Of a stretch of 64,000 nucleotides of DNA, positions 1 to 64,000 are shown one piece after another. The notes beneath the pieces were generated by a model that was not told where the DNA came from, made no database searches, and saw only the letters and a program-made list of their open reading frames with translations. The translations under genes were made by a program, and so were the position numbers. Origin of the DNA: a virus; the IMG/VR virus record IMGVR_UViG_3300035682_000005. The stretch is one strand, 5' to 3'. The first letter of the stretch is position 1. Each line of letters begins with the position of its first letter.

Positions 1-469
1 TGGAGATTTTTTGAATGATAATGCTGCCCACATAGTTTTCATAAAACTCCATGTATTGTGAGCCTGGTGAGATGATGGTTTGTTGCCACACATCGAAAAA
101 CGTACGCTCTACCATAGAGTTTGTGCAAATGAATGTTGCGGTAAAATCTTCGTATAACACACCATATGGCATTTTTCGTACAGTACCAAAGATTCTGTGC
201 TCAGTTGATAGCAATTGTCTGCCTGGTATTGATATAGACTCAGCAAGCATTGAAACTTGGCTTGCTTTATTTTTTAAGAACCCAGTTTTGAAAAGATCCC
301 CGGCAGTGTTTGATATTGCACCCAGTAAATCGCCGCCAAGTCCTTGTTCAATTGCCGATGAGATATTCAAAAAAGCAGCTGGCGGTACAATGTTTAGAAC
401 ATACTGACACCCTAATGCAGGGCCACCAGATTTATTGATTATCTCTTTAATTGCGTTTACGTTTGCCAT
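1..469 (-). CDS. T4 gp54/gp19-family baseplate-tail tube junction protein (runs off window edge; absent from ORF track)
   Basis: Manual translation from ATG at 469: MANVNAIKEIINKSGG...ESISIPGRQLLSTEHRIFGTVRKMPYGVLYEDFTATF...ERTFFDVWQQTI...YENYVGSIIIQKI. This fits the tail-tube-fold pattern; adjacent to gp2 and gp4. Confidence 0.75.
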   Translation of the reverse strand, partial: MANVNAIKEIINKSGGPALGCQYVLNIVPPAAFLNISSAIEQGLGGDLLGAISNTAGDLFKTGFLKNKASQVSMLAESISIPGRQLLSTEHRIFGTVRKMPYGVLYEDFTATFICTNSMVERTFFDVWQQTIISPGSQYMEFYENYVGSIIIQKIS

Positions 470-1079
470 TTCTGTTTTCCTCTATGATTCGCCTCGATAT
501 GTTCCAGACTCTTCTCTTAGCCACTTTTACAAATCGTTCTGTTGGTAAAAACAGAGCAAGTTCCCACTCATCTGGTGTAAGAGTGTACAACATGTTTCCT
601 ATTTGAGATCGTTTGTATGACCGCAAACATGCCTGGTAGTGAACAAGTTTGTTTGACAGTTTTAACATCGAGTACGTTATATTTATTCTGATAACACCAG
701 CTACACTCGTTCTTTGATATGCTTCTAACTTGCTCATGAAATCCGCTCTATCACCAGGTGATAAGTAATGAAAATTCAGTCCTATGAATCCACCAGGTAT
801 CAACTTGATCACAAGTACAAGTGGAAACACATCATAATACTTCAGCTGGGCTTTTGTTGCAGGGTTGTACTTGAATGTGATAATGTTGCCTGGTATGGGC
901 TTGTTTGGGTAATTTGCTTTATCAAAGAACTTTTCTGGGTCTGTCTCGGTTGTGCCAAAGACATCTTTTATTTTTCGTTTGTACCAATTGAGAGAACGCA
1001 AGCTCATTTCAGCGAACTTCTCATTTTTTATAGAGAGTTCAACCATATCGTTAAAGTAAGTTCTTGGCTTGGTTTTCAT
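447..1079 (-). CDS. DNA end protector protein (T4 gp2-like)
   Basis: SLNWY, PGNIITFKYNPATKAQLKYYDVFPLV, GLNFHYL, EWELALFLPTERF motifs typical of gp2; synteny with gp4. Confidence 0.9.
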   Translation of the reverse strand: MKTKPRTYFNDMVELSIKNEKFAEMSLRSLNWYKRKIKDVFGTTETDPEKFFDKANYPNKPIPGNIITFKYNPATKAQLKYYDVFPLVLVIKLIPGGFIGLNFHYLSPGDRADFMSKLEAYQRTSVAGVIRINITYSMLKLSNKLVHYQACLRSYKRSQIGNMLYTLTPDEWELALFLPTERFVKVAKRRVWNISRRIIEENRNGKRKRN

Positions 1080-1091
1080 TAAAGGTATTTA

Positions 1092-1547
1092 TTAGCTTCC
1101 AAGAATTTTTATACCCAGTGTTGCAAGACTTTTCTCAGTCCATACTTGAAACGACGCGCCTTGTGCCTTTGCAGCATGAGATGCCGCTTTCCATTTTGCT
1201 TGATTCTTGACGTATTGATACACTTCGGTGATGTATCGTTTCTTTGATGTGCGAGTTGTTTTTTTGGATTGTTCAGGGGGTCGTGTGTATTTGTCAGGTT
1301 TCAACTCAATCCACAAATGCTTGCCGTCTTTGAACGTAGCTGTGAAATCAATAAAGTATCTGTGCCACGATCCGTCGGTGGGGCATAAATATGGAATGAC
1401 TACTTCTTCAGATGACCACGAGACAACACTTGGGTTACTATCACACCACATCATGACAGAAAATTCCCATGATGAGCGATAGTAGATGTTTTTATCATCA
1501 CCTAAATACTTCGATGGGTTTTTCAATTTAAACTGACCTTGGTGCAT
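1092..1547 (-). CDS. Head completion nuclease (T4 gp4-like, TnsA-like)
   Basis: KNPSKYLGD, YRSSWE, WCD, WSSEEVVIPY, HRYFIDF, IELKP, NQAKWKAA, WTE motifs. Confidence 0.93.
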   Translation of the reverse strand: MHQGQFKLKNPSKYLGDDKNIYYRSSWEFSVMMWCDSNPSVVSWSSEEVVIPYLCPTDGSWHRYFIDFTATFKDGKHLWIELKPDKYTRPPEQSKKTTRTSKKRYITEVYQYVKNQAKWKAASHAAKAQGASFQVWTEKSLATLGIKILGS

Positions 1548-2495
1548 ATGGCTGGCTTTTTAGACCTTGTAAAAAAATTAAAGGGATCTTCTGTTATTGA
1601 CGAACTTGCGTCAGCAGCTGGTGTGCCCTCATCACTTGTCAATCTATTTAACTCAGGTCCAGATGTGAATACATTTATGCCTGAGAATCCAACTCGTGAT
1701 GGTCAATCTGGTGAAAATGACGACAGGTCATATACAGACGGAAGCTCAATTTATTATCCACACGATCTTTTTGAGAATCAAACATCAGCTTACATATATT
1801 TTATGGTGCGTGACTCTCAGGCATCAAACTCTACCATGTATTCATCTGGCACTACAGCCACCGCAGGAAACACCGGCGCGGCAAGTTTGTTTAAACGCTT
1901 GGCGTTGTATATGCCGCCGTCAGTCAAAGTGAATTATGGCACTAAATGGGAAGAAGTTAGTTTGGCAGTAAGCAGAAACTTGGACATGGTAAAAAATATT
2001 GGGTCCGGCGGCACCGCCACGGAAGCAGCCATCATTGCGGGTATGGCGGCTGATAAGGCGATGGGTACTCAAGCATTTCAAAATGAGGCTGAATTTCGTT
2101 CAAAAGGTATTCTTGATCCTCAAGCAGCATTACTCTTCAAAGGTGTGGAGTTTAGAGAGTTTCAATTTGATTTTCAACTTCTTGCTAGAACAAAAGAAGA
2201 AAGTGAAAACATTCGCAAAATCATCAAAACATTTAAGTGGGCAATGCATCCAGCAAAAGGTGGTGGAGTTACATGGCAATACCCATGTTTTTTTGAAGTA
2301 TATCTTCTGACACCAACACGCAAGTACATGTTTAACATTATGAATTCTGCGCTCATCAGAATGGACGTTGACTATGGAGGCTCAGGCATTCCAGCATTCT
2401 TTAGAGAGAATGGTGCGCCCGTAGACATTCGATTGTCACTTACGTTCAAGGAACTTCAAGTATTGACGAAGGAAATGATTCTTAAAGATTACTAA
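1548..2495 (+). CDS. Baseplate tail-tube cap (T4 gp48-like)
   Basis: LYMPPSVKVNYG, LLFKGVEFREFQFDFQL, IIKTFKWAMHP, PVDIRLSLTFKE motifs; upstream of gp53; ATG at 1548 chosen. Confidence 0.88.
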   Translation: MAGFLDLVKKLKGSSVIDELASAAGVPSSLVNLFNSGPDVNTFMPENPTRDGQSGENDDRSYTDGSSIYYPHDLFENQTSAYIYFMVRDSQASNSTMYSSGTTATAGNTGAASLFKRLALYMPPSVKVNYGTKWEEVSLAVSRNLDMVKNIGSGGTATEAAIIAGMAADKAMGTQAFQNEAEFRSKGILDPQAALLFKGVEFREFQFDFQLLARTKEESENIRKIIKTFKWAMHPAKGGGVTWQYPCFFEVYLLTPTRKYMFNIMNSALIRMDVDYGGSGIPAFFRENGAPVDIRLSLTFKELQVLTKEMILKDY

Positions 2496-2497
2496 TT

Positions 2498-3028
2498 ATG
2501 AAACACTTTCATTACTTTCCTCAAGTAGAATACGGCGCCGAGACCGCAGTCAACATTATGGTCAGAGGCAAGATCAGAGATGCAATCTTGCAGCGCACAG
2601 CATTGTACTATAAGTACACTATTACACCAGGTGAACGACCAGACATTATTGCGGCAAAGTATTACGACAACCCACGACACACTTGGGCTCTTTTTTACGC
2701 AAACAACATGTTTCATCCAATACATGACTGGCCTATGGATGATGCAGTGTTCACAAAGTATCTTGAGACAAAATATGGTGTTTCATACCCACGTGGCGCC
2801 CTCGCATTTCCACACCACTATGAATTGCTAGATACGGCAACAAATAAGCGATTGATTATTGACGAAGCTACATACACGTTGTATAAAACAGACACAACTC
2901 GGAAAGTAAGATCTGTTAGTGTGTATCAACACGAAGTCGAAATGAATGATAACAAAAGAAATATCGTGATTCTTGACAAGTCATACATACTAGACTTGAC
3001 AAACGAGTTGAGCAAACTTTTCAAGTAA
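2498..3028 (+). CDS. Baseplate wedge subunit (T4 gp53-like, LysM-like)
   Basis: YFP, GERPDIIAAKYY, WALFYANNM, DWP, HHYE, NDNKRNI motifs. Confidence 0.9.
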   Translation: MKHFHYFPQVEYGAETAVNIMVRGKIRDAILQRTALYYKYTITPGERPDIIAAKYYDNPRHTWALFYANNMFHPIHDWPMDDAVFTKYLETKYGVSYPRGALAFPHHYELLDTATNKRLIIDEATYTLYKTDTTRKVRSVSVYQHEVEMNDNKRNIVILDKSYILDLTNELSKLFK

Positions 3029-3034
3029 TTCGCT

Positions 3035-4516
3035 ATGGCAACATTTCCACATGAGTATCAGTATAATCTCAAAGATCTGACACTTATATCACACACTGGT
3101 AAAGAGATTAGTCTGTACCCTCAGTTTGTTGAGTTTACGTTTGAAGAAACCATTTTTGGTACAACACTACATGGAACAATATTTGTTGTAGAGTCTATTG
3201 ATTTGCCTACAATGCTTCCCATGATTGGTGAAGAAAAGATCAGAATCTCATTCACGCGACTTGACGAGAACACTGGTGATGAGCTTAATCCAATTAGTTT
3301 TGAGATGCCCATATACTCACTGTATGGTAAAAAGCAAGATGGAAAATCAGGCAAACGTCAAACATACAATCTTGCATACTGCTCAAATGCAGTTTACAAA
3401 AATTTGAACGCCGTAGTTTCAAAATCGTTCAAGAGCATGCCATATAGCGACATTGTGAAAAACATCTATGAGACGTATTTGCAAGAAGATGGCAAACCTA
3501 TAGAAGTTGAGCCAACAAAAAGCGCAATGAACTATGTTGTGCAGAACCAACGACCAATTAAAGCTATCAAAACAATCTGCAAACGATCAACTTCAAACGA
3601 AGGTAACGGCTCGTTTTACGTGTTTTTTGAAGATCGAGACAAGTTCAATTTTGTCACAATGAGAAAATTAATAAAGCAAGATCCAATACGAACATTCTAT
3701 CAAGGCACAAAAAACATGCCCACGCCTGGTGAAGGCCCCCTTGCTCGTGCGTTTAAGAATCTGTCGCAAGACATGTACAATGCATCGACAGTAAAAGAAG
3801 AAAGTGGCTTTGATATACTGTCTTCTGCAATGAAAGGTGAGGGTGCATCGAGTATTTTAACGGTCGATCCAATTCGCAGAAACTTTTCATTCAAAACGTT
3901 TGACTTGCGTGGGCAACCACAAGAGCAATCAAACACTCAGACTGGAGAACAATCACCTGCACAATTAATTATTGACGGTATAACAAAATTGATTGGTTCG
4001 CCTGCACCACTTGAATTCATAACAGGCTCAGACTTTGCGTCTATTGTTGGTGAAGCCGCATCAAAGTCATTTACAAACAACAACAAGATGTTTGTGAACC
4101 CTCGAACTAATCTTAAAGTTGTCATTGGTGATTCTGGGCAAGATACTCAAGAGTACATATCACAAAAAGATCCCTCAGTTAGACCATACGCACCAGAAGA
4201 GTTCTTAAATCAACGTGAGGCAGAGAAGGCTAGCTTTTTGAAGCATGTTATATCAGCATCGTTACCTGGTGATCCAACAATCAAAGTTGGCTCCGTCGTG
4301 AAGTTTGACATACCAGAAAAGACTGGTCGTATTAGTGATCAGAATCCAGAAGAATTGGATAAGTATCTTCAAGGCAACTACATTGTAGTGAGTGTTGCAC
4401 ACATTGTAACAAAAGATAGTTACAAAATGAATGTGGAACTTATGAAAAACTCTCCAGAGAACGATATCAATCCACGCGACTTGTTTAATGAGTATGGAAT
4501 TCGCACTGACGAATAA
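3035..4516 (+). CDS. Putative baseplate hub protein (gp27/phage late control D-like)
   Basis: Follows gp53; LPMIGEEKI, FFEDRDKFNF, PGDPTIKVGSVVKF and GNYIVVSVAH motifs resemble hub proteins of T4-like phages. Confidence 0.65.
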   Translation: MATFPHEYQYNLKDLTLISHTGKEISLYPQFVEFTFEETIFGTTLHGTIFVVESIDLPTMLPMIGEEKIRISFTRLDENTGDELNPISFEMPIYSLYGKKQDGKSGKRQTYNLAYCSNAVYKNLNAVVSKSFKSMPYSDIVKNIYETYLQEDGKPIEVEPTKSAMNYVVQNQRPIKAIKTICKRSTSNEGNGSFYVFFEDRDKFNFVTMRKLIKQDPIRTFYQGTKNMPTPGEGPLARAFKNLSQDMYNASTVKEESGFDILSSAMKGEGASSILTVDPIRRNFSFKTFDLRGQPQEQSNTQTGEQSPAQLIIDGITKLIGSPAPLEFITGSDFASIVGEAASKSFTNNNKMFVNPRTNLKVVIGDSGQDTQEYISQKDPSVRPYAPEEFLNQREAEKASFLKHVISASLPGDPTIKVGSVVKFDIPEKTGRISDQNPEELDKYLQGNYIVVSVAHIVTKDSYKMNVELMKNSPENDINPRDLFNEYGIRTDE

Positions 4517-4805
4517 TACTTCCATCCATTCTTGGCAATTCAGTTGAATTATTTACTAGACTGTTCTTCAGCCTGTGTTATACTGTACTCATCCTTATTT
4601 AAGGGGAATTGTAAAAGTGACTAATAAGAAAGTGTCTGATCACAAAGACAATAAAAAAACTAAAGATGTTTCCGAAGAGTTGAAACGAAAAAAAGCTCTC
4701 AAGAAACTTCAACAAGAAGATGAAGAGGAGAACTACTTTTCTGAGCTACTAGAAGACGTTGATGATGACGTATATCAAATGCTCAAGAAATTGAAGTAAT
4801 TTATT

Positions 4806-5225
4806 ATGAATCGTAAATTGTATTACCTTGCTTCACCATATACACACAAAGATCCTGTTATTAAGAAGCATCGCGCAGACGCCGTAACAGAAACCGCCGT
4901 TGATCTATTACACCATGGCATATTTGTATTTGCACCTATCTCATATAACGAGCCGTGGGAAAAATATAATCTTCCTGGAGATTGGAACTTTTGGTGCGAA
5001 TTTGATAAAACATTTGTAGAGCGTTGCGACGGTGGCATCATTGTGTTAATGCTTGATGGATGGGATAAGAGCGTCGGCGTTACAGCCGAGATTGATTTTG
5101 CAAAATCTTGCGGACTTCCCATATACTATGCGACACAAGATCAGATCAAAAATGGAGACCTGAGTTTCTTGATGCCCGAATCATCGAAACAGCGCGGATT
5201 GTTCTGTGCGTATTCTAAACTATAG
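4806..5225 (+). CDS. DUF1937-like / nucleoside 2-deoxyribosyltransferase-fold protein
   Basis: YLASPYT...FAPI...W..FD..FVERCD..IVLMLDGWDKSVGVTAEIDFAK..GLPI signature. Confidence 0.75.
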   Translation: MNRKLYYLASPYTHKDPVIKKHRADAVTETAVDLLHHGIFVFAPISYNEPWEKYNLPGDWNFWCEFDKTFVERCDGGIIVLMLDGWDKSVGVTAEIDFAKSCGLPIYYATQDQIKNGDLSFLMPESSKQRGLFCAYSKL

Positions 5226-5233
5226 GATGAATT

Positions 5234-5521
5234 ATGCCATACATTAAACAAGACCACAGAAAGCAACTAGAATCGTCGCTCAGTGATTTGGCACAAAACA
5301 TTGCAGAAACCGCAGGCAACGATATTTCAGTTTTACCTGGTTTGTTGAACTACACTATAACATGTCTTGTTAAACGGTGCTACGCAGCATTCAAAACAAA
5401 GATGTCATATGCAGATCACAATGCAGTGGTGGGAATGCTCGATTGTGCAAAGATGGAGTTTTATCGCAGAGCAACAGCACCATATGAAGATGAAAAGGTG
5501 ATAGAAAATGGTGATGTGTAA
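5234..5521 (+). CDS. Conserved hypothetical phage protein
   Basis: MPYIKQ..R, G.LNY.IT, GMLDCAKMEFYRR..APYED.K...NGDV pattern recurrent in phages. Confidence 0.7.
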   Translation: MPYIKQDHRKQLESSLSDLAQNIAETAGNDISVLPGLLNYTITCLVKRCYAAFKTKMSYADHNAVVGMLDCAKMEFYRRATAPYEDEKVIENGDV

Positions 5522-5870
5522 CGGTGATACTTTTGTTGGTGTTGCTTACACAGGCTGAGCAGACAAGTCTGTTCAGAGGTAATGAAGAATTTGGTATATT
5601 GTTTACTACATTTAGAAAATTGTGGGAGATTGAAAATGAGTGCGACTGTTGTAGATCCAATAGCTGTAAAAATTGCACAAAAATTAAGCGTCATTCGTAC
5701 GGCCGAACGAGAAAAGGTTGTATCACAAAACAAACTAGAGTCTTTGCTTGAAGAAGTTGATGTTGAAAAAGAGCGCCTAAATAGGCTTGATTCAATCATC
5801 ACATCGACAAAATATCAGATAACACACTGTATAAACGATTCGCAAGAATTGTCTGTTGTTGGAGAATAAT

Positions 5871-6098
5871 ATGGTCAAGAAATTTCTTATGGGGTTTATT
5901 ATAGGGGCAACAATCACTAGCACGTTTTGTGGTTGTGCTACGAAAGTTAAAGGTGGCGCAGGCGTCGTATCGCAGCAAGTGGTTGCTTGTGTTGATCCAG
6001 AGCAGTGCAAAAAGACCATGGCTAAAGATTGTAAAAAAGGTGGCACTATTCACAAAATAGCACCTGCAATTGCTGTACAATATTCGTGCAATCCTTAA
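5871..6098 (+). CDS. Small Cys-rich putative lipoprotein
   Basis: GGAG SD; MVKK plus hydrophobic stretch ending in FCG-C lipobox-like motif; four further Cys. Confidence 0.5.
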   Translation: MVKKFLMGFIIGATITSTFCGCATKVKGGAGVVSQQVVACVDPEQCKKTMAKDCKKGGTIHKIAPAIAVQYSCNP

Positions 6099-6100
6099 TC

Positions 6101-6634
6101 ATGTCCATGTTGAAACGAGCAAAAGCTATCTTACAAAAGCTAACAGCTCGAAAAGAGTTGCAAAAACCTTTTTTGCCTAAAAATAAGATGCTTGTACTTC
6201 GACCCGACGGTAGTTGGATTTTAAACGACAGTCAAGCGCCGCCGCCTGTGCAGCCTGCAATACCAAACCCAAGTCCGTGGCATTCTTATGGACCCCTTGA
6301 TCCAGTTGTTCAAGATATCGATAGAGTGCCCGACTTGCATCCAGAATCAAAAGACTTAAATAAGAAACTGAATGAATGCATGGCAGCGAACGTCATCACA
6401 TCATGCTCGCATTCAGTTGATTACAACAACATTTACACACTTGTTGTTGAGTTGCCAAGTTCTGGTGAGACCGTTATCGACACGAATCAGATCAATGCAT
6501 TTATTAAAGCAATGCAGTTGAGATATGATTTGAAACTTGCGAGAAAAGAGCGTTGTGTTAGTTCTGTATCAAACATAGTATTTAACACGTTGGTGTTTGA
6601 GTATGACATGAGATCGAACTTGTTTAAGAAGTAA
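6101..6634 (+). CDS. Hypothetical protein; C-terminal half resembles the small paralog family
   Basis: Pro-rich linker, then DLNKKLNECMAANVI...QINAFIKAMQLRY. Confidence 0.5.
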   Translation: MSMLKRAKAILQKLTARKELQKPFLPKNKMLVLRPDGSWILNDSQAPPPVQPAIPNPSPWHSYGPLDPVVQDIDRVPDLHPESKDLNKKLNECMAANVITSCSHSVDYNNIYTLVVELPSSGETVIDTNQINAFIKAMQLRYDLKLARKERCVSSVSNIVFNTLVFEYDMRSNLFKK

Positions 6635-6822
6635 TATGACCATGGCAAAAATTTACGATTACACTCGTTTTAAAATTTTGCGAGAAATTAAAGACCTTGA
6701 AAATTTTGTTCGACTCAAGTACGAACAAGCTAAGAAGAATGAGTTTATGTGGTTTGATCATTACACTGTCACTAATGCTCGTTCACGCGTTGACGAATTA
6801 AAAAAAGAACTTGAGGCACTGA

Positions 6823-7107
6823 ATGATTCATCAATTTCTGAAGAATAAAACGATTAAAAAATTGCTTGTCGAGTTGAATCGCGCTAAAAAACACGGGCAC
6901 ATTGTTTTCATTACGGATATTACAGACATAAAAATTCCTGGAGGTTGCTCAGAAGTGGTCGGAATAGAAATCATTTTTACAGACAAAATCACAGACGATC
7001 AAGTGTGTAAGATTAGAAAGTATATTGAAGCCAACTACAAGTTTAAAGTTGATACGTCACTGATGGAACTTGGAAGAATACCAAGAATATTGCTCGTTAT
7101 GTACTAA
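6823..7107 (+). CDS. Small paralog-family protein
   Basis: KTIKKLLVELNRAKKHGHI...IIFTDKITDDQVCKIRKYIEANY fits family consensus. Confidence 0.75.
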   Translation: MIHQFLKNKTIKKLLVELNRAKKHGHIVFITDITDIKIPGGCSEVVGIEIIFTDKITDDQVCKIRKYIEANYKFKVDTSLMELGRIPRILLVMY

Positions 7108-7135
7108 TATATACTTGTGAGAATATGACAAACGT

Positions 7136-7501
7136 GTGATTCTTATGCAGAGTAATTCAACAATAGACAAACAAAAAGCTATTCTTGAAGAATTCATGAA
7201 AGCGCAACACAATGGTTTCATTCTTACCATCGACATTGAACTAAAAGAAAAGTCTGGCAAAATCATTTACGATCCAGATGCTGCTATGTATCGCAACAAT
7301 GAATGGGAAGATCGCTCCGCAATAACAAGTGATCAATATGTACAAGATTTAAACAACGTTCCAGAGTACAAAACGCTATACATACGATTTACTGAAGGTG
7401 TTAATAGTGAAGCAATTTTTAAAATTAAAGAGTACGTTGCACAGAAGTATCAATGTCAATGTGCAGTATACGACAGACGCATAACTGTTTTTGACTTTTG
7501 A
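7136..7501 (+). CDS. Small paralog-family protein (with insertion)
   Basis: ILEEFMKAQHNGFI...IRFTEGVNSEAIFKIKEYVAQKY. Confidence 0.7.
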   Translation: MILMQSNSTIDKQKAILEEFMKAQHNGFILTIDIELKEKSGKIIYDPDAAMYRNNEWEDRSAITSDQYVQDLNNVPEYKTLYIRFTEGVNSEAIFKIKEYVAQKYQCQCAVYDRRITVFDF

Positions 7502-7516
7502 TTACTGAGATTTATT

Positions 7517-8794
7517 ATGACAATATTTCACGACAGAGTAAGCAAGCACATTCTAGTAGACCATTTTGATGTTGTGTACGACATCAACAAAAGTTTTGGT
7601 AATTTCATAGTTGATAAAAACACAGGCCGTCAATTGCTTGATGCATTCAGTTTTATAGCAAGCAATCCTATTGGACACAATCACCCAAAGATGTTTGATC
7701 CAATATTTGAGTCGCGTCTACTGAGAGTTGCACGAACCAACCCATCAAACTCAGATATCCTTACTGAAGAGTATGTTGAGTTTATTGAAACGTTTTTTAA
7801 TGTAGCAGTGCCAAGCTATTTTAAAGACTCATTTTTCATTGCTGGCGGCAGCCTTGCGGTAGAAAATGCATTGAAAGCCGCATTTGACTGGAAATATCGC
7901 AAGCTCAAAGAACGAGGCATTGTAGCCAATCCAGATGACTTGAAGGTATTACACTTCAAAAATTCGTTTCATGGCAGATCTGGTTATACACTTTCAGTGA
8001 CAAACACCGCAGATACCCGAAAGTATGATCTTTTTCCAAAGTTTCCTAACTGGCCACGACTCGAAGCTCCATACACACACGAATTGATTGGCGTGGAAGA
8101 GCAAGCAAAACGCGACACGGAATTTTTGCAGTATGCAGACGATGTTGTGACTAAGCTGGGACACAGCGTTGCGGCAATCTTGATTGAACCAATTCAAGGT
8201 GAAGGTGGAGACAACCATTTCACAAAACAATTTCATCAAGGGTTGAGAAAACTTGCCGATGATAAAGAGATGATTTTGATATACGATGAAGTGCAAACTG
8301 GCGTGGGGCTGACTGGCAAAATGTGGGCACATCAACACTATGATGTAAAGCCAGATATTATTTCATTTGGAAAAAAAATGCAGGTGTGTGGCATTCTCAG
8401 TGGTGACAGAATTCGAGAAGTGAAAAACAATGTGTTTGAAGAAAAATCGCGCATCAACTCAACATGGGGTGGCAATCTCACAGACTTTGTTCGTGCACAG
8501 AGATATCTTGAGATCATTCATGAAGATAATCTTGTTGATAATGCATCAATCGTTGGTGAATATCTGCTGGCTGGATTGAAAAATCTTGGAGTGATGAACG
8601 CTCGTGGAAAAGGACTGATGTGTGCATTTGACATGCCAACTCCACAAGACCGTGATGCTCTTGTGAAAAGGTGCTACGACAATGGATTGTTTTTGCTTGG
8701 ATGTGGAACAGTTTCAGTGCGAGTGCGTCCATCGTTGACGTTCTCCAAATCCAATGTTGATCAACTTTTGGATATTGTCAAAAAGTCGTTATAA
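7517..8794 (+). CDS. lat: L-lysine 6-aminotransferase (class III PLP aminotransferase)
   Basis: NPSNSD, GGSLAVENALKAAFDWK, FHGRSGYTLSVTNT, EPIQGEGGDNHF, DEVQTG, FGKK (PLP Lys), RINSTWGGNL motifs characteristic of LAT. Confidence 0.9.
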   Translation: MTIFHDRVSKHILVDHFDVVYDINKSFGNFIVDKNTGRQLLDAFSFIASNPIGHNHPKMFDPIFESRLLRVARTNPSNSDILTEEYVEFIETFFNVAVPSYFKDSFFIAGGSLAVENALKAAFDWKYRKLKERGIVANPDDLKVLHFKNSFHGRSGYTLSVTNTADTRKYDLFPKFPNWPRLEAPYTHELIGVEEQAKRDTEFLQYADDVVTKLGHSVAAILIEPIQGEGGDNHFTKQFHQGLRKLADDKEMILIYDEVQTGVGLTGKMWAHQHYDVKPDIISFGKKMQVCGILSGDRIREVKNNVFEEKSRINSTWGGNLTDFVRAQRYLEIIHEDNLVDNASIVGEYLLAGLKNLGVMNARGKGLMCAFDMPTPQDRDALVKRCYDNGLFLLGCGTVSVRVRPSLTFSKSNVDQLLDIVKKSL

Positions 8795-8831
8795 AATTGA
8801 CATTGGATTTCCTGGTTGATATATTTGTTAA

Positions 8832-10097
8832 ATGATAATTCGTCAATGTATCCAAGTTCTTGCAATTTTTATCATTTCTTTAATCGCAGTAAATTCAAGC
8901 ACAGCAGAACAAACAATACAGCGAATAGAGCCACGAGTCATTCGCACACACGTCCGTACGTACGGAACAGTCACAATTCGCCTTACTCACGAAAAGTTAT
9001 TTGCAGTTGATACAAGCGCAAACTTTTATCAAGGCGAAATTAAACTTCGATCTGGTTTATTTCCCGTTGCTGCATCAGAAATCAATGGAGAGATGAGACT
9101 TACATTCAATGGTAGAATTACAGGATCGCGAAAAAGCAGACAGAGAACAATTACAATCAAGTCTCGCAACAATTTCAACACAGTTCGTGTTAGCTCAATG
9201 CCACGGAGTGCTAACCCAGAAAAAGCGTGTGCGACAGAAAGTCATGATCATAGCAACACAGTCCATGCAAGTGCAGTCGATCAAGACGCAGCAAAAATCA
9301 AAGTCATCACGATTAGCACGACTGCCGATGTTGAATGGGTATCACGATTTGGTTCCAGTTCAAATGCAGAAATTGCAAGCATTATTAATACAGCCGAAGC
9401 ACTGTATGAAAGACAACTTGGCATTCGTTTTCAGATAGTATCTCAAAGTTTACAAACAGACAGCACACCTGAGTTGGATCCATCTTTAATTCTTAAAACA
9501 TTTCAATCAACAGAGCCAGTCAAAGCGAATGTAAACTATCTTTTTACTGGCAAAGATATGTCCGGTGCCACCATTGGAATAGCATACGTTGGATCAATCT
9601 GCTACGCGCCAGCATATGCATACGGTGTCGTGCAGTTTTACAACACACTCACATCAAGCGTGTTTGCTCATGAGTTGGGACACAATCTTGGCGCGCGACA
9701 TGACTTCTCAAATTATGGAAGTCTTATGTATCCGTCAATTTCGCCTGGCACACCATACTTTTCATTAACCAGTCTTAATGAGATCAACACATTTTTGTCA
9801 TACTTTAGTTCGTGTCTGGCAGTTGAAGAAGTGCCGGCGCAAAACACACCGGCAAAAATTAAAATTCAGACATCCAAACGCACTGCTACTGTTACTATTC
9901 TTGATACAAAAAACCAACCTATTGCTAATGAGCCAGTGACCTTTATTACAAAAGGACTTACACGCTCAGGCAAAACAAACTCGCGCGGCAAAGCAAGCAT
10001 CATTTTCTTTAATAAACGAGGCACGAAGATCCGATTGACTGTTAGATCGGATAACAATTTGGGGTTGCGAAAAACAATTACCTTCAAAATCAAATAA
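8832..10097 (+). CDS. Secreted M12/reprolysin-like zinc metalloprotease (metzincin)
   Basis: N-terminal signal peptide; pro-region ACATESHDH; HELGHNLGARHD zinc motif; Met-turn LMYP; basic beta-rich C-terminal domain. Confidence 0.88.
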   Translation: MIIRQCIQVLAIFIISLIAVNSSTAEQTIQRIEPRVIRTHVRTYGTVTIRLTHEKLFAVDTSANFYQGEIKLRSGLFPVAASEINGEMRLTFNGRITGSRKSRQRTITIKSRNNFNTVRVSSMPRSANPEKACATESHDHSNTVHASAVDQDAAKIKVITISTTADVEWVSRFGSSSNAEIASIINTAEALYERQLGIRFQIVSQSLQTDSTPELDPSLILKTFQSTEPVKANVNYLFTGKDMSGATIGIAYVGSICYAPAYAYGVVQFYNTLTSSVFAHELGHNLGARHDFSNYGSLMYPSISPGTPYFSLTSLNEINTFLSYFSSCLAVEEVPAQNTPAKIKIQTSKRTATVTILDTKNQPIANEPVTFITKGLTRSGKTNSRGKASIIFFNKRGTKIRLTVRSDNNLGLRKTITFKIK

Positions 10098-10130
10098 ATA
10101 AATGAAACCAGTTTTATCAAGAGATCGCAC

Positions 10131-10385
10131 GTGAACACTAATTCAAACCTAGTCATGATCGACATATCAACTCAGTTTCGTCGTGCTCAAGATTTAAACA
10201 TGTTGATTGATTTTACTGAAACAGACTCTATGATCATGGCCACATTTAGTGACAGAACTCAAAATTTCATTATCGATGCAGTTGTAAAACACCTCACCAT
10301 AAAATACGGCACTCACGTGTTTGTTGCTAGAAATTCCTTGAATCCAAAAGTTGTTGAAGTTTGGTACAGGGAATCTGCAACATGA
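10131..10385 (+). CDS. Small paralog-family protein
   Basis: ISTQFRRAQDLNML...ATFSDRTQNFIIDAVVKHLTIKY. Confidence 0.7.
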   Translation: MNTNSNLVMIDISTQFRRAQDLNMLIDFTETDSMIMATFSDRTQNFIIDAVVKHLTIKYGTHVFVARNSLNPKVVEVWYRESAT

Positions 10386-10606
10386 AGCCGGTCTCGGCAT
10401 TGATAGAAGAATTGCGAGCAGCGTCATATAAAAATGTGATCGCATCATTTCTACACATGCGGCACCACAGTATGATTCGTGTGCGTTTTATACAAACACA
10501 TGACTATCAAGAGAAACAACTTGAAGTCATGCAATACATATTTAAAACGTACGTGGATGTGAAAGATGTAACAACGCTTGGACCTTTCATGTACATTGAT
10601 CTATGA
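10382..10606 (+). CDS. Small paralog-family protein
   Basis: MKPVSALIEELRAASYKNVI...VRFIQT...VMQYIFKTY; ATGA-type overlap. Confidence 0.72.
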   Translation: MKPVSALIEELRAASYKNVIASFLHMRHHSMIRVRFIQTHDYQEKQLEVMQYIFKTYVDVKDVTTLGPFMYIDL

Positions 10607-10860
10607 GTTTGCCTACGTTTGATGATATGCGAGATGATTTGAATCGTGCGTATGAGCGCGAAGCAATCGCATATTTTCATATTGGCAAAGTGCCAGGAGT
10701 AACATCATTCATTTCAGAAATTTTTTATGCGGATGACCAGTTTGATGTATACATTGCCATTAAAAACACCTATTTGGCAAAAGAAGATGATTTGAAACAG
10801 TACATGCGACAAAAATATGGACACATAATTCGTTTGCTCGTTGTAGAGCAACACACATAA
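10603..10860 (+). CDS. Small paralog-family protein
   Basis: TFDDMRDDLNRAYEREAI...LKQYMRQKY. Confidence 0.68.
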   Translation: MSLPTFDDMRDDLNRAYEREAIAYFHIGKVPGVTSFISEIFYADDQFDVYIAIKNTYLAKEDDLKQYMRQKYGHIIRLLVVEQHT

Positions 10861-10872
10861 CGCGGATTAATT

Positions 10873-11136
10873 GTGAAAAAAACCATATACGAATTACGAG
10901 ATCAGTTAATCGACGCAGAAGTGCATTTTGAAGTTCTGCACGTGTATGGAGATCACATTGTGATAGTTCTTGCATATAATTTACTGAATGCAGACCGAAA
11001 GAAGCGAGAGTTGAAAGAGTACATAGAAAAAACGTTTGTCGCAGTCCTGCATGTGGATGTTTTTACTCAATACATGGTTATTTGGCACGATTATGAAATT
11101 GTGTCACCGCAACATACAAAAAAGAAACGCCCGTGA
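10873..11136 (+). CDS. Small paralog-family protein
   Basis: KKTIYELRDQLIDA...LKEYIEKTF. Confidence 0.68.
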   Translation: MKKTIYELRDQLIDAEVHFEVLHVYGDHIVIVLAYNLLNADRKKRELKEYIEKTFVAVLHVDVFTQYMVIWHDYEIVSPQHTKKKRP

Positions 11137-11426
11137 AGATGCAAAAGACGTTAGACGATTTGTATGAAGAAATTGAGGTTGCAAAGCAACACAGTATGCT
11201 CAATTCTGTTCACTATTTCAACTACGATCCATTGTCAAACACCTCGTCGTTGCCAAATGTACAGCGACTTGATGTTCTTTCTATAGAATTTAAGCACACA
11301 TGTGACACCAACAAAGTTAAAGAAGTATACGAACACATACGAAACACCTATTGGAAAGTTGTTTATGACGTTCGTTTGGTAACATACAACAGAATTCATA
11401 TTTACACGGTCAGTAAGGTTGTATGA
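11133..11426 (+). CDS. Small paralog-family protein
   Basis: KTLDDLYEEIEVAKQHSML...IEFKHTCDTNKVKEVYEHIRNTY. Confidence 0.75.
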   Translation: MKMQKTLDDLYEEIEVAKQHSMLNSVHYFNYDPLSNTSSLPNVQRLDVLSIEFKHTCDTNKVKEVYEHIRNTYWKVVYDVRLVTYNRIHIYTVSKVV

Positions 11427-11698
11427 GCACAATAGATGAATTGGAAACAATTTTTATGGAGGCAGTTCTAAACAATCTTCTTGACGATGTTGTTTTAGAC
11501 AAGAACTACATACAAGTGCACTTTAAACATACAACACATGTTGATGTTACCGTTAGAAAAATTACTGAGCATATACGAAAAAATTTTCCGCAGGTGAAGT
11601 ATTTTAACACCAATAAACAAACTTGGATAATGGAAATTTATCATTACAAAAACCTTGATAAAGAAAGACTTTCCCAGGCAGTGGAAGAAAAACTATGA
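11423..11698 (+). CDS. Small paralog-family protein
   Basis: STIDELETIFMEAVLNNLL...VHFKHTT...ITEHIRKNF. Confidence 0.75.
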   Translation: MSTIDELETIFMEAVLNNLLDDVVLDKNYIQVHFKHTTHVDVTVRKITEHIRKNFPQVKYFNTNKQTWIMEIYHYKNLDKERLSQAVEEKL

Positions 11699-11928
11699 AA
11701 TCAATCGATCACCTTGAATTTGAACTGACACAAGCTAAAGAACATAACTTGATTGAGAGTTTTGAACACATTCAAAATCGAGATTGCATTCTCGTAAAGT
11801 TGAAAGAAAACACAAATGAGAAAACGTGTCAACAATTGAAGATGTACATACGTGATACATATAAAGAGGTCATGTACGTGACCCTTACTCCATATGAACG
11901 CGCATTGTACATCAGATATGTCATCTAA
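11695..11928 (+). CDS. Small paralog-family protein
   Basis: KSIDHLEFELTQAKEHNLI...LKENTNEKTCQQLKMYIRDTY. Confidence 0.78.
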   Translation: MKSIDHLEFELTQAKEHNLIESFEHIQNRDCILVKLKENTNEKTCQQLKMYIRDTYKEVMYVTLTPYERALYIRYVI

Positions 11929-12208
11929 CAAAAAAACAATTTCGGAGTTAAAACACGAATTAAAAGTTGCTCATGAGCAAGGACTTTTGGAGTATGTAAT
12001 AGATATACGAGCAATCAAAACCGGACGTTACGGCATCATTTACAGCGATCCATATTTGTCCGTAAGATTCTTGTCAAATACAAGCGACAAAATCAAAAGT
12101 AAATTGATGTACTACATCCACAAAAATTATGAGCACGTAAAATCAATCAAGATGAGTAGCACATGTGATGTCATCGAAGTGTATTATGACGAATCTCAAA
12201 TCGATTAA
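11918..12208 (+). CDS. Small paralog-family protein
   Basis: KTISELKHELKVAHEQGLL...VRFLSNTSDKIKSKLMYYIHKNY. Confidence 0.78.
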   Translation: MSSNKKTISELKHELKVAHEQGLLEYVIDIRAIKTGRYGIIYSDPYLSVRFLSNTSDKIKSKLMYYIHKNYEHVKSIKMSSTCDVIEVYYDESQID

Positions 12209-12449
12209 ACAACTAAAAAATGATTTGCAACGGGCATTGAACGCAAATGCTATTCGCGACTACAGCCGTTTTGGCAATTCAAACTCAGTTTATCGACCAT
12301 ACATCGTAATTTCATTACACCGACACACTCCCATGAACATAAAACAAAGATTGGTAGAGCACATATATACATCTTACGAGAATATCCATTTCGTTGAATT
12401 GGTAAATCAAAACACCTGCATTTGTGTAGATTATGAGCGAGATGAGTAA
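12186..12449 (+). CDS. Small paralog-family protein
   Basis: KSIKQLKNDLQRALNANAI...HTPMNIKQRLVEHIYTSY. Confidence 0.78.
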   Translation: MTNLKSIKQLKNDLQRALNANAIRDYSRFGNSNSVYRPYIVISLHRHTPMNIKQRLVEHIYTSYENIHFVELVNQNTCICVDYERDE

Positions 12450-12696
12450 GATGAGCAACATCAGTAAACTCATCAAACAATTTTGTCAAGCTCATGAGCA
12501 AAACTTGTGTGCAGTACATTACAACACAGAGGATTATTCCTGTGGTGTGTTGGTGATTGATGTTCCGGTGCAAAGAAGTGTGGTAATTCCTGAACTTGTG
12601 CAACATGTAAAGAATACATATCCACAAGTAAATAGGGTGAACACATACGCATTTTTAGATTTTGTAAGAATAGGATTTTGGTATGACAACCATTAG
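12442..12696 (+). CDS. Small paralog-family protein
   Basis: ISKLIKQFCQAHEQNLC...LVQHVKNTY. Confidence 0.72.
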   Translation: MSKMSNISKLIKQFCQAHEQNLCAVHYNTEDYSCGVLVIDVPVQRSVVIPELVQHVKNTYPQVNRVNTYAFLDFVRIGFWYDNH

Positions 12697-13072
12697 TGTA
12701 GAAGACACAATACGCAGCATCGTTTACGTTCACGATTTAGCAGCTATGGGGCTTGATGCAAAGCTGCCGCTGTCTATGAAAGATTTTGAACTGACACAAG
12801 ATGTTGTAGACGCTCACATTCCCACACATGAAGAACGCGCAGCGATGATTGCATATCAATCGTGTTACTTTGCATATCTTGCGCAAAATAAGAATGGCAC
12901 ATACGAAGAGTTTCGTCAAAACGTAAACCCAAATGCTGTTGAAACAGTCACACAAAACATTCTCTCAAAAATTCCAGAAACCGTAAAACTTGACGATCTT
13001 AAAGAAATTCATAGGGTGCAATTTTTGAACCTAACTCGTGTTGATAAAGACCGTCAGATTAGTGAAGACTAA
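12683..13072 (+). CDS. Hypothetical protein (unrelated insert within the paralog array)
   Basis: 129-aa ORF coupled to both neighbours; lacks family consensus. Confidence 0.6.
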   Translation: MTTISVEDTIRSIVYVHDLAAMGLDAKLPLSMKDFELTQDVVDAHIPTHEERAAMIAYQSCYFAYLAQNKNGTYEEFRQNVNPNAVETVTQNILSKIPETVKLDDLKEIHRVQFLNLTRVDKDRQISED

Positions 13073-13350
13073 TGAATCATAAAAAACCAGTCAAAGAGTT
13101 AAAGCGTCAACTAAAACTGGCATACGAATCAAAATTGATTGAAATCTATCTTGTTCATGAAGATAGTCAGATTGATATATTTCCACAAGACGCCTACGAC
13201 TCACACATCGTGTTTACGTTTACCGAAGATACGCCAATGGAAACGCGTCGCAAACTTATTACATACATAGAAAGTGCGTTTGAATCTGTCATGGTGTCAT
13301 CAAAAGCAGGAATGAAAATCATATGGATTGATTACATATGGGCTCAATAG
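13072..13350 (+). CDS. Small paralog-family protein
   Basis: KPVKELKRQLKLAYESKLI...FTFTEDTPMETRRKLITYIESAF. Confidence 0.8.
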   Translation: MNHKKPVKELKRQLKLAYESKLIEIYLVHEDSQIDIFPQDAYDSHIVFTFTEDTPMETRRKLITYIESAFESVMVSSKAGMKIIWIDYIWAQ

Positions 13351-13613
13351 ATTTTTTGCGAAAACAACTAGAAATAGCACACAACAAAAAAACGATACGC
13401 AGTTTCTTAATATCGTCTATTTCTTTTCCAGTCATCATTGAAGGTGAGCATCGCACCACTTGTGCAAGCATAACGTTTTTTGCAGACACACCATTGAATG
13501 TTCGACAACAAGTTGCAGAATATATTGACAGCACGTATCCAGATCTTGTCACGACATTATACCACACAACAGACACCGTTCTGTTCATCGACTTTAGAGA
13601 TAAAACCAGATGA
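13338..13613 (+). CDS. Small paralog-family protein
   Basis: SIDFLRKQLEIAHNKKTI...TFFADTPLNVRQQVAEYIDSTY. Confidence 0.8.
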   Translation: MGSIDFLRKQLEIAHNKKTIRSFLISSISFPVIIEGEHRTTCASITFFADTPLNVRQQVAEYIDSTYPDLVTTLYHTTDTVLFIDFRDKTR

Positions 13614-13969
13614 CAGACAGATTAAAACAATTGCATGAGCTAAAGCAAAAACTGCAAGAAGCATATGAAAAGAAGCTGGTGTTCTCAGTGTCATTTGACC
13701 ATTTGGATATGATGCCAGATACCGACGACCATCAGAACTATCACACAGCGTCAAGACTGTATCATAGAATTATACTTCACGAAAACACACCAGGCAATGT
13801 TGCACACGAATTGTCAAATCACATTTCATCCACATACAATGTTAAATCGTTTGTCATTCACGACAGTGTTCCTCTAATACAAAACAGATATGCAGAGCCA
13901 ATACGTGTATTGACGTTTCGCACATATATACTTTTCATTTACATAGACTTATGCGGCGTAACTCTATAA
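13610..13969 (+). CDS. Small paralog-family protein
   Basis: LHELKQKLQEAYEKKLV...LHENTPGNVAHELSNHISSTY. Confidence 0.78.
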   Translation: MTDRLKQLHELKQKLQEAYEKKLVFSVSFDHLDMMPDTDDHQNYHTASRLYHRIILHENTPGNVAHELSNHISSTYNVKSFVIHDSVPLIQNRYAEPIRVLTFRTYILFIYIDLCGVTL

Positions 13970-14229
13970 ACATATTGATGCAGCAGCTATCGGAAGCTAA
14001 ACGGAAGAACTTGATCGTTGAGTTTGCCGCATACAACACATGTGAGATCAACTCATATATCATAGTGACTTTCAAAGCAGATACAAATAACAAAACGAAA
14101 CACAAACTAGTAAAACACATCAAACAAAATTACGACGATGTTATTGCAACACACTTTAGCACCACTAACGAAAGGTTGTACATTGAGTATGACGACTGGG
14201 AAATCTTGCCAAAGTACATTGCGTTTTAG
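13951..14229 (+). CDS. Small paralog-family protein
   Basis: SINILMQQLSEAKRKNLI...VTFKADTNNKTKHKLVKHIKQNY. Confidence 0.8.
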   Translation: MRRNSINILMQQLSEAKRKNLIVEFAAYNTCEINSYIIVTFKADTNNKTKHKLVKHIKQNYDDVIATHFSTTNERLYIEYDDWEILPKYIAF

Positions 14230-14607
14230 CAAATTCGTCTGTTGACCCTCTACATGCGTGGTGTTAAGTTTGTTAAATGCAAGACAGGTCATCAGTTCAA
14301 AAACACAAAGCACTTCAAGTTGCAATACTCATGTCAAAATGTAGCGTTGCTCGAATCAGTATCATCAATCTGATTCAATCTGCATATGGTGATTTGGATA
14401 ATCTTAACATTGAGATTCTTATTCATCGATTAGAGCAGCTTGCGCACAAAGAACATCCTCGTTTGTTTGTGGACATAAACTATTACACGTTATGTCTAAA
14501 AATAGAAGTGCAATATGTTTTGTACTCGATGTAAATATACAACCACCCAAAATTTTGTGCTAAATTGTTTTAGTACAACAAACGCATTCGTGTTATTATT
14601 GACCACA

Positions 14608-14877
14608 ATGAAATCAGTAAATCGACTCATTGCAGAATTTTTACATGCCAAAAAAGCCGGTCTGGTTCTTAATGTTGTAAAAGATGAAAATTACTCCGAC
14701 CACAACCCATATTTGACCATCATATTCAGATATGGTGTGTTAAATGATGTTGTTCGTAACCAATTGTTCCGACATATTGAACATGCGTATACTGGTGTGT
14801 ATGCCGAATCGGCACCACATGCCCCATCCATGATTTTTGTGTATTATGTGCCGGGGCGAGTGAAAATTGCAGCATAA
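14608..14877 (+). CDS. Small paralog-family protein
   Basis: MKSVNRLIAEFLHAKKAGLV...IIF...LFRHIEHAY; start re-assigned to ATG 14608. Confidence 0.72.
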   Translation: MKSVNRLIAEFLHAKKAGLVLNVVKDENYSDHNPYLTIIFRYGVLNDVVRNQLFRHIEHAYTGVYAESAPHAPSMIFVYYVPGRVKIAA

Positions 14878-14915
14878 TGATTGACACACAATCATCTGTG
14901 TGATACAACATCTGC

Positions 14916-15128
14916 ATGAATGTGTTCAGTGCAGATTTCATACAAAAGTGTCTTGATGACGTTAAACTTCTTAAAGAGAAAAAACGCAAACTTGAATTGG
15001 ATCTAAAATTCTACGAACAAGAGTTGCGGTTTGCGCAAAAACGTTTAGAAGATTACTCAGACAGAATTTTGGGCATTGAATGTGCGCTACACTCATCAAT
15101 TAAACAACTGATGGATCAATCTTCTTGA
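14916..15128 (+). CDS. Hypothetical coiled-coil protein
   Basis: Own TTGACA-17-TACAAC promoter ending 6 nt upstream; heptad pattern. Confidence 0.6.
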   Translation: MNVFSADFIQKCLDDVKLLKEKKRKLELDLKFYEQELRFAQKRLEDYSDRILGIECALHSSIKQLMDQSS

Positions 15129-16158
15129 GGTTGTCTTTGTAGTATTGACCAAGCATTCTCATTGCAGTTTGAACATCTTTTACATCAGACAACTTTTGAA
15201 GCTCTTTGAGTTGATCAACAAACCAACTAATAATTTCTCGCGATTCAATGATAGACATTGCAGCAAGACCTTCTACTCGTCTGTTGCTAACATAGATGCC
15301 GTTTGTGCCATACGTTGCGTAGCTACCCCATGTAGTGCGATAGAGTAGAACGTGTGAATCTTTGCCCTCAACTTTTGGCAGAGGTATCTTAACGAACGTG
15401 TCGAAAAACTTTGCGCCAAGCTCACGCTGAAACGCAGCAAGCGCATCTTTCTTTGAGAACTTGCCTCGTGCTTTTACATCTTTCTTTTTTGCAAGTTTTG
15501 CAGTTGGGAAAATCTTTTCAGGGTTTCTGAGTGCTTCGTAGTCGCCTTCTTTTGAGTATCGAGATTGTGTGAGTTTGATTGTGCGGCGGTCGTGATATAT
15601 TGCTGGATACACATAGACAGCAATCTCATTTTGATCACCAGCAGCAAGACCAGTGTTTTGTCGTTCTGATGAGTTGATGCTAATGCTTAGTGAGATGACT
15701 GTCGTTTTATCACGATTCTCAAATTGCAATCGTATTGACGCATGAGCACTGAATGATCCACTTGTCCTATCTTCAACGTCCATTGTGGCAGTGAATGTTT
15801 CACCAAAGATCTTTTCAAAGTGTTCTTTGAACGCATCGACCTTGACAGCTCGCTTTACATTTTCGAGTGCAGCACGAACAAACGCAGCATCTTTTTCTTG
15901 AACTTTTTTCCACCAATTTTTGTCTATAGTTGCGCCAGCGATACGACCCGTGACGCCTTTGAGTCTATCATATGCAGCATTGATCTTCTTCATCGACTCA
16001 AGATCACCACCCTTGTCTGGGTGATTCGCAACGGCAGCTTTTTTATACGCAACTTTCAGACCATCGGCTGTTAAGTCGGCGGAGTCAAGGCTCAAGATGC
16101 GAAGTGCATCAGCAACACTCAAAGTGCTCTCAGTTAAGTAGTCGCGAAACTTTTTCAT
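15100..16158 (-). CDS. J-domain (DnaJ-like) protein with putative capsid-targeting N-terminus
   Basis: ALRILSL...LKVAYKKAAVANHPDKGGD..MKKINAAYDRL J-domain with HPD; N-terminal MKKFRDYLTE; late promoter at 16166-16172. Confidence 0.85.
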   Translation of the reverse strand: MKKFRDYLTESTLSVADALRILSLDSADLTADGLKVAYKKAAVANHPDKGGDLESMKKINAAYDRLKGVTGRIAGATIDKNWWKKVQEKDAAFVRAALENVKRAVKVDAFKEHFEKIFGETFTATMDVEDRTSGSFSAHASIRLQFENRDKTTVISLSISINSSERQNTGLAAGDQNEIAVYVYPAIYHDRRTIKLTQSRYSKEGDYEALRNPEKIFPTAKLAKKKDVKARGKFSKKDALAAFQRELGAKFFDTFVKIPLPKVEGKDSHVLLYRTTWGSYATYGTNGIYVSNRRVEGLAAMSIIESREIISWFVDQLKELQKLSDVKDVQTAMRMLGQYYKDNLKKIDPSVV

Positions 16159-16289
16159 ACACACATATTTAGCATACGCTCAATATAACTACAATCATGC
16201 TGATGATCACGATCATATTGTGTATCCAAATTGGATGAATTAAATACTTTGTATAAAATATGTACTATGATAGACTTGTGTATTCCCAC

Positions 16290-16571
16290 ATGAAGACCAC
16301 AGAAGACCTACTATTGCAGCTAAAGAAAGCACACACCAAAGGTCTGATCGACAGTGCGATATATTCTCGTCACCACAAGAATGGATTTATAGCGATTCGA
16401 GTTGTGTTTCCAAAAACAATCACATCTGCAACCATTCTCAGACTACGAAAATTTGTAGAGCACACATACCAAGACACCGAAGTGTCTTTAACAATTATTG
16501 ATGATGACGAGAGTGTGGATATAAATGAAACCAAAGTTCAAATGATCATACAAGCACCGAGACGTATATGA
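16290..16571 (+). CDS. Small paralog-family protein
   Basis: KTTEDLLLQLKKAHTKGLI...VVFPKTITSATILRLRKFVEHTY. Confidence 0.78.
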   Translation: MKTTEDLLLQLKKAHTKGLIDSAIYSRHHKNGFIAIRVVFPKTITSATILRLRKFVEHTYQDTEVSLTIIDDDESVDINETKVQMIIQAPRRI

Positions 16572-16828
16572 AGCCGATACAAAACTTGTATAAAGAACTA
16601 TGCAGCGCAGATGATCAGAACTTGATTCATGCTCGCATTGTTCAGTTTCCAAGAATCGAGATTGTGTTTCGTAAGAACACTCCGTTCGACACTGTAGCAA
16701 AAATCAAAGAGTATGTTGATAAGACATATCCAATACATAACTTACATATTGGCGAATACATCTCGCCAAGTCACAAGAGACATTTAACACTCTACATGGA
16801 AGTGAAGCAATTCTATCAAGGCGCATGA
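16568..16828 (+). CDS. Small paralog-family protein
   Basis: KPIQNLYKELCSADDQNLI...IVFRKNTPFDTVAKIKEYVDKTY. Confidence 0.8.
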   Translation: MKPIQNLYKELCSADDQNLIHARIVQFPRIEIVFRKNTPFDTVAKIKEYVDKTYPIHNLHIGEYISPSHKRHLTLYMEVKQFYQGA

Positions 16829-17091
16829 TAAAAACAGATCGAAAGCCAGTAGAATTGTTTATTGAACAACTCAACATAGCATATGAGCGCAATCTTATTT
16901 TGTCACTCAGTTACAATTATCCACATGTTGCGGTAACCTTTCACAAAGAGACTGAAGCACACATTGTTGATCGTATTGTTGATGTTGCACGAAAAAATTA
17001 TCAGTCAATCCAAAAAATTCGTGTCGAGTGTCACCGACATCACTCATCGAGACACTATCACTACTCAATATATCTCGTGCTTGATAAATAA
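16825..17091 (+). CDS. Small paralog-family protein
   Basis: KPVELFIEQLNIAYERNLI...VTFHKETEAHIVDRIVDVARKNY. Confidence 0.78.
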   Translation: MIKTDRKPVELFIEQLNIAYERNLILSLSYNYPHVAVTFHKETEAHIVDRIVDVARKNYQSIQKIRVECHRHHSSRHYHYSIYLVLDK

Positions 17092-17097
17092 TGATAT

Positions 17098-17979
17098 ATG
17101 ACAGTCAAACCTTTCAAAGAATTTTTGGTAGAAAAGCTCATCGATGTTGATAAAAAAGACATCGACATGATTTTTGCGCCTTTGAAAAAACTATACAAAG
17201 ATCTGCAAACAGTGTGGAAAAATCATGGCAAACTGCCTGCGGAAGAAGTAGAGAAACAATTCAGAGAAGTCATGTCACGACATACAAAAGGTGACCAGCA
17301 CAGAGTTGTCAAAACTTTCTACACAACACAACTTGATTCAGAAACAGCAAAAGCAGCAAATAAGATTAATCCAGTTCGCATCGATGTGTATAATGTGTTG
17401 CCAGAGGGTGGCAGTAATTCATACAACATGATGACAAAACGCATCATGATTGGATTACCAAATAGTGTCTGGGAAGCTATGGCACTTCGCTTACGACACA
17501 TTCCACAATATCAGATTGCTATGTTGTCACACGAAACATCAGACATTCGTTTACTAACAACAATTCGCCATGAGTTGACACATTGGCTTGATGATTCTTT
17601 ACACAATCAATTCTTACACAAAAAGTTTTCTCGTTTTGCAGATGATCGTGAAAAGATTGTAAGGGCCGATGCAGACATGAAAACAACGCAAGATGCAATC
17701 GGCGCATCATTCAAAAAGCATGTTACAAAAGGTGAAGATGACATTTACCTTACATCAATAGAAATTACACCATTTGTAAATCAAATTGCCGAACTCAAAC
17801 GCAGAATTGGCGACAAAAGATATGAGCGCCTTACATGGGCAGACATGATGACACATATGCCGTCACTCGATGGTCTCAATCGCAGACATGGCGCAAAGTT
17901 CCGCAAGCTAATGTTCTCTCGCATGGCTCGTGAAGGACTTCTTACAAAAAATCTCAGAAAACAGGTTGATGTGTACTAA
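17098..17979 (+). CDS. Putative internal virion protein with HExxH motif
   Basis: N-terminal KPFKEFLVE; IRHELTHWLD; TAAATA ends 7 nt upstream. Confidence 0.65.
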   Translation: MTVKPFKEFLVEKLIDVDKKDIDMIFAPLKKLYKDLQTVWKNHGKLPAEEVEKQFREVMSRHTKGDQHRVVKTFYTTQLDSETAKAANKINPVRIDVYNVLPEGGSNSYNMMTKRIMIGLPNSVWEAMALRLRHIPQYQIAMLSHETSDIRLLTTIRHELTHWLDDSLHNQFLHKKFSRFADDREKIVRADADMKTTQDAIGASFKKHVTKGEDDIYLTSIEITPFVNQIAELKRRIGDKRYERLTWADMMTHMPSLDGLNRRHGAKFRKLMFSRMAREGLLTKNLRKQVDVY

Positions 17980-17985
17980 CATAAT

Positions 17986-18549
17986 ATGAAAATTTTTGAT
18001 TGGCTCGCATTTCGCACAACAAAACGATATAACATTCTCAAGATACGAGACTTGTCACCAAACTATTGGGACAAAGATACAATACTACTCTACGCCGTCA
18101 TGCAAATAGTTGTAGATTTTGTTGAAGTTGAATGTGCATTCATGGAGCTTGATACACCACAGATAACATTTTGGCAAAGAATTAACATGAAATTGCCGTG
18201 GTGGTTGCGAAGTGATGAGGCGTATCGCAATCGTGAAAGTGGATTAAAACACTTAACGTTGTTAGAAGACATGTACCAAGATATGCTAATAAATCCCAGT
18301 GACGCACCAAAAGCAATTCGTGAAGTGTATTTGTGGTGGAAAAATGTTCGACCATTTCGACAAGATCCGGGCGACGAAAGTGGTTTCAATGCGTACGTGC
18401 TAGAGTGTAAAAATGCAAACAAAAAAGAAGATAAAAAGCACACACTCAAATTACTAAAAAAAACAGTACGAATCGAACAACACCGTGAGAAAGAGGATAC
18501 TGAAATGCTCAACAAAGTCATTAAATATCGTGGATTTATGTGGACATAA
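17986..18549 (+). CDS. Conserved hypothetical phage protein
   Basis: WDKDT.LL, VDFVEVE, EVYLWWK..RP, DTEML..VI.YR..MWT pattern. Confidence 0.65.
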   Translation: MKIFDWLAFRTTKRYNILKIRDLSPNYWDKDTILLYAVMQIVVDFVEVECAFMELDTPQITFWQRINMKLPWWLRSDEAYRNRESGLKHLTLLEDMYQDMLINPSDAPKAIREVYLWWKNVRPFRQDPGDESGFNAYVLECKNANKKEDKKHTLKLLKKTVRIEQHREKEDTEMLNKVIKYRGFMWT

Positions 18550-18651
18550 CTCCAACTTACAATATAAGTTATTGAAATTGTGTGCAGTTTTATGCTTGAC
18601 ATTCTTATTGGATATTGATACTATTATAAGACTGACGGAAAGATATTTTAT

Positions 18652-18726
18652 CGGGGCGTAGCTCAGCCCGGCTAGAGCGCCTGTTTTGGGAACAGGAGGT
18701 CGCAAGTTCAAATCTTGTCGCCCCGA
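18652..18726 (+). tRNA. tRNA-Pro(TGG)
   Basis: CGGGGCG/CGCCCCG acceptor stem; anticodon arm CCTGT-TTTGGGA-ACAGG; GTTCAAATC T-loop; no encoded CCA; TTGACA-17-TACTAT promoter at 18596-18624. Confidence 0.95.
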
Positions 18727-18757
18727 ATCTTTTGACCGGTTGGTTAAATAGGAAATT

Positions 18758-19771
18758 ATGACAAAAAAACGAATTGGTTTTGCTTGTAAATGGATTGACT
18801 CACCTGAACAAGTAAATGGAATTAAACCCAACGATTCGGCAAAAATATACAGCACACAAACAACTACGGTAGCTTGGATGAACCGTCAAACACAATCGGC
18901 GGCATATGACCGATTGTGGAGTATTATGCAGCACAACATTAGAAGTATGCAATTATTAGTTGCGCGTGTTGCTGATTTAGATCCAATGTTGCGCATGGTG
19001 CGTCTTAGCAGCGAAGCTCTTCCGTTATATTCACACAATGATTTTTGTGTTTTTTATAAACAAAAAGATGTGCAAGAATATATGATTAAAGAATTTGCAA
19101 CACTTGGTGATTTAGCTCGCAGCCGAGATGTGCGAGTGAGTTTTCATCCAGGTCAATTTACAGTTTTAGCCAGTGACAAACCTATCACTGTTGACAATAG
19201 TATTCGAGAGTTTGAATGCCATGTTGATATGGCTCGAATGATGGGTTTTGCAAAACAATTTCAAGATTTTAAAATCAACGTACATATTGCTGGTCGTCTT
19301 GGACCGGATGGCATTATAGCCGTGTTACCAAGATTGAGTGAGGGTGCTAAAAAAACCATTACAATTGAAAATGAAGAAATGACCTACGGTCTTGATGATT
19401 GTCTTAAATTAGTTGAACACACCCCTATAGTTTTGGACCTACATCATCACTGGGTCAAAACTGGCGAATACATACAGCCCGATGATTCAAGAATTCAAAA
19501 AGTTTTAGATAGCTGGCGTGGCGTGCGACCTGTATTGCATTATAGTCAAAGTCGAGAAGATGTGCTTGTTGAACATAACAAAGATCGTATGCCAGATCGC
19601 AAATTGTTGTTAGAAACAGGATTTAACAAACCAAAACTGCGCACACATTCCGATTTTTTTTGGAACAATGCTGTAAACAAGTATGCTGTTTCTTTTCTTA
19701 ATAATTTTGACATTATGTGTGAAAGTAAAGCAAAAAACCTTGCAAGTATGCAGCTTTTAACTCATTTATAA
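18758..19771 (+). CDS. uvsE: UV DNA damage endonuclease
   Basis: RIGFACK, MVRLSS, SFHPGQF, KINVH, IENEE, LDLHHHW, HYSQSRE, HSDF, CESKAKNLA. Confidence 0.92.
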   Translation: MTKKRIGFACKWIDSPEQVNGIKPNDSAKIYSTQTTTVAWMNRQTQSAAYDRLWSIMQHNIRSMQLLVARVADLDPMLRMVRLSSEALPLYSHNDFCVFYKQKDVQEYMIKEFATLGDLARSRDVRVSFHPGQFTVLASDKPITVDNSIREFECHVDMARMMGFAKQFQDFKINVHIAGRLGPDGIIAVLPRLSEGAKKTITIENEEMTYGLDDCLKLVEHTPIVLDLHHHWVKTGEYIQPDDSRIQKVLDSWRGVRPVLHYSQSREDVLVEHNKDRMPDRKLLLETGFNKPKLRTHSDFFWNNAVNKYAVSFLNNFDIMCESKAKNLASMQLLTHL

Positions 19772-19817
19772 TTTATGCAATGTTGGGTATAAATCCAATG
19801 CCCCATAAATACACTCA

Positions 19818-21011
19818 ATGAAGTTATCGAAACGTGCGCAGTCAACATCAGTTTCGCCGATACGCAACCTTGTTCGACCAAAGAACACGATATCTCGCGT
19901 TTACGGGCTGAACATTGGGCAGCCCGACTTAGCATCACCTCAAGAATTCTTTGATGGACTGCATACGTTTACATCGCCAGTGCTTGCGTACGATGCAGCA
20001 TCTGGCAACAAGTCACTTCTTGACGAATGGTCTGCAACACTCAACACACAGTATTCACTCAATGTAACGCCACAGCAATTGCTCATCACCTCTGGCTCAA
20101 GTGAAGCACTCACGCTCATGTTCAATACATGTTGTGATGTTGATGATGAAATTATTGTGTTTTCACCATCGTATGCAAATTATGCTGGTTTCGCCACAAT
20201 TACTGGCGCAAAACTTATTGCAGTTGAATGTTCGCTTGCAGATAACTTTCATTTGCCACACGATGTAGAAACTCAACTCGACACAATCATCACAAAGCGA
20301 ACAAAAGCTCTTCTTATTTGCAACCCCAACAATCCATCTGGCACAGTCTATACACACAACGAGATGTGCACTCTTATCAAAGTGTGTGAAAAGCACGATA
20401 TCGTGTTGATTGTTGATGAGGTGTACAGAGAATTTGTGTTTGATGATAGAAAACCATCGTGTGTGTTTGAACTTGCGCCAGAAAACAAGCACATTGTCGT
20501 TGTTGATAGCATTTCAAAACGGTATAGCTTGTGTGGCGCTCGCATTGGCTGTGTTCTTACATGGAACACTGAAATACTTGACGCAGCAACAAACTTTGCA
20601 AGCACACGAGTATCAGCACCAACAATTGAACAAGTTGCAGCAGCACACATGCTTAAACACATCAGTGATAGCTACTTACTTGATGCTGTACAAGAGTATG
20701 AACAGAGACGAAATGTTTTAGTCGCAGGGCTCAAAGAGATTCCAGACGTAGAGTTTCAAACACCAGAAGGTGGATTTTACGTGCTCGCAAAACTGCCAGT
20801 AGAGAACTCAGCAGACTTTGCACGTTTCATGTTGCAAGAGTTTTCACTGAATGATGAAACTGTTTTTGTGTCGCCAGCGCACTCGTTCTTCTTCCACTCA
20901 ACGCAGCACACTGATTATGTACGAATTGCGTTTGTGTTATCGTGTGATGATTTACAGCAAGCAGCAAAGATCATCAAGAAAGCACTTGAAGCGTATTGCT
21001 ATCGAACGTAA
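19818..21011 (+). CDS. Class I/II PLP-dependent aminotransferase (aspartate aminotransferase family)
   Basis: LNIGQPD, GSSEAL, CNPNNPSG, DEVYREF, DSISKRYSLCGARIG (PLP Lys), PEGGFY, VRIAFV. Confidence 0.92.
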   Translation: MKLSKRAQSTSVSPIRNLVRPKNTISRVYGLNIGQPDLASPQEFFDGLHTFTSPVLAYDAASGNKSLLDEWSATLNTQYSLNVTPQQLLITSGSSEALTLMFNTCCDVDDEIIVFSPSYANYAGFATITGAKLIAVECSLADNFHLPHDVETQLDTIITKRTKALLICNPNNPSGTVYTHNEMCTLIKVCEKHDIVLIVDEVYREFVFDDRKPSCVFELAPENKHIVVVDSISKRYSLCGARIGCVLTWNTEILDAATNFASTRVSAPTIEQVAAAHMLKHISDSYLLDAVQEYEQRRNVLVAGLKEIPDVEFQTPEGGFYVLAKLPVENSADFARFMLQEFSLNDETVFVSPAHSFFFHSTQHTDYVRIAFVLSCDDLQQAAKIIKKALEAYCYRT

Positions 21012-21268
21012 ATTGTAAAGACTTTGCCTTTCTTTGAGCCAACGAGATCAATTGCAGTTCCGTTCTCGATTGTTTTGCCAGCCAAGTAACGTCGATTTTT
21101 GTAAATCTTTGCGACAGTGAAACGCTCTTTCTTGCGAGAGATGAGAACGTCGCCAACTTGAAAGTGTTTTTGATGATATGCGTGTGCAATCGTTGGCTGA
21201 TCGAAACGACCAGAGATAACAATCTCACGACCTGATGATGATTCTGAAAGTGTTGTATCGTCGCTCAT
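20999..21268 (-). CDS. Hypothetical protein
   Basis: 89-aa ORF with minus-strand TTGCAG-18-TATATA promoter ending 7 nt upstream. Confidence 0.55.
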   Translation of the reverse strand: MSDDTTLSESSSGREIVISGRFDQPTIAHAYHQKHFQVGDVLISRKKERFTVAKIYKNRRYLAGKTIENGTAIDLVGSKKGKVFTIYVR

Positions 21269-21384
21269 ATAATCTTATATAGCACACTCAACAGCTTGAC
21301 TGCAACACGAAACGTATGATAAGAATCATAAAACACACACTTTTTGGATTGTGAGAATATCCACGAATCCAACAAAATTGACTA

Positions 21385-21414
21385 TTGACAGAAAACTCCA
21401 GAATCGTGTATACT
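21385..21414 (+). promoter_or_regulatory. Sigma70-type early promoter (representative)
   Basis: TTGACA-18-TATACT; similar elements at 14881, 18596, 22330, 25141, 27251, 27566, 27993, 32259. Confidence 0.8.
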
Positions 21415-21421
21415 GATTCGT

Positions 21422-21721
21422 ATGAAGACAATCGAACACATCGCTCGACAGCTTACAGCAGCAACAGAACAGAACCTTATCAAGTCGTGGAACGCTCGAC
21501 TCGTCACAGACTCAAACATTCTATACTACACGAAGCCGCAAGACCTCGTGCGCAACGGCAGTAAAAAGCCAGCAGACTACGACCTCTCGATTTGGTTTCA
21601 CAAGACACCGCCATCACGAACTATTCAAGCTCTCGTGAATCTCTTACACGACAAGTATGGATGCACGTTGATTACAATGCCAGCAGATGATATGCTTAGA
21701 ATGAAAGTGACACAGAGATAA
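21422..21721 (+). CDS. Small paralog-family protein
   Basis: KTIEHIARQLTAATEQNLI...IWFHKTPPSRTIQALVNLLHDKY. Confidence 0.78.
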   Translation: MKTIEHIARQLTAATEQNLIKSWNARLVTDSNILYYTKPQDLVRNGSKKPADYDLSIWFHKTPPSRTIQALVNLLHDKYGCTLITMPADDMLRMKVTQR

Positions 21722-21732
21722 ATAGTAGCACT

Positions 21733-22056
21733 ATGATAGACATGAAACTTTTCAAGCAGCATCTCGCATCAACAGCTCGTAAACAGCTCAACGAAGCGCC
21801 ACGCTATAAGTTGTACCACGATACGATTGCATCAGCATTTCAAACAGCACTTGGAGACGTTCGCAAACAGGGCTACGATGTTTCAGACGATGAAGAGTTT
21901 AACAAGATTACAACAGCACGAAAGCCATACGCTGGTCAGCACTCAGACTACCACATCGAGCTAACAAAGCAAGGCAAAGCTCAAAAGAAAATGCTCCACA
22001 TTCAGATTTACAAGATGGAATCAGGCAAGTACGAACTCAACTTTTACGTTGCATAA
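21733..22056 (+). CDS. Putative internal head protein
   Basis: MKLFKQHL...LNEA N-terminus; C-terminal LHIQIY...YELNFY domain recalled from T4-like phage proteins; TAAATA ends 8 nt upstream. Confidence 0.6.
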   Translation: MIDMKLFKQHLASTARKQLNEAPRYKLYHDTIASAFQTALGDVRKQGYDVSDDEEFNKITTARKPYAGQHSDYHIELTKQGKAQKKMLHIQIYKMESGKYELNFYVA

Positions 22057-22059
22057 CTT

Positions 22060-22299
22060 GTGATAGACACACTCATACAACAGTTCACAGAAGCAGCATC
22101 ACGCAATCTCGTGAAACAAGTTGAAGTGTATCCACGCGAGCCACAGAAAGGTGCAATCCAAATTGTGTTTGTTACATTCTATGAAACAACACCAGCAGAA
22201 ACACGACAAGCACTCATAGAAGCAATCAAGACAAAGTATCACTGCACTGTAAAGCTCGTATCGCAGCACGTTATACTAGCATTTCCAGATCACACATAA
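22060..22299 (+). CDS. Small paralog-family protein
   Basis: IDTLIQQFTEAASRNLV...VTFYETTPAETRQALIEAIKTKY. Confidence 0.8.
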   Translation: MIDTLIQQFTEAASRNLVKQVEVYPREPQKGAIQIVFVTFYETTPAETRQALIEAIKTKYHCTVKLVSQHVILAFPDHT

Positions 22300-22366
22300 A
22301 TTTTGTTTCTTGCTGGATAATCAAATATATTGACAGACCCATCCGCTGTGTGCTAGAGTATATTAT

Positions 22367-22618
22367 ATGCTCGATTCACTTATTGAACAATTGTCCGTTG
22401 CGCAACAACAGCAGCTTGTTCAGTATGCAATCCACAAACGACGAATCGTTACAAACAATCACACACTAAAAACGCACGATTCATTTGTTATTAAATTCAC
22501 TGCAACAACAGAACAACACACAATAGATGCGATTATTAGTGTTCTTGCACAAAAGTACAACGCAGCAGTCTACGTTATGCAATCAGATCTTATTGTTGCA
22601 ACCATTCAAGAACAATAA
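22367..22618 (+). CDS. Small paralog-family protein
   Basis: LDSLIEQLSVAQQQQLV...IKFTATTEQHTIDAIISVLAQKY. Confidence 0.78.
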   Translation: MLDSLIEQLSVAQQQQLVQYAIHKRRIVTNNHTLKTHDSFVIKFTATTEQHTIDAIISVLAQKYNAAVYVMQSDLIVATIQEQ

Positions 22619-22629
22619 CACCGCCTTGT

Positions 22630-22923
22630 ATGGACGCTGACATCAACAAAATCTTTGCACAACTTAAACTTGCAGAAAAGCACCAACTTGTTGAGCACTG
22701 GAGTCACAACTTTGATTACAATAACCGTCAAACGACATTTAATATTGTTTTGTTAGAGTCCACGAATGATGCTCAAATCCAAAAATTAAAAGACATTCTT
22801 ACCTACAAGTACGGCGCACAAATCAAAAATGACAACTACTTTCGCGCACTCAAATACTTTGGCGACAAAGCCACGAGCGCAATGCATTCAAAACGAATCA
22901 TCGCGTTCACTGTATGGGGATAA
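22630..22923 (+). CDS. Small paralog-family protein
   Basis: INKIFAQLKLAEKHQLV...LLESTNDAQIQKLKDILTYKY. Confidence 0.78.
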   Translation: MDADINKIFAQLKLAEKHQLVEHWSHNFDYNNRQTTFNIVLLESTNDAQIQKLKDILTYKYGAQIKNDNYFRALKYFGDKATSAMHSKRIIAFTVWG

Positions 22924-23038
22924 CAAAGCACCACTATGATTGTGATGCTAACGTAAGACAGCGAGCACAATACTATCCATATTTCAATCGCACACTCTCA
23001 AAGAAAGAGATACAAGAATTGCAGAAAGCAAAACCACA

Positions 23039-23284
23039 ATGATCAGCTTCCAACTACTCAAAGAACTCAAACACGCAGAAGACGAACAGTTTCTCAGATA
23101 CCTTGTGAGCAGTGACGACCACGTCTACATCAGATTTTCAAACAAGAGCACAACCCTCGACCAGATACACAAAGTGCAGCAGCACATCGAAGCAGCATAT
23201 GACTATAGAACAGAAGTCATAGAAGGCATTACAGGTCCAGTCATGTGGGTTTATCCAGAACAACCTCTCAAGAAGAACACATGA
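23039..23284 (+). CDS. Small paralog-family protein
   Basis: LLKELKHAEDEQFL...IRFSNKSTTLDQIHKVQQHIEAAY. Confidence 0.72.
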   Translation: MISFQLLKELKHAEDEQFLRYLVSSDDHVYIRFSNKSTTLDQIHKVQQHIEAAYDYRTEVIEGITGPVMWVYPEQPLKKNT

Positions 23285-23571
23285 TCAATCCAAAATTAAA
23301 AGCAGAACTCGATAACGCACAAGAGAACAGCAAGCTCACGTATACACTGACGCCCCATGCCACGAGAGTTGGTGTAGTATTCAGATTCCCACATACACAG
23401 AGACAGAAAGTACGAGACGTGCAGAATCATATAGAATCAAAGTACAAGTACAGAACAGCCATCGCTGGCTATGGGTACAATATAGCACTCATTATATTCT
23501 TAGACAGAACAGAACAAGAGCAGCAAACGAGAAATTTCAGTTCCAAAGCAGCTATAAAAACAGATACTTAG
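23281..23571 (+). CDS. Small paralog-family protein
   Basis: LKAELDNAQENSKL...FRFPHTQRQKVRDVQNHIESKY; closest to the 23039 copy. Confidence 0.72.
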   Translation: MINPKLKAELDNAQENSKLTYTLTPHATRVGVVFRFPHTQRQKVRDVQNHIESKYKYRTAIAGYGYNIALIIFLDRTEQEQQTRNFSSKAAIKTDT

Positions 23572-24324
23572 CTAGGGTAAAATAAACCTATTGAGGGTAT
23601 CCTACAGAGAGCTACATACTGAGACGAATACAGCATTAGGATACCGTATATTAAAAAAAGTCGTTTTAATGACCTTTTAGGCCTTCCAATATGGATATAG
23701 AGAAGCAAGTGGAATCCCTGGTAATTGCCGCCGACCGCAAATCCTTAGGCCTGCCAAATTCCGTGGCGGCGCCAAATAATTCAGAAAATCCAAAAAAGAT
23801 TTTGGAATCCACTTTACAAAAATACGCGCCTGTGTTCCCATTACGGTGTGCCTCTCTTGCCTGGGAGTATGCCTATCACTCTTACACACAGAAGCATACA
23901 GAAGTTTCCAAAAATGTGCAACCTGTTTCCTTTCAGATGTTTCAATACAGGTGCACCACCAATTTTGAAAATCATAAGCTATATGTACAGGCTCTTGAAT
24001 ATGTTTCTACCTTTCTGCCTGAAACAGTTTCTTTGGCGTATGTGGGGCTGGATGGGTCTGGCGCCGGAACTGTAAAATCAATAGGCTAAGAATGTATGAA
24101 AATTCATTCAGGCTGGTGAATTAGCTTTAAGTTAGTTAAAGCCTGACGGAGTATGGGTCCGGGTGGGGAATAGTCAGGAATGGCAGGTTGATCGTGGATT
24201 CAAATAGTTATAAGTTATTGAATTCTAGTGAATATCCAAAATAATTGGGACTTAGGTGGTAAGTAGCTGAAGCGTCGAAACGGATGTGTTTTGGATTCGA
24301 GTTCGGTTGTGCTATACTAGTAGT

Positions 24325-24579
24325 ATGAAAACAGAACAAAACAAGTTAGTCACTGTAGAAGATTGTATTGAGATATTCGATACAATGACCGCGGGGCTTG
24401 GTGCCATTGTGGGGGTTGCGGTGTGTGTTAGTAACATCTTTGAACAGCATGAACGGATGGACCTGTATTGTCTCCGTAAGTTGTTTGATGCAAAGGTGGA
24501 ACAGCTCCGCGCAAGTATGCCGCTCTCTATTTCAGAAGAGATGGCGATTGAAGAGTTTCGTGGTCGCATAGGTGCTTAG
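24325..24579 (+). CDS. Hypothetical early protein
   Basis: TGTGC-TATACT ends 6 nt upstream of ATG 24325. Confidence 0.55.
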   Translation: MKTEQNKLVTVEDCIEIFDTMTAGLGAIVGVAVCVSNIFEQHERMDLYCLRKLFDAKVEQLRASMPLSISEEMAIEEFRGRIGA

Positions 24580-24580
24580 T

Positions 24581-24799
24581 ATGGAACGCAAAGATAAGAA
24601 GTCTATTACACTGTATGACTTTCTCACTGATGATGAGATTAAGCAGGCGCAGCAATTAAAGAAAGCTAAAGACATTTGTTGTGTGATTATCAAGCCAAAC
24701 ATTGCTCGTATCAACAAGCAGTTAGGTCAGGAAAACGATGAAATGTACCTTGCGTATGTGGTCGAGTATGTTGTAAGCATAGTGAACAGTAATAAGTAA
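24581..24799 (+). CDS. Hypothetical phage protein
   Basis: DFLT..EI...IIKPNIARINKQLGQEND..YLAY..EY. Confidence 0.6.
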   Translation: MERKDKKSITLYDFLTDDEIKQAQQLKKAKDICCVIIKPNIARINKQLGQENDEMYLAYVVEYVVSIVNSNK

Positions 24800-24840
24800 G
24801 GTTGTTGCTAAGGTTGTAAAAGGTTCTAAATAGGAGTCAT

Positions 24841-25083
24841 ATGAAATCATTCAAGCAATATTGTTGCGAATCAGAATCAGCCCCCTCTTATGTTGTTGTT
24901 CGTAACAACAGGGTTGAGCTACGCAAGATGGACATAGGGTCCCCAGTTGCTACGTTTGGAACTGGTGCTACAACAGCCGTAATCAATGGCAATCAAGTGA
25001 TCGTTACCTTCCGCAATGGTAAGATCGCTATCTATAAAGTCAACGCACAGGGAACTGGCGTTTCTGGACCTTATACACGTTAA
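24841..25083 (+). CDS. Small putative capsid-targeted protein
   Basis: MKSFKQYCCE N-terminus; TAAATA at 24827-24832. Confidence 0.55.
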   Translation: MKSFKQYCCESESAPSYVVVRNNRVELRKMDIGSPVATFGTGATTAVINGNQVIVTFRNGKIAIYKVNAQGTGVSGPYTR

Positions 25084-25408
25084 ATCCAAAATTACCTATT
25101 GACTATTCCTTGCCAATACTGGCGATAAAAGGAATAGTGATTGACAGCCACATCCACACCATGCTATACTTGACTTATATGAATAAACTTCCAAATTTAT
25201 TAAATCGCCAAGAAGTAATCGACTACGTATGCAAAGGCGACAAAATCTCCCTCAAAGTGATGATCAGTGGTATTGGTGATGTGTCAGAACGTTACCCAGA
25301 CCCAATCTTATTTGCGAAAGCATGTACTAAGAGAGGAGACTCAGTAACAGTGTTGCCGCCTGTTGCTGATGAAAATGATTTGTCAGTTAATGTTTAATTG
25401 TTAATGTA

Positions 25409-25690
25409 ATGGAGATGAAAATGGTAGCCTTTAATACAACTACAGCAGGACTTTGGGGACGTAATCCAGCAGTGCGTCAATCACTTGTACAGAGTATTGT
25501 TGATGCACATGGTCTTGTAGTCACACGTAAGCAGATTCTCGCTCACGCCACAGCAGCCGGAAAAGGAACAGCTGACGTTCGCTGGTTGTTCAATAACAAG
25601 CTATTCAGAGCCGGTCGTGGTCAGTACACCCTTGCACCACTTGTTGATTCAAGCGCAGTCAACACATCGACAGAAGCCAGTGCAGCATAA
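25409..25690 (+). CDS. Hypothetical protein (possible small DNA-binding domain)
   Basis: VTRKQI...WLFNNK..RAGRGQYTL; GGAG SD suggests start near 25421. Confidence 0.55.
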   Translation: MEMKMVAFNTTTAGLWGRNPAVRQSLVQSIVDAHGLVVTRKQILAHATAAGKGTADVRWLFNNKLFRAGRGQYTLAPLVDSSAVNTSTEASAA

Positions 25691-26126
25691 TGGATCGTAT
25701 ATAATGCGCTGATGGATCTGAAGGCGCGTATCGAGTGCCTTCCATTCATCACCTCGGTGGGGACCCTTGCATCGAGTTTGACTAAAAAGTTGTGCATGTC
25801 ACCTCAGCATGTATGACACAAGGGTCTTTTCTATTGATCATATCATATATTATGCAAGAATACCAAAGCTATTATATACGCAGAGCAGGAGACGGTTCTG
25901 ATACGATGTTGATATACTTTGAGGGGTTATGCATTGGTTATATCTCGCCTTGTTATATTGACGATTTGTACACAGTGCAACCAAGTTGGGACACATACAA
26001 AGGACACTTTAGAACGTTTGAAAAGGCGTGCTATGAATTGGTATCTCATTATTGGTCCCAACGTGGTCATGCTGTGCTCGAATGTTAGTTTCACACATCA
26101 AGTGGCACAGGTGAGTGTTAAAACTA

Positions 26127-26417
26127 TTATTGCACACCCGCTACCTTGAAGTCAATAAAGTCGTATGAATATGAATCAACATCGCGATGTTTCTTGATTT
26201 GTGTGATATAGTAGCGACCAATACGAGCGACATATGGTACATCTAATTCTTCTGCAACTCCTACCATACCTTGCAATCCTTGTTTCAGTTCATCGAGTCG
26301 TTTCTTTAATTGTCGAGCTTCCCTCTCAATGCGCTGGCGCTCAACATCAAGCGCCAAGAACTCAGACGCAAGAGACTCAACCAAAACCTTTGCTTGCTTC
26401 TTGTTTAACTTCGACAT
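26127..26417 (-). CDS. Hypothetical protein
   Basis: GAGG SD; coiled-coil N-terminal half. Confidence 0.6.
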   Translation of the reverse strand: MSKLNKKQAKVLVESLASEFLALDVERQRIEREARQLKKRLDELKQGLQGMVGVAEELDVPYVARIGRYYITQIKKHRDVDSYSYDFIDFKVAGVQ

Positions 26418-26489
26418 AACAACCTCACATAAACATTAAAGACATTGTGGCGCCCTCATCAATGCGAGGGCGCACAATCGATAAACATG

Positions 26490-26957
26490 TTACCCCTTGA
26501 TCACAATTTCGTGTGGGTATCGAGAGAGCAAGTTTGTTTGCTCAAGATACTTGCCCAATTGTTGATCAGTGAGCTTGCCAACCCCAGGCGAGCCAGCTGT
26601 AATAAGTTTCTTCAAGGCTTCTTTACCTTTTGAACTGCGCAAGAACTTAAAGAATATCTCATACGCATCTTTTCGTGTAAGAGAAAACTGTGGTCGAATC
26701 CACTCACGCTGCCATCGTCTATGAAGTGCAGCACTACGAGCTTTCCCTACAGGCGCGGCTGTTGTTGTTGGGGCTGACATTTCAATAGAACCATCAGTGT
26801 CCCATCCCTCTTCTGGGAGCATGTAAACACTCTTGCGATTCTTTGACCCCTTAGGGCGACCACGCTGTGATTTTCTTTGAGCTGGTTGAGCTTGGTGAGT
26901 ATCATCATGTAACACACTTGAATTCTCATCAACAAAGTTTACATCATCAATTTTCAT
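26490..26957 (-). CDS. Hypothetical protein with AT-hook-like GRPKGSKN motif
   Basis: GGAG SD; RGRPKGSKNRK. Confidence 0.6.
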   Translation of the reverse strand: MKIDDVNFVDENSSVLHDDTHQAQPAQRKSQRGRPKGSKNRKSVYMLPEEGWDTDGSIEMSAPTTTAAPVGKARSAALHRRWQREWIRPQFSLTRKDAYEIFFKFLRSSKGKEALKKLITAGSPGVGKLTDQQLGKYLEQTNLLSRYPHEIVIKG

Positions 26958-27484
26958 AGTATCTCCGTTTCACATTGTCGAGCTTGATTGCTCTTCATAT
27001 TTCTAGTTTCGACTATCCATGGAGATTACTCAAGCACAAACCTTTAAAAAAGTGGAATAATTGTTATTGAGATGATGCGAGACATTCTTATGGAACGCAT
27101 TTGTTTTTATCACACGATATACGCTTGCCTATAAGAATACGAGATAAAACACTTACACAGACACAGTACCGTACAGTAGAACTCGCCTACGTTCGTTCTA
27201 CGCTGTTATACGTGATGTAAGTTTCTCGCATGATCGTAAACAGATATTCGTTGACACATTAGTACAGTATGCTACACTTCATAGCAAAACCTCTTAGAAG
27301 GAGACTGTTACGCATGGTTTACATCATATACCTTACTGAATCAGCTATTGGGCACGTCTATACTGAGCTAGAACACGTCCTACAGTTTCTAAAGAGGGGC
27401 AAGCGACACCATAGAATAGAGATATGGCGCGACGGTGAGAGACGCGGAGTGCACTGGTAAACGACACAACGTGTCGCCTGGCGA

Positions 27485-27526
27485 CCCCTAGTAGGTTCTC
27501 GTAGAGCTTACTAGGGGATTTTTTTA
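27485..27526 (+). terminator. Intrinsic terminator
   Basis: CCCCTAGTAGGTTCT-cgt-AGAGCTTACTAGGGG hairpin followed by a T run. Confidence 0.8.
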
Positions 27527-27601
27527 CCCTGCTAAGTATCTGTTTTTTCTGGCATGGAATAATTGTTGCACATCTCCAAAAAGGTGTGCTATAATGTTCT
27601 T

Positions 27602-27880
27602 ATGTTAAAACAACAGCTAGTAGGAAAACGAGTTAAGGGATCCTTCGCAGGGTTCGCCTATACAGGCACGATTATAGAGACGCAAGAATCAGACGGACAT
27701 TTCAATCATGTGATTAAACTTGATGAGAGCATGATTCTTACCACAAGGCAGTTAGACTACCCACAAAGGTATTGGGGATATAAGGCACAGCTGTTTCAGG
27801 GGCTAAACTATTGCACTGAGAATGCTGAAAGAGTCGCGGGTACTCCCGATGAAACTCGAATGACTATGATCCTTTTGTAA
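27602..27880 (+). CDS. Hypothetical early protein (SH3-like beta domain)
   Basis: TTGCAC-18-TATAAT promoter; VGKRVKGSFAGFAYTGTI; similar to 30555..30782. Confidence 0.55.
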   Translation: MLKQQLVGKRVKGSFAGFAYTGTIIETQESDGHFNHVIKLDESMILTTRQLDYPQRYWGYKAQLFQGLNYCTENAERVAGTPDETRMTMILL

Positions 27881-27890
27881 GTAGTTGATT
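27878..27890 (-). promoter_or_regulatory. IHF-consensus site
   Basis: Reverse complement AATCAACTACTTA matches WATCAANNNNTTR exactly; one-mismatch copies at 18565-77, 24198-210 and 24211-23. Confidence 0.55.
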
Positions 27891-28054
27891 CCAGTATGAT
27901 CCTAAAGATATTCATATGTTACATCTTCATAAAAACCCTTATATTTGCGCCACTTACGTTTCTTGCAATTATGGTAAATCTGGAAGAATAGGTTGACAAC
28001 CACTTGGATAGTGTGCTATACTAAGCCTATAGAGAATAAGAAAAGGTAAACAGT

Positions 28055-28354
28055 ATGCAAGTTCAGAAAAGTCTCCAAGCAAAGATTAGAAAGTTCGGAA
28101 GCAAGCAATTGCAAGAGGTCTCAGTTGATGACAAGCGAGTTCTTGTTTCGTATACAACTCCGGTTGCAGTTAGAATGGGAACAGAGTTGTTTGTTACTAC
28201 GCAAAAATTCAGTGTAACAACCTCTAAGCACATCACACACTACATTGGCGACCTTATCAAGAAGGGAGAAAAGTTCGATGTTGTCCGAGTTGACCACGAT
28301 GCAATCAAAAAGATCGTCCGTGAGACGTGTGGACTTGCGGTACCTTGGTCTTAA
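28055..28354 (+). CDS. Conserved hypothetical phage protein (SYxTPVA...SVTTSKHI type)
   Basis: Motif pattern; TTGACA-18-TATACT promoter at 27993-28022; AAGG SD. Confidence 0.65.
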   Translation: MQVQKSLQAKIRKFGSKQLQEVSVDDKRVLVSYTTPVAVRMGTELFVTTQKFSVTTSKHITHYIGDLIKKGEKFDVVRVDHDAIKKIVRETCGLAVPWS

Positions 28355-28773
28355 TAATTTTAATTGATGTGAAGAAGAGGTTTTTATGAGTCACGAAAGC
28401 ATTGAAAACATTATCGACAAAATCAACGAAGTAACCGACACGATTACCTTCCTTACCGCCGAGCTAGAAAATTGCTCCCTGTGGGGGAAGTACGATGAAG
28501 CCGACGAACTTTATGGAGAGCTTGTTGACGCTCGCCACGAATTAACGAAACTCGAAGGGATGCTGTAACATGTTAAACTCAAAAGAAACAAAAGATCGCC
28601 TTGCTCAACTTGCCAGCTACCGCGCCTTGCTTATGGATAAGTTGCAAGCCGACTACCTTAGCCCACAAGAGCTGTTTAGTATTCAAGACTCGCTGATGAT
28701 GATCGACACGGCGACGAAACAACTTACTGAATACTTGGAGCAGTTACAGAAGCCTATCTCATACTAGAATAGT

Positions 28774-28840
28774 TCGCACCTGACGAGTCCGTATAAGGAC
28801 GAAACGCCAGGGGTTTTTACCTTCCCCTGGCGTAGTGTGA
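28774..28840 (+). ncRNA. Type I hammerhead ribozyme
   Basis: Stem I TCGCAC/GTGTGA; core CTGACGA (28780-86); stem II GTCC-gtataa-GGAC; GAAA (28801-04); stem III CGCCAGGGG/CCCCTGGCG; cleavage triplet GUA ending 28834. Confidence 0.92.
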
Positions 28841-28853
28841 TAAATAAAAATAT

Positions 28854-28929
28854 GGAATCGTAGTTCAGTGGTTAGAACGCTCCCCTGTCACGGGAGAGGT
28901 CGTGGGTTCGAGTCCCATCGGTTCCGCCA
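28854..28929 (+). tRNA. tRNA-Asp(GTC)
   Basis: GGAATCG/CGGTTCC acceptor; anticodon arm CTCCC-CTGTCAC-GGGAG; GTTCGAG T-loop; encoded CCA. Confidence 0.96.
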
Positions 28930-28949
28930 TATTATGCAAAAAGGTTGTT

Positions 28950-29381
28950 ATGAAATATTTGCGTGAAGTCAGAGTGAAATACGGAAAGAAGATTCCACTG
29001 GTCGCGGCGATACGATCACCCCAACAGATTGCAGACTTCATACGAAAGAAAGTTCTTACAACTAACGCCAAAGAACATCTTGTCCTTATTTGCCTTGATG
29101 GCAATCACGATGTTATAGCATACAATCTACTAGGCATCGGCACGGCCACATCATGCACGTTCCATCCACGCGAAGTGTTTCAGCCAGCTATCGTGGCAGG
29201 CGCCGTCTCAATTATTCTTGCACACAACCACCCATCAAACAACCTTGAGCCAAGCAAGGAAGATTTACAAGTCACAAAGATTGCAAAGGAAGGAGCTAAA
29301 CTCCTAGGCATCAAATTGCTAGACCACATCATCATAACAGACACCGGACATTATTCACTACACGAAGCTGGTAACATATAG
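28950..29381 (+). CDS. RadC-like JAB-domain protein
   Basis: KEHL..ICLD, HPREVFQPAI..GAVSIILAHNHPS....PSKED, LLDHII. Confidence 0.9.
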   Translation: MKYLREVRVKYGKKIPLVAAIRSPQQIADFIRKKVLTTNAKEHLVLICLDGNHDVIAYNLLGIGTATSCTFHPREVFQPAIVAGAVSIILAHNHPSNNLEPSKEDLQVTKIAKEGAKLLGIKLLDHIIITDTGHYSLHEAGNI

Positions 29382-29941
29382 ATCTACGAGAATTGCGTAT
29401 CCGAGGCATATGTAAGTATCTAATATGGCTATGTAAAATAATTTGGAGTTATCACTTAAGCCCTTTATTTTACGTTGGATTGGAGCTTCGTTATATCGCC
29501 AAATTGTGATATAATAGTCCTATGATGAAGCAAAAGATGTCACAAAAACAAATTGATAAAATTTTAGAGATGAGTTTAGAACAGCTCCTTTACTTAAGTC
29601 GGATGTTTCGAGAGTTTGATGTAAACACTCTTTTTGCTGAATGTGTTGTGTGTGAGATTCAACGCAGACTGAAAACACACCGTTCCGAAGAGTGTGTAGC
29701 AAGTAATTAACAAAGGTGATACTATGAGACAAGCAAGCGAAACAGCCAAAAACAAGTTTATCCAAATCATCGAAGATACTGGTGTTGAGTTGACTCCGCA
29801 AGTAGTCCTTATGTGCATTGAACACGCTCGGCAAATGATGCTCTCTGGAGATGTATGTGTCGAAGCCTTCTATGAAGCAAAGAAGATCTTGATCGACCGT
29901 TGTGTAATGACTAGCGAAACAATTAACTAAAAGGTATCAAT

Positions 29942-30076
29942 ATGAAATACAAAGGACAAACTCAAGACCTTTACCTAGCTTATGTGAATGATTACCTCAC
30001 GGTAGCCCGATGTGCCGCCGACCACGAGATTAGCCAATACAGCATGTTGCGAATTATCAAACTTTGGAGAAAATAG
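29942..30076 (+). CDS. Small hypothetical protein (below ORF-track cutoff)
   Basis: AAGGT SD; [44 protein letters not shown]. Confidence 0.5.
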
Positions 30077-30077
30077 T

Positions 30078-30239
30078 ATGATCTATGAAGAAGCAAAGAA
30101 GATCGTGGGCAACCAACCCACATGGGCTCTTAAAAACATGGTCAAAGCCTTGCAGATGTTTGGTGGCTATATGAATACGCCAGAAGAGAACCTTCGACTT
30201 CAGGCAGCAAAAATTGTACTTAAAGGTAAAAGAAAATAA
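30078..30239 (+). CDS. Small hypothetical phage protein
   Basis: GGAG SD; [14 protein letters not shown]...[13 protein letters not shown]. Confidence 0.6.
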
Positions 30240-30554
30240 TATGAGACACCTTCCATCAGAAATTGCATCCGTCAAAGCACGTATTGCGCAGATTAAAAAG
30301 ACACAGAAGAAACTTGCGCCAGATGAGGTTGATTACTACACAAACCGCCTTGAGCTTGAGAGCCTAACAGAAGACCTAAAAGAACTTCAACAGCTCGACA
30401 TGATTACAGAAGAGCTCCATGCATAACGTGAGCAAAACGGATGATTGTGTTACACTCAGTGTGTTACCTTAGAGAAGCATTCGACATGGCACTTGATGTG
30501 CTATTAGCCGAAGGTATTGACGGAATTATTGAAGAGCTTGATGAGGACTAAACA

Positions 30555-30782
30555 ATGGACGTATGGAATTTAGAGAACCACAAAATCGAAGGAACCTACC
30601 ACGGAGTGCCTTTCTGTGGAACAGTTGTGTTAAGCCGTGTGTGCTACGGGTCGCAACCAGCCATAGAACACACTATTCTCCTTGAACGACCAATCACAGT
30701 AAACAACACGCCACGAACGCTTATCACAGTAAAGACATCAGACTCGTCAGATGTTGCAGAGTACGCCGTTACCGACTTTTAA
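30555..30782 (+). CDS. Hypothetical protein (WNLE..IEGTY.G.PF.GTV..SRV.YG type)
   Basis: GAGG SD; motif pattern recurrent in phages. Confidence 0.6.
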   Translation: MDVWNLENHKIEGTYHGVPFCGTVVLSRVCYGSQPAIEHTILLERPITVNNTPRTLITVKTSDSSDVAEYAVTDF

Positions 30783-31320
30783 TAAAAGGACCCAAGATGT
30801 TCAATGACACAAAAGATGATATTGTAACCAGGTACGCTGATGTTATTAAAGACAGACCAACAGTGTATGGCAAGATTATGACCATTCATGTGTATCCAGA
30901 AGAAGAAAGCTCCGTTCCGGGAAACTTTGAAGTAGACCTGACCCTTGACAGTGGAGAACTCCTTGAAGCAAGTGTCCCTGCCGCAATGATTAGAACGTTA
31001 CAGGAAAGAGCATTTGAGCCAGCTATTTTTGTAATAAATTCAGTTTCCAAGAATGACAAACATTTTGATTGCCAAGCAATCCTGTTTGGAGCTAAAACAC
31101 AAACATGGGCAGCCTAAGATATGATACCATTTGACAAAATCGCCGACGAAATCGAGGTACTAGAACAGACCATTCAAGACTTAGAAAACGCCTTTCCTAA
31201 AGTCATGGTGCCGTCAGTGCGTAGCAGCCTTTATGCAAAGATTGAAGAGATTAAAGACAGTATACAGATACTCCGCGAGAACCTCCAAGAAGAAAGCAGC
31301 TTAACTACATAACAACATAC

Positions 31321-31393
31321 GTCTCCTTCGTCTAGTGGCCTAGGACACCCGCCTTTCACGCAGGTAACACGGGTTCGAGTCCCGTAGGAGACA
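31321..31393 (+). tRNA. tRNA-Glu(TTC)
   Basis: GTCTCCT/AGGAGAC acceptor; anticodon loop CTTTCAC; GGTTCGAGTCC T-arm; one mismatch in anticodon stem; no encoded CCA. Confidence 0.92.
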
Positions 31394-32124
31394 CACCCTA
31401 ACCCCCTATGATAACACAGCACCAAAAGACCCGCCTTGACGAACTTACCCTTAAGTACAAATACTCCTTTTACATCCACGGCTCTATAACAAGCGCATAC
31501 AATACAATACGCCTTGCCGCATTTGTTAGCCTTAAGAAGCCAACAGAATACGAATCGTTTCAAGTAGATGATGATAGATCCCTTATCTTTTACAACACAG
31601 AGACAAAACGCACTTTCATGTGCATAGAGTAAGCACATAACCCCCATCATACCCCTTGGACCAAGTTACCTGTTGTAACAGCCATTCTTGGTCCAAGTCA
31701 ATACATATACCTGTATACATTAAACGCAGGTATATCATCATGTCCATCCACAAAGATTTCAAAAAGAACCTAATCAGTAAAGAGAAAGGTTCACACAAAC
31801 AACGCGCCACAAGAACTCTTAGATCATTAGAGATATTTGTAACAGCATCAAAGAACCTTCTTGACGAGTGGTCTGACCTACTAGACGAAACAAGCAACCT
31901 TGATTATGGTGCAGAGAACTATCCCAAAGATTGGGACTCATTTGATATAGAGATAGAGCATATACGAAAATGGGCGAATTCTTTTAAAGACCAATTACGG
32001 AAGGTTAAGTAGATCGGCAGTTGTTTTGTATTATGTGTTTTATAACCACCGGCGGTACGAACAAAGACTGATATCGTAACTAGAACGCACGACTAACTTT
32101 CCATGGTCCAAAGTTGCATCTCAC

Positions 32125-32190
32125 AAATTTGATAGCTTGATCTATGAAATTTGATAGCTTGATCTATGAAATTTGATAGCTTGATCTATC
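32125..32190. repeat. Three tandem 22-bp direct repeats (AAATTTGATAGCTTGATCTATG/C)
   Basis: Units at 32125-146, 32147-168 and 32169-190; internal dyad TTTGATAG...CTATCAAA. Confidence 0.95.
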
Positions 32191-32294
32191 AAAATCGTTT
32201 CCGTACAGTATCTCAAAAAATCCAACAAATCCAAAAATTGCTTCCAGACTTTTTTTGCTTGACTCCATTAAAACAATTGTTGTATACTTACTAT

Positions 32295-32513
32295 ATGACA
32301 AGCAAAACACACATTACATCCAACAAAGCAAAGTGCCTGCGGTGTCTCGAAACAATTGAGAGTAAGCACCGACGTGACTTTGTTCAGTGTCAGTGTGGCG
32401 CTATCTTTGTTGATGGTGGTAAAGATTACCTCCGTCGAGGTGGAATTATTGAAGCCATAGAAGAGTTGAGTACATTTGCAGAAAACACAAAACAGGACAC
32501 ACAACCAGTATGA
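32295..32513 (+). CDS. Small Zn-ribbon-like phage protein
   Basis: CLRC..IESKHRRDFVQCQCGAIFVDGGKDYLRR; TTGACT-18-TATACT promoter supports start at 32295. Confidence 0.75.
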   Translation: MTSKTHITSNKAKCLRCLETIESKHRRDFVQCQCGAIFVDGGKDYLRRGGIIEAIEELSTFAENTKQDTQPV

Positions 32514-32877
32514 GTACAGACAGAAAAGCACTCTTTCAACAAGTTGCAGTAGCTATGCTTAAGACGCGGTCAGATGTCGTCATTCGTGCTACTGCACAAG
32601 GCACCGCAGTATGTGTATGTCCGTTGTTTCTTAAAGATGTTGCAATTGTTGCAGAAGCTATACAGCATAGTTCAGAAGCATTCAGCACAAACGTTCGCAC
32701 AAAGACAAAAGAACACGTTGAAGCAATTGTCGAAAACCATAGAGAACTGTTATCAAAGTTGATAGACAGACCTGTTACAGAAGATCAAACTAAGTAACAG
32801 TCGCTCACACACAAACACGCTAGATTGAACACATAGAGAAACAGTATAGCATCCAACTTATGGAGGTATAGTCAGTT

Positions 32878-32994
32878 ATGTTTCAAGATCCCGGTAGCAC
32901 ATTTTTGATCCTTGTTGTGTTGTTTATTGCACAACTTATTGCAGTTGTGTTGGTCCACGATTTAGTGGGTACTGATGATGATGATATTGGATAG
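32878..32994 (+). CDS. 38-aa single-pass membrane microprotein
   Basis: GGAGG SD; MFQDPGSTFLILVVLFIAQLIAVVLVHDLVGTDDDDIG. Confidence 0.55.
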   Translation: MFQDPGSTFLILVVLFIAQLIAVVLVHDLVGTDDDDIG

Positions 32995-33044
32995 ATAGTA
33001 AAAAAGAAATGGGCTAGAAAAGGATATAGAAAGGGATATTTCAT

Positions 33045-33137
33045 ATGCACATGATACTTATTGAAGCTGGCAGTCTTGCTCTTACGTTTGTTTTAACGAT
33101 TGTGGTGATTGCTATTACAGCGATTGGATGTAGATAG
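33045..33137 (+). CDS. 30-aa hydrophobic microprotein
   Basis: AAGGGA SD-like; MHMILIEAGSLALTFVLTIVVIAITAIGCR. Confidence 0.4.
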   Translation: MHMILIEAGSLALTFVLTIVVIAITAIGCR

Positions 33138-33573
33138 ATTTTGGATTGACTAGCGATACTAGCAAAGCGAGATCAGTTTGGAAAAATAATAATATAAGCG
33201 GAGAAAAGCAAGACAACGGATTTTATATCTGTTAGACTGTTTAGCATTATGATGATGAATGTAAACTACGATTATTCTAAGCCAGCAACGATGAGTGACT
33301 TTGAGCTTGTTGCACACTATCAACGTGTATTAGAAGAGCTTGCGTCGGTTGCAACAACGATCTCGCATGTTCGTGGCGATGATATGTTGAGCGTATCAGT
33401 AATGGGCGTACCGTGTCACATGGATGCGCGACAGCTCAAACAACACATCTCGATGCAGTTAAATTTCTTTGAACGTATGATTGAAGAAGCGCAAGCACGT
33501 ATCGTCAGAAGTGAGGGCAAAGTTGGATAAAAACACTACAAACAATAAACCAACATTAACATACTACGCACGT

Positions 33574-34293
33574 ATGGTACATAGAATTAAAGCACGACCA
33601 GTTTTGCCAATGAGTGCAGACGCAACACAGCCAGCAGATGTAGTCAGTAGCAGCACACAGTCAACAACAGGTGTTGGCACAAATTCAACAATTGTTGATC
33701 CTTCACTTGATCCAGATCCTGCGGCAGCAAGCAATGTACAAAAAGCAACATCAACTGGCAGCACCGGCGGGTTTGGTTTTGTGCCAAGTGGAACTCCAAG
33801 TATACCACCACAAAGCAGTGCAACACCAACACAACAGAACATATCAAGTTCGTCTAGTGGCTCAGCAGCACATCAACTACTTCAAGGGTTTTATGCCCAA
33901 TCATACTTAAGTCAGTATGCAGAAAAGAATTCGTTTGATACGTTAGCGCAAGTGACAAAGCCAACAGAGCCTAAGGTTGAGTGGTCAGATGAGCGCGGCG
34001 CGATCTTTACACTCAAAGCATCAAAGATGGAATACAATCGCGACATATTTCACGAGGACACGTACAAACAGGCAGCACAGAGATTCTTTAAAAAGATTGA
34101 ATCAGATTTGCGATATACATTCAAAGACTCTACAGAGTTTTCGATTCGATTGATTGAGTACAACGATTATCCAGACAGAGAGTTTGTGATTACTCGCGAC
34201 GCAGAGATTCGCCACAACTACGAAACAGATACATGGCACTGGTGGTTTCTTGATGAACTACATTTGCTTGTTAAGAAAATGGACAAGAAATAA
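33574..34293 (+). CDS. Hypothetical protein with S/T/P-rich disordered N-terminus
   Basis: Low-complexity N-terminal half, globular C-terminal half. Confidence 0.55.
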   Translation: MVHRIKARPVLPMSADATQPADVVSSSTQSTTGVGTNSTIVDPSLDPDPAAASNVQKATSTGSTGGFGFVPSGTPSIPPQSSATPTQQNISSSSSGSAAHQLLQGFYAQSYLSQYAEKNSFDTLAQVTKPTEPKVEWSDERGAIFTLKASKMEYNRDIFHEDTYKQAAQRFFKKIESDLRYTFKDSTEFSIRLIEYNDYPDREFVITRDAEIRHNYETDTWHWWFLDELHLLVKKMDKK

Positions 34294-34401
34294 TGCTACG
34301 CCTATATAAGTATGTGCGACAAGCATATAGAAATGTTGAAATGAAAGAAACATTTAAAATGTATAGAGAGATGTTTAAGCAATTGAATAGATAATGCATG
34401 A

Positions 34402-34478
34402 GCCACCTTAGCTCAGTTGGTAGTAGCGACGGTTTTGTAAACCGTAGGTCAGGGGTTCAAATCCCTTAGGTGGCTCCA
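34402..34478 (+). tRNA. tRNA-Thr(TGT)
   Basis: GCCACCT/AGGTGGC acceptor; anticodon arm ACGGT-TTTGTAA-ACCGT; GTTCAAATC T-loop; encoded CCA. Confidence 0.95.
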
Positions 34479-35407
34479 CTTTTTTATTATTAGCACTATG
34501 ATGTACCCACTATACGAACTTGAACAACTTGAAAAGTGGCTTGAAATGAAGATTCAAACGCTCGAAGCATCTGGTGGTAATCCACTCGAATATAGCGAAG
34601 TGAATCTTACAAAGTCAATTTTGAAATTTGTTAAGTTCATGGCATCGCAGCAACGCAACGAACAACTTGATTATAGCGTAGCATCATATCAGTATGGTAT
34701 CGGCATGCAACAACACGCGCCAGCTGTTCGTTATGGTAGCAACACCACAGCGCCAATAGCCACCACACTACAACAATCTTCACATGTATGTGATGCGTGT
34801 AAAAATATTGATTCAAAACCGTCTACAACGAATGAGTAATATGAAAATTACACCAAGCCATAACCTCATTGAGAATATTAGGTCAGCAATACGAACGTCA
34901 AAAGAACGTCTTGATGAAAACAAACAACAGCGCAAAGCATTGATCACAAAGATCAGTAAACAGAAATTTGAAATTCGCACTCGCGAGTCACACATTTCAA
35001 CACTTGAAGAAGCTAAGTTTTATGATCGTCCAGTTCGTTCAGAGTTAGTTGATCTTGCGCGCCATGATCTCAAGCGTGAAGTAAAAGTTCTTGAAGACTT
35101 GCGACAACATCTTCTTGTTGCAGAAACGTTTCATGCGGTTGAAATTGCAGGGTTTCGAGCACTGCATAAAAGACTTGATGTGTTTAATGTTCCATTTGAT
35201 CCAGTACGAAAAGCAGCAAAGAACTAATATGAAAAATATTTTACTTGCTATGATTTCATATATTGCGTTTGGTCTTGGTTCACTACCGGATGGCTTGCCA
35301 GCAACTGAAGGTGGCATGTTGTTTATTAGCATGTTTGACCATGAGCCAAAGATTGAGCGTCGAATTCAACCAAATAGTGTGTACTTATTTTCTGTGGAGT
35401 TTTAATT

Positions 35408-35689
35408 ATGGTAGATATTGACCTTAAAAAGATTCTTGGTGAATACTCCCTTGAAGAAGATGACTTCGGTTTCTCAGCTGTTAGTGAAGAAGAGCATAAC
35501 AGAGTTGTTACAGACTCAGAACAAACTGTTGAGAACTACAAAGAAAAGCTGGTAGAACTTGAAAAACTCATTGTTCCATTTTTGATTAAGTTACTCAAGA
35601 CTGCGGACAAGGAGTATATTTACTGGCCTGGCAGAAAGCCAGTAATTGAGTCCCAGATACAGAAGATTGTTAAATTGACTAGAAGTTAA
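35408..35689 (+). CDS. Conserved hypothetical protein of T4-like phages
   Basis: DDFGFSAVSE...IVPFL..L.K..DKEYIYWP.R pattern. Confidence 0.65.
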   Translation: MVDIDLKKILGEYSLEEDDFGFSAVSEEEHNRVVTDSEQTVENYKEKLVELEKLIVPFLIKLLKTADKEYIYWPGRKPVIESQIQKIVKLTRS

Positions 35690-36957
35690 GAGTGATTATG
35701 GCAGCTAAACGAAAAGATGAAACTGACGTAGAAAACACAGTGACTCCAGAAATGAATGCTCTTATTGAAGAGATTACAGGTCTTGTAAAACTTCGTCACA
35801 CACTTACGTATGGAACAGCTACAGGCGCTCGCACAAGTGCAGAGAGCGTCATGAGTCGATCCATAAATGGAAGAGTTACAGATCTTGCAAAATTGATTTT
35901 AAAAAACTTTGACACGTAATTAAAAACGTGTCATTTTATAATGTATGAGCGCACTAACTGATCTTGCAACATTATTACCAACACTAAAAACTCAGCTAGA
36001 ACAAAAAGCTGTGAGAGATGCCAATGCACGTTCTGTTTTTGCATCGACACTCGCATCAGCAAAGTCACAAGATGGTGCAGATGCATCAAGTTTGCCAACA
36101 GTCGATCCATCAAAAAAAGATCTTGACCCGGCACTACTTGCTTCTGTTCTTGATAAAGTGCTTACAGCACTTCAAGATCTTCAAGCATCATCATTTTCGT
36201 TGCAAGCAGTTGGTCCTCCAGCATCATTAGCTGCACCCGGATCTCCTGGTCAGTATTGTGCAGACGCGGCGACTGGCAAGTTTTATTTGTGTGTTGCATC
36301 AAACCAATGGGTTGCTTTAAATATGGTTGCATAATTGTTATGATTAAACAAATTAACTACAAAATTATTGACGCAGACAACGTGCAATTACACATTACAT
36401 TTACAGATGGTTCACAAACGTGTTTTGCTCTTAACAAAAATGATGTAAATACATTTGTGTTTAAACTTGATGCTGTGTTTAATGAATTACTCGAAGTTGG
36501 AGAACAGGCATGTCAGCAGTAAACAGAAAAACACACAATGCGTATCGACTTTCAGTTGTGGAACTCACTGATGATGAGTTAAGAAAGGAGATATGGCTTC
36601 TTGATGAGCACATTAAATACTTACAACGTGAGGATGATCAACGTGCGCATGATGTAATTGAACTGTTACACGTTGCAATTGACGAAAAGGATCGGCGAGC
36701 AATCAACAAAGGATACATGTAATATGTCAGACACATTAACAATACTTTCTCGTCACATCTTTGAGGGTGTTGTTTCCACATTTGGAAAGATGCGCGTTAA
36801 AGTGGCTCTTTGGATACTTCCAAAAGATGTGTCTAACTTCGCTAATCTTATAATATCCAAAATGGCATGTGACATCCAAAAAATGGATTCTGAAAAAAGA
36901 AACAAAATCTCCGCGATCCGTATTGACTTTGAGTTTAGGATTTGATATTATTAAAGC

Positions 36958-37593
36958 ATGGGTTGTGACATTCATGCGCATATTGAATTTTTCTCTAAGA
37001 CTGAGCATAAGACTACCAGCAATTGTTTTGTTCGTTGTTTTTCTGGTGAGCTATCTTTTGGCAGAGACTACATTCTTTTCGGTCTCATGGCAGGAGTTCG
37101 TCACAGTGTTCCACCAATCATAAAACCTAAAGGTATTCCTACTACGCCAACCTTGTCGTACGAAGTTACAGATGCATACTATTTAAATGTTATATCTGAT
37201 GAAGCGCCACGTGCCCCTACAAACTCAATTCGTGAATCACTTGCTAAAGAGTATGTGTCAGAAGCATATTCAATATACGTTGATGATTCAAAACTGAGAA
37301 TCACGAATCCTAATTTTCACACACCAACTTGGCTTACACTGGATGAACTTCTGATAATTCGCAAGATGTATTTGTTAGAGACCGTTGAATTTTGGGCAAA
37401 CATATCAAAACAAAAGAAAATTGACATGCTCAATTTTATCAAAAGCACTGGCGCGCGCGAGTTGATGAAGTATTCGTTTCCAGATTATGAAAACAGCGTA
37501 CTCTATGCAGCAGTCGGCACAATGATGTCGCTTGAGCGTGTCAGTGAAAATGCAGATACGGAAACTCGATTGGTTTGTTGGTTCGATTCTTAA
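36958..37593 (+). CDS. Conserved hypothetical phage protein (MGCDIH...RLVxWFD type)
   Basis: MGCDIH, RDY.LFG.MAGVR, HTPTWLT..EL, RLVCWFDS. Confidence 0.75.
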   Translation: MGCDIHAHIEFFSKTEHKTTSNCFVRCFSGELSFGRDYILFGLMAGVRHSVPPIIKPKGIPTTPTLSYEVTDAYYLNVISDEAPRAPTNSIRESLAKEYVSEAYSIYVDDSKLRITNPNFHTPTWLTLDELLIIRKMYLLETVEFWANISKQKKIDMLNFIKSTGARELMKYSFPDYENSVLYAAVGTMMSLERVSENADTETRLVCWFDS

Positions 37594-37919
37594 TTTAATT
37601 GGAGAAATATATTATGATAAAGTACACGAGTGCATTAGTAAAAGAAGCAAAGAATTTATTTCCAGATTCTACAGGTCTCCACAAAATGATGCAGATGGGC
37701 GATGCAAAAGCACTTGACTTTGTTTACTCAAAGTTGGGGTTAACAGTTGATGAGGATGATATCGTTCGTGCGTTTCGCAACAAGAAAGAAATACGACTTC
37801 TTGAAATGGCTAAGAAAGCAAAAGCAATTCGAGACTTTTATCAAAAAATGTTTGTACACATTGACTCTCAAGAAATGAAAGTTGCAGATAAACTTGGATA
37901 TCAAGATTGTATCTAATAT

Positions 37920-38327
37920 ATGAATGAGCAGAACACAAAGCACATTATTGATGCATGCCCGTCTCTATTTGAAACGGTTAATGGGGAGTTAAATTTTTAT
38001 TTTGAATGTGGCGACGGCTGGGCAGATTTGCTTGTAGAGTTGTGTCAAAAGATACAAAGTCGTCTAAACATCCTTCATAAGGATCTTGCCAAAGATATTG
38101 TGGCATTACAAGTAAAAGAAAAATATGGTACGTTGCGATTTTATGTGTCGTATCATGATGAACTAATTGAGCTGTGTATTGCCGACGCAGAAAAGAAATC
38201 TGCCTGCACTTGCGAACAATGTGGCAAGCCAGGCAAACTTAGAGGACAGGCTTGGTTGTACACAGCATGTGATGAGCACACACGAAAAGAAGATTTGAAT
38301 GTGGATGATCTTTCAGAGCTACCATAG
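37920..38327 (+). CDS. Conserved hypothetical phage protein with C-terminal Zn ribbon
   Basis: ECGDGW, QVKEKYGTLRFY, CEQCGKPG...TACDEH. Confidence 0.75.
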   Translation: MNEQNTKHIIDACPSLFETVNGELNFYFECGDGWADLLVELCQKIQSRLNILHKDLAKDIVALQVKEKYGTLRFYVSYHDELIELCIADAEKKSACTCEQCGKPGKLRGQAWLYTACDEHTRKEDLNVDDLSELP

Positions 38328-38334
38328 GATCTGC

Positions 38335-38342
38335 TATAAATA
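38335..38342 (+). promoter_or_regulatory. T4-type late promoter (representative)
   Basis: TATAAATA before gp5; core TAAATA also at 1086(-), 1503, 1645(-), 16166(-), 17085, 18745, 19806, 21719, 24827, 28841, 41189, 45326, 47409, 59538, 62384. Confidence 0.8.
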
Positions 38343-38368
38343 CACAAGAGATGTGATTTGCAGATTAT

Positions 38369-41137
38369 ATGGACTCAACATTTTTAGGAAAAGACGGCTT
38401 CATTTGGTGGAAAGGTGTGGTAGAAGATCGAAAAGATCCTATCATGCTTGGTCGCGTTCGTGTGCGCATCTTTGGTTGGCACTCAGAAGATAGACAACAA
38501 ATACCCACAGAAGAATTGCCGTGGGCGATGCCAAGTGTTCCATTTGATACTGGTCGCAACCCCGTTGGTCTCAAAGAAGGAGATTGGGTATGGGGCTTTT
38601 TCATGGATGGTTCTGAAGCACAGCGACCAATCGTCGTTGGGTCAATACCAGGCATCGATGAAAAGCCTGCCACACCTGAGCTTGGCTTCGGTGATCCAAC
38701 TCCACCTGAACAAGTTACACCTGATAGTTGTCCGCGTCCACCTGATCTGAACACGGCAGAGCTTGACGAGAAAACAGAAGGCAGTAACGCAGAAAAAACA
38801 GAAGACACACCTAGTGGACGTTTTTTTAATCCAGACAAGTTGCCTGGTAGCAATGTTGCGTTTGGTGAGTTGATCAAGTTTTACGATCCTGCAAACTATA
38901 AGTTTGATCTTAATAAAGACGGATCATACGATGCAAACGATTCGTCGCTCATTATCAAAGCAGCAACAAACATTTTTGGTCAATCTGTTTTTGGTGGAGC
39001 AGCACAACTACTAGGCGTCGCAGCAAACGTTATATCTAAGTTTCTTGATGCAGCTGGCAATGTAAAAATTACTCCTGAAGAGTTGACGCCACCAACACAG
39101 TCTCCATACCCTCTGCAAGACAGGCTTATGGAGCCAACTACAAGCAGGCTCGCCCGTAATGAGAAGATTGATCAAACTATTGTTGGCTTAAAGAAAGGTC
39201 AACTTGCAACAGGCACAACAGCAGGATTTGAAGATGGTGGCGTTGGTCTACAAGCTACAGTTGCGCCACAACCATTTGATGAGCCTGAAACACCATATGA
39301 TGCTAAGTATCCATTTAATCACGTATACGAGAGTGAAGCTGGCCATGTTGTTGAGATAGACGATACGCCTGGCGCAGAACGACTTCATTGGTATCATCGC
39401 TCTGGCACATTTAGAGAAATTCATCCAGATGGTACACAGGTCACAAAAGTCAAAAAGAATGATTACAACTTTGTAATCAAAGACTTTTATAGTGCCGCAG
39501 GTGGCAGCATGAACTTTCATGCAACTGAAGCACTTAGACTAAAAGCAGATCAATCAATTACATTAAATGCGGGCTCTACACTCAACACTCAAGTTGGTGA
39601 AGACCTTAACACTGTAGTAGATGGTGATGGTAACACACGAGTTAAAGGTGGCACATATACAATCATTGATGAAGACACATGGAAGCACGTATTAGGTGAT
39701 TCATTCTTTTGTGTTAAGAATGGTGAACTTCACATTAAAGCAAAGAAGAAAATTGTCATCGACTCAGATGCAACAATTGAACTTAAATCAAAGCAACACA
39801 TAAAACTCTCTGCGCCAATTACTACTATGCAAGGTCATGGTGGTGGTCTCACATCAGTCAACATGGTGTCTGTTGATATCAAATCAATTTTCTTGATGGC
39901 ACACACCGCAATGGTCGCAGCTGTAGTAGAGCCAGTAGATCCATTATTGTTCTTGCCACCTATTGCTACGCCGCGAGGCATTGAAGAAAACAAAGCTGGT
40001 GATGATAGCTGGTATAAAGAGTCACCAGAAGATGCGTCAAAGAAGTTTGGGTTCTTGCTTCCTAACTCTGGACCTGGTGCTGTATGGAAGCCAATATCAG
40101 ACAGTGATAAGAAACTTGTAACACTTGCGCCACATGGTAATGCAGCTGAACATAAGTTCTATGAAGCTATTCCTACAGGTGAGCTTGAAGCAGTGCGCAT
40201 TGCATATCAACACGAAGATGGTAACCAAACATTCTGGGACACAGTTAGACCTATTCATGAAAAGGGCAAAGACATCACAGACATGTTTGGCACGCCTCGC
40301 AGAGACACGTTCTTAGATGGTAGAACGATGTATAGGTGGCCTAAGCCTGGTAAGGCATATCCAAAACAACTCATCTGGGAGATTGGCGGTATTGAGAACT
40401 TGATTCTTGACAGCGCAATCAGACACCAAAACCTTGACGGATTGTTTAACGAAGATGATGCGCAGTTAGATTTTGACGTAATGACAGCTGGACCTGAAGT
40501 TGGTAGTGAAGAAGATGGCACAGCATCGCCTAAGTTTGGTTACTTATTACCAAATGGTAAAAACGGCGACGTATGGAAACCACTCTCAGAGAGTGACGGG
40601 AACTTAGTCACACTCAGTGCTTTAGGTGGCAATCATGAACTATACGAAGCACTCGACACTGGCGAAAAAGAAGTTGTTCAGATGAAGTACCTCAACATTA
40701 GTGGCACAGTAACTCAGTGGACGATTACTCGACCTGTTTTCAAGATGGGTGCTGTTATTGACAGACCTCGAATGAACACCATGTTTCTCGATGGTGCTAG
40801 GCATCTCTGTAGGTGGAACAAGCCTGGAGCAGCATATCCAAAAAACATGTTTTGGGTTGTCAAAGATGGATCTGGCGCAACCAAGATTGTAAGTTTTATT
40901 GCAGATCCAGCATCCAGACACCAATGTTCACCTCCGTTTCCAAATGGATTCAATGAGAAAGTTATTAAGAATGACGCAGCAACAGCCAATTTTGGAACAG
41001 CAACTGGTAGCATTACGGCGTCTACAATAACAGAAGACGACAGAGCAAACGAGAGAACATCTAAGAATAATAAACGCAATAGCGTTCGTCCTAGCGACTC
41101 TCCTGCGCCGCTACCGGGCACTTCGAGAAAGGCATAG
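38369..41137 (+). CDS. Baseplate hub/central spike protein (T4 gp5-like), no lysozyme domain, extended C-terminus
   Basis: WWKGVVEDRKDP.MLGRVRVRIFGWH OB-fold; YPFNHVYESEAGHVVEIDDTPGAERL..YHRSGTF.EIHPDG; beta-helix repeats; TATAAATA at 38335. Confidence 0.92.
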   Translation: MDSTFLGKDGFIWWKGVVEDRKDPIMLGRVRVRIFGWHSEDRQQIPTEELPWAMPSVPFDTGRNPVGLKEGDWVWGFFMDGSEAQRPIVVGSIPGIDEKPATPELGFGDPTPPEQVTPDSCPRPPDLNTAELDEKTEGSNAEKTEDTPSGRFFNPDKLPGSNVAFGELIKFYDPANYKFDLNKDGSYDANDSSLIIKAATNIFGQSVFGGAAQLLGVAANVISKFLDAAGNVKITPEELTPPTQSPYPLQDRLMEPTTSRLARNEKIDQTIVGLKKGQLATGTTAGFEDGGVGLQATVAPQPFDEPETPYDAKYPFNHVYESEAGHVVEIDDTPGAERLHWYHRSGTFREIHPDGTQVTKVKKNDYNFVIKDFYSAAGGSMNFHATEALRLKADQSITLNAGSTLNTQVGEDLNTVVDGDGNTRVKGGTYTIIDEDTWKHVLGDSFFCVKNGELHIKAKKKIVIDSDATIELKSKQHIKLSAPITTMQGHGGGLTSVNMVSVDIKSIFLMAHTAMVAAVVEPVDPLLFLPPIATPRGIEENKAGDDSWYKESPEDASKKFGFLLPNSGPGAVWKPISDSDKKLVTLAPHGNAAEHKFYEAIPTGELEAVRIAYQHEDGNQTFWDTVRPIHEKGKDITDMFGTPRRDTFLDGRTMYRWPKPGKAYPKQLIWEIGGIENLILDSAIRHQNLDGLFNEDDAQLDFDVMTAGPEVGSEEDGTASPKFGYLLPNGKNGDVWKPLSESDGNLVTLSALGGNHELYEALDTGEKEVVQMKYLNISGTVTQWTITRPVFKMGAVIDRPRMNTMFLDGARHLCRWNKPGAAYPKNMFWVVKDGSGATKIVSFIADPASRHQCSPPFPNGFNEKVIKNDAATANFGTATGSITASTITEDDRANERTSKNNKRNSVRPSDSPAPLPGTSRKA

Positions 41138-41219
41138 AGGTATCCAACAATAAGCCAAGATTGCTCAAAGCACTTCAAAATAGTGCAATAAATAAAACGT
41201 ATTGTTTTGTTGCAACCTC

Positions 41220-41612
41220 ATGGATCAGACAACTAAGAAAATTTCAGATTTGGATTTCGACTTTGTAGCACATCCTGTTTCAGGGGACATTGTTCCATTG
41301 AAAGATGGTGATGCTGTCAAGAGGGCGATCAAAAACCTCATGTTTACTGGATACTATGAGCGCATGTTTCAGCCAAGTCTTGGCGCCAACTTGAAACAGT
41401 TATTGTTTGAGCCAATAACGCCAATGACTGAAATGAGTATTCGCATCCTGATCTCAGATGTTATTCACGCGTTTGAGCCACGGGCGAAGATTATCAAACT
41501 TGATGTAAGAGTATCGCCAGATGAGAATGGATATAACGTGTATTTGATATTTGCTATAGATCAAATTTCAGAAGTTGTAACAGTAGACTTCTTCTTAGAA
41601 AGGCTAAGATAG
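41220..41612 (+). CDS. Baseplate wedge subunit (T4 gp25-like)
   Basis: DLDFDF..HP, AVKRAIKNL, ERMFQP.LG..L..LLFE, FEPR, FLERLR. Confidence 0.93.
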   Translation: MDQTTKKISDLDFDFVAHPVSGDIVPLKDGDAVKRAIKNLMFTGYYERMFQPSLGANLKQLLFEPITPMTEMSIRILISDVIHAFEPRAKIIKLDVRVSPDENGYNVYLIFAIDQISEVVTVDFFLERLR

Positions 41613-41613
41613 T

Positions 41614-43422
41614 ATGACACATGTAAAGTATGACAAGTTAGATTTTGATACCATCAAGTCAAACTTAAAACAATTTCTCAAAAGTCAAGAACAGTTCAAA
41701 GACTACAACTTTGACGGCTCGTCATTATCAATCCTACTAGACGTTCTTGCATACAACACAGCATACAACGGCTTTTACTTGAATATGCTTTCCAGTGAAA
41801 TGTTCTTAGATTCAGCCTCGATGCGTGAAAGTATCATATCAAGAGCAAAACATTTGGGCTACGTTCCACGCAGTGTAAATTCATTACGGGCTGTGGTTGA
41901 CATCTCAATTGATGTGTCAAGTGTTGCTAATCCTCAATCTCGTATTTACATCAACAGAGACACAGAGTTTACTACAGCTGTTGATAATAAAAAGCACACA
42001 TTTATTCCAGAGCGTTCGCTATACTTAGAATTAAACTCTGCAAAGAAATATGCAACAACTGGTCTTACACTCATACAAGGTACGCGACTAAAGCATCAGT
42101 ATGTTGTTGACTTGAATGCTCCGTTGAAACAACACTATGTGATACCAAACGCTCTTGTTGACCTTTCAACTCTTGTTGTTACCATAAAACAATCTGCAAC
42201 AAACACAGCTGAAGAAGTGTTTACACAAGCTAAAGACATTAACTTATTGTCGCCAAAGATGCCGGTGTATTTTATACAACCATATGGTGATGGTTTATAT
42301 GAAGTTGTGTTTGGCGATGGCATTCTTGGTAAAGGACTTGAGACCGGCAATATAGTAACACTTGACTACATTGCATCATCTGGTGATGGTGCCAAAAATG
42401 CCAAAACATTTGCACCGGCAAAACTTCTTTCCCCAGATGCTTCTGGTCGCACAACAATCACGTGCACACAAGCAGCAACAAGCTATGTTGGTCCAGAATC
42501 AAACGATTCAATCAAACTTGTTGCGCCTCGCGCATTTGCAGCACAAAACAGAGCAGTAACAAAACTAGACTATGAAACAATCTTAAAGAAAGATATTTCA
42601 ATTATTGAACATCTTCGTGTGTGGGGTGGTGAAGAGAATGATCCACCTATCTATGGTAAAGTGTTTTGTTCAATTAAGCCAATCTCTGGTTTTGAATTGA
42701 ACACAGATGATAAGAAACGTTTGATTGACAACTACATTAAACCTCGGAGCATTTTGTCTCTTGATGTTGAGCTTGTTGAGCCTGAGTACATCTATATCAC
42801 AACAAACACAACAGTAAACTACTTTGCTGATAAGACCAACAAACAAGATGGCGATCTCAAGAAGATTGTTGTTGATGGTATTAAGAACTTTAAAACCACG
42901 AACTTGTCTGGTTTTGATGCGGACTTTAGACACTCAAAATTAGTTCGCACAATTGACTCACTCGATAGTGCAATTGAAAGTAGCACAACAGACGTAAAGA
43001 TCAAGTATAGACTTGTGCCACCGTTTTACACATACTTTAATAAAGACATTACACTCAATAACGCAATTGACACCGGTGATGCTAAGAACAACAACTCTGC
43101 AATTAACAGCACAGAATTTATTTACAAAGGCACTTCAGTAAAACTTGCTGATGATGGACTTGGCAAACTGTATCTATACTACACACTCAACAGCGTTCGT
43201 GTAGTTGTAAACAATAACGTAGGCACAATGGACTACGCGAACGGTAAGATACACATTGAAAACATCTATGTGGACAGAATTCCACGCGATCAGATATATA
43301 TTGATATCTTCATTAAGCCAAAGAATGATGATGTGATTTCACTTCGTAATCAGATTCTCAGATTAGAAGAAGAAGACATTAGCGTATCAACAGTAAACTT
43401 AAATAAGATTAAGTTGTCATGA
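41614..43422 (+). CDS. Baseplate wedge subunit (T4 gp6-like)
   Basis: LDFDTIK.NLKQFLK.Q..FKDYNFDGS.LS.LLDVLAYNT, AQNRAVT..DY, WGGEENDPP.YGKVF. Confidence 0.95.
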   Translation: MTHVKYDKLDFDTIKSNLKQFLKSQEQFKDYNFDGSSLSILLDVLAYNTAYNGFYLNMLSSEMFLDSASMRESIISRAKHLGYVPRSVNSLRAVVDISIDVSSVANPQSRIYINRDTEFTTAVDNKKHTFIPERSLYLELNSAKKYATTGLTLIQGTRLKHQYVVDLNAPLKQHYVIPNALVDLSTLVVTIKQSATNTAEEVFTQAKDINLLSPKMPVYFIQPYGDGLYEVVFGDGILGKGLETGNIVTLDYIASSGDGAKNAKTFAPAKLLSPDASGRTTITCTQAATSYVGPESNDSIKLVAPRAFAAQNRAVTKLDYETILKKDISIIEHLRVWGGEENDPPIYGKVFCSIKPISGFELNTDDKKRLIDNYIKPRSILSLDVELVEPEYIYITTNTTVNYFADKTNKQDGDLKKIVVDGIKNFKTTNLSGFDADFRHSKLVRTIDSLDSAIESSTTDVKIKYRLVPPFYTYFNKDITLNNAIDTGDAKNNNSAINSTEFIYKGTSVKLADDGLGKLYLYYTLNSVRVVVNNNVGTMDYANGKIHIENIYVDRIPRDQIYIDIFIKPKNDDVISLRNQILRLEEEDISVSTVNLNKIKLS

Positions 43423-45296
43423 CGTTTATATCACCGGCATCGATATCCGAACCACAGCTACAAGTCACGCCATTGAATTCACCAGTTGGTTTGGGTGGCT
43501 CTATATCTAATACGGATCCTTTGCCTGGTGTTTCATCACACATATCATCTCAATTTCCCGCGTTTGTTTCTGAAGAACATCCTCGTTTTGTTGAGTTTAT
43601 GGAAGCATACTATCGTTGGATGGAATCTAACGGACAGACTTTGCACGAAGCACGAAGATTGCCTCAGAATCAAGACATTGACACAGTATCAGATGAGTAT
43701 GTAGAGCACTTTTTTAATGAATTTTTGTCTATCATTCCCCGCAACATTGTTGCAGACAAAGCTACTGTATTAAAAAATATTAAGCAGTTCTACGGAGCAA
43801 AAGGTACTGAGAAGTCATTTAAATTTTTGTTCAGAATTCTTTTCAATGCAGATTCATATTTGTATTATCCCAAAAATGATATTCTTCGCACATCCGATGG
43901 TAAATGGATTCAAAACAAAACTTTACGTTTAACAAACGTTGTTGGTGATGTAAAGAAATTTCGTGCGCAAAAAATTCGTGGCACAACAAACAATTCTAGC
44001 GCATTTGTTGAACGTTTATACGGCATCAACTTTGGCAACTACTCAGCACACGAGCTTGTATTAAACAGAGCAAGCATTACTGGAAAATTTTTGCCAGGGG
44101 AAACAGTCGTATCGGAAGATGGTACAGTACGGGCAACCATCAGTCCAATACCTGAGACTGTTCGTATTGTTCACCCTGGCGCAAACTACAAAGTGGGTGA
44201 CAAATTCAAAGTAGACTACATCGGCAAAGGTGCAATCATTCGTGTTGCAGAAGTTGATGACAATGGTCGCATCACTCGATTCTACATTCAAGAGTATGGT
44301 GTTGGCTACGACACACAACGACCGCCCAAAAACATTAAGTGTATTAATGAAACTCATCTTGCACACAGCTCTGATGTTAGTATTGCTGTTGAAAATACAG
44401 ATATTGCCATAGTTACACTCAACTTAGGATCGACAACAAATTATCCAGGGTACTTTAGAAACGAAGACGGACAACTCAGCACAACAAAATATATTCACGA
44501 TGGTTATTACTACCAACAGTTTTCTTATGTGACAAACACAAGCGAATCGTTTGACAAGTACAAAGATGTGATGAACAAGGCTGTTCACCCTCTTGGATTC
44601 AAACACTTTGGTTCAGTTGCAATTGAAACTTTTTTGAATGTTGGTGTTAAATTGCCTGAAGATGCCACACACATTCACATCATTGCAACCACAACACCAA
44701 CATCATCCACACTTCAGAGTGTCAGAACAGAGATTATACATCCAAACGAAATCACCAGCTCAAATGTGCTTGGTGCCACATACGAATCTGTGTTGCGTGA
44801 CAAGTTCAGTTATAAACCATTCATGAAGTATGATGCGAATGCAGAATTTGATGGGTTAAATTCACATCATTTTGGAACAGGTCTTGATAATAGACTTGCA
44901 GCAACACCAGTTTCCACATTTGAGATATCAAAGATTGGGGTAAACAGTCCACGTGAGTTGGAGACACATAGAACTAAATCAATCAGATTGCAATCCGATG
45001 CTGTAATTATCCAAAGTCCTGATAGAATTGAGATTGTTGCGCAACATGAGCGCAACGTCATCCAAGCTACAGAGGGTGACGCGGTTACTGTAACATTTAG
45101 TGTAACAAATGACTCTGAAGCAAATTATACATGGATATTAAAGAAAGATGGTATAGAGGTTGCTCGCGGTGAGCAAGCAACTGGTGATGTGTCTGTTGAT
45201 GTGAATGCAATCGCATGTCGCCTTGCATTGTTTGTGATTGATGATCTTGGTAGGCAATATAAATCAGATAATGTAGGCATCAAGATTGTGGAATAG
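43419..45296 (+). CDS. Baseplate wedge initiator (T4 gp7-like)
   Basis: QFPAFV.E..P.FVEF..AYY, KGTEKSFKFLFRILF, SDGKW, YYQQFSY, HPLGFK.FG. Confidence 0.8.
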   Translation: MTFISPASISEPQLQVTPLNSPVGLGGSISNTDPLPGVSSHISSQFPAFVSEEHPRFVEFMEAYYRWMESNGQTLHEARRLPQNQDIDTVSDEYVEHFFNEFLSIIPRNIVADKATVLKNIKQFYGAKGTEKSFKFLFRILFNADSYLYYPKNDILRTSDGKWIQNKTLRLTNVVGDVKKFRAQKIRGTTNNSSAFVERLYGINFGNYSAHELVLNRASITGKFLPGETVVSEDGTVRATISPIPETVRIVHPGANYKVGDKFKVDYIGKGAIIRVAEVDDNGRITRFYIQEYGVGYDTQRPPKNIKCINETHLAHSSDVSIAVENTDIAIVTLNLGSTTNYPGYFRNEDGQLSTTKYIHDGYYYQQFSYVTNTSESFDKYKDVMNKAVHPLGFKHFGSVAIETFLNVGVKLPEDATHIHIIATTTPTSSTLQSVRTEIIHPNEITSSNVLGATYESVLRDKFSYKPFMKYDANAEFDGLNSHHFGTGLDNRLAATPVSTFEISKIGVNSPRELETHRTKSIRLQSDAVIIQSPDRIEIVAQHERNVIQATEGDAVTVTFSVTNDSEANYTWILKKDGIEVARGEQATGDVSVDVNAIACRLALFVIDDLGRQYKSDNVGIKIVE

Positions 45297-45350
45297 AACA
45301 CCAAAAAGTCCTTAAAAAATGGTGATAAATAACTTCATAGGAATATTACT

Positions 45351-47405
45351 ATGGCAGCTATCATAAAAAAGAATTTTCGACTTCAAAATGCTCGTGACTT
45401 TTTAGAGAACCTAAAAGCTCATCCGAGAGTGACTGACGGTGCGGCAAGCCCACTGGAAGATAACGACAACTTAACTGTTGCGGCAGACGAAAGTGATGCA
45501 ACATTAGCTCAAGCGTCATTAACGTGGGAATGGACTGTATCGAACACAGTATCAACAACTGAAAGTTCAACTACGGAACTTCGGGCAGATGCAATTAAAG
45601 GGTTGCGCGATCAGATTGGAGCACACATTGTTGATAGAAACCATTACTTGTTTATTGGCAAAAGCACCCCATGGACTGATACAACTGGTAATACTATTCT
45701 AGCTCCCGTATCAGAGCTTGCCCCGGCACCAGCATTAGACACAATTGAAGAAGAGCGCAGAGTGTGGGACGAAATGCTTGGTCTTAAAAAGATTAACGAA
45801 CTCTTAGCATCTCTTGTTATTCCACGTCATGACTGGGACGGAACAGGAAAAACAGTCTATCGTGTATATGACGATAAGAACCCAAATTTACATAACACAC
45901 CAAGCAATGACGAACGTACACAAGCAAACGTGCCGCGTGGAATTCAAGGACTTAGTTTGGGTAGTTTTTATACACTTAACAGCGAATATGACTTGTTTGT
46001 GTGTATTGAAACTGGCAGAAATGCAGATGGTGATCCAACACCAAGCACAGAAGAGCCAAGGCGCACACAATCGCCAACGGAACTTATTGACTACTCAGCA
46101 ATCGATGGGTATGTATGGAAATACGTTACAACAATCAGGCCAGCCGATATCACACGGTTTACTACGGATAGTTGGGTACCAGTAAAAACACTGAATGCTC
46201 AAGAATTAAAAGAGTCTGAAAATGAAGAAGCGGCGGGTGGTCTTCCAAACCCTCAGGCACTTGTTCAAGCTAGTGTATCACCCGGATCTGTTGTTAGTTT
46301 TATTGTAGATAATGCACGTTCTCAAATTGGCTCATACACAACAACCCACACAGGCATATTTGATAGTGTGCCACTCAACGGAACTAATGCTAGTGACCCA
46401 TGCACAGCAATATTATCATCTGATGGCTCTAATGGTCAGCCAAGTGAAAGTACAAATGCATATGCAAACATGCATCTGTATGTAACATCAACTAGAGGTC
46501 TTGGAGAAATTTATACTATTGCAACGTATGATGCGGTAAGTAAGACCATAACTCTTGCATCTGGAGAAAGATGGAGTGATGCTCTTGCAAATCCATCCGC
46601 GGAGCTTGCCGTGCAACCTGTGTCATATGATATTTTACCAATTGTTACTGTAGAGTCTAATGGCACCTCTCCAGTAAAACTTAAGCCAGTGGTTGAGAAT
46701 GGTAGAATTTCTCGCGTGAAAGTTATTGATGGTGGACAAAACGCAAGTTTTGTTAAAGTGACTGTTGGCGAAAACTCTGGTCAAAATGCTGGAACTCAAA
46801 TTGCAAAAGTTCGTGCTGTATTAAGCCCAACAAAAGGTCTTGGCGCAGATATTGAAAAAGACCTTGGTGCATTCTATGTTATGTTAAATGCACGTTTGGG
46901 ACACAATGATGAGTCTGGTGATTTTCCATTATCAAACGACTATAGACAACTTGGTATTGTTCGTGATGTTCGCAATACTGATGGTTCTCTTGCAACAGAC
47001 GACACACTCAATGCTTGCAAAACACTTGACGTGGATACATTAGAGTCAGACATATCGCCTGCGTTTGAGGTTGATGAACTTATTACACAAACATACACCA
47101 TTGATGGTGTAGAAAAGACAGCGCGAGCAAGACTTATTGAATTGATTGATAATGGCTCTGGAGTATACACCATTGGATACATACAAACACCTGAGACTGG
47201 TTTTGTCGAGTTTGTGCCAAGCACAAGCGATTTATCAACTGTTTTGAGTTCGGTAAATCACAGCCAGACCACATGTAAAATTCGTGCTGTTGTTTCACCT
47301 GAGATCAAGAAATTTGAGGGAGAGATCTTGTACTTAGAAAACCGCAGGGCAGTTTTGAGATCCCCTGAACAGACAGAGGACATTAAAGCCATCATTGAAT
47401 TTTAG
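45351..47405 (+). CDS. Baseplate wedge subunit (T4 gp8-like) with insertions
   Basis: MAAII...FR..NA..F, YLFIGK..PW, DGYVWKY, NDYRQLGIV, GEILYLENR...R...QTEDIK.IIEF. Confidence 0.85.
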   Translation: MAAIIKKNFRLQNARDFLENLKAHPRVTDGAASPLEDNDNLTVAADESDATLAQASLTWEWTVSNTVSTTESSTTELRADAIKGLRDQIGAHIVDRNHYLFIGKSTPWTDTTGNTILAPVSELAPAPALDTIEEERRVWDEMLGLKKINELLASLVIPRHDWDGTGKTVYRVYDDKNPNLHNTPSNDERTQANVPRGIQGLSLGSFYTLNSEYDLFVCIETGRNADGDPTPSTEEPRRTQSPTELIDYSAIDGYVWKYVTTIRPADITRFTTDSWVPVKTLNAQELKESENEEAAGGLPNPQALVQASVSPGSVVSFIVDNARSQIGSYTTTHTGIFDSVPLNGTNASDPCTAILSSDGSNGQPSESTNAYANMHLYVTSTRGLGEIYTIATYDAVSKTITLASGERWSDALANPSAELAVQPVSYDILPIVTVESNGTSPVKLKPVVENGRISRVKVIDGGQNASFVKVTVGENSGQNAGTQIAKVRAVLSPTKGLGADIEKDLGAFYVMLNARLGHNDESGDFPLSNDYRQLGIVRDVRNTDGSLATDDTLNACKTLDVDTLESDISPAFEVDELITQTYTIDGVEKTARARLIELIDNGSGVYTIGYIQTPETGFVEFVPSTSDLSTVLSSVNHSQTTCKIRAVVSPEIKKFEGEILYLENRRAVLRSPEQTEDIKAIIEF

Positions 47406-47442
47406 TCATAAATAGTTACATACTTTTTAGTTGAACAATACT

Positions 47443-50400
47443 ATGGCAAAAAAGCTGAACTTAAATCAATCACCATATTTTGACGACCATAAAAATTCTG
47501 ATAAGTATTATCAAATTTTGTTTCGTCCAGGTCGTGCTGTACAAGCTAGAGAGTTGACACAACTTCAGACTTTGTTACAATCTCAGGTTGAGCGTTTTGG
47601 TACACACATCTTCAAGCAAGGTTCAAATGTAATTCCCGGCACAAGCAACGCAGTTCGATACACTCGCAACGTACATTTCATTAAATTGTCGTTAAAGGAT
47701 GTATTGCCTGAGTATAGTGTATCAGAGGATATCCACAAAGCTATTAGAGCAACTTGGGTTGGCAAAACAATTCGCGTAAATATTGGCGATAGGGAAGGAC
47801 TTACAGCATCAATCATTGACTACAGAGGTCCAGATAGTATTGGAGAAAATGGCGGAGAAATTCGTTTTTTCTTGAACATAATTACTGGATCATCAAATGG
47901 TGAGCACTCAACTTTTGCTAAAGGTGATACAGTTCAACTTGTTGGTGATGATACTCGTTCAGCTACAATTCCATCAACATCTGGAAAGAAAGTTGGCACA
48001 GTTGCATCCGTACAAATTCAAGAAGGTGTATACTTCTACAACGGATATTTTGTTTACGTTGATGCACAAACACACTTTATTGCGCCAGGTGCTGATGAGA
48101 CATCTGATGATGCTATCAATCAAGAGTTATGGAATGATGTGCCAACGGCAAGCGTTGGTTTGTTGATGACTGAGAGCATCAAAACATTTCAAGATGATCC
48201 AAATCTTCTCGACAATGCTCTTGGCTCTCCAAACTATTCTGCTCCAGGTGCAGATCGTTTTCATATCGATGCACAATTAACTCAGATATCTTATAATGCG
48301 ACGGCGAGTAAGCCAGATAACTTCATCACATTAGTAGAAGTTCTTAATGGTCAAGTTGCGTTTATTGTAGACGCTCCAGACTATGGCACAATTGTTGATA
48401 CACTTGCTCGTAGAACTTATGATGAGTCTGGCGACTATGTTGTTGAAGGTTTAAACATTGAACTTAAAGAGTTCTTGAGAGATGAACAGACTCAAAACAA
48501 TGGTGCACATAACATCACTGAGTTTCAATTTACAACAGCGCAAGATGCTGCGGCGTATGCACTCAAAAAGTTTGGTGTAAACACATCATGTTCAGTTGAA
48601 GTAGATGGTGTTGAAATTTTCTATCCAGGAACATCATACGATGACAGTGGTGATGCAACATCATTTAAAGCACTGTGTGATAGCTTCTTAACTCTTAGGA
48701 TTGATGCTGGTAAAGCCTATGTTAAGGGATATGAGATTCGTAAGATTGCAAAATCTAGTGTTGATGTTCCCAAATCAAGAACGACACGTTTTATCGACCA
48801 GAAAACTGTTGAGACAGAACTTGGTCGCTATATTCTGGTAAATGATGTTGTCGGTAATATCACGTTCCCTAAATTTGTGTCTGTTGATTTGTATGATGCT
48901 CGTCGCGTGGGAACACACGCCGTTGGCACATCTAATCCAAAACAATACACATATGCAAGCACACTTAATTCTGCTGGCACTAAAATTGGTACAGCAAGGC
49001 TTGTTGCTATTGAGCCAGATGCCACAGAAGGTGCAGGATACTACAGAGCATATCTTACAGACATTGAGTTGATTGGAGCAAACACAATTGCTTCTGTTAA
49101 GACTATTCATTCAAGTGCAGAAGGAATCTTTGCACACGTATCGCTAGTCACTCAAGACCTCATTGGTACAATCACATCAGCAGCTGGCACAACAACTGGT
49201 ACAGGAACAAAATGGAAAAATGATGCCAGCCAATTACTCAGGGTAAACGATTACGTTTATGCAGATTCTACACAAGAATACTATAGAGTTGTTTCGTTAC
49301 CAACATCCGATACGGCAATTGTATTAAAAACAGAAGACGAAGGCACACCAACAATCAGTGCAAGTTCTATTTTTGTTACATACACACAACTTGAGTCATC
49401 GACAAATGAAACAGGTTTGATATACAAACTTGCAGACAGCTATGTGTCGAGTGTAAGAACACAGGGTGTATCTGGTATTCCAGCAACAACTTCTGAGAAT
49501 CAGTACACCATCGATGAATACTTCACTGATCGCAGTGTTGATCAAACAACTAAGAAGATTGAAATTAGTGTTGCTAATGTTGTTAAGCATACGTTTGTGC
49601 CAAACGAGTACACATACAAAGTAATTCGCACTAATGGCTCAACTAAGACTATCATGAAAGTTGAATCTGGTGCGTCTGCTCCATCTACAGATGGAACAGT
49701 CAATGTATCATCTAATCTTACAAATAAGACGCTCACATTTTCATTTACAGATAATGATGCACAATCTAGTATTAGATATGATATTGTTGTGCCTGTAGTT
49801 AAAACAAATGTTATTGAGAAGAAGAAAGTTCTTCGCTATGGTTCGTTTGATGCATCAGGCAACTATACACACGCAGCTAATCCAGACTCATTCACTCCTA
49901 CCACAGCTAATCCAGGGAAGGGTGTAAAAGTTGTTGCTGCATCTAACAACTCTGAAATTCATTTAGATGATTGTGATGTATTCAGAATTACTCGTATTGT
50001 TGCATCAAAAAATGATGATACTGAACCATCTATGTCATCAACACTCAACGATGGTGATGTTGACGTTACTGCACTATACAGATTCGATAATGGTCAAACT
50101 CCATACGAGTATGGAACTGGATCAGTTTACTTACAAGCTAGTTACAAAAAGCTCACTGGTAAAGTTCGTGTTGAGTATGACTACTTTGACCATCAAGATG
50201 GCGAAGATGCTGGTGATTTCTTTACTGTAAATTCATACACACACGAGTCTGGTATCAACTACAATGAAATACCAACACACACATCAAGTGATGGTATTCA
50301 GTACATGTTGTCAGACTGTTTAGACTTTAGACGAAAGGCTTCAGTTGAAGGTGTTGCGGAAACAAAATCTGGTCGAGCTCCTAAAGGATTCTTAACTATC

Positions 50401-53400
50401 GATTATTTTGCATACAATGGTCGTAGAGACAAAGTTGTTCTTGATAGCAAGACAAAGAACTTCACCCTTAGTATGGGTGTTGCTGACGATGAGCCAGTTG
50501 ATGCTGATGATATTGACACAGCAATGACTCTTGTCGAATTGAGCAATGATCCATATGGCATTGATAAAAATTCTTGCATTCTCAAAGTCAAAGACAACAG
50601 ACGATACACTATGCGTGATATCGGAAAACTTGAGAGACGCATTGAGAATCTTGAATACTACACGGCACTCAGTTTGCTTGAGCAAGAAACATCGCGCATG
50701 AGCATCACTGATGCAAACGGCAATGTTCGTTTCAAGAACGGCTTCTTGGTAGATAGCTTTAACTCATTTGAATCTGCTGATACTAATAGTCCAGATTTTT
50801 CATGCTCGATTGATATTACACAAGAGCATGTTGCTAGACCGTTGGTTACATCAGACAACTTCAAACTTGAAGAGGATTTGTTAAATCCAATCTTTGCTGA
50901 CACTATTGACACGCTCAGATTGGGACAAGATGATAACAATGGATATCAAAAGACTGGTGAGTTATATACATTACCATACACTCGTTCAGAGTTCATATCT
51001 CAACCATTAGCAACAAAAGTTGTGAGTGTAAATCCATATGATGTGTTGACCTATGTTGGTCAAATTGATTTGTTCCCATGGAGTGATGAGTGGCGCGAAA
51101 CAAAATACTCTGAGATTTTAGTGTATGACGATTCGGCATATCAAGCTGCACGAAAACTCATTACAGGAGATATTAATTATAGTGGGTCTATAACATCAGT
51201 TGTCAATGGACCTAAGAGTGGCAAGAAAAAGACTGGTCGATTAAAGATGCTTGAGGGTGGACACGTTCACTTTGACAAATTGACTGGTAAAGAAAAAGAG
51301 CTTGCTCGAAAGACTAAAAAATTTAAAGTGCCTAAAGGATATCTTAATGAGGGTGAAATTGTTGATATCAACCTTCGTAGTGGTGCTTTAATTCAACGAC
51401 AAACTAAAGAGACTTTCACAAGAACTACAACTTCAATTAGACTTGGAATGCAAAGTGAGTTAGTTAAGACTTCTGTAGAAACTACAAAAGCACTCACTAA
51501 AGATGAAACCACTCAGATCGAGTTCATGAGATCTCGTGAGATTACGTTCACTGGAAAAGCATTTAGACCTAGTTCAAACTTGTATGCATACTTTGATGAT
51601 GTTCCAGTATCGGAGCATTGTAGACCCGTTGCTGTAAAAGACAGCGACAATTGGGTTACATACACTGCAACAGATACAACAAATACGGGCGTCTCTGGTC
51701 AATTTACTATTCTCCCAATCGATTCGCCAGTACGCTACTTCAAGATTGTTGGGGCATCTACTGATAGCACATTTAATGTGCCAAGTGCATCATCAACTGC
51801 TGAAGAGAAGATTGGAAAAGTGCGTGTTGGATGTGAAGTTCAAGTATTATCAACATCTGGTGTTGTCAGAAAGTTTGAAATTGAAAGAATTTCTAGTGAT
51901 AATAAAGTAATCATTTGTCGTGAGAAGACTCAAGAAGGATTGCTGGCATCACAGGCTGGAGCTCTTGGAGCTTCGGGCAACATCACAATTAAAATATCTA
52001 AGTATGCATACGGTGATAAACTAAAAGCAGACAGCAACGGATCTATTGCTGGTGTGTTTAAGATTCCTAATCGCGACGGTCTTCGATTTAAAACTGGTGA
52101 AGCAAAGTTTGTTCTGTCGTCTTCTTCTAAGAATACTCAAAGAGGTCTTGGAATTACTCGCGCTCAGACAGACTATGTTGCTCGTGGAGTATTAAACACT
52201 CAAGAGATGACAATTACACAAACTCAACAGTTTGTTGTGACATCACACTTAGTGAACCCTGAATCAGTATCATCCAAGCCAGAATCATTCTATGACTATG
52301 AGCCACCTGAGGTCATTGACCCAATTGCACAAACATTCAGAGTTGACGAAAACGGCGGATGCTACATCACAGATATTGATGTGTTCTTTGCAAACAAGCC
52401 AGCTAACAATGCTGTGCCTGTACGACTTGAGTTAAGAACTGTTGCGCTCACTGGTATTCCAGAAGCACAGATTATTGGTGGTAATCTTGGTACAGTTATT
52501 AAGACAGCTGATCAAGTTGTTGTCAACAAAGTTGATATTCAGACAACTGGTTCAAGTCGAAATAACAGGCTAATTGTACAAGTTGACGCCGGAGTTAGTG
52601 CTAAGGATGTTGGTGGTGTGTTGGACACAACAACAAATAAAATCAAATGGTCTACAAGCACTTCAGTAAAGTCTGATACAATCAAACTTGATAACACAAA
52701 CACACAAGAAGTCTTTGCAAACACAGAGATAACATCAAGTGATATGTCATCTGACATGGTGCCAACACGGTTCACATTCAACTCACCAATCTACTTAGAG
52801 CAAGGCAAGTCATATGCATTTGTTCTTCTCTCTGACAGTAGCGATTATCAAGTGTGGGTTGCACAATCTGGTCAATATGAGCCCGCCGACATGAACTTGG
52901 AGTATGGCTACTACAGTCAAGTTGGTGATACAAACGTTAAGATTGGAACAACTGATGTTGTAACTAACAAACAACTATATTTCAATGGTGGTTTCTTTAA
53001 GTCAAAGAACGGCATGCAGTGGGATCTTGCTAGTACAGTTAGCATGAAGTTTAATTTATCAAAAGCTAAGTTTAAGACTCGTGCAGATACTGTACCTAAC
53101 GTCGGTGAGATTACTTACGTAAATGAAACTGTTGCTTGGACTGAGCTGACAAGTAATGCACTTGAAGTTCGACCAAACTCAAAATTGATTCGTGTGTTGT
53201 GTCCAAATCATGGCACATCTATTGGTGATAGAGTTCGTTTTAGCATTGATTCAGATTCATCTTCAGATACAGACTTGAGAGGTTTCTCAAAAGCTGTTCT
53301 TCAAGATCAAGCTGGACTTAAAGTAGTAAATGCTGAAGCGGATTACTTTACTGTAGAGACAACTATTGCATCAAGTCCGGGTGATGGATACAAGGCTAGA

Positions 53401-54891
53401 AGCACATTAACACAAGATCAGTATAAGATGTGTCCTGTATCGAGTGATGGCAAGCCAACGGCGTTTGTTCGCATAGACAAGAGATTTGACAACTTAACTC
53501 TCATCACAAACACATTCTGTCCAACGGGAACTTCTGTTCAGTGGGTACTTCAAACAACTCCAGCAGTTGGTGTGAATGAGTTTGAAAGTAATGGATCGTT
53601 AGTTGAGCGCAGTGATCTTGTTAAGACAAGTCCAATAAACCTTGTATCTAATGTTCCGGTAGACTTCTATGTGCCTATGAAGTTACAGTCGCCAGAAAAT
53701 GAGCAGTCGCTTAGTGTTGAGGATGCATCTGGCTGGTCTGGAAAACGCAAAGCACTACAAGATAGAAAGTCTGCTGTTGTTAGAGCACTTCTTATTAGTG
53801 ATAACGAGAACTTGTCTCCTGTAATTGATAAGACTCGTTTGAGTGCAACCACACTTTCGACAAGACTTGACAATCCTAGAGGTGTTGCTGGCATTCTTGG
53901 CAACAACATCAACCTGACTAGCGCAAGTGGAGACTTTGACACACTTAGCATATTCAATAATGATGCTGATGCATTTACTGCTCTTGAGTTTACTAACTCA
54001 ACTGTTGTGTTGACTGGATCATTTACTCAAGAAACAAATAGTAAGACTGTCACAACAGCAGGCACTACACTTTTGAGTCAAGTTAATCCTGGTGACAAGA
54101 TTGTAGACTTGAGCAATCCAACGGAAGAGAGAACTGTAGTTAAAGTGGTAAACAACACTAAGATGATTCTTAATGCGCCGTTCAACGCACCACTTGCATC
54201 TTCTTCACTTGCTCTTGTTGGAGAGTTTATGGAGATTACTACACAAGATACAGAGACAGCACAATTGCTATCTCAACTTGATTCGGGCAAGTATGCAACA
54301 TTTGCATTCTCGGACGATGATGATGCTAGTATTGCAATTGCAGATGATAGTCGCCAATTTCAAAACAAGTTGATTCTAAATGTGTTCTACACACCAAGTG
54401 AAACTGTTAAGTGTAAAATTATTGTTCAACACTTGAACGATGGAACTACAAGCACAGACGCAGCAAAAGTTACTATGACACAACTTGATCGTTTTGTTGA
54501 TGAGATTGCATATGAAGGCGGCTCGTGTGCAAGCAAGTATGTGTGTAAGAAACTTAACTTGGATAGACCATCAAATGCATTGAAACTTACATTTGATGCA
54601 GTACGCGATCAGTATTCTGAGATTGATTTGTACTATAGAATTGAGCAACCAAACGACAATGTTAGTATTTTTGACAAGAACTGGACAAAAGCTACATACA
54701 ATATTGACATGAATGGCGTTCTTACACCAAAGACGCCTGAGCCTAGTGATGCGCTGTATAGAGCATATGAAGCTACGATAGAAGGTCTACAAGAGTTTAG
54801 TGGCGTACAAGCTAAGATTGTTATGCGTGGAGGTAATCCAGCTAAACCACCAAAGATTAAGAACTTCAGATTGATTGCTTTGGATGAATAG
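47443..54891 (+). CDS. Very large virion structural protein (VrlC/DUF4815-like)
   Basis: NLNQSPYFDD...ILFRPGRAVQARELTQLQT.LQ.Q, APGADR, LARRTYDESGDY, RYTMRDIGKLE.RIENLEYYT.LSLLE, DPIAQTF. Confidence 0.88.
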   Translation: MAKKLNLNQSPYFDDHKNSDKYYQILFRPGRAVQARELTQLQTLLQSQVERFGTHIFKQGSNVIPGTSNAVRYTRNVHFIKLSLKDVLPEYSVSEDIHKAIRATWVGKTIRVNIGDREGLTASIIDYRGPDSIGENGGEIRFFLNIITGSSNGEHSTFAKGDTVQLVGDDTRSATIPSTSGKKVGTVASVQIQEGVYFYNGYFVYVDAQTHFIAPGADETSDDAINQELWNDVPTASVGLLMTESIKTFQDDPNLLDNALGSPNYSAPGADRFHIDAQLTQISYNATASKPDNFITLVEVLNGQVAFIVDAPDYGTIVDTLARRTYDESGDYVVEGLNIELKEFLRDEQTQNNGAHNITEFQFTTAQDAAAYALKKFGVNTSCSVEVDGVEIFYPGTSYDDSGDATSFKALCDSFLTLRIDAGKAYVKGYEIRKIAKSSVDVPKSRTTRFIDQKTVETELGRYILVNDVVGNITFPKFVSVDLYDARRVGTHAVGTSNPKQYTYASTLNSAGTKIGTARLVAIEPDATEGAGYYRAYLTDIELIGANTIASVKTIHSSAEGIFAHVSLVTQDLIGTITSAAGTTTGTGTKWKNDASQLLRVNDYVYADSTQEYYRVVSLPTSDTAIVLKTEDEGTPTISASSIFVTYTQLESSTNETGLIYKLADSYVSSVRTQGVSGIPATTSENQYTIDEYFTDRSVDQTTKKIEISVANVVKHTFVPNEYTYKVIRTNGSTKTIMKVESGASAPSTDGTVNVSSNLTNKTLTFSFTDNDAQSSIRYDIVVPVVKTNVIEKKKVLRYGSFDASGNYTHAANPDSFTPTTANPGKGVKVVAASNNSEIHLDDCDVFRITRIVASKNDDTEPSMSSTLNDGDVDVTALYRFDNGQTPYEYGTGSVYLQASYKKLTGKVRVEYDYFDHQDGEDAGDFFTVNSYTHESGINYNEIPTHTSSDGIQYMLSDCLDFRRKASVEGVAETKSGRAPKGFLTIDYFAYNGRRDKVVLDSKTKNFTLSMGVADDEPVDADDIDTAMTLVELSNDPYGIDKNSCILKVKDNRRYTMRDIGKLERRIENLEYYTALSLLEQETSRMSITDANGNVRFKNGFLVDSFNSFESADTNSPDFSCSIDITQEHVARPLVTSDNFKLEEDLLNPIFADTIDTLRLGQDDNNGYQKTGELYTLPYTRSEFISQPLATKVVSVNPYDVLTYVGQIDLFPWSDEWRETKYSEILVYDDSAYQAARKLITGDINYSGSITSVVNGPKSGKKKTGRLKMLEGGHVHFDKLTGKEKELARKTKKFKVPKGYLNEGEIVDINLRSGALIQRQTKETFTRTTTSIRLGMQSELVKTSVETTKALTKDETTQIEFMRSREITFTGKAFRPSSNLYAYFDDVPVSEHCRPVAVKDSDNWVTYTATDTTNTGVSGQFTILPIDSPVRYFKIVGASTDSTFNVPSASSTAEEKIGKVRVGCEVQVLSTSGVVRKFEIERISSDNKVIICREKTQEGLLASQAGALGASGNITIKISKYAYGDKLKADSNGSIAGVFKIPNRDGLRFKTGEAKFVLSSSSKNTQRGLGITRAQTDYVARGVLNTQEMTITQTQQFVVTSHLVNPESVSSKPESFYDYEPPEVIDPIAQTFRVDENGGCYITDIDVFFANKPANNAVPVRLELRTVALTGIPEAQIIGGNLGTVIKTADQVVVNKVDIQTTGSSRNNRLIVQVDAGVSAKDVGGVLDTTTNKIKWSTSTSVKSDTIKLDNTNTQEVFANTEITSSDMSSDMVPTRFTFNSPIYLEQGKSYAFVLLSDSSDYQVWVAQSGQYEPADMNLEYGYYSQVGDTNVKIGTTDVVTNKQLYFNGGFFKSKNGMQWDLASTVSMKFNLSKAKFKTRADTVPNVGEITYVNETVAWTELTSNALEVRPNSKLIRVLCPNHGTSIGDRVRFSIDSDSSSDTDLRGFSKAVLQDQAGLKVVNAEADYFTVETTIASSPGDGYKARSTLTQDQYKMCPVSSDGKPTAFVRIDKRFDNLTLITNTFCPTGTSVQWVLQTTPAVGVNEFESNGSLVERSDLVKTSPINLVSNVPVDFYVPMKLQSPENEQSLSVEDASGWSGKRKALQDRKSAVVRALLISDNENLSPVIDKTRLSATTLSTRLDNPRGVAGILGNNINLTSASGDFDTLSIFNNDADAFTALEFTNSTVVLTGSFTQETNSKTVTTAGTTLLSQVNPGDKIVDLSNPTEERTVVKVVNNTKMILNAPFNAPLASSSLALVGEFMEITTQDTETAQLLSQLDSGKYATFAFSDDDDASIAIADDSRQFQNKLILNVFYTPSETVKCKIIVQHLNDGTTSTDAAKVTMTQLDRFVDEIAYEGGSCASKYVCKKLNLDRPSNALKLTFDAVRDQYSEIDLYYRIEQPNDNVSIFDKNWTKATYNIDMNGVLTPKTPEPSDALYRAYEATIEGLQEFSGVQAKIVMRGGNPAKPPKIKNFRLIALDE

Positions 54892-54893
54892 TT

Positions 54894-55124
54894 ATGAATA
54901 GATTGAAAGTGAAAGATGATCCATTCTTGTGTAGAGATCCACAATCGAACGGTATCATCAACACAAATGATGTTGCATACAATGAGTATTTGAAGCGCAA
55001 GCGTAAGGTGCAACTTTTGGAAGAAGAAAAACACAATGCAGAATCGAGACTAAATAAACTTGAGCAAGATGTGTCTGAACTTAAAGACGGCATCTCTCAG
55101 ATTTTGGAGCTACTGAGGAAATGA
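54894..55124 (+). CDS. Small coiled-coil protein typically following VrlC-like genes
   Basis: LCRDPQSNGIINTN...Y..Y...R; C-terminal heptads. Confidence 0.65.
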   Translation: MNRLKVKDDPFLCRDPQSNGIINTNDVAYNEYLKRKRKVQLLEEEKHNAESRLNKLEQDVSELKDGISQILELLRK

Positions 55125-55381
55125 GCGAGTTTAATCCCAAAACATTAGCAGAAAAGAAGCCTGATTATCAGGGCGATTCTTTTGCGTCGTGGTTGGAAAA
55201 AACTCTCATCACAACTATTGAGCTTGGCGATTTGAATAATTTAAATCCAATTCTCTTGAGTGTGCTTGAAGCTGCGGCTCAAACACAAAACAATCAAGAA
55301 GAACTAAATGTTGTTGCTGCTATCAATGAGACTGTGAACGAAACAAGACGGGTATTAATTAGAGCTATTGCGATGAGTTAA
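55121..55381 (+). CDS. Hypothetical structural protein
   Basis: Coupled ORF; ELGDLNNL...NVVAAINE. Confidence 0.55.
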   Translation: MSEFNPKTLAEKKPDYQGDSFASWLEKTLITTIELGDLNNLNPILLSVLEAAAQTQNNQEELNVVAAINETVNETRRVLIRAIAMS

Positions 55382-55385
55382 TGTT

Positions 55386-55733
55386 ATGACAGCTATTTTT
55401 AAAAACGCAATTAAGAAACAAGTTGGTAAGAATGTAGATGGATCAGGTGTTGCTGTATATCAAGCACCAACTGGTAAGGCATCATATTTGATTCAGTGTG
55501 ACATTGCTTGTACTGAAGATAGTGGTGTGCAAGTCACTGTTGAAGTTGTTGATGCTACTGGTGACACAGCATGTTTGGTGAAAAACGCTCCGGTACCTAC
55601 TGGATCTTCTCTTCAAGTTCTTGATGGTCAGAAAGTTGTTCTTGAATCTGGCGACTCGTTATTGGTAAAGTGTGAAACAGAAGGATCAACAGTAGATGTG
55701 ATCGTATCATTAGTGGAAGATGTCAATAGCTAA
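55386..55733 (+). CDS. Hypothetical virion/tail-fibre-associated protein
   Basis: FKN...VYQAP...LVKNAPVPTGSSL...GQKVVLESGD pattern common in tail-fibre regions. Confidence 0.65.
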   Translation: MTAIFKNAIKKQVGKNVDGSGVAVYQAPTGKASYLIQCDIACTEDSGVQVTVEVVDATGDTACLVKNAPVPTGSSLQVLDGQKVVLESGDSLLVKCETEGSTVDVIVSLVEDVNS

Positions 55734-55751
55734 TAGTGGAGTTGATATATC

Positions 55752-58484
55752 ATGTCATACATAGGAAATGCTAAAAGCCCACTCATTATTGGCTCTAATA
55801 CAAGAGATGATCTTGTTCCTACGTTTAATGGTCAAACAACGTTCCAGTTGTCTCAAGAAGTTCCGGGTGGTGATGAGAACAGCATTACTATACTCAAACA
55901 AAAGTATGAGACACACAGCATCATAACAAACAATACAGATATCTCTATTGAAGATACTGATAGAACTGTATTAGTTGATGATGAGTTAATTGCTCGTACT
56001 GAAATAAAAATTACAACCACAAACGTCAACGTGGCTCTTGCAATATCTGCAATTAAATCTGGCGACAGGCTTACAGTTTCAGTAAGTGATAGCACATCAT
56101 CACTCAATGACACATTTCAAGTTCTTGATGTTATTTACACTGGTGATGTAGCACACGTTTATATTGCCACATCCGTTGCACAACGTATTATTGCTGGCAC
56201 AGAAGTGTCATTAACCACTGGCAGATACAATGACTGGACAATATTGGAGCCAGAGATAGATTATAATCTTGGCACTACGGGCGACACAGTTCGCACACTC
56301 ACACTTTCTCAAGGCCTTTCGGTTGATGATAAAGCGTATGTCCTTCACAGAGGTGAAGCAACATATAATTTGACGCCATCTGACAAGTCTGTTGGACCAA
56401 ATCAACTTCAAGACAATTTAAGAAATTTTAGATGTGATCGATATACAGCTAATGGTTCTACAAGCACATTTATACTAACACAAACTGATAGTCCATCATA
56501 TGATGTTATTGATGCAAAGTCTCTCTTAGTATCGGTGGATGGGGAAATATTAGATTCGGATTATCTTGATGACAATGGCGACACTGTAGCTGGTGCATGG
56601 ATTCTTGACATTGATAGAACGACCGAAGGTCTTCAAACTATAACGTTTCATGATGTGCCAAATAATGGCACAGCAATTCGCATCTTACACTTAGGGTTTT
56701 CTACAGTATCACGCAGGGCAGCTTTTTCTCCTGGACAAGGAGTGTCGGTGGTACTGCCCAACACTATTGACACAGATCAATTAAAGACCGACAGTGTAAT
56801 TGACTCTAAGATAGCCAACGGTGCAGTATTAACAACAAAAATCCGCAACAATGCCGTTACAGGTAATAAAATTCTTCTCAACAACAACGACAGCATTAGG
56901 GGCAAAACATCATCTGGCACTGAACAAGACTTGTTAAAAGTTGCATCTGATAATTCAACAAACATTACAGGTGCTACTGAAGTATCCGTTAGTATTGCCG
57001 GCACCAAGACTGCAACAATCTCGTCATCTTCGATTGTGCCTGAAACTTCTGATGTTTCTCTTGGCTCAAGTGTAAAGAAATTTAAAGATGGTCATTTTTC
57101 TGGTGATGTGTCTGTGTCTGGCAACATCTCAGTGGATGCTTCGAGCACTATTGGCGGTGTCAACATAACAACTCTTAATGATACTGTTACTGCACTGAAG
57201 TCTTTGATAAATTCAGGATCGTTATCACCAGTTGGTTCGATAATGATTTGGTCATCTACAACTGTTCCATCAAATTGGTTACGTTGTGACGGATCTTCTG
57301 TAAACACATACACACACCGCGAGCTTCATTTATTGATAGGCAACACGTATGGCGGAACTGCATATCAAGCTGGTGTTACTGATATTGTTGGTGCAACTAC
57401 AACATTTAATTTGCCAGACCTTATAACTCGTTTTCCTGTTGGTGCAAACAGCACAACATCAAACATTGGTCAAAATGAAAACGTTGCGCAGAGTAGCAGA
57501 ACAATTTCACACACACACGTCGGAGCTGCGCACACCCACACATTCACTCACACACACGGTGTGCCTGGTCACTATCACTCTGTTGATACATCTGTTGGAT
57601 CAACTATTGCAATCTCATTATCTGGTGACCACGTAACAGCATTAAATCACACACACTTGACTGCATACAGCAAATCAAATGGTTTAGTTGTTGCTGATAC
57701 AACTGGTGTTTCCGCAAGCACACTCATATACGCATCTGGACACACCGGCACTGATGCGGCAGGTGGTGCAGGCATATCTCGAAACTTATACACAAACGCA
57801 TCTCTTTTTCCATCACAAGGATCTGCATACACACAGTGGCAAGATGGTGAGCACCTTCACAAATTGAATACTGGATCCATGGCAACTCCACATGGACATA
57901 GAGTTTCTGTAGTTGATCATGCACACAATATTGGTTTTAGGGATGGTGTTGTTAGAAAAAAATCTACTACAGATAGTGAAAACTCCACATTAAATCAAGT
58001 TGCTTCTGTTGGAGCCGCAACAACAGCTCAAGCGTCAGGTACCGGTGGTTTTACAGCATCAACTGGGTCAACAACCAGCCCACTCACTGGTACTGCATTT
58101 AATACAGACGTTGTTGGAGAAAATTCAACACTACATTATCATGAAATAAAAATTGATAGAAGTGTAACAACACACTACACAGGTTCAACCCAATATTTGA
58201 CCGTAACTGGTGGTCACTCCCACTTTGTATCCATACCTGAGCACAAAGGCAACTCAACATCATCTGGTCAACACACACATACAACATCATCATTCTCTGG
58301 TTCAATTGGTAAAGTTACCGGCGGAAGTGACGGCAATTTAAATATTACAACAAACGCAATGCCCACGGCTGATGCAACTGTGCCGGTTCCCACTTCAGAA
58401 CAACTTGGCAATACAGGATCTGCAACACCTTCACATCTTGTAGTAAACTTCATCATCAAAGTAGCTAACACACAGGTAGTATAA
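55752..58484 (+). CDS. Tail fibre with tail-collar domain and His-rich (HxH) tip
   Basis: MSYIGN start; PVGSIMIW....PSNWLRCDG...FNLPDL..RF collar; numerous HTH/HSH motifs; C-terminal VNFIIK. Confidence 0.85.
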   Translation: MSYIGNAKSPLIIGSNTRDDLVPTFNGQTTFQLSQEVPGGDENSITILKQKYETHSIITNNTDISIEDTDRTVLVDDELIARTEIKITTTNVNVALAISAIKSGDRLTVSVSDSTSSLNDTFQVLDVIYTGDVAHVYIATSVAQRIIAGTEVSLTTGRYNDWTILEPEIDYNLGTTGDTVRTLTLSQGLSVDDKAYVLHRGEATYNLTPSDKSVGPNQLQDNLRNFRCDRYTANGSTSTFILTQTDSPSYDVIDAKSLLVSVDGEILDSDYLDDNGDTVAGAWILDIDRTTEGLQTITFHDVPNNGTAIRILHLGFSTVSRRAAFSPGQGVSVVLPNTIDTDQLKTDSVIDSKIANGAVLTTKIRNNAVTGNKILLNNNDSIRGKTSSGTEQDLLKVASDNSTNITGATEVSVSIAGTKTATISSSSIVPETSDVSLGSSVKKFKDGHFSGDVSVSGNISVDASSTIGGVNITTLNDTVTALKSLINSGSLSPVGSIMIWSSTTVPSNWLRCDGSSVNTYTHRELHLLIGNTYGGTAYQAGVTDIVGATTTFNLPDLITRFPVGANSTTSNIGQNENVAQSSRTISHTHVGAAHTHTFTHTHGVPGHYHSVDTSVGSTIAISLSGDHVTALNHTHLTAYSKSNGLVVADTTGVSASTLIYASGHTGTDAAGGAGISRNLYTNASLFPSQGSAYTQWQDGEHLHKLNTGSMATPHGHRVSVVDHAHNIGFRDGVVRKKSTTDSENSTLNQVASVGAATTAQASGTGGFTASTGSTTSPLTGTAFNTDVVGENSTLHYHEIKIDRSVTTHYTGSTQYLTVTGGHSHFVSIPEHKGNSTSSGQHTHTTSSFSGSIGKVTGGSDGNLNITTNAMPTADATVPVPTSEQLGNTGSATPSHLVVNFIIKVANTQVV

Positions 58485-58485
58485 T

Positions 58486-59487
58486 ATGGGCAAGTATATT
58501 GGATCAAATTCACCATACGGCTTGTACGAGAAACAATCTCTTGAACTTGTGGCTGGCAGAACAAAATTTTCTCTCGACTACAAAGTTGGGTACGAAACTT
58601 CTATTCTTGTTGTGTACGAGATTGCTGGTGGTTCAAAAATACTTGAGCCTGGTGTAGATTACAGTCTCGTAGATGGTGGTACTGCAATCCAGCTTACGTT
58701 TGAAACATTTGATAATGACGGAACATATACTGAACGATTGTATGTGTTATATTTGGGACGTCAACTTTCTGTTCCAGTACCTCTTGAAAAGAAGCCACTT
58801 CTTGTTCAATTTACTAACACAACACAAACAACAATTTTTATTACATCAGATGTTCATTTGACAGAACATGGTATTATTGTATCAAAGAATGGCACACAAC
58901 TTAGTCATGGAACTGACTTTACCATTACAACCGACGGTGCTTCTATTGCATTAGCTATTGCTCCTGTTGTAGAAGACCGATTTGATGTTCATGTATTTGC
59001 GGGAATTCAAAAACTGTCATTGACTGCGATTGATGATGATACGATTACAACTGAAAAACTTAAACAAAACTCAGTTGCAACATCAAAACTTGATTTGTCA
59101 TTTACAACATTTGATAATAGTAACGTTGCAGTGACTGGAAGTGGTGCTATGAGTGCTGTTTCTACCAACATTATAGAAGCAACACACATGGTTCAAGGAA
59201 ATCCAGACTCAACTAACGGTGCTCCAGTTAAAGTTCGTGTAAAGTTCACTACAACTCTTGCAGGAACAGCTAACAACAAGGTTCGTTTTGCATTGCCTAG
59301 CAATTTACCAACAGAAAGTACAATTATAGGCGGTTCTGTCGTTATTAAGACTGATGATTCTATAGAAAGTGGCATTCTGAGCTGGGGTTCTGCTAACGCT
59401 GTCGATGTTTACCGCCAATTTGGGGTAAACTACACTCTGGGAGTAGTCACAATTGAGGCTTCCTTCGAGTATATCGCTAAAAGATAG
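58486..59487 (+). CDS. Tail-fibre-associated structural protein
   Basis: MGKYIGS start; repeated GVDY/GTDF beta modules. Confidence 0.6.
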   Translation: MGKYIGSNSPYGLYEKQSLELVAGRTKFSLDYKVGYETSILVVYEIAGGSKILEPGVDYSLVDGGTAIQLTFETFDNDGTYTERLYVLYLGRQLSVPVPLEKKPLLVQFTNTTQTTIFITSDVHLTEHGIIVSKNGTQLSHGTDFTITTDGASIALAIAPVVEDRFDVHVFAGIQKLSLTAIDDDTITTEKLKQNSVATSKLDLSFTTFDNSNVAVTGSGAMSAVSTNIIEATHMVQGNPDSTNGAPVKVRVKFTTTLAGTANNKVRFALPSNLPTESTIIGGSVVIKTDDSIESGILSWGSANAVDVYRQFGVNYTLGVVTIEASFEYIAKR

Positions 59488-59726
59488 CTAAATCCAAAAT
59501 TTTTGGATATTTTTGGAAAAAGTGCTTCTTCGGAGCATAAATAATATCATAACATCGTATATTCACTTCGATATTCAATACATCATCCTTTCAAACTGAT
59601 TTGTCAAAGTTATTTCGCAGCTATGTTATAGCTTGCGAGCATGAATCTTCTTAGTAATGCTCTTGACTGAATTGACATTCGCTATTTTAACAATTAAACA
59701 CCATTATTCTTATAGGAATAAATCAA

Positions 59727-62369
59727 ATGGCTATAACCAAAATTCGTGGTAATACACAAATTAAAACTGGTTCGATTACCAACGTAGAAATTGCTTCTAA
59801 TGCTGGTATTGAACTTTCAAAACTCGCCGAAGGCGCAGAACTCATTAAACGTGACGGTTCTGTAGCTTTTACAGGTACCGTAGATGCTGGATCGCACAAA
59901 GTTGTAAACGTATTGGCTCCAACTGCTTCTGGCGATGCTGCTAACAAACAATACGTTGATGACGGCTTAGAGACTCTTCGTGCTCAAGTACAGGACGATC
60001 TCGATCCAAGACTTGATGCTATCGAAGGTCGCATGACAACTGCTGAGGGAGATATTGACTCTCTCGAAGGTCGCATGACAACTGCTGAAGGAGACATTAG
60101 CTCTCTCGAAGCTGGACTTGCTGCTGAAGTTACTCGCGCTGGCGCTGCTGAGGCTGGACTTGCATCAGACATTGCTGACGAAGAGTCTGCACGTGTTGCT
60201 GCTGTTTCTGCTCTTCAATCAGAATTAGACGGCACACAAGCTGACCTTGCTGCTGAGGAAACTCGTGCAATGGCTGCTGAGGCTGCTCTTGACACTCGCA
60301 TGGATCAAGCTGAGTCTGACATCACTGCTCTTGAAGCTGCTGATGTTGTTCTTGATGGTCGTGTAACTGATCTTGAGAACGGTCTTGCTGCTGAGACAAC
60401 TGCTCGTCAAAATGCTGACAGTGCACTTGCATCTGATCTTGCTGACGAAGAGTCTCGCGCTATGGCTGCTGAGGCTGGACTTGCATCAGACATTGCTGAC
60501 GAAGAGTCTGCTCGTATTGCTGGTGACAGTGCTCTTCAAGCTGAAATTGACGCAGAAGAAGTTCGTGCTGCTGCTGCTGAAGTTGTTCTTCAGGGTAACA
60601 TCGATGATGAAGAGTCTCGCGCTATGGCTGCTGAAGCTGGACTTGCATCGGACATTGCTGACGAAGAGTCTGCTCGTATTGCTGATGTAAATGCTGAACA
60701 AGCTCGTGCTGAAGCTGCTGAAGCTGCTCTTCAAGCCGAGATTGATGCAGAAGAAGTTGCTCGTGCTGATGGTGACGCAGATCTTGCTGCTGACCTTGCT
60801 GCTGAGACTGCTGCTCGTATTGCTGATGTAAATGCTGAACAAGCTCGTGCTGAAGCTGCTGAGGTTGCTCTTGGTGTAGACATTGGTGACGAAGAGACTC
60901 GTGCTCTTGCTGCTGAGGCTGGACTTGCATCTGATATTGCCGACGTTGCTGCTGATCTTGCATCAGAAGTAACAGCTCGTGTTGCAGATGTAAACGCCGA
61001 AGAGACTCGTGCTCTTGCTGCTGAAGCTGATTTGGCTTCTGACATTGCTGCTGAAGAGTCTGCTCGCATTAGTGCTGTAGCAGGTGTTCAAGCTGAAGTC
61101 GATGCTGAAGAAGCTGCTCGTGCCGCTGCTGACCTTGTTCTTCAAGGCAACATCGATGCTGTAGAAGCTGACTACATCGCTGCTGATGTTGTTGTACTTG
61201 CAAGTGCTAATAGCTACACAGATACAGAGATTGCTGCTCTTGTGAACAGTGCTCCTGCTGTACTTGACACACTCAAAGAACTCTCCGATGCCCTTGGTGG
61301 TGACGAGAACTTTGCAGCTACTATAGCTGGACAAATTGGTGCTGTAGCTGCTGACCTTGCTGCTGAGGAAACTCGTGCAATGGCTGCTGAAGCTGCTGTT
61401 CAAGCTGAAGTTGATGCAGAAGAAGTTGCTAGAGCTGCTGCTGACGTTACCCTTCAAGGTAATATCGATGCAGAAGAGACTCGTGCAATGGGTGCTGAAG
61501 CTGCTCTTCAAGTTGAAATTGATGCTGAAGAGTCTGCTCGTGCTGCTGCTGACGTTACCCTTCAAGGTAATATCGATGCAGAAGAAACTCGTGCAATGGC
61601 TGCTGAAGCTGGACTTGCGTCGGATATCTCCGATGAAGAGACAAGAGCTATGGCTGCTGAGGCTGGACTTGCATCAGACATTTCTGATGTTGCTGCTGAC
61701 CTTGCATCAGAAGTAACCAATCGTGCTGCTGACGTTGATGCAGAAGAGACTCGTGCTCTTGCTGCTGAAGCTGCTCTTCAAGCTGAAATTGATGCTGAAG
61801 AGTCTGCTCGTGCTGCTGCTGTTAGTGCTGAAGCATCTGCTCGTTCTGCTGCTGACGTTACCCTTCAAGGTAATATCGATGCAGAAGAGTCGAGAGCTAT
61901 GGCTGCTGAGGCTGCTCTTCAAGCCGAAGTTGATGCAGAAGAAGTTGCTCGTGCTGCTGCTGTTAGTGCTGAAGCATCTGCTCGTTCTGCTGCTGACGTT
62001 ACCCTTCAAGGTAATATCGATGCAGAAGAGTCGAGAGCTATGGCTGCTGAGGCTGCACTTGATTCTGATGTGTCTGCTCTTGAAGGACGCATGGATACTG
62101 CTGAGTCTGATATTGCTGCGCTTGAGTCAACTGTACTCTACGTTGCAAATGTTATCACTCGTGAGTCTCCAAGTGGTTCAATCAACGGCAGCAATGCTGA
62201 CTTCTCACTTGCATTTACTCCTGTGTTAAACAGCGAGCATGTGTATCTGAACGGTCTCTTGCAAGAGCCTGGAATTGGAAACGACTACTCTATCTCTGGT
62301 GGAACAGTAACATTTGCTGTCGCTCCTGTGAGTGGAGATCGTATTCGTGTTAGCTACATGAAGGCTTAA
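59727..62369 (+). CDS. Long acidic coiled-coil fibre protein with C-terminal Ig-like module
   Basis: DAANKQYVD neck motif; ~18-residue AEETRAMAAEA.LQ..ID repeats; C-terminal E.PSG.ING.N..F.L...VYLNGLLQ..G.DY...TF..AP..GD. Confidence 0.8.
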   Translation: MAITKIRGNTQIKTGSITNVEIASNAGIELSKLAEGAELIKRDGSVAFTGTVDAGSHKVVNVLAPTASGDAANKQYVDDGLETLRAQVQDDLDPRLDAIEGRMTTAEGDIDSLEGRMTTAEGDISSLEAGLAAEVTRAGAAEAGLASDIADEESARVAAVSALQSELDGTQADLAAEETRAMAAEAALDTRMDQAESDITALEAADVVLDGRVTDLENGLAAETTARQNADSALASDLADEESRAMAAEAGLASDIADEESARIAGDSALQAEIDAEEVRAAAAEVVLQGNIDDEESRAMAAEAGLASDIADEESARIADVNAEQARAEAAEAALQAEIDAEEVARADGDADLAADLAAETAARIADVNAEQARAEAAEVALGVDIGDEETRALAAEAGLASDIADVAADLASEVTARVADVNAEETRALAAEADLASDIAAEESARISAVAGVQAEVDAEEAARAAADLVLQGNIDAVEADYIAADVVVLASANSYTDTEIAALVNSAPAVLDTLKELSDALGGDENFAATIAGQIGAVAADLAAEETRAMAAEAAVQAEVDAEEVARAAADVTLQGNIDAEETRAMGAEAALQVEIDAEESARAAADVTLQGNIDAEETRAMAAEAGLASDISDEETRAMAAEAGLASDISDVAADLASEVTNRAADVDAEETRALAAEAALQAEIDAEESARAAAVSAEASARSAADVTLQGNIDAEESRAMAAEAALQAEVDAEEVARAAAVSAEASARSAADVTLQGNIDAEESRAMAAEAALDSDVSALEGRMDTAESDIAALESTVLYVANVITRESPSGSINGSNADFSLAFTPVLNSEHVYLNGLLQEPGIGNDYSISGGTVTFAVAPVSGDRIRVSYMKA
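61806..62056 (+). repeat. Near-identical 141-bp tandem duplication inside fibre gene
   Basis: GCTCGTGCTGCTGCTGTTAGTGCTGAAGCATCTG...GAGAGCTATGGCTGCTGAGGCTGC occurs at ~61806 and ~61947. Confidence 0.85.
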
Positions 62370-62397
62370 TTGACCTTAGTAGTTAAATACTAAAAAG

Positions 62398-62425
62398 TGT
62401 GGTGCCCTACCTAGTGGGGCACCAC
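62398..62425 (+). terminator. Stem-loop after fibre gene (terminator or processing site)
   Basis: GTGGTGCCCTAC-cta-GTGGGGCACCAC; no strong U tail. Confidence 0.55.
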
Positions 62426-62506
62426 CCTCACACTTCTTACAGTGTAAAACTATAATATTACCAAACAAATTTTTAGAAACGAACTTTACTTAACGGAACA
62501 ACGAAC

Positions 62507-64000
62507 ATGTCAACACAGATTCGTGGTAATAAACAAATCAAAAACATTACCATCGGGAATGCACAAATCACCGATGGATCAATCGAACTCAACAAACTCA
62601 AAGACGGATCAGAACTCTTAAAAAGAGATGGTTCGGTAGTTGCAACTGGCGACTTTGACTTCAATAGCAATCAAATTAAAAATGTTGGTGCGCCTATAGA
62701 CGACAACGACGCTGTTCGTAAAGTTGATCTTGATGCTATTTCTAGTGGTACTACAATAACTAGAGAAATTCCATCTGGCACAATCAATGGAACAAACACA
62801 AATTTTACACTCGCTGGTGCACCAAATCTTGGCACTGAGCAAGTGTTCATAAACGGTTCGCTTCTTAATGCTGGAGCAAACTCTGATTACGTTGTTGATG
62901 GTTCAACCATTACGTTTACTCTTGCTCCACAAAGTGGAGATGTAGTGCTTGTAAACTATGTTACTGATGCTGTTGTAGTTAGCTTAGACATAACAAACAC
63001 TCTTAATCAGTTTAATTCTCGATTAACAACTGCTGAAAGTGAGTTGTTTTCTGCACAAGGTGATGTCAGTTCTCTTGATAGTGATTTATCTGGAGTAAAT
63101 GCACGTTTAACTTCAGCCGAAGGTGACATCACTGCTCTTGAAGGTGACGTTGGTGCTGTTGAAGCAAGTGTGTCTTCTCTTCAGGCAAGTGTTAGCACAC
63201 TTCAATCTGGATTATCATCTGAGTCATCGACTCGTGCTGCTGCCGATAGTGCTCTTAGCACCACAGTAACATCCGTTCAAACTAGCATCACTTCTATCGG
63301 AAATAGAGTTACTGCTACTGAAGGTGACATCACTGCTCTTGAAGCTGCTGATGTTGCTATGGATCTTCGTGTTGGTGTTATTGAAGATGGACTTCAGTCT
63401 GAAACATCTGCAAGAACAAGTGCTGATAGTGCTCTTAGTTCTCGTGTTACTACTCTTGAAAATGCTCCAGCTCCTGTAACTTCGTATAACAATCTTACTG
63501 ATAAGCCTAGCTTGTTCAGTGGTTCTTATACAGACCTTACCAGCAAGCCAACTCTGTTTGATGGTGTATATGCAAGTCTCACTGACAAACCCAGTTTGTT
63601 CAGTGGCTCATATGACGATCTTAGCAACAAACCAACTATAGCATTAGCTGCTCACCAATGGTCTGCAAATCACACTATAGCTGATGGAACAAGATATTTA
63701 ATTGGTGACATCGTATACGACAACGGAAACATTTACGTTGCAAATTACGAAAATGAAAGTATGCCAACATCCAGTACATTGTACTGGACTAATCTTGGTG
63801 CTGGTAAACGAATCAACATTGATGGAAGAGATATACCAAACATTCCATACTCAAGTTTGACTGGTAAGCCGATCCTATTCAGTGGTTCGTATGACGATCT
63901 TACTAACAAGCCATCTTTGTTTGATGGTGCGTACGCAAGCTTGTCTGGCAAACCAACAATATACACACCAGTTAAAGAAGTTCCTTCTGGTAGTGTTAAT
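62507..64000 (+). CDS. Second fibre protein, paralog of 59727..62369 (3' end off window; absent from ORF track)
   Basis: Manual translation MSTQIRGNKQIK...IELNKLKDGSELLKRDGSV...REIPSGTINGTN..FTL; coiled coil; FSGSYxDLTxKP repeats. Confidence 0.85.
   Translation, partial: MSTQIRGNKQIKNITIGNAQITDGSIELNKLKDGSELLKRDGSVVATGDFDFNSNQIKNVGAPIDDNDAVRKVDLDAISSGTTITREIPSGTINGTNTNFTLAGAPNLGTEQVFINGSLLNAGANSDYVVDGSTITFTLAPQSGDVVLVNYVTDAVVVSLDITNTLNQFNSRLTTAESELFSAQGDVSSLDSDLSGVNARLTSAEGDITALEGDVGAVEASVSSLQASVSTLQSGLSSESSTRAAADSALSTTVTSVQTSITSIGNRVTATEGDITALEAADVAMDLRVGVIEDGLQSETSARTSADSALSSRVTTLENAPAPVTSYNNLTDKPSLFSGSYTDLTSKPTLFDGVYASLTDKPSLFSGSYDDLSNKPTIALAAHQWSANHTIADGTRYLIGDIVYDNGNIYVANYENESMPTSSTLYWTNLGAGKRINIDGRDIPNIPYSSLTGKPILFSGSYDDLTNKPSLFDGAYASLSGKPTIYTPVKEVPSGSVN

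Follow-up and report, generated by a model that had tools for sequence, protein, structure and literature searches.

The DNA considered here is a stretch of 64,000 nt from a virus (IMG/VR record IMGVR_UViG_3300035682_000005; the whole of this stretch is referred to below as the window), in which what reads as a self-cleaving RNA lies between a cluster of small early ORFs and a tRNA-Asp(GTC) gene. The question raised by such a placement is whether the ribozyme serves the tRNA, or belongs instead to the junction between the protein-coding genes on either side. A sequence-only reading of the same DNA had preferred the tRNA, proposing a hammerhead-based, 5′-side counterpart of the theta ribozymes. 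Comparison with relatives points the other way: the element is quite probably a bona fide type I hammerhead of the kind found between phage genes, belonging to the junction of a small early ORF and a radC-like gene. Its link to the tRNA is secondary, and it is not a dedicated tRNA-trimming device.

The window encodes the T4-type baseplate proteins gp5, gp6, gp7, and gp8, and neighboring contig sequence adds gp2, gp32, gp59, and a DNA ligase. The nearest gp6 from a cultured phage, that of Pelagibacter phage HTVC008M, is 37% identical. At the nucleotide level, a megablast of positions 27500-30500 against cultured phages gave no match, and a blastn of 28000-29400 against the same set gave only tRNA-Asp look-alikes, so that no cultured phage appears to have a similar ribozyme. 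Relatives come from freshwater metagenomes, and the longest recorded contig in the cluster defined by the RadC protein is ~150 kb. By gene content and the provenance of its relatives, the source is an uncultured T4-like myophage of fresh water.

The motif itself occupies 67 nt of the plus strand (28774-28840), and can be read from the sequence as a complete type I hammerhead with the following parts:

28774-28779 and 28835-28840, plus strand: stem I, UCGCAC/GUGUGA, 6 bp including one G-U pair

28780-28786, plus strand: core positions C3 to A9, CUGACGA, agreeing with the conserved C3 U4 G5 A6 N7 G8 A9

28787-28790 and 28797-28800, plus strand: stem II, GUCC/GGAC, 4 bp closed by the loop GUAUAA, with the G10.1-C11.1 pair present

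28801-28804, plus strand: GAAA, comprising G12 to A14 and A15.1, with GAA at 28801-28803 supplying the conserved G12 A13 A14

28804-28833, plus strand: stem III, 10 bp (A28804-U28833, followed by CGCCAGGGG/CCCCUGGCG at 28805-13 and 28824-32) with a 10-nt loop

28834, plus strand: H17, an unpaired A as the last base of the GUA triplet, with cleavage predicted between 28834 and 28835

The cleavage site has the form expected of the class, an A15.1-U16.1 pair (A28804-U28833) followed by an H17 other than G (A28834). The minimum-energy fold of 28770-28845 is exactly the hammerhead three-way junction, in which loops cap stems II and III, leaving stem I open (-32.5 kcal/mol; z = -4.5, with 0 of 200 shuffles equally stable). 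A loose type I descriptor (the core, GAAA, and UH, with at least 4 pairs in stem I, 3 in stem II, and 4 in stem III) finds this single site in the window, compared to 0.01 per dinucleotide-shuffled window (3 in 300 shuffles). No ORF of 40 or more aa overlaps it. All of the features that the sequence-only reading had listed for a complete hammerhead between the early ORFs and tRNA-Asp(GTC) are thus present where it had placed them.

Some properties of the motif bear on how active it might be. The window has GUAUAA as loop II, where relatives have the GNRA-type GUAA. Stem I is a simple helix of 6 bp, beyond which unpaired UAG/UAA flanks are conserved. A tertiary contact joining loop II to stem I could not be made out in the sequence. 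Fast natural hammerheads have such a contact. Because stem I is short (6 bp) and no contact was identified, activity at cellular Mg2+ concentrations is a prediction only. Self-cleavage, leaving a 2′,3′-cyclic phosphate and a 5′-hydroxyl, is likewise predicted from the chemistry of the hammerhead class.

Rfam hammerhead models, which had been suggested as a check, score the motif at 19-21 bits at best, and none of the families (RF00163, RF00008, RF02275-7, RF03152) reaches its gathering score. The best scores are 19.1 bits for Hammerhead_HH9 (gathering score 52) and 20.7 for RAGATH-1-hammerhead (56.3), and the remaining members of the hammerhead clan score below these. In the HH9 alignment, stem III and its loop form a 24-nt insertion outside the model consensus; in that to RAGATH-1, loop II is a longer insert and there are extra bases in the stem III loop. 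Membership in the hammerhead class is accordingly claimed here from the core and junction as read in the sequence, with no particular Rfam family claimed. A covariance model of our own, built from IMG/VR hammerheads, was dropped, since the loci had been fetched with the core and stem II pattern of the window and its score would have been partly circular; the descriptor test with shuffles and the covariation described below were used in its place.

The genes and signals around the motif are arranged as follows, all on the same strand:

27993-28022, plus strand: sigma-70-like promoter, as a consensus match only (TTGACA, 18-nt spacer, TATACT, with an extended -10 TG; 11 of 12 consensus positions)

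28055-28354, plus strand: small ORF of 99 aa, first of the upstream unit (DUF8033/phrog_5643; Pfam PF26096 on the identical gene of contig L143)

28386-28568, plus strand: small ORF of 60 aa with no family, conserved in contigs L144 and L001

28570-28767, plus strand: small ORF of 65 aa (ORF65), its stop codon ending 6 nt short of stem I; in L144 and L001, too, the hammerhead follows a homologue

28835-28853, plus strand: 19-nt leader from the predicted cut to the tRNA, made up of the stem I 3′ strand and UAAAUAAAAAUAU, and containing GATAAATA (28839-46); this stretch is missing from L001/L124 and L152

28854-28929, plus strand: tRNA-Asp(GTC) with an encoded CCA end (ARAGORN; Rfam tRNA, 70.1 bits)

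28950-29381, plus strand: RadC-like JAB/MPN-domain gene of 143 aa (phrog_10276, 1.9e-35; PF04002 on all homologues)

A terminator-like hairpin (27485-27517) ends the preceding unit, upstream of the promoter. An early transcript beginning at ~28.0 kb, as had been proposed, is in keeping with the strong promoter match there. The 19-nt tRNA leader is also borne out, with both ARAGORN and Rfam starting the tRNA at 28854, and the predicted cut does separate the three upstream small ORFs from the tRNA-Asp/radC RNA, leaving an upstream mRNA that would end in the ribozyme hairpins. A larger RNA cassette of which the hammerhead might be one part was considered and excluded: ORF65 and the tRNA are separated by just 86 nt, of which the hammerhead fills 67, leaving no room for one.

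Relatives of this region were found with a RadC protein query against IMG/VR, JGI metagenomes, and a large protein collection, and the encoding contigs were fetched. Four lineages, that of the window included, have a hammerhead at this junction, between a small ORF and the radC that follows it:

Lineage A, the window and contig L143 (identical): hammerhead, tRNA-Asp, radC

Lineage B, contigs L144-147 (RadC 78% identical): hammerhead, 19-nt leader, tRNA-Asp, radC

Lineage C, contigs L001 and L124 (RadC 80% identical): hammerhead directly followed by radC; no tRNA, and 23 nt from cut to ATG

Lineage E, contigs L152/153 (RadC 55% identical): hammerhead directly followed by radC; no tRNA, and 23 nt from cut to ATG

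Lineage E differs widely in its stem III sequence, and has UAGCAC/GUGCUA as stem I and GUC as the triplet. The radC-like gene is the gene preceded by the hammerhead in all four lineages, while tRNA-Asp is found in L143 and L144-147 and is absent at this position from L001, L124, and L152/153. The linkage of hammerhead and tRNA for which a survey of relatives had been suggested does not hold up: the ribozyme does not track the tRNA, and its conserved partner is the ORF65|radC junction. Since two lineages lacking the tRNA keep the hammerhead, it is best described as a between-gene ribozyme and not as a tRNA device.

It is not found at every such junction. Contigs L148, L151, and L154/155 (RadC 53-61% identical) have no hammerhead there, with short gaps or overlapping genes in its place, so the element is dispensable. 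RadC-based scans also returned many distant loci with no hammerhead (L002, L003, L125-L141), and a scan of IMG/VR for the exact stem I and core pattern returned the L001 contig only.

The ORF65-hammerhead-radC region is mosaic. ORF65 pairs the window with L144 (0.82 vs. 0.62 identity), while the RadC tree has the form (A,(B,C)), grouping L144 with L001 (support 93/85). The RadC grouping would imply a loss of the tRNA in L001; with the two in disagreement, the tRNA may have been either gained in A and B or lost in C. This conflict suggests recombination near the ribozyme. Whichever way the tRNA was gained or lost, the hammerhead persists without it.

The same phage has a second type I hammerhead, on a near-identical contig ~8 kb before the start of the window (L156:18042-18114, minus strand). 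It is canonical (-33.6 kcal/mol), with the core CUGACGA, stem II GCCC/GGGC, a long bulged stem III, a GUA triplet, and a stem I related to that of the window motif. It sits in a gene-free gap of ~300 nt, facing a convergent gene.

Across the relatives, core positions vary only at the free position N7, as C or U, and at H17, as A or C. In an alignment of lineages A, B, and C (four close sequences), three stem III pairs show compensatory changes and 100% of cells are paired, with loop II varying from GUAUAA to GUAA. When L152 and the second hammerhead of this phage are added, two-sided changes appear in 8 of the 19 pairs, and paired cells make up 96.5% of the total. The sequences are few, and the four cells that fail to pair all trace to the second hammerhead, in which stem III is bulged and stands out of register with the others. 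The observed covariation and pairing were reached by none of 500 column shuffles, and slid controls gave at most 2. At the nucleotide level, the hammerhead is at least as conserved as the genes on either side (for the window vs. L001, its identity is 0.90, compared to 0.62 for ORF65 and 0.77 for radC). Such a pattern marks selection for an RNA structure whose catalytic core is fixed.

To place the motif among phage hammerheads at large, IMG/VR was scanned with a pattern of the core and the GUCC/GGAC stem II, which matched at least 120 contigs. Among the matches listed, the descriptor recognizes 136 distinct type I hammerheads at these loci. For these 136, the median distance from the stop of a co-oriented ORF to stem I is 7 nt, and that from the cut to the next start codon is 29 nt. 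The window motif, 6 nt after a stop, and those of L001 and L152, 23 nt before the radC ATG, fit this placement. In many phage hammerheads (L004-L123) the stop codon of the upstream ORF, often TAA, closes the 5′ strand of stem I as its final three bases, abutting CUGAUGA; with the stop codon within stem I, a terminating ribosome would sit on it.

A few of these hammerheads are joined to tRNAs. Among the matches listed, 4 of the 136 have a predicted cut within 1 nt of a tRNA start. In three (L098, 8394-8525; L102, 6872-7007; L103, 6628-6756) it falls exactly at the first base of a tRNA-Tyr. In the fourth (L053, 1359-1578) the hammerhead is wedged between tRNA-Gln and tRNA-His, and the cut leaves one extra G; this is G-1, opposite C73 of tRNA-His. 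A G-1 is characteristic of tRNA-His. In all four, the sequence that forms the 3′ strand of stem I also forms the acceptor stem, and their contigs are unrelated to the window. From these arrangements, hammerhead-based formation of tRNA 5′ ends probably exists in phages. No description of a natural hammerhead-tRNA linkage or fusion in phages was found in the literature searched. Two further hammerheads lie on the other side of a tRNA, on the same strand: one starts 5 nt after the 3′ end of a tRNA-Lys (L006) and one 6 nt after that of a tRNA-Asp (L048), with the predicted cut ~50 nt downstream of the tRNA in each case.

The Rfam scores below threshold, the lack of an identified tertiary contact, and the absence of the element from some relatives could all be taken as signs of a chance look-alike or a decayed relic, in which only the GC-rich stem III hairpin is functional (for example, in RNA stability or as a terminator) and the core is catalytically unused. 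Such a reading is very unlikely: all 11 consensus-fixed core positions and the UH site are kept down to a RadC identity of 55%, with stems that covary and loops that change, and the motif is rare in shuffled sequence. As for a terminator, the stem III hairpin has no U-run after it and gave no signal in the terminator scan. A dedicated tRNA 5′-processing ribozyme, as the sequence-only reading had it, would free pre-tRNA-Asp from the early transcript, with a late promoter in the leader allowing late transcription to bypass the hammerhead. The position of the cut is reproducible where the tRNA is present, falling 19 nt before tRNA-Asp in both the window and L144-147 (the leader differs between the window and L144 at one base, 28838), and the exact fusions of L098, L102, L103, and L053 argue that coupling of hammerheads to tRNAs exists in nature. 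Here, however, the cut does not make the mature tRNA end: lying 19 nt upstream, it leaves RNase P to form the 5′ end, and cleavage by RNase P would already sever the transcript. Nor does the ribozyme follow the tRNA, being kept without one in L001/L124 and L152/153, and exact coincidence of a cut with a tRNA start is rare in the class (the 4 of 136 above, among the matches listed).

The rest of this phage's complement argues in the same direction. Three of the four tRNAs in the window (tRNA-Pro at 18651, tRNA-Glu at 31321, and tRNA-Thr at 34402) have no ribozyme in front of them, and no tRNA lies near the second hammerhead in the ~19.6 kb of contig fetched around it. As for the late promoter, the TAAATA that had been noted within the leader is there (28841-28846), inside GATAAATA, and resembles a T4-type late promoter; GATAAATA is present in the window and in lineage B, and absent from lineages C and E. 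With T4-type spacing, it would place a putative late start 1-2 nt before the tRNA. Against this, the window shows no enrichment of NATAAATA starting with a base other than T (12 occurrences vs. 9.95 expected), and several copies are only 6-7 nt before start codons, an ill-fitting position for a promoter; the full TATAAATA occurs once, 27 nt before gp5. Taken with the conservation of the junction, these points make a ribozyme dedicated to tRNA processing improbable at this site. Where a tRNA follows, in two of the four lineages, the hammerhead may have a secondary role in its expression. Among the other tRNAs, tRNA-Pro appears to have its own sigma-70-like promoter (TTGACA and a TATACT-like sequence) ~35 nt upstream, within 18560-18650, unlike tRNA-Glu and tRNA-Thr, which begin 8-9 nt after stop codons.

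On the preferred reading, that of a hammerhead belonging to the ORF|radC junction, events would run as follows. In transcripts from the ~28.0-kb promoter, the 67-nt motif would fold as it emerges and cut after A28834. The upstream mRNA, with its three ORFs, would be left ending in the body of the ribozyme, including the GC-rich stem III hairpin of 10 bp, and in a 2′,3′-cyclic phosphate, and the downstream RNA would begin with a 5′-hydroxyl. For lineages C and E, this downstream RNA would be a radC message led by 23 nt. Where the tRNA-Asp gene lies inside the radC leader, as in the window lineage, the cut would yield a pre-tRNA with the 19-nt leader, followed by radC, and RNase P would still be needed to remove the leader. 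The analysis shows the motif, its fold, its conservation and covariation, and its placement; cleavage in vivo, the chemistry of the RNA ends, and any effects on RNA stability or expression would follow by analogy from hammerhead chemistry and from the work of Perreault et al. (2011).

That work provides the closest precedent. Perreault et al. (2011; PMC3088659) described hammerheads flanking single genes or blocks of genes in prophages, found that polycistronic constructs of ~2 kb were cleaved in vitro, and reported that cloned Agrobacterium tumefaciens ribozymes were active in E. coli. The element considered here is a further case of these phage intercistronic hammerheads. It shares with them (PMC3088659; Rfam clan CL00010) the catalytic core, the three-stem junction, and the open stem I, and also its siting between co-oriented genes, a few nt after a stop and tens before a start; they have been proposed to cut polycistronic transcripts into gene-length RNAs (PMC3088659), as it would do here. 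It differs from the known examples in coming from an uncultured freshwater T4-like myophage, distant enough from cultured phages that the nearest gp6 is 37% identical, in scoring below every Rfam gathering threshold, and in having, in two lineages, a tRNA gene inside the downstream leader.

Two other natural systems invite comparison. The HHphage hammerhead of haloviruses HF1 and HF2 likewise comes shortly before an early-gene start codon (13 nt), and the 5′ end of the transcript maps near its cleavage site (PMC3088659), whereas the window element is known here from sequence alone; HHphage is also a structural variant in an archaeal virus, which the window element is not. Theta (HDV-like) ribozymes (Kienbeck et al., 2024; PMC10879173) are, like it, small self-cleaving phage ribozymes beside a tRNA gene. 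They are of a different ribozyme class, however, and abut the tRNA 3′ end, so that the cut makes the tRNA end and the tRNA is their defining context (PMC10879173), while the window hammerhead cuts 19 nt upstream of the tRNA 5′ end and half of the lineages bearing it lack the tRNA. The theta-ribozyme paper makes no mention of hammerheads (PMC10879173).

The closest structural parallels on the tRNA side are the exact fusions from the IMG/VR scan, which share with the window element a type I hammerhead upstream of a phage tRNA on the same strand. In the fusions, the stem I 3′ strand serves as the acceptor stem, and cleavage would yield the mature 5′ end directly (or leave G-1, in L053); the window motif has a stem I of its own, outside the tRNA, and its cut would leave the 19-nt leader in place. 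It is conceivable, if doubtful, that tRNA expression in the window lineage has come to make use of a pre-existing hammerhead of the radC leader. Cutting during transcription, it would yield a short-leader pre-tRNA-Asp with a 5′-hydroxyl, released from the translated upstream message, and would represent an intermediate toward such fusions, in which a ribozyme would take the place of RNase P in forming the 5′ end.

A new mechanism of tRNA maturation in this phage is not established by these results. What they add is a well-supported hammerhead, with natural covariation, in a lineage of T4-like phages from freshwater metagenomes, and a natural comparison between phages that share this ribozyme at one gene junction but differ in whether its downstream leader holds a tRNA. 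The purpose of these ribozymes was considered still open in a 2019 review, the leading idea being processing into RNAs of different stability or translatability (PMC6765202), and the comparison could be used to ask how a hammerhead affects the RNAs on either side of its cut.

Among the other contigs from the scan, one viral contig has five hammerheads with an identical stem II (GUCCGUGAGAUUCGGAC), spread over ~4.3 kb (L092:1892-6200). An ATG is found within ~35 nt after four of the five, and several successive genes appear to be flanked by them.
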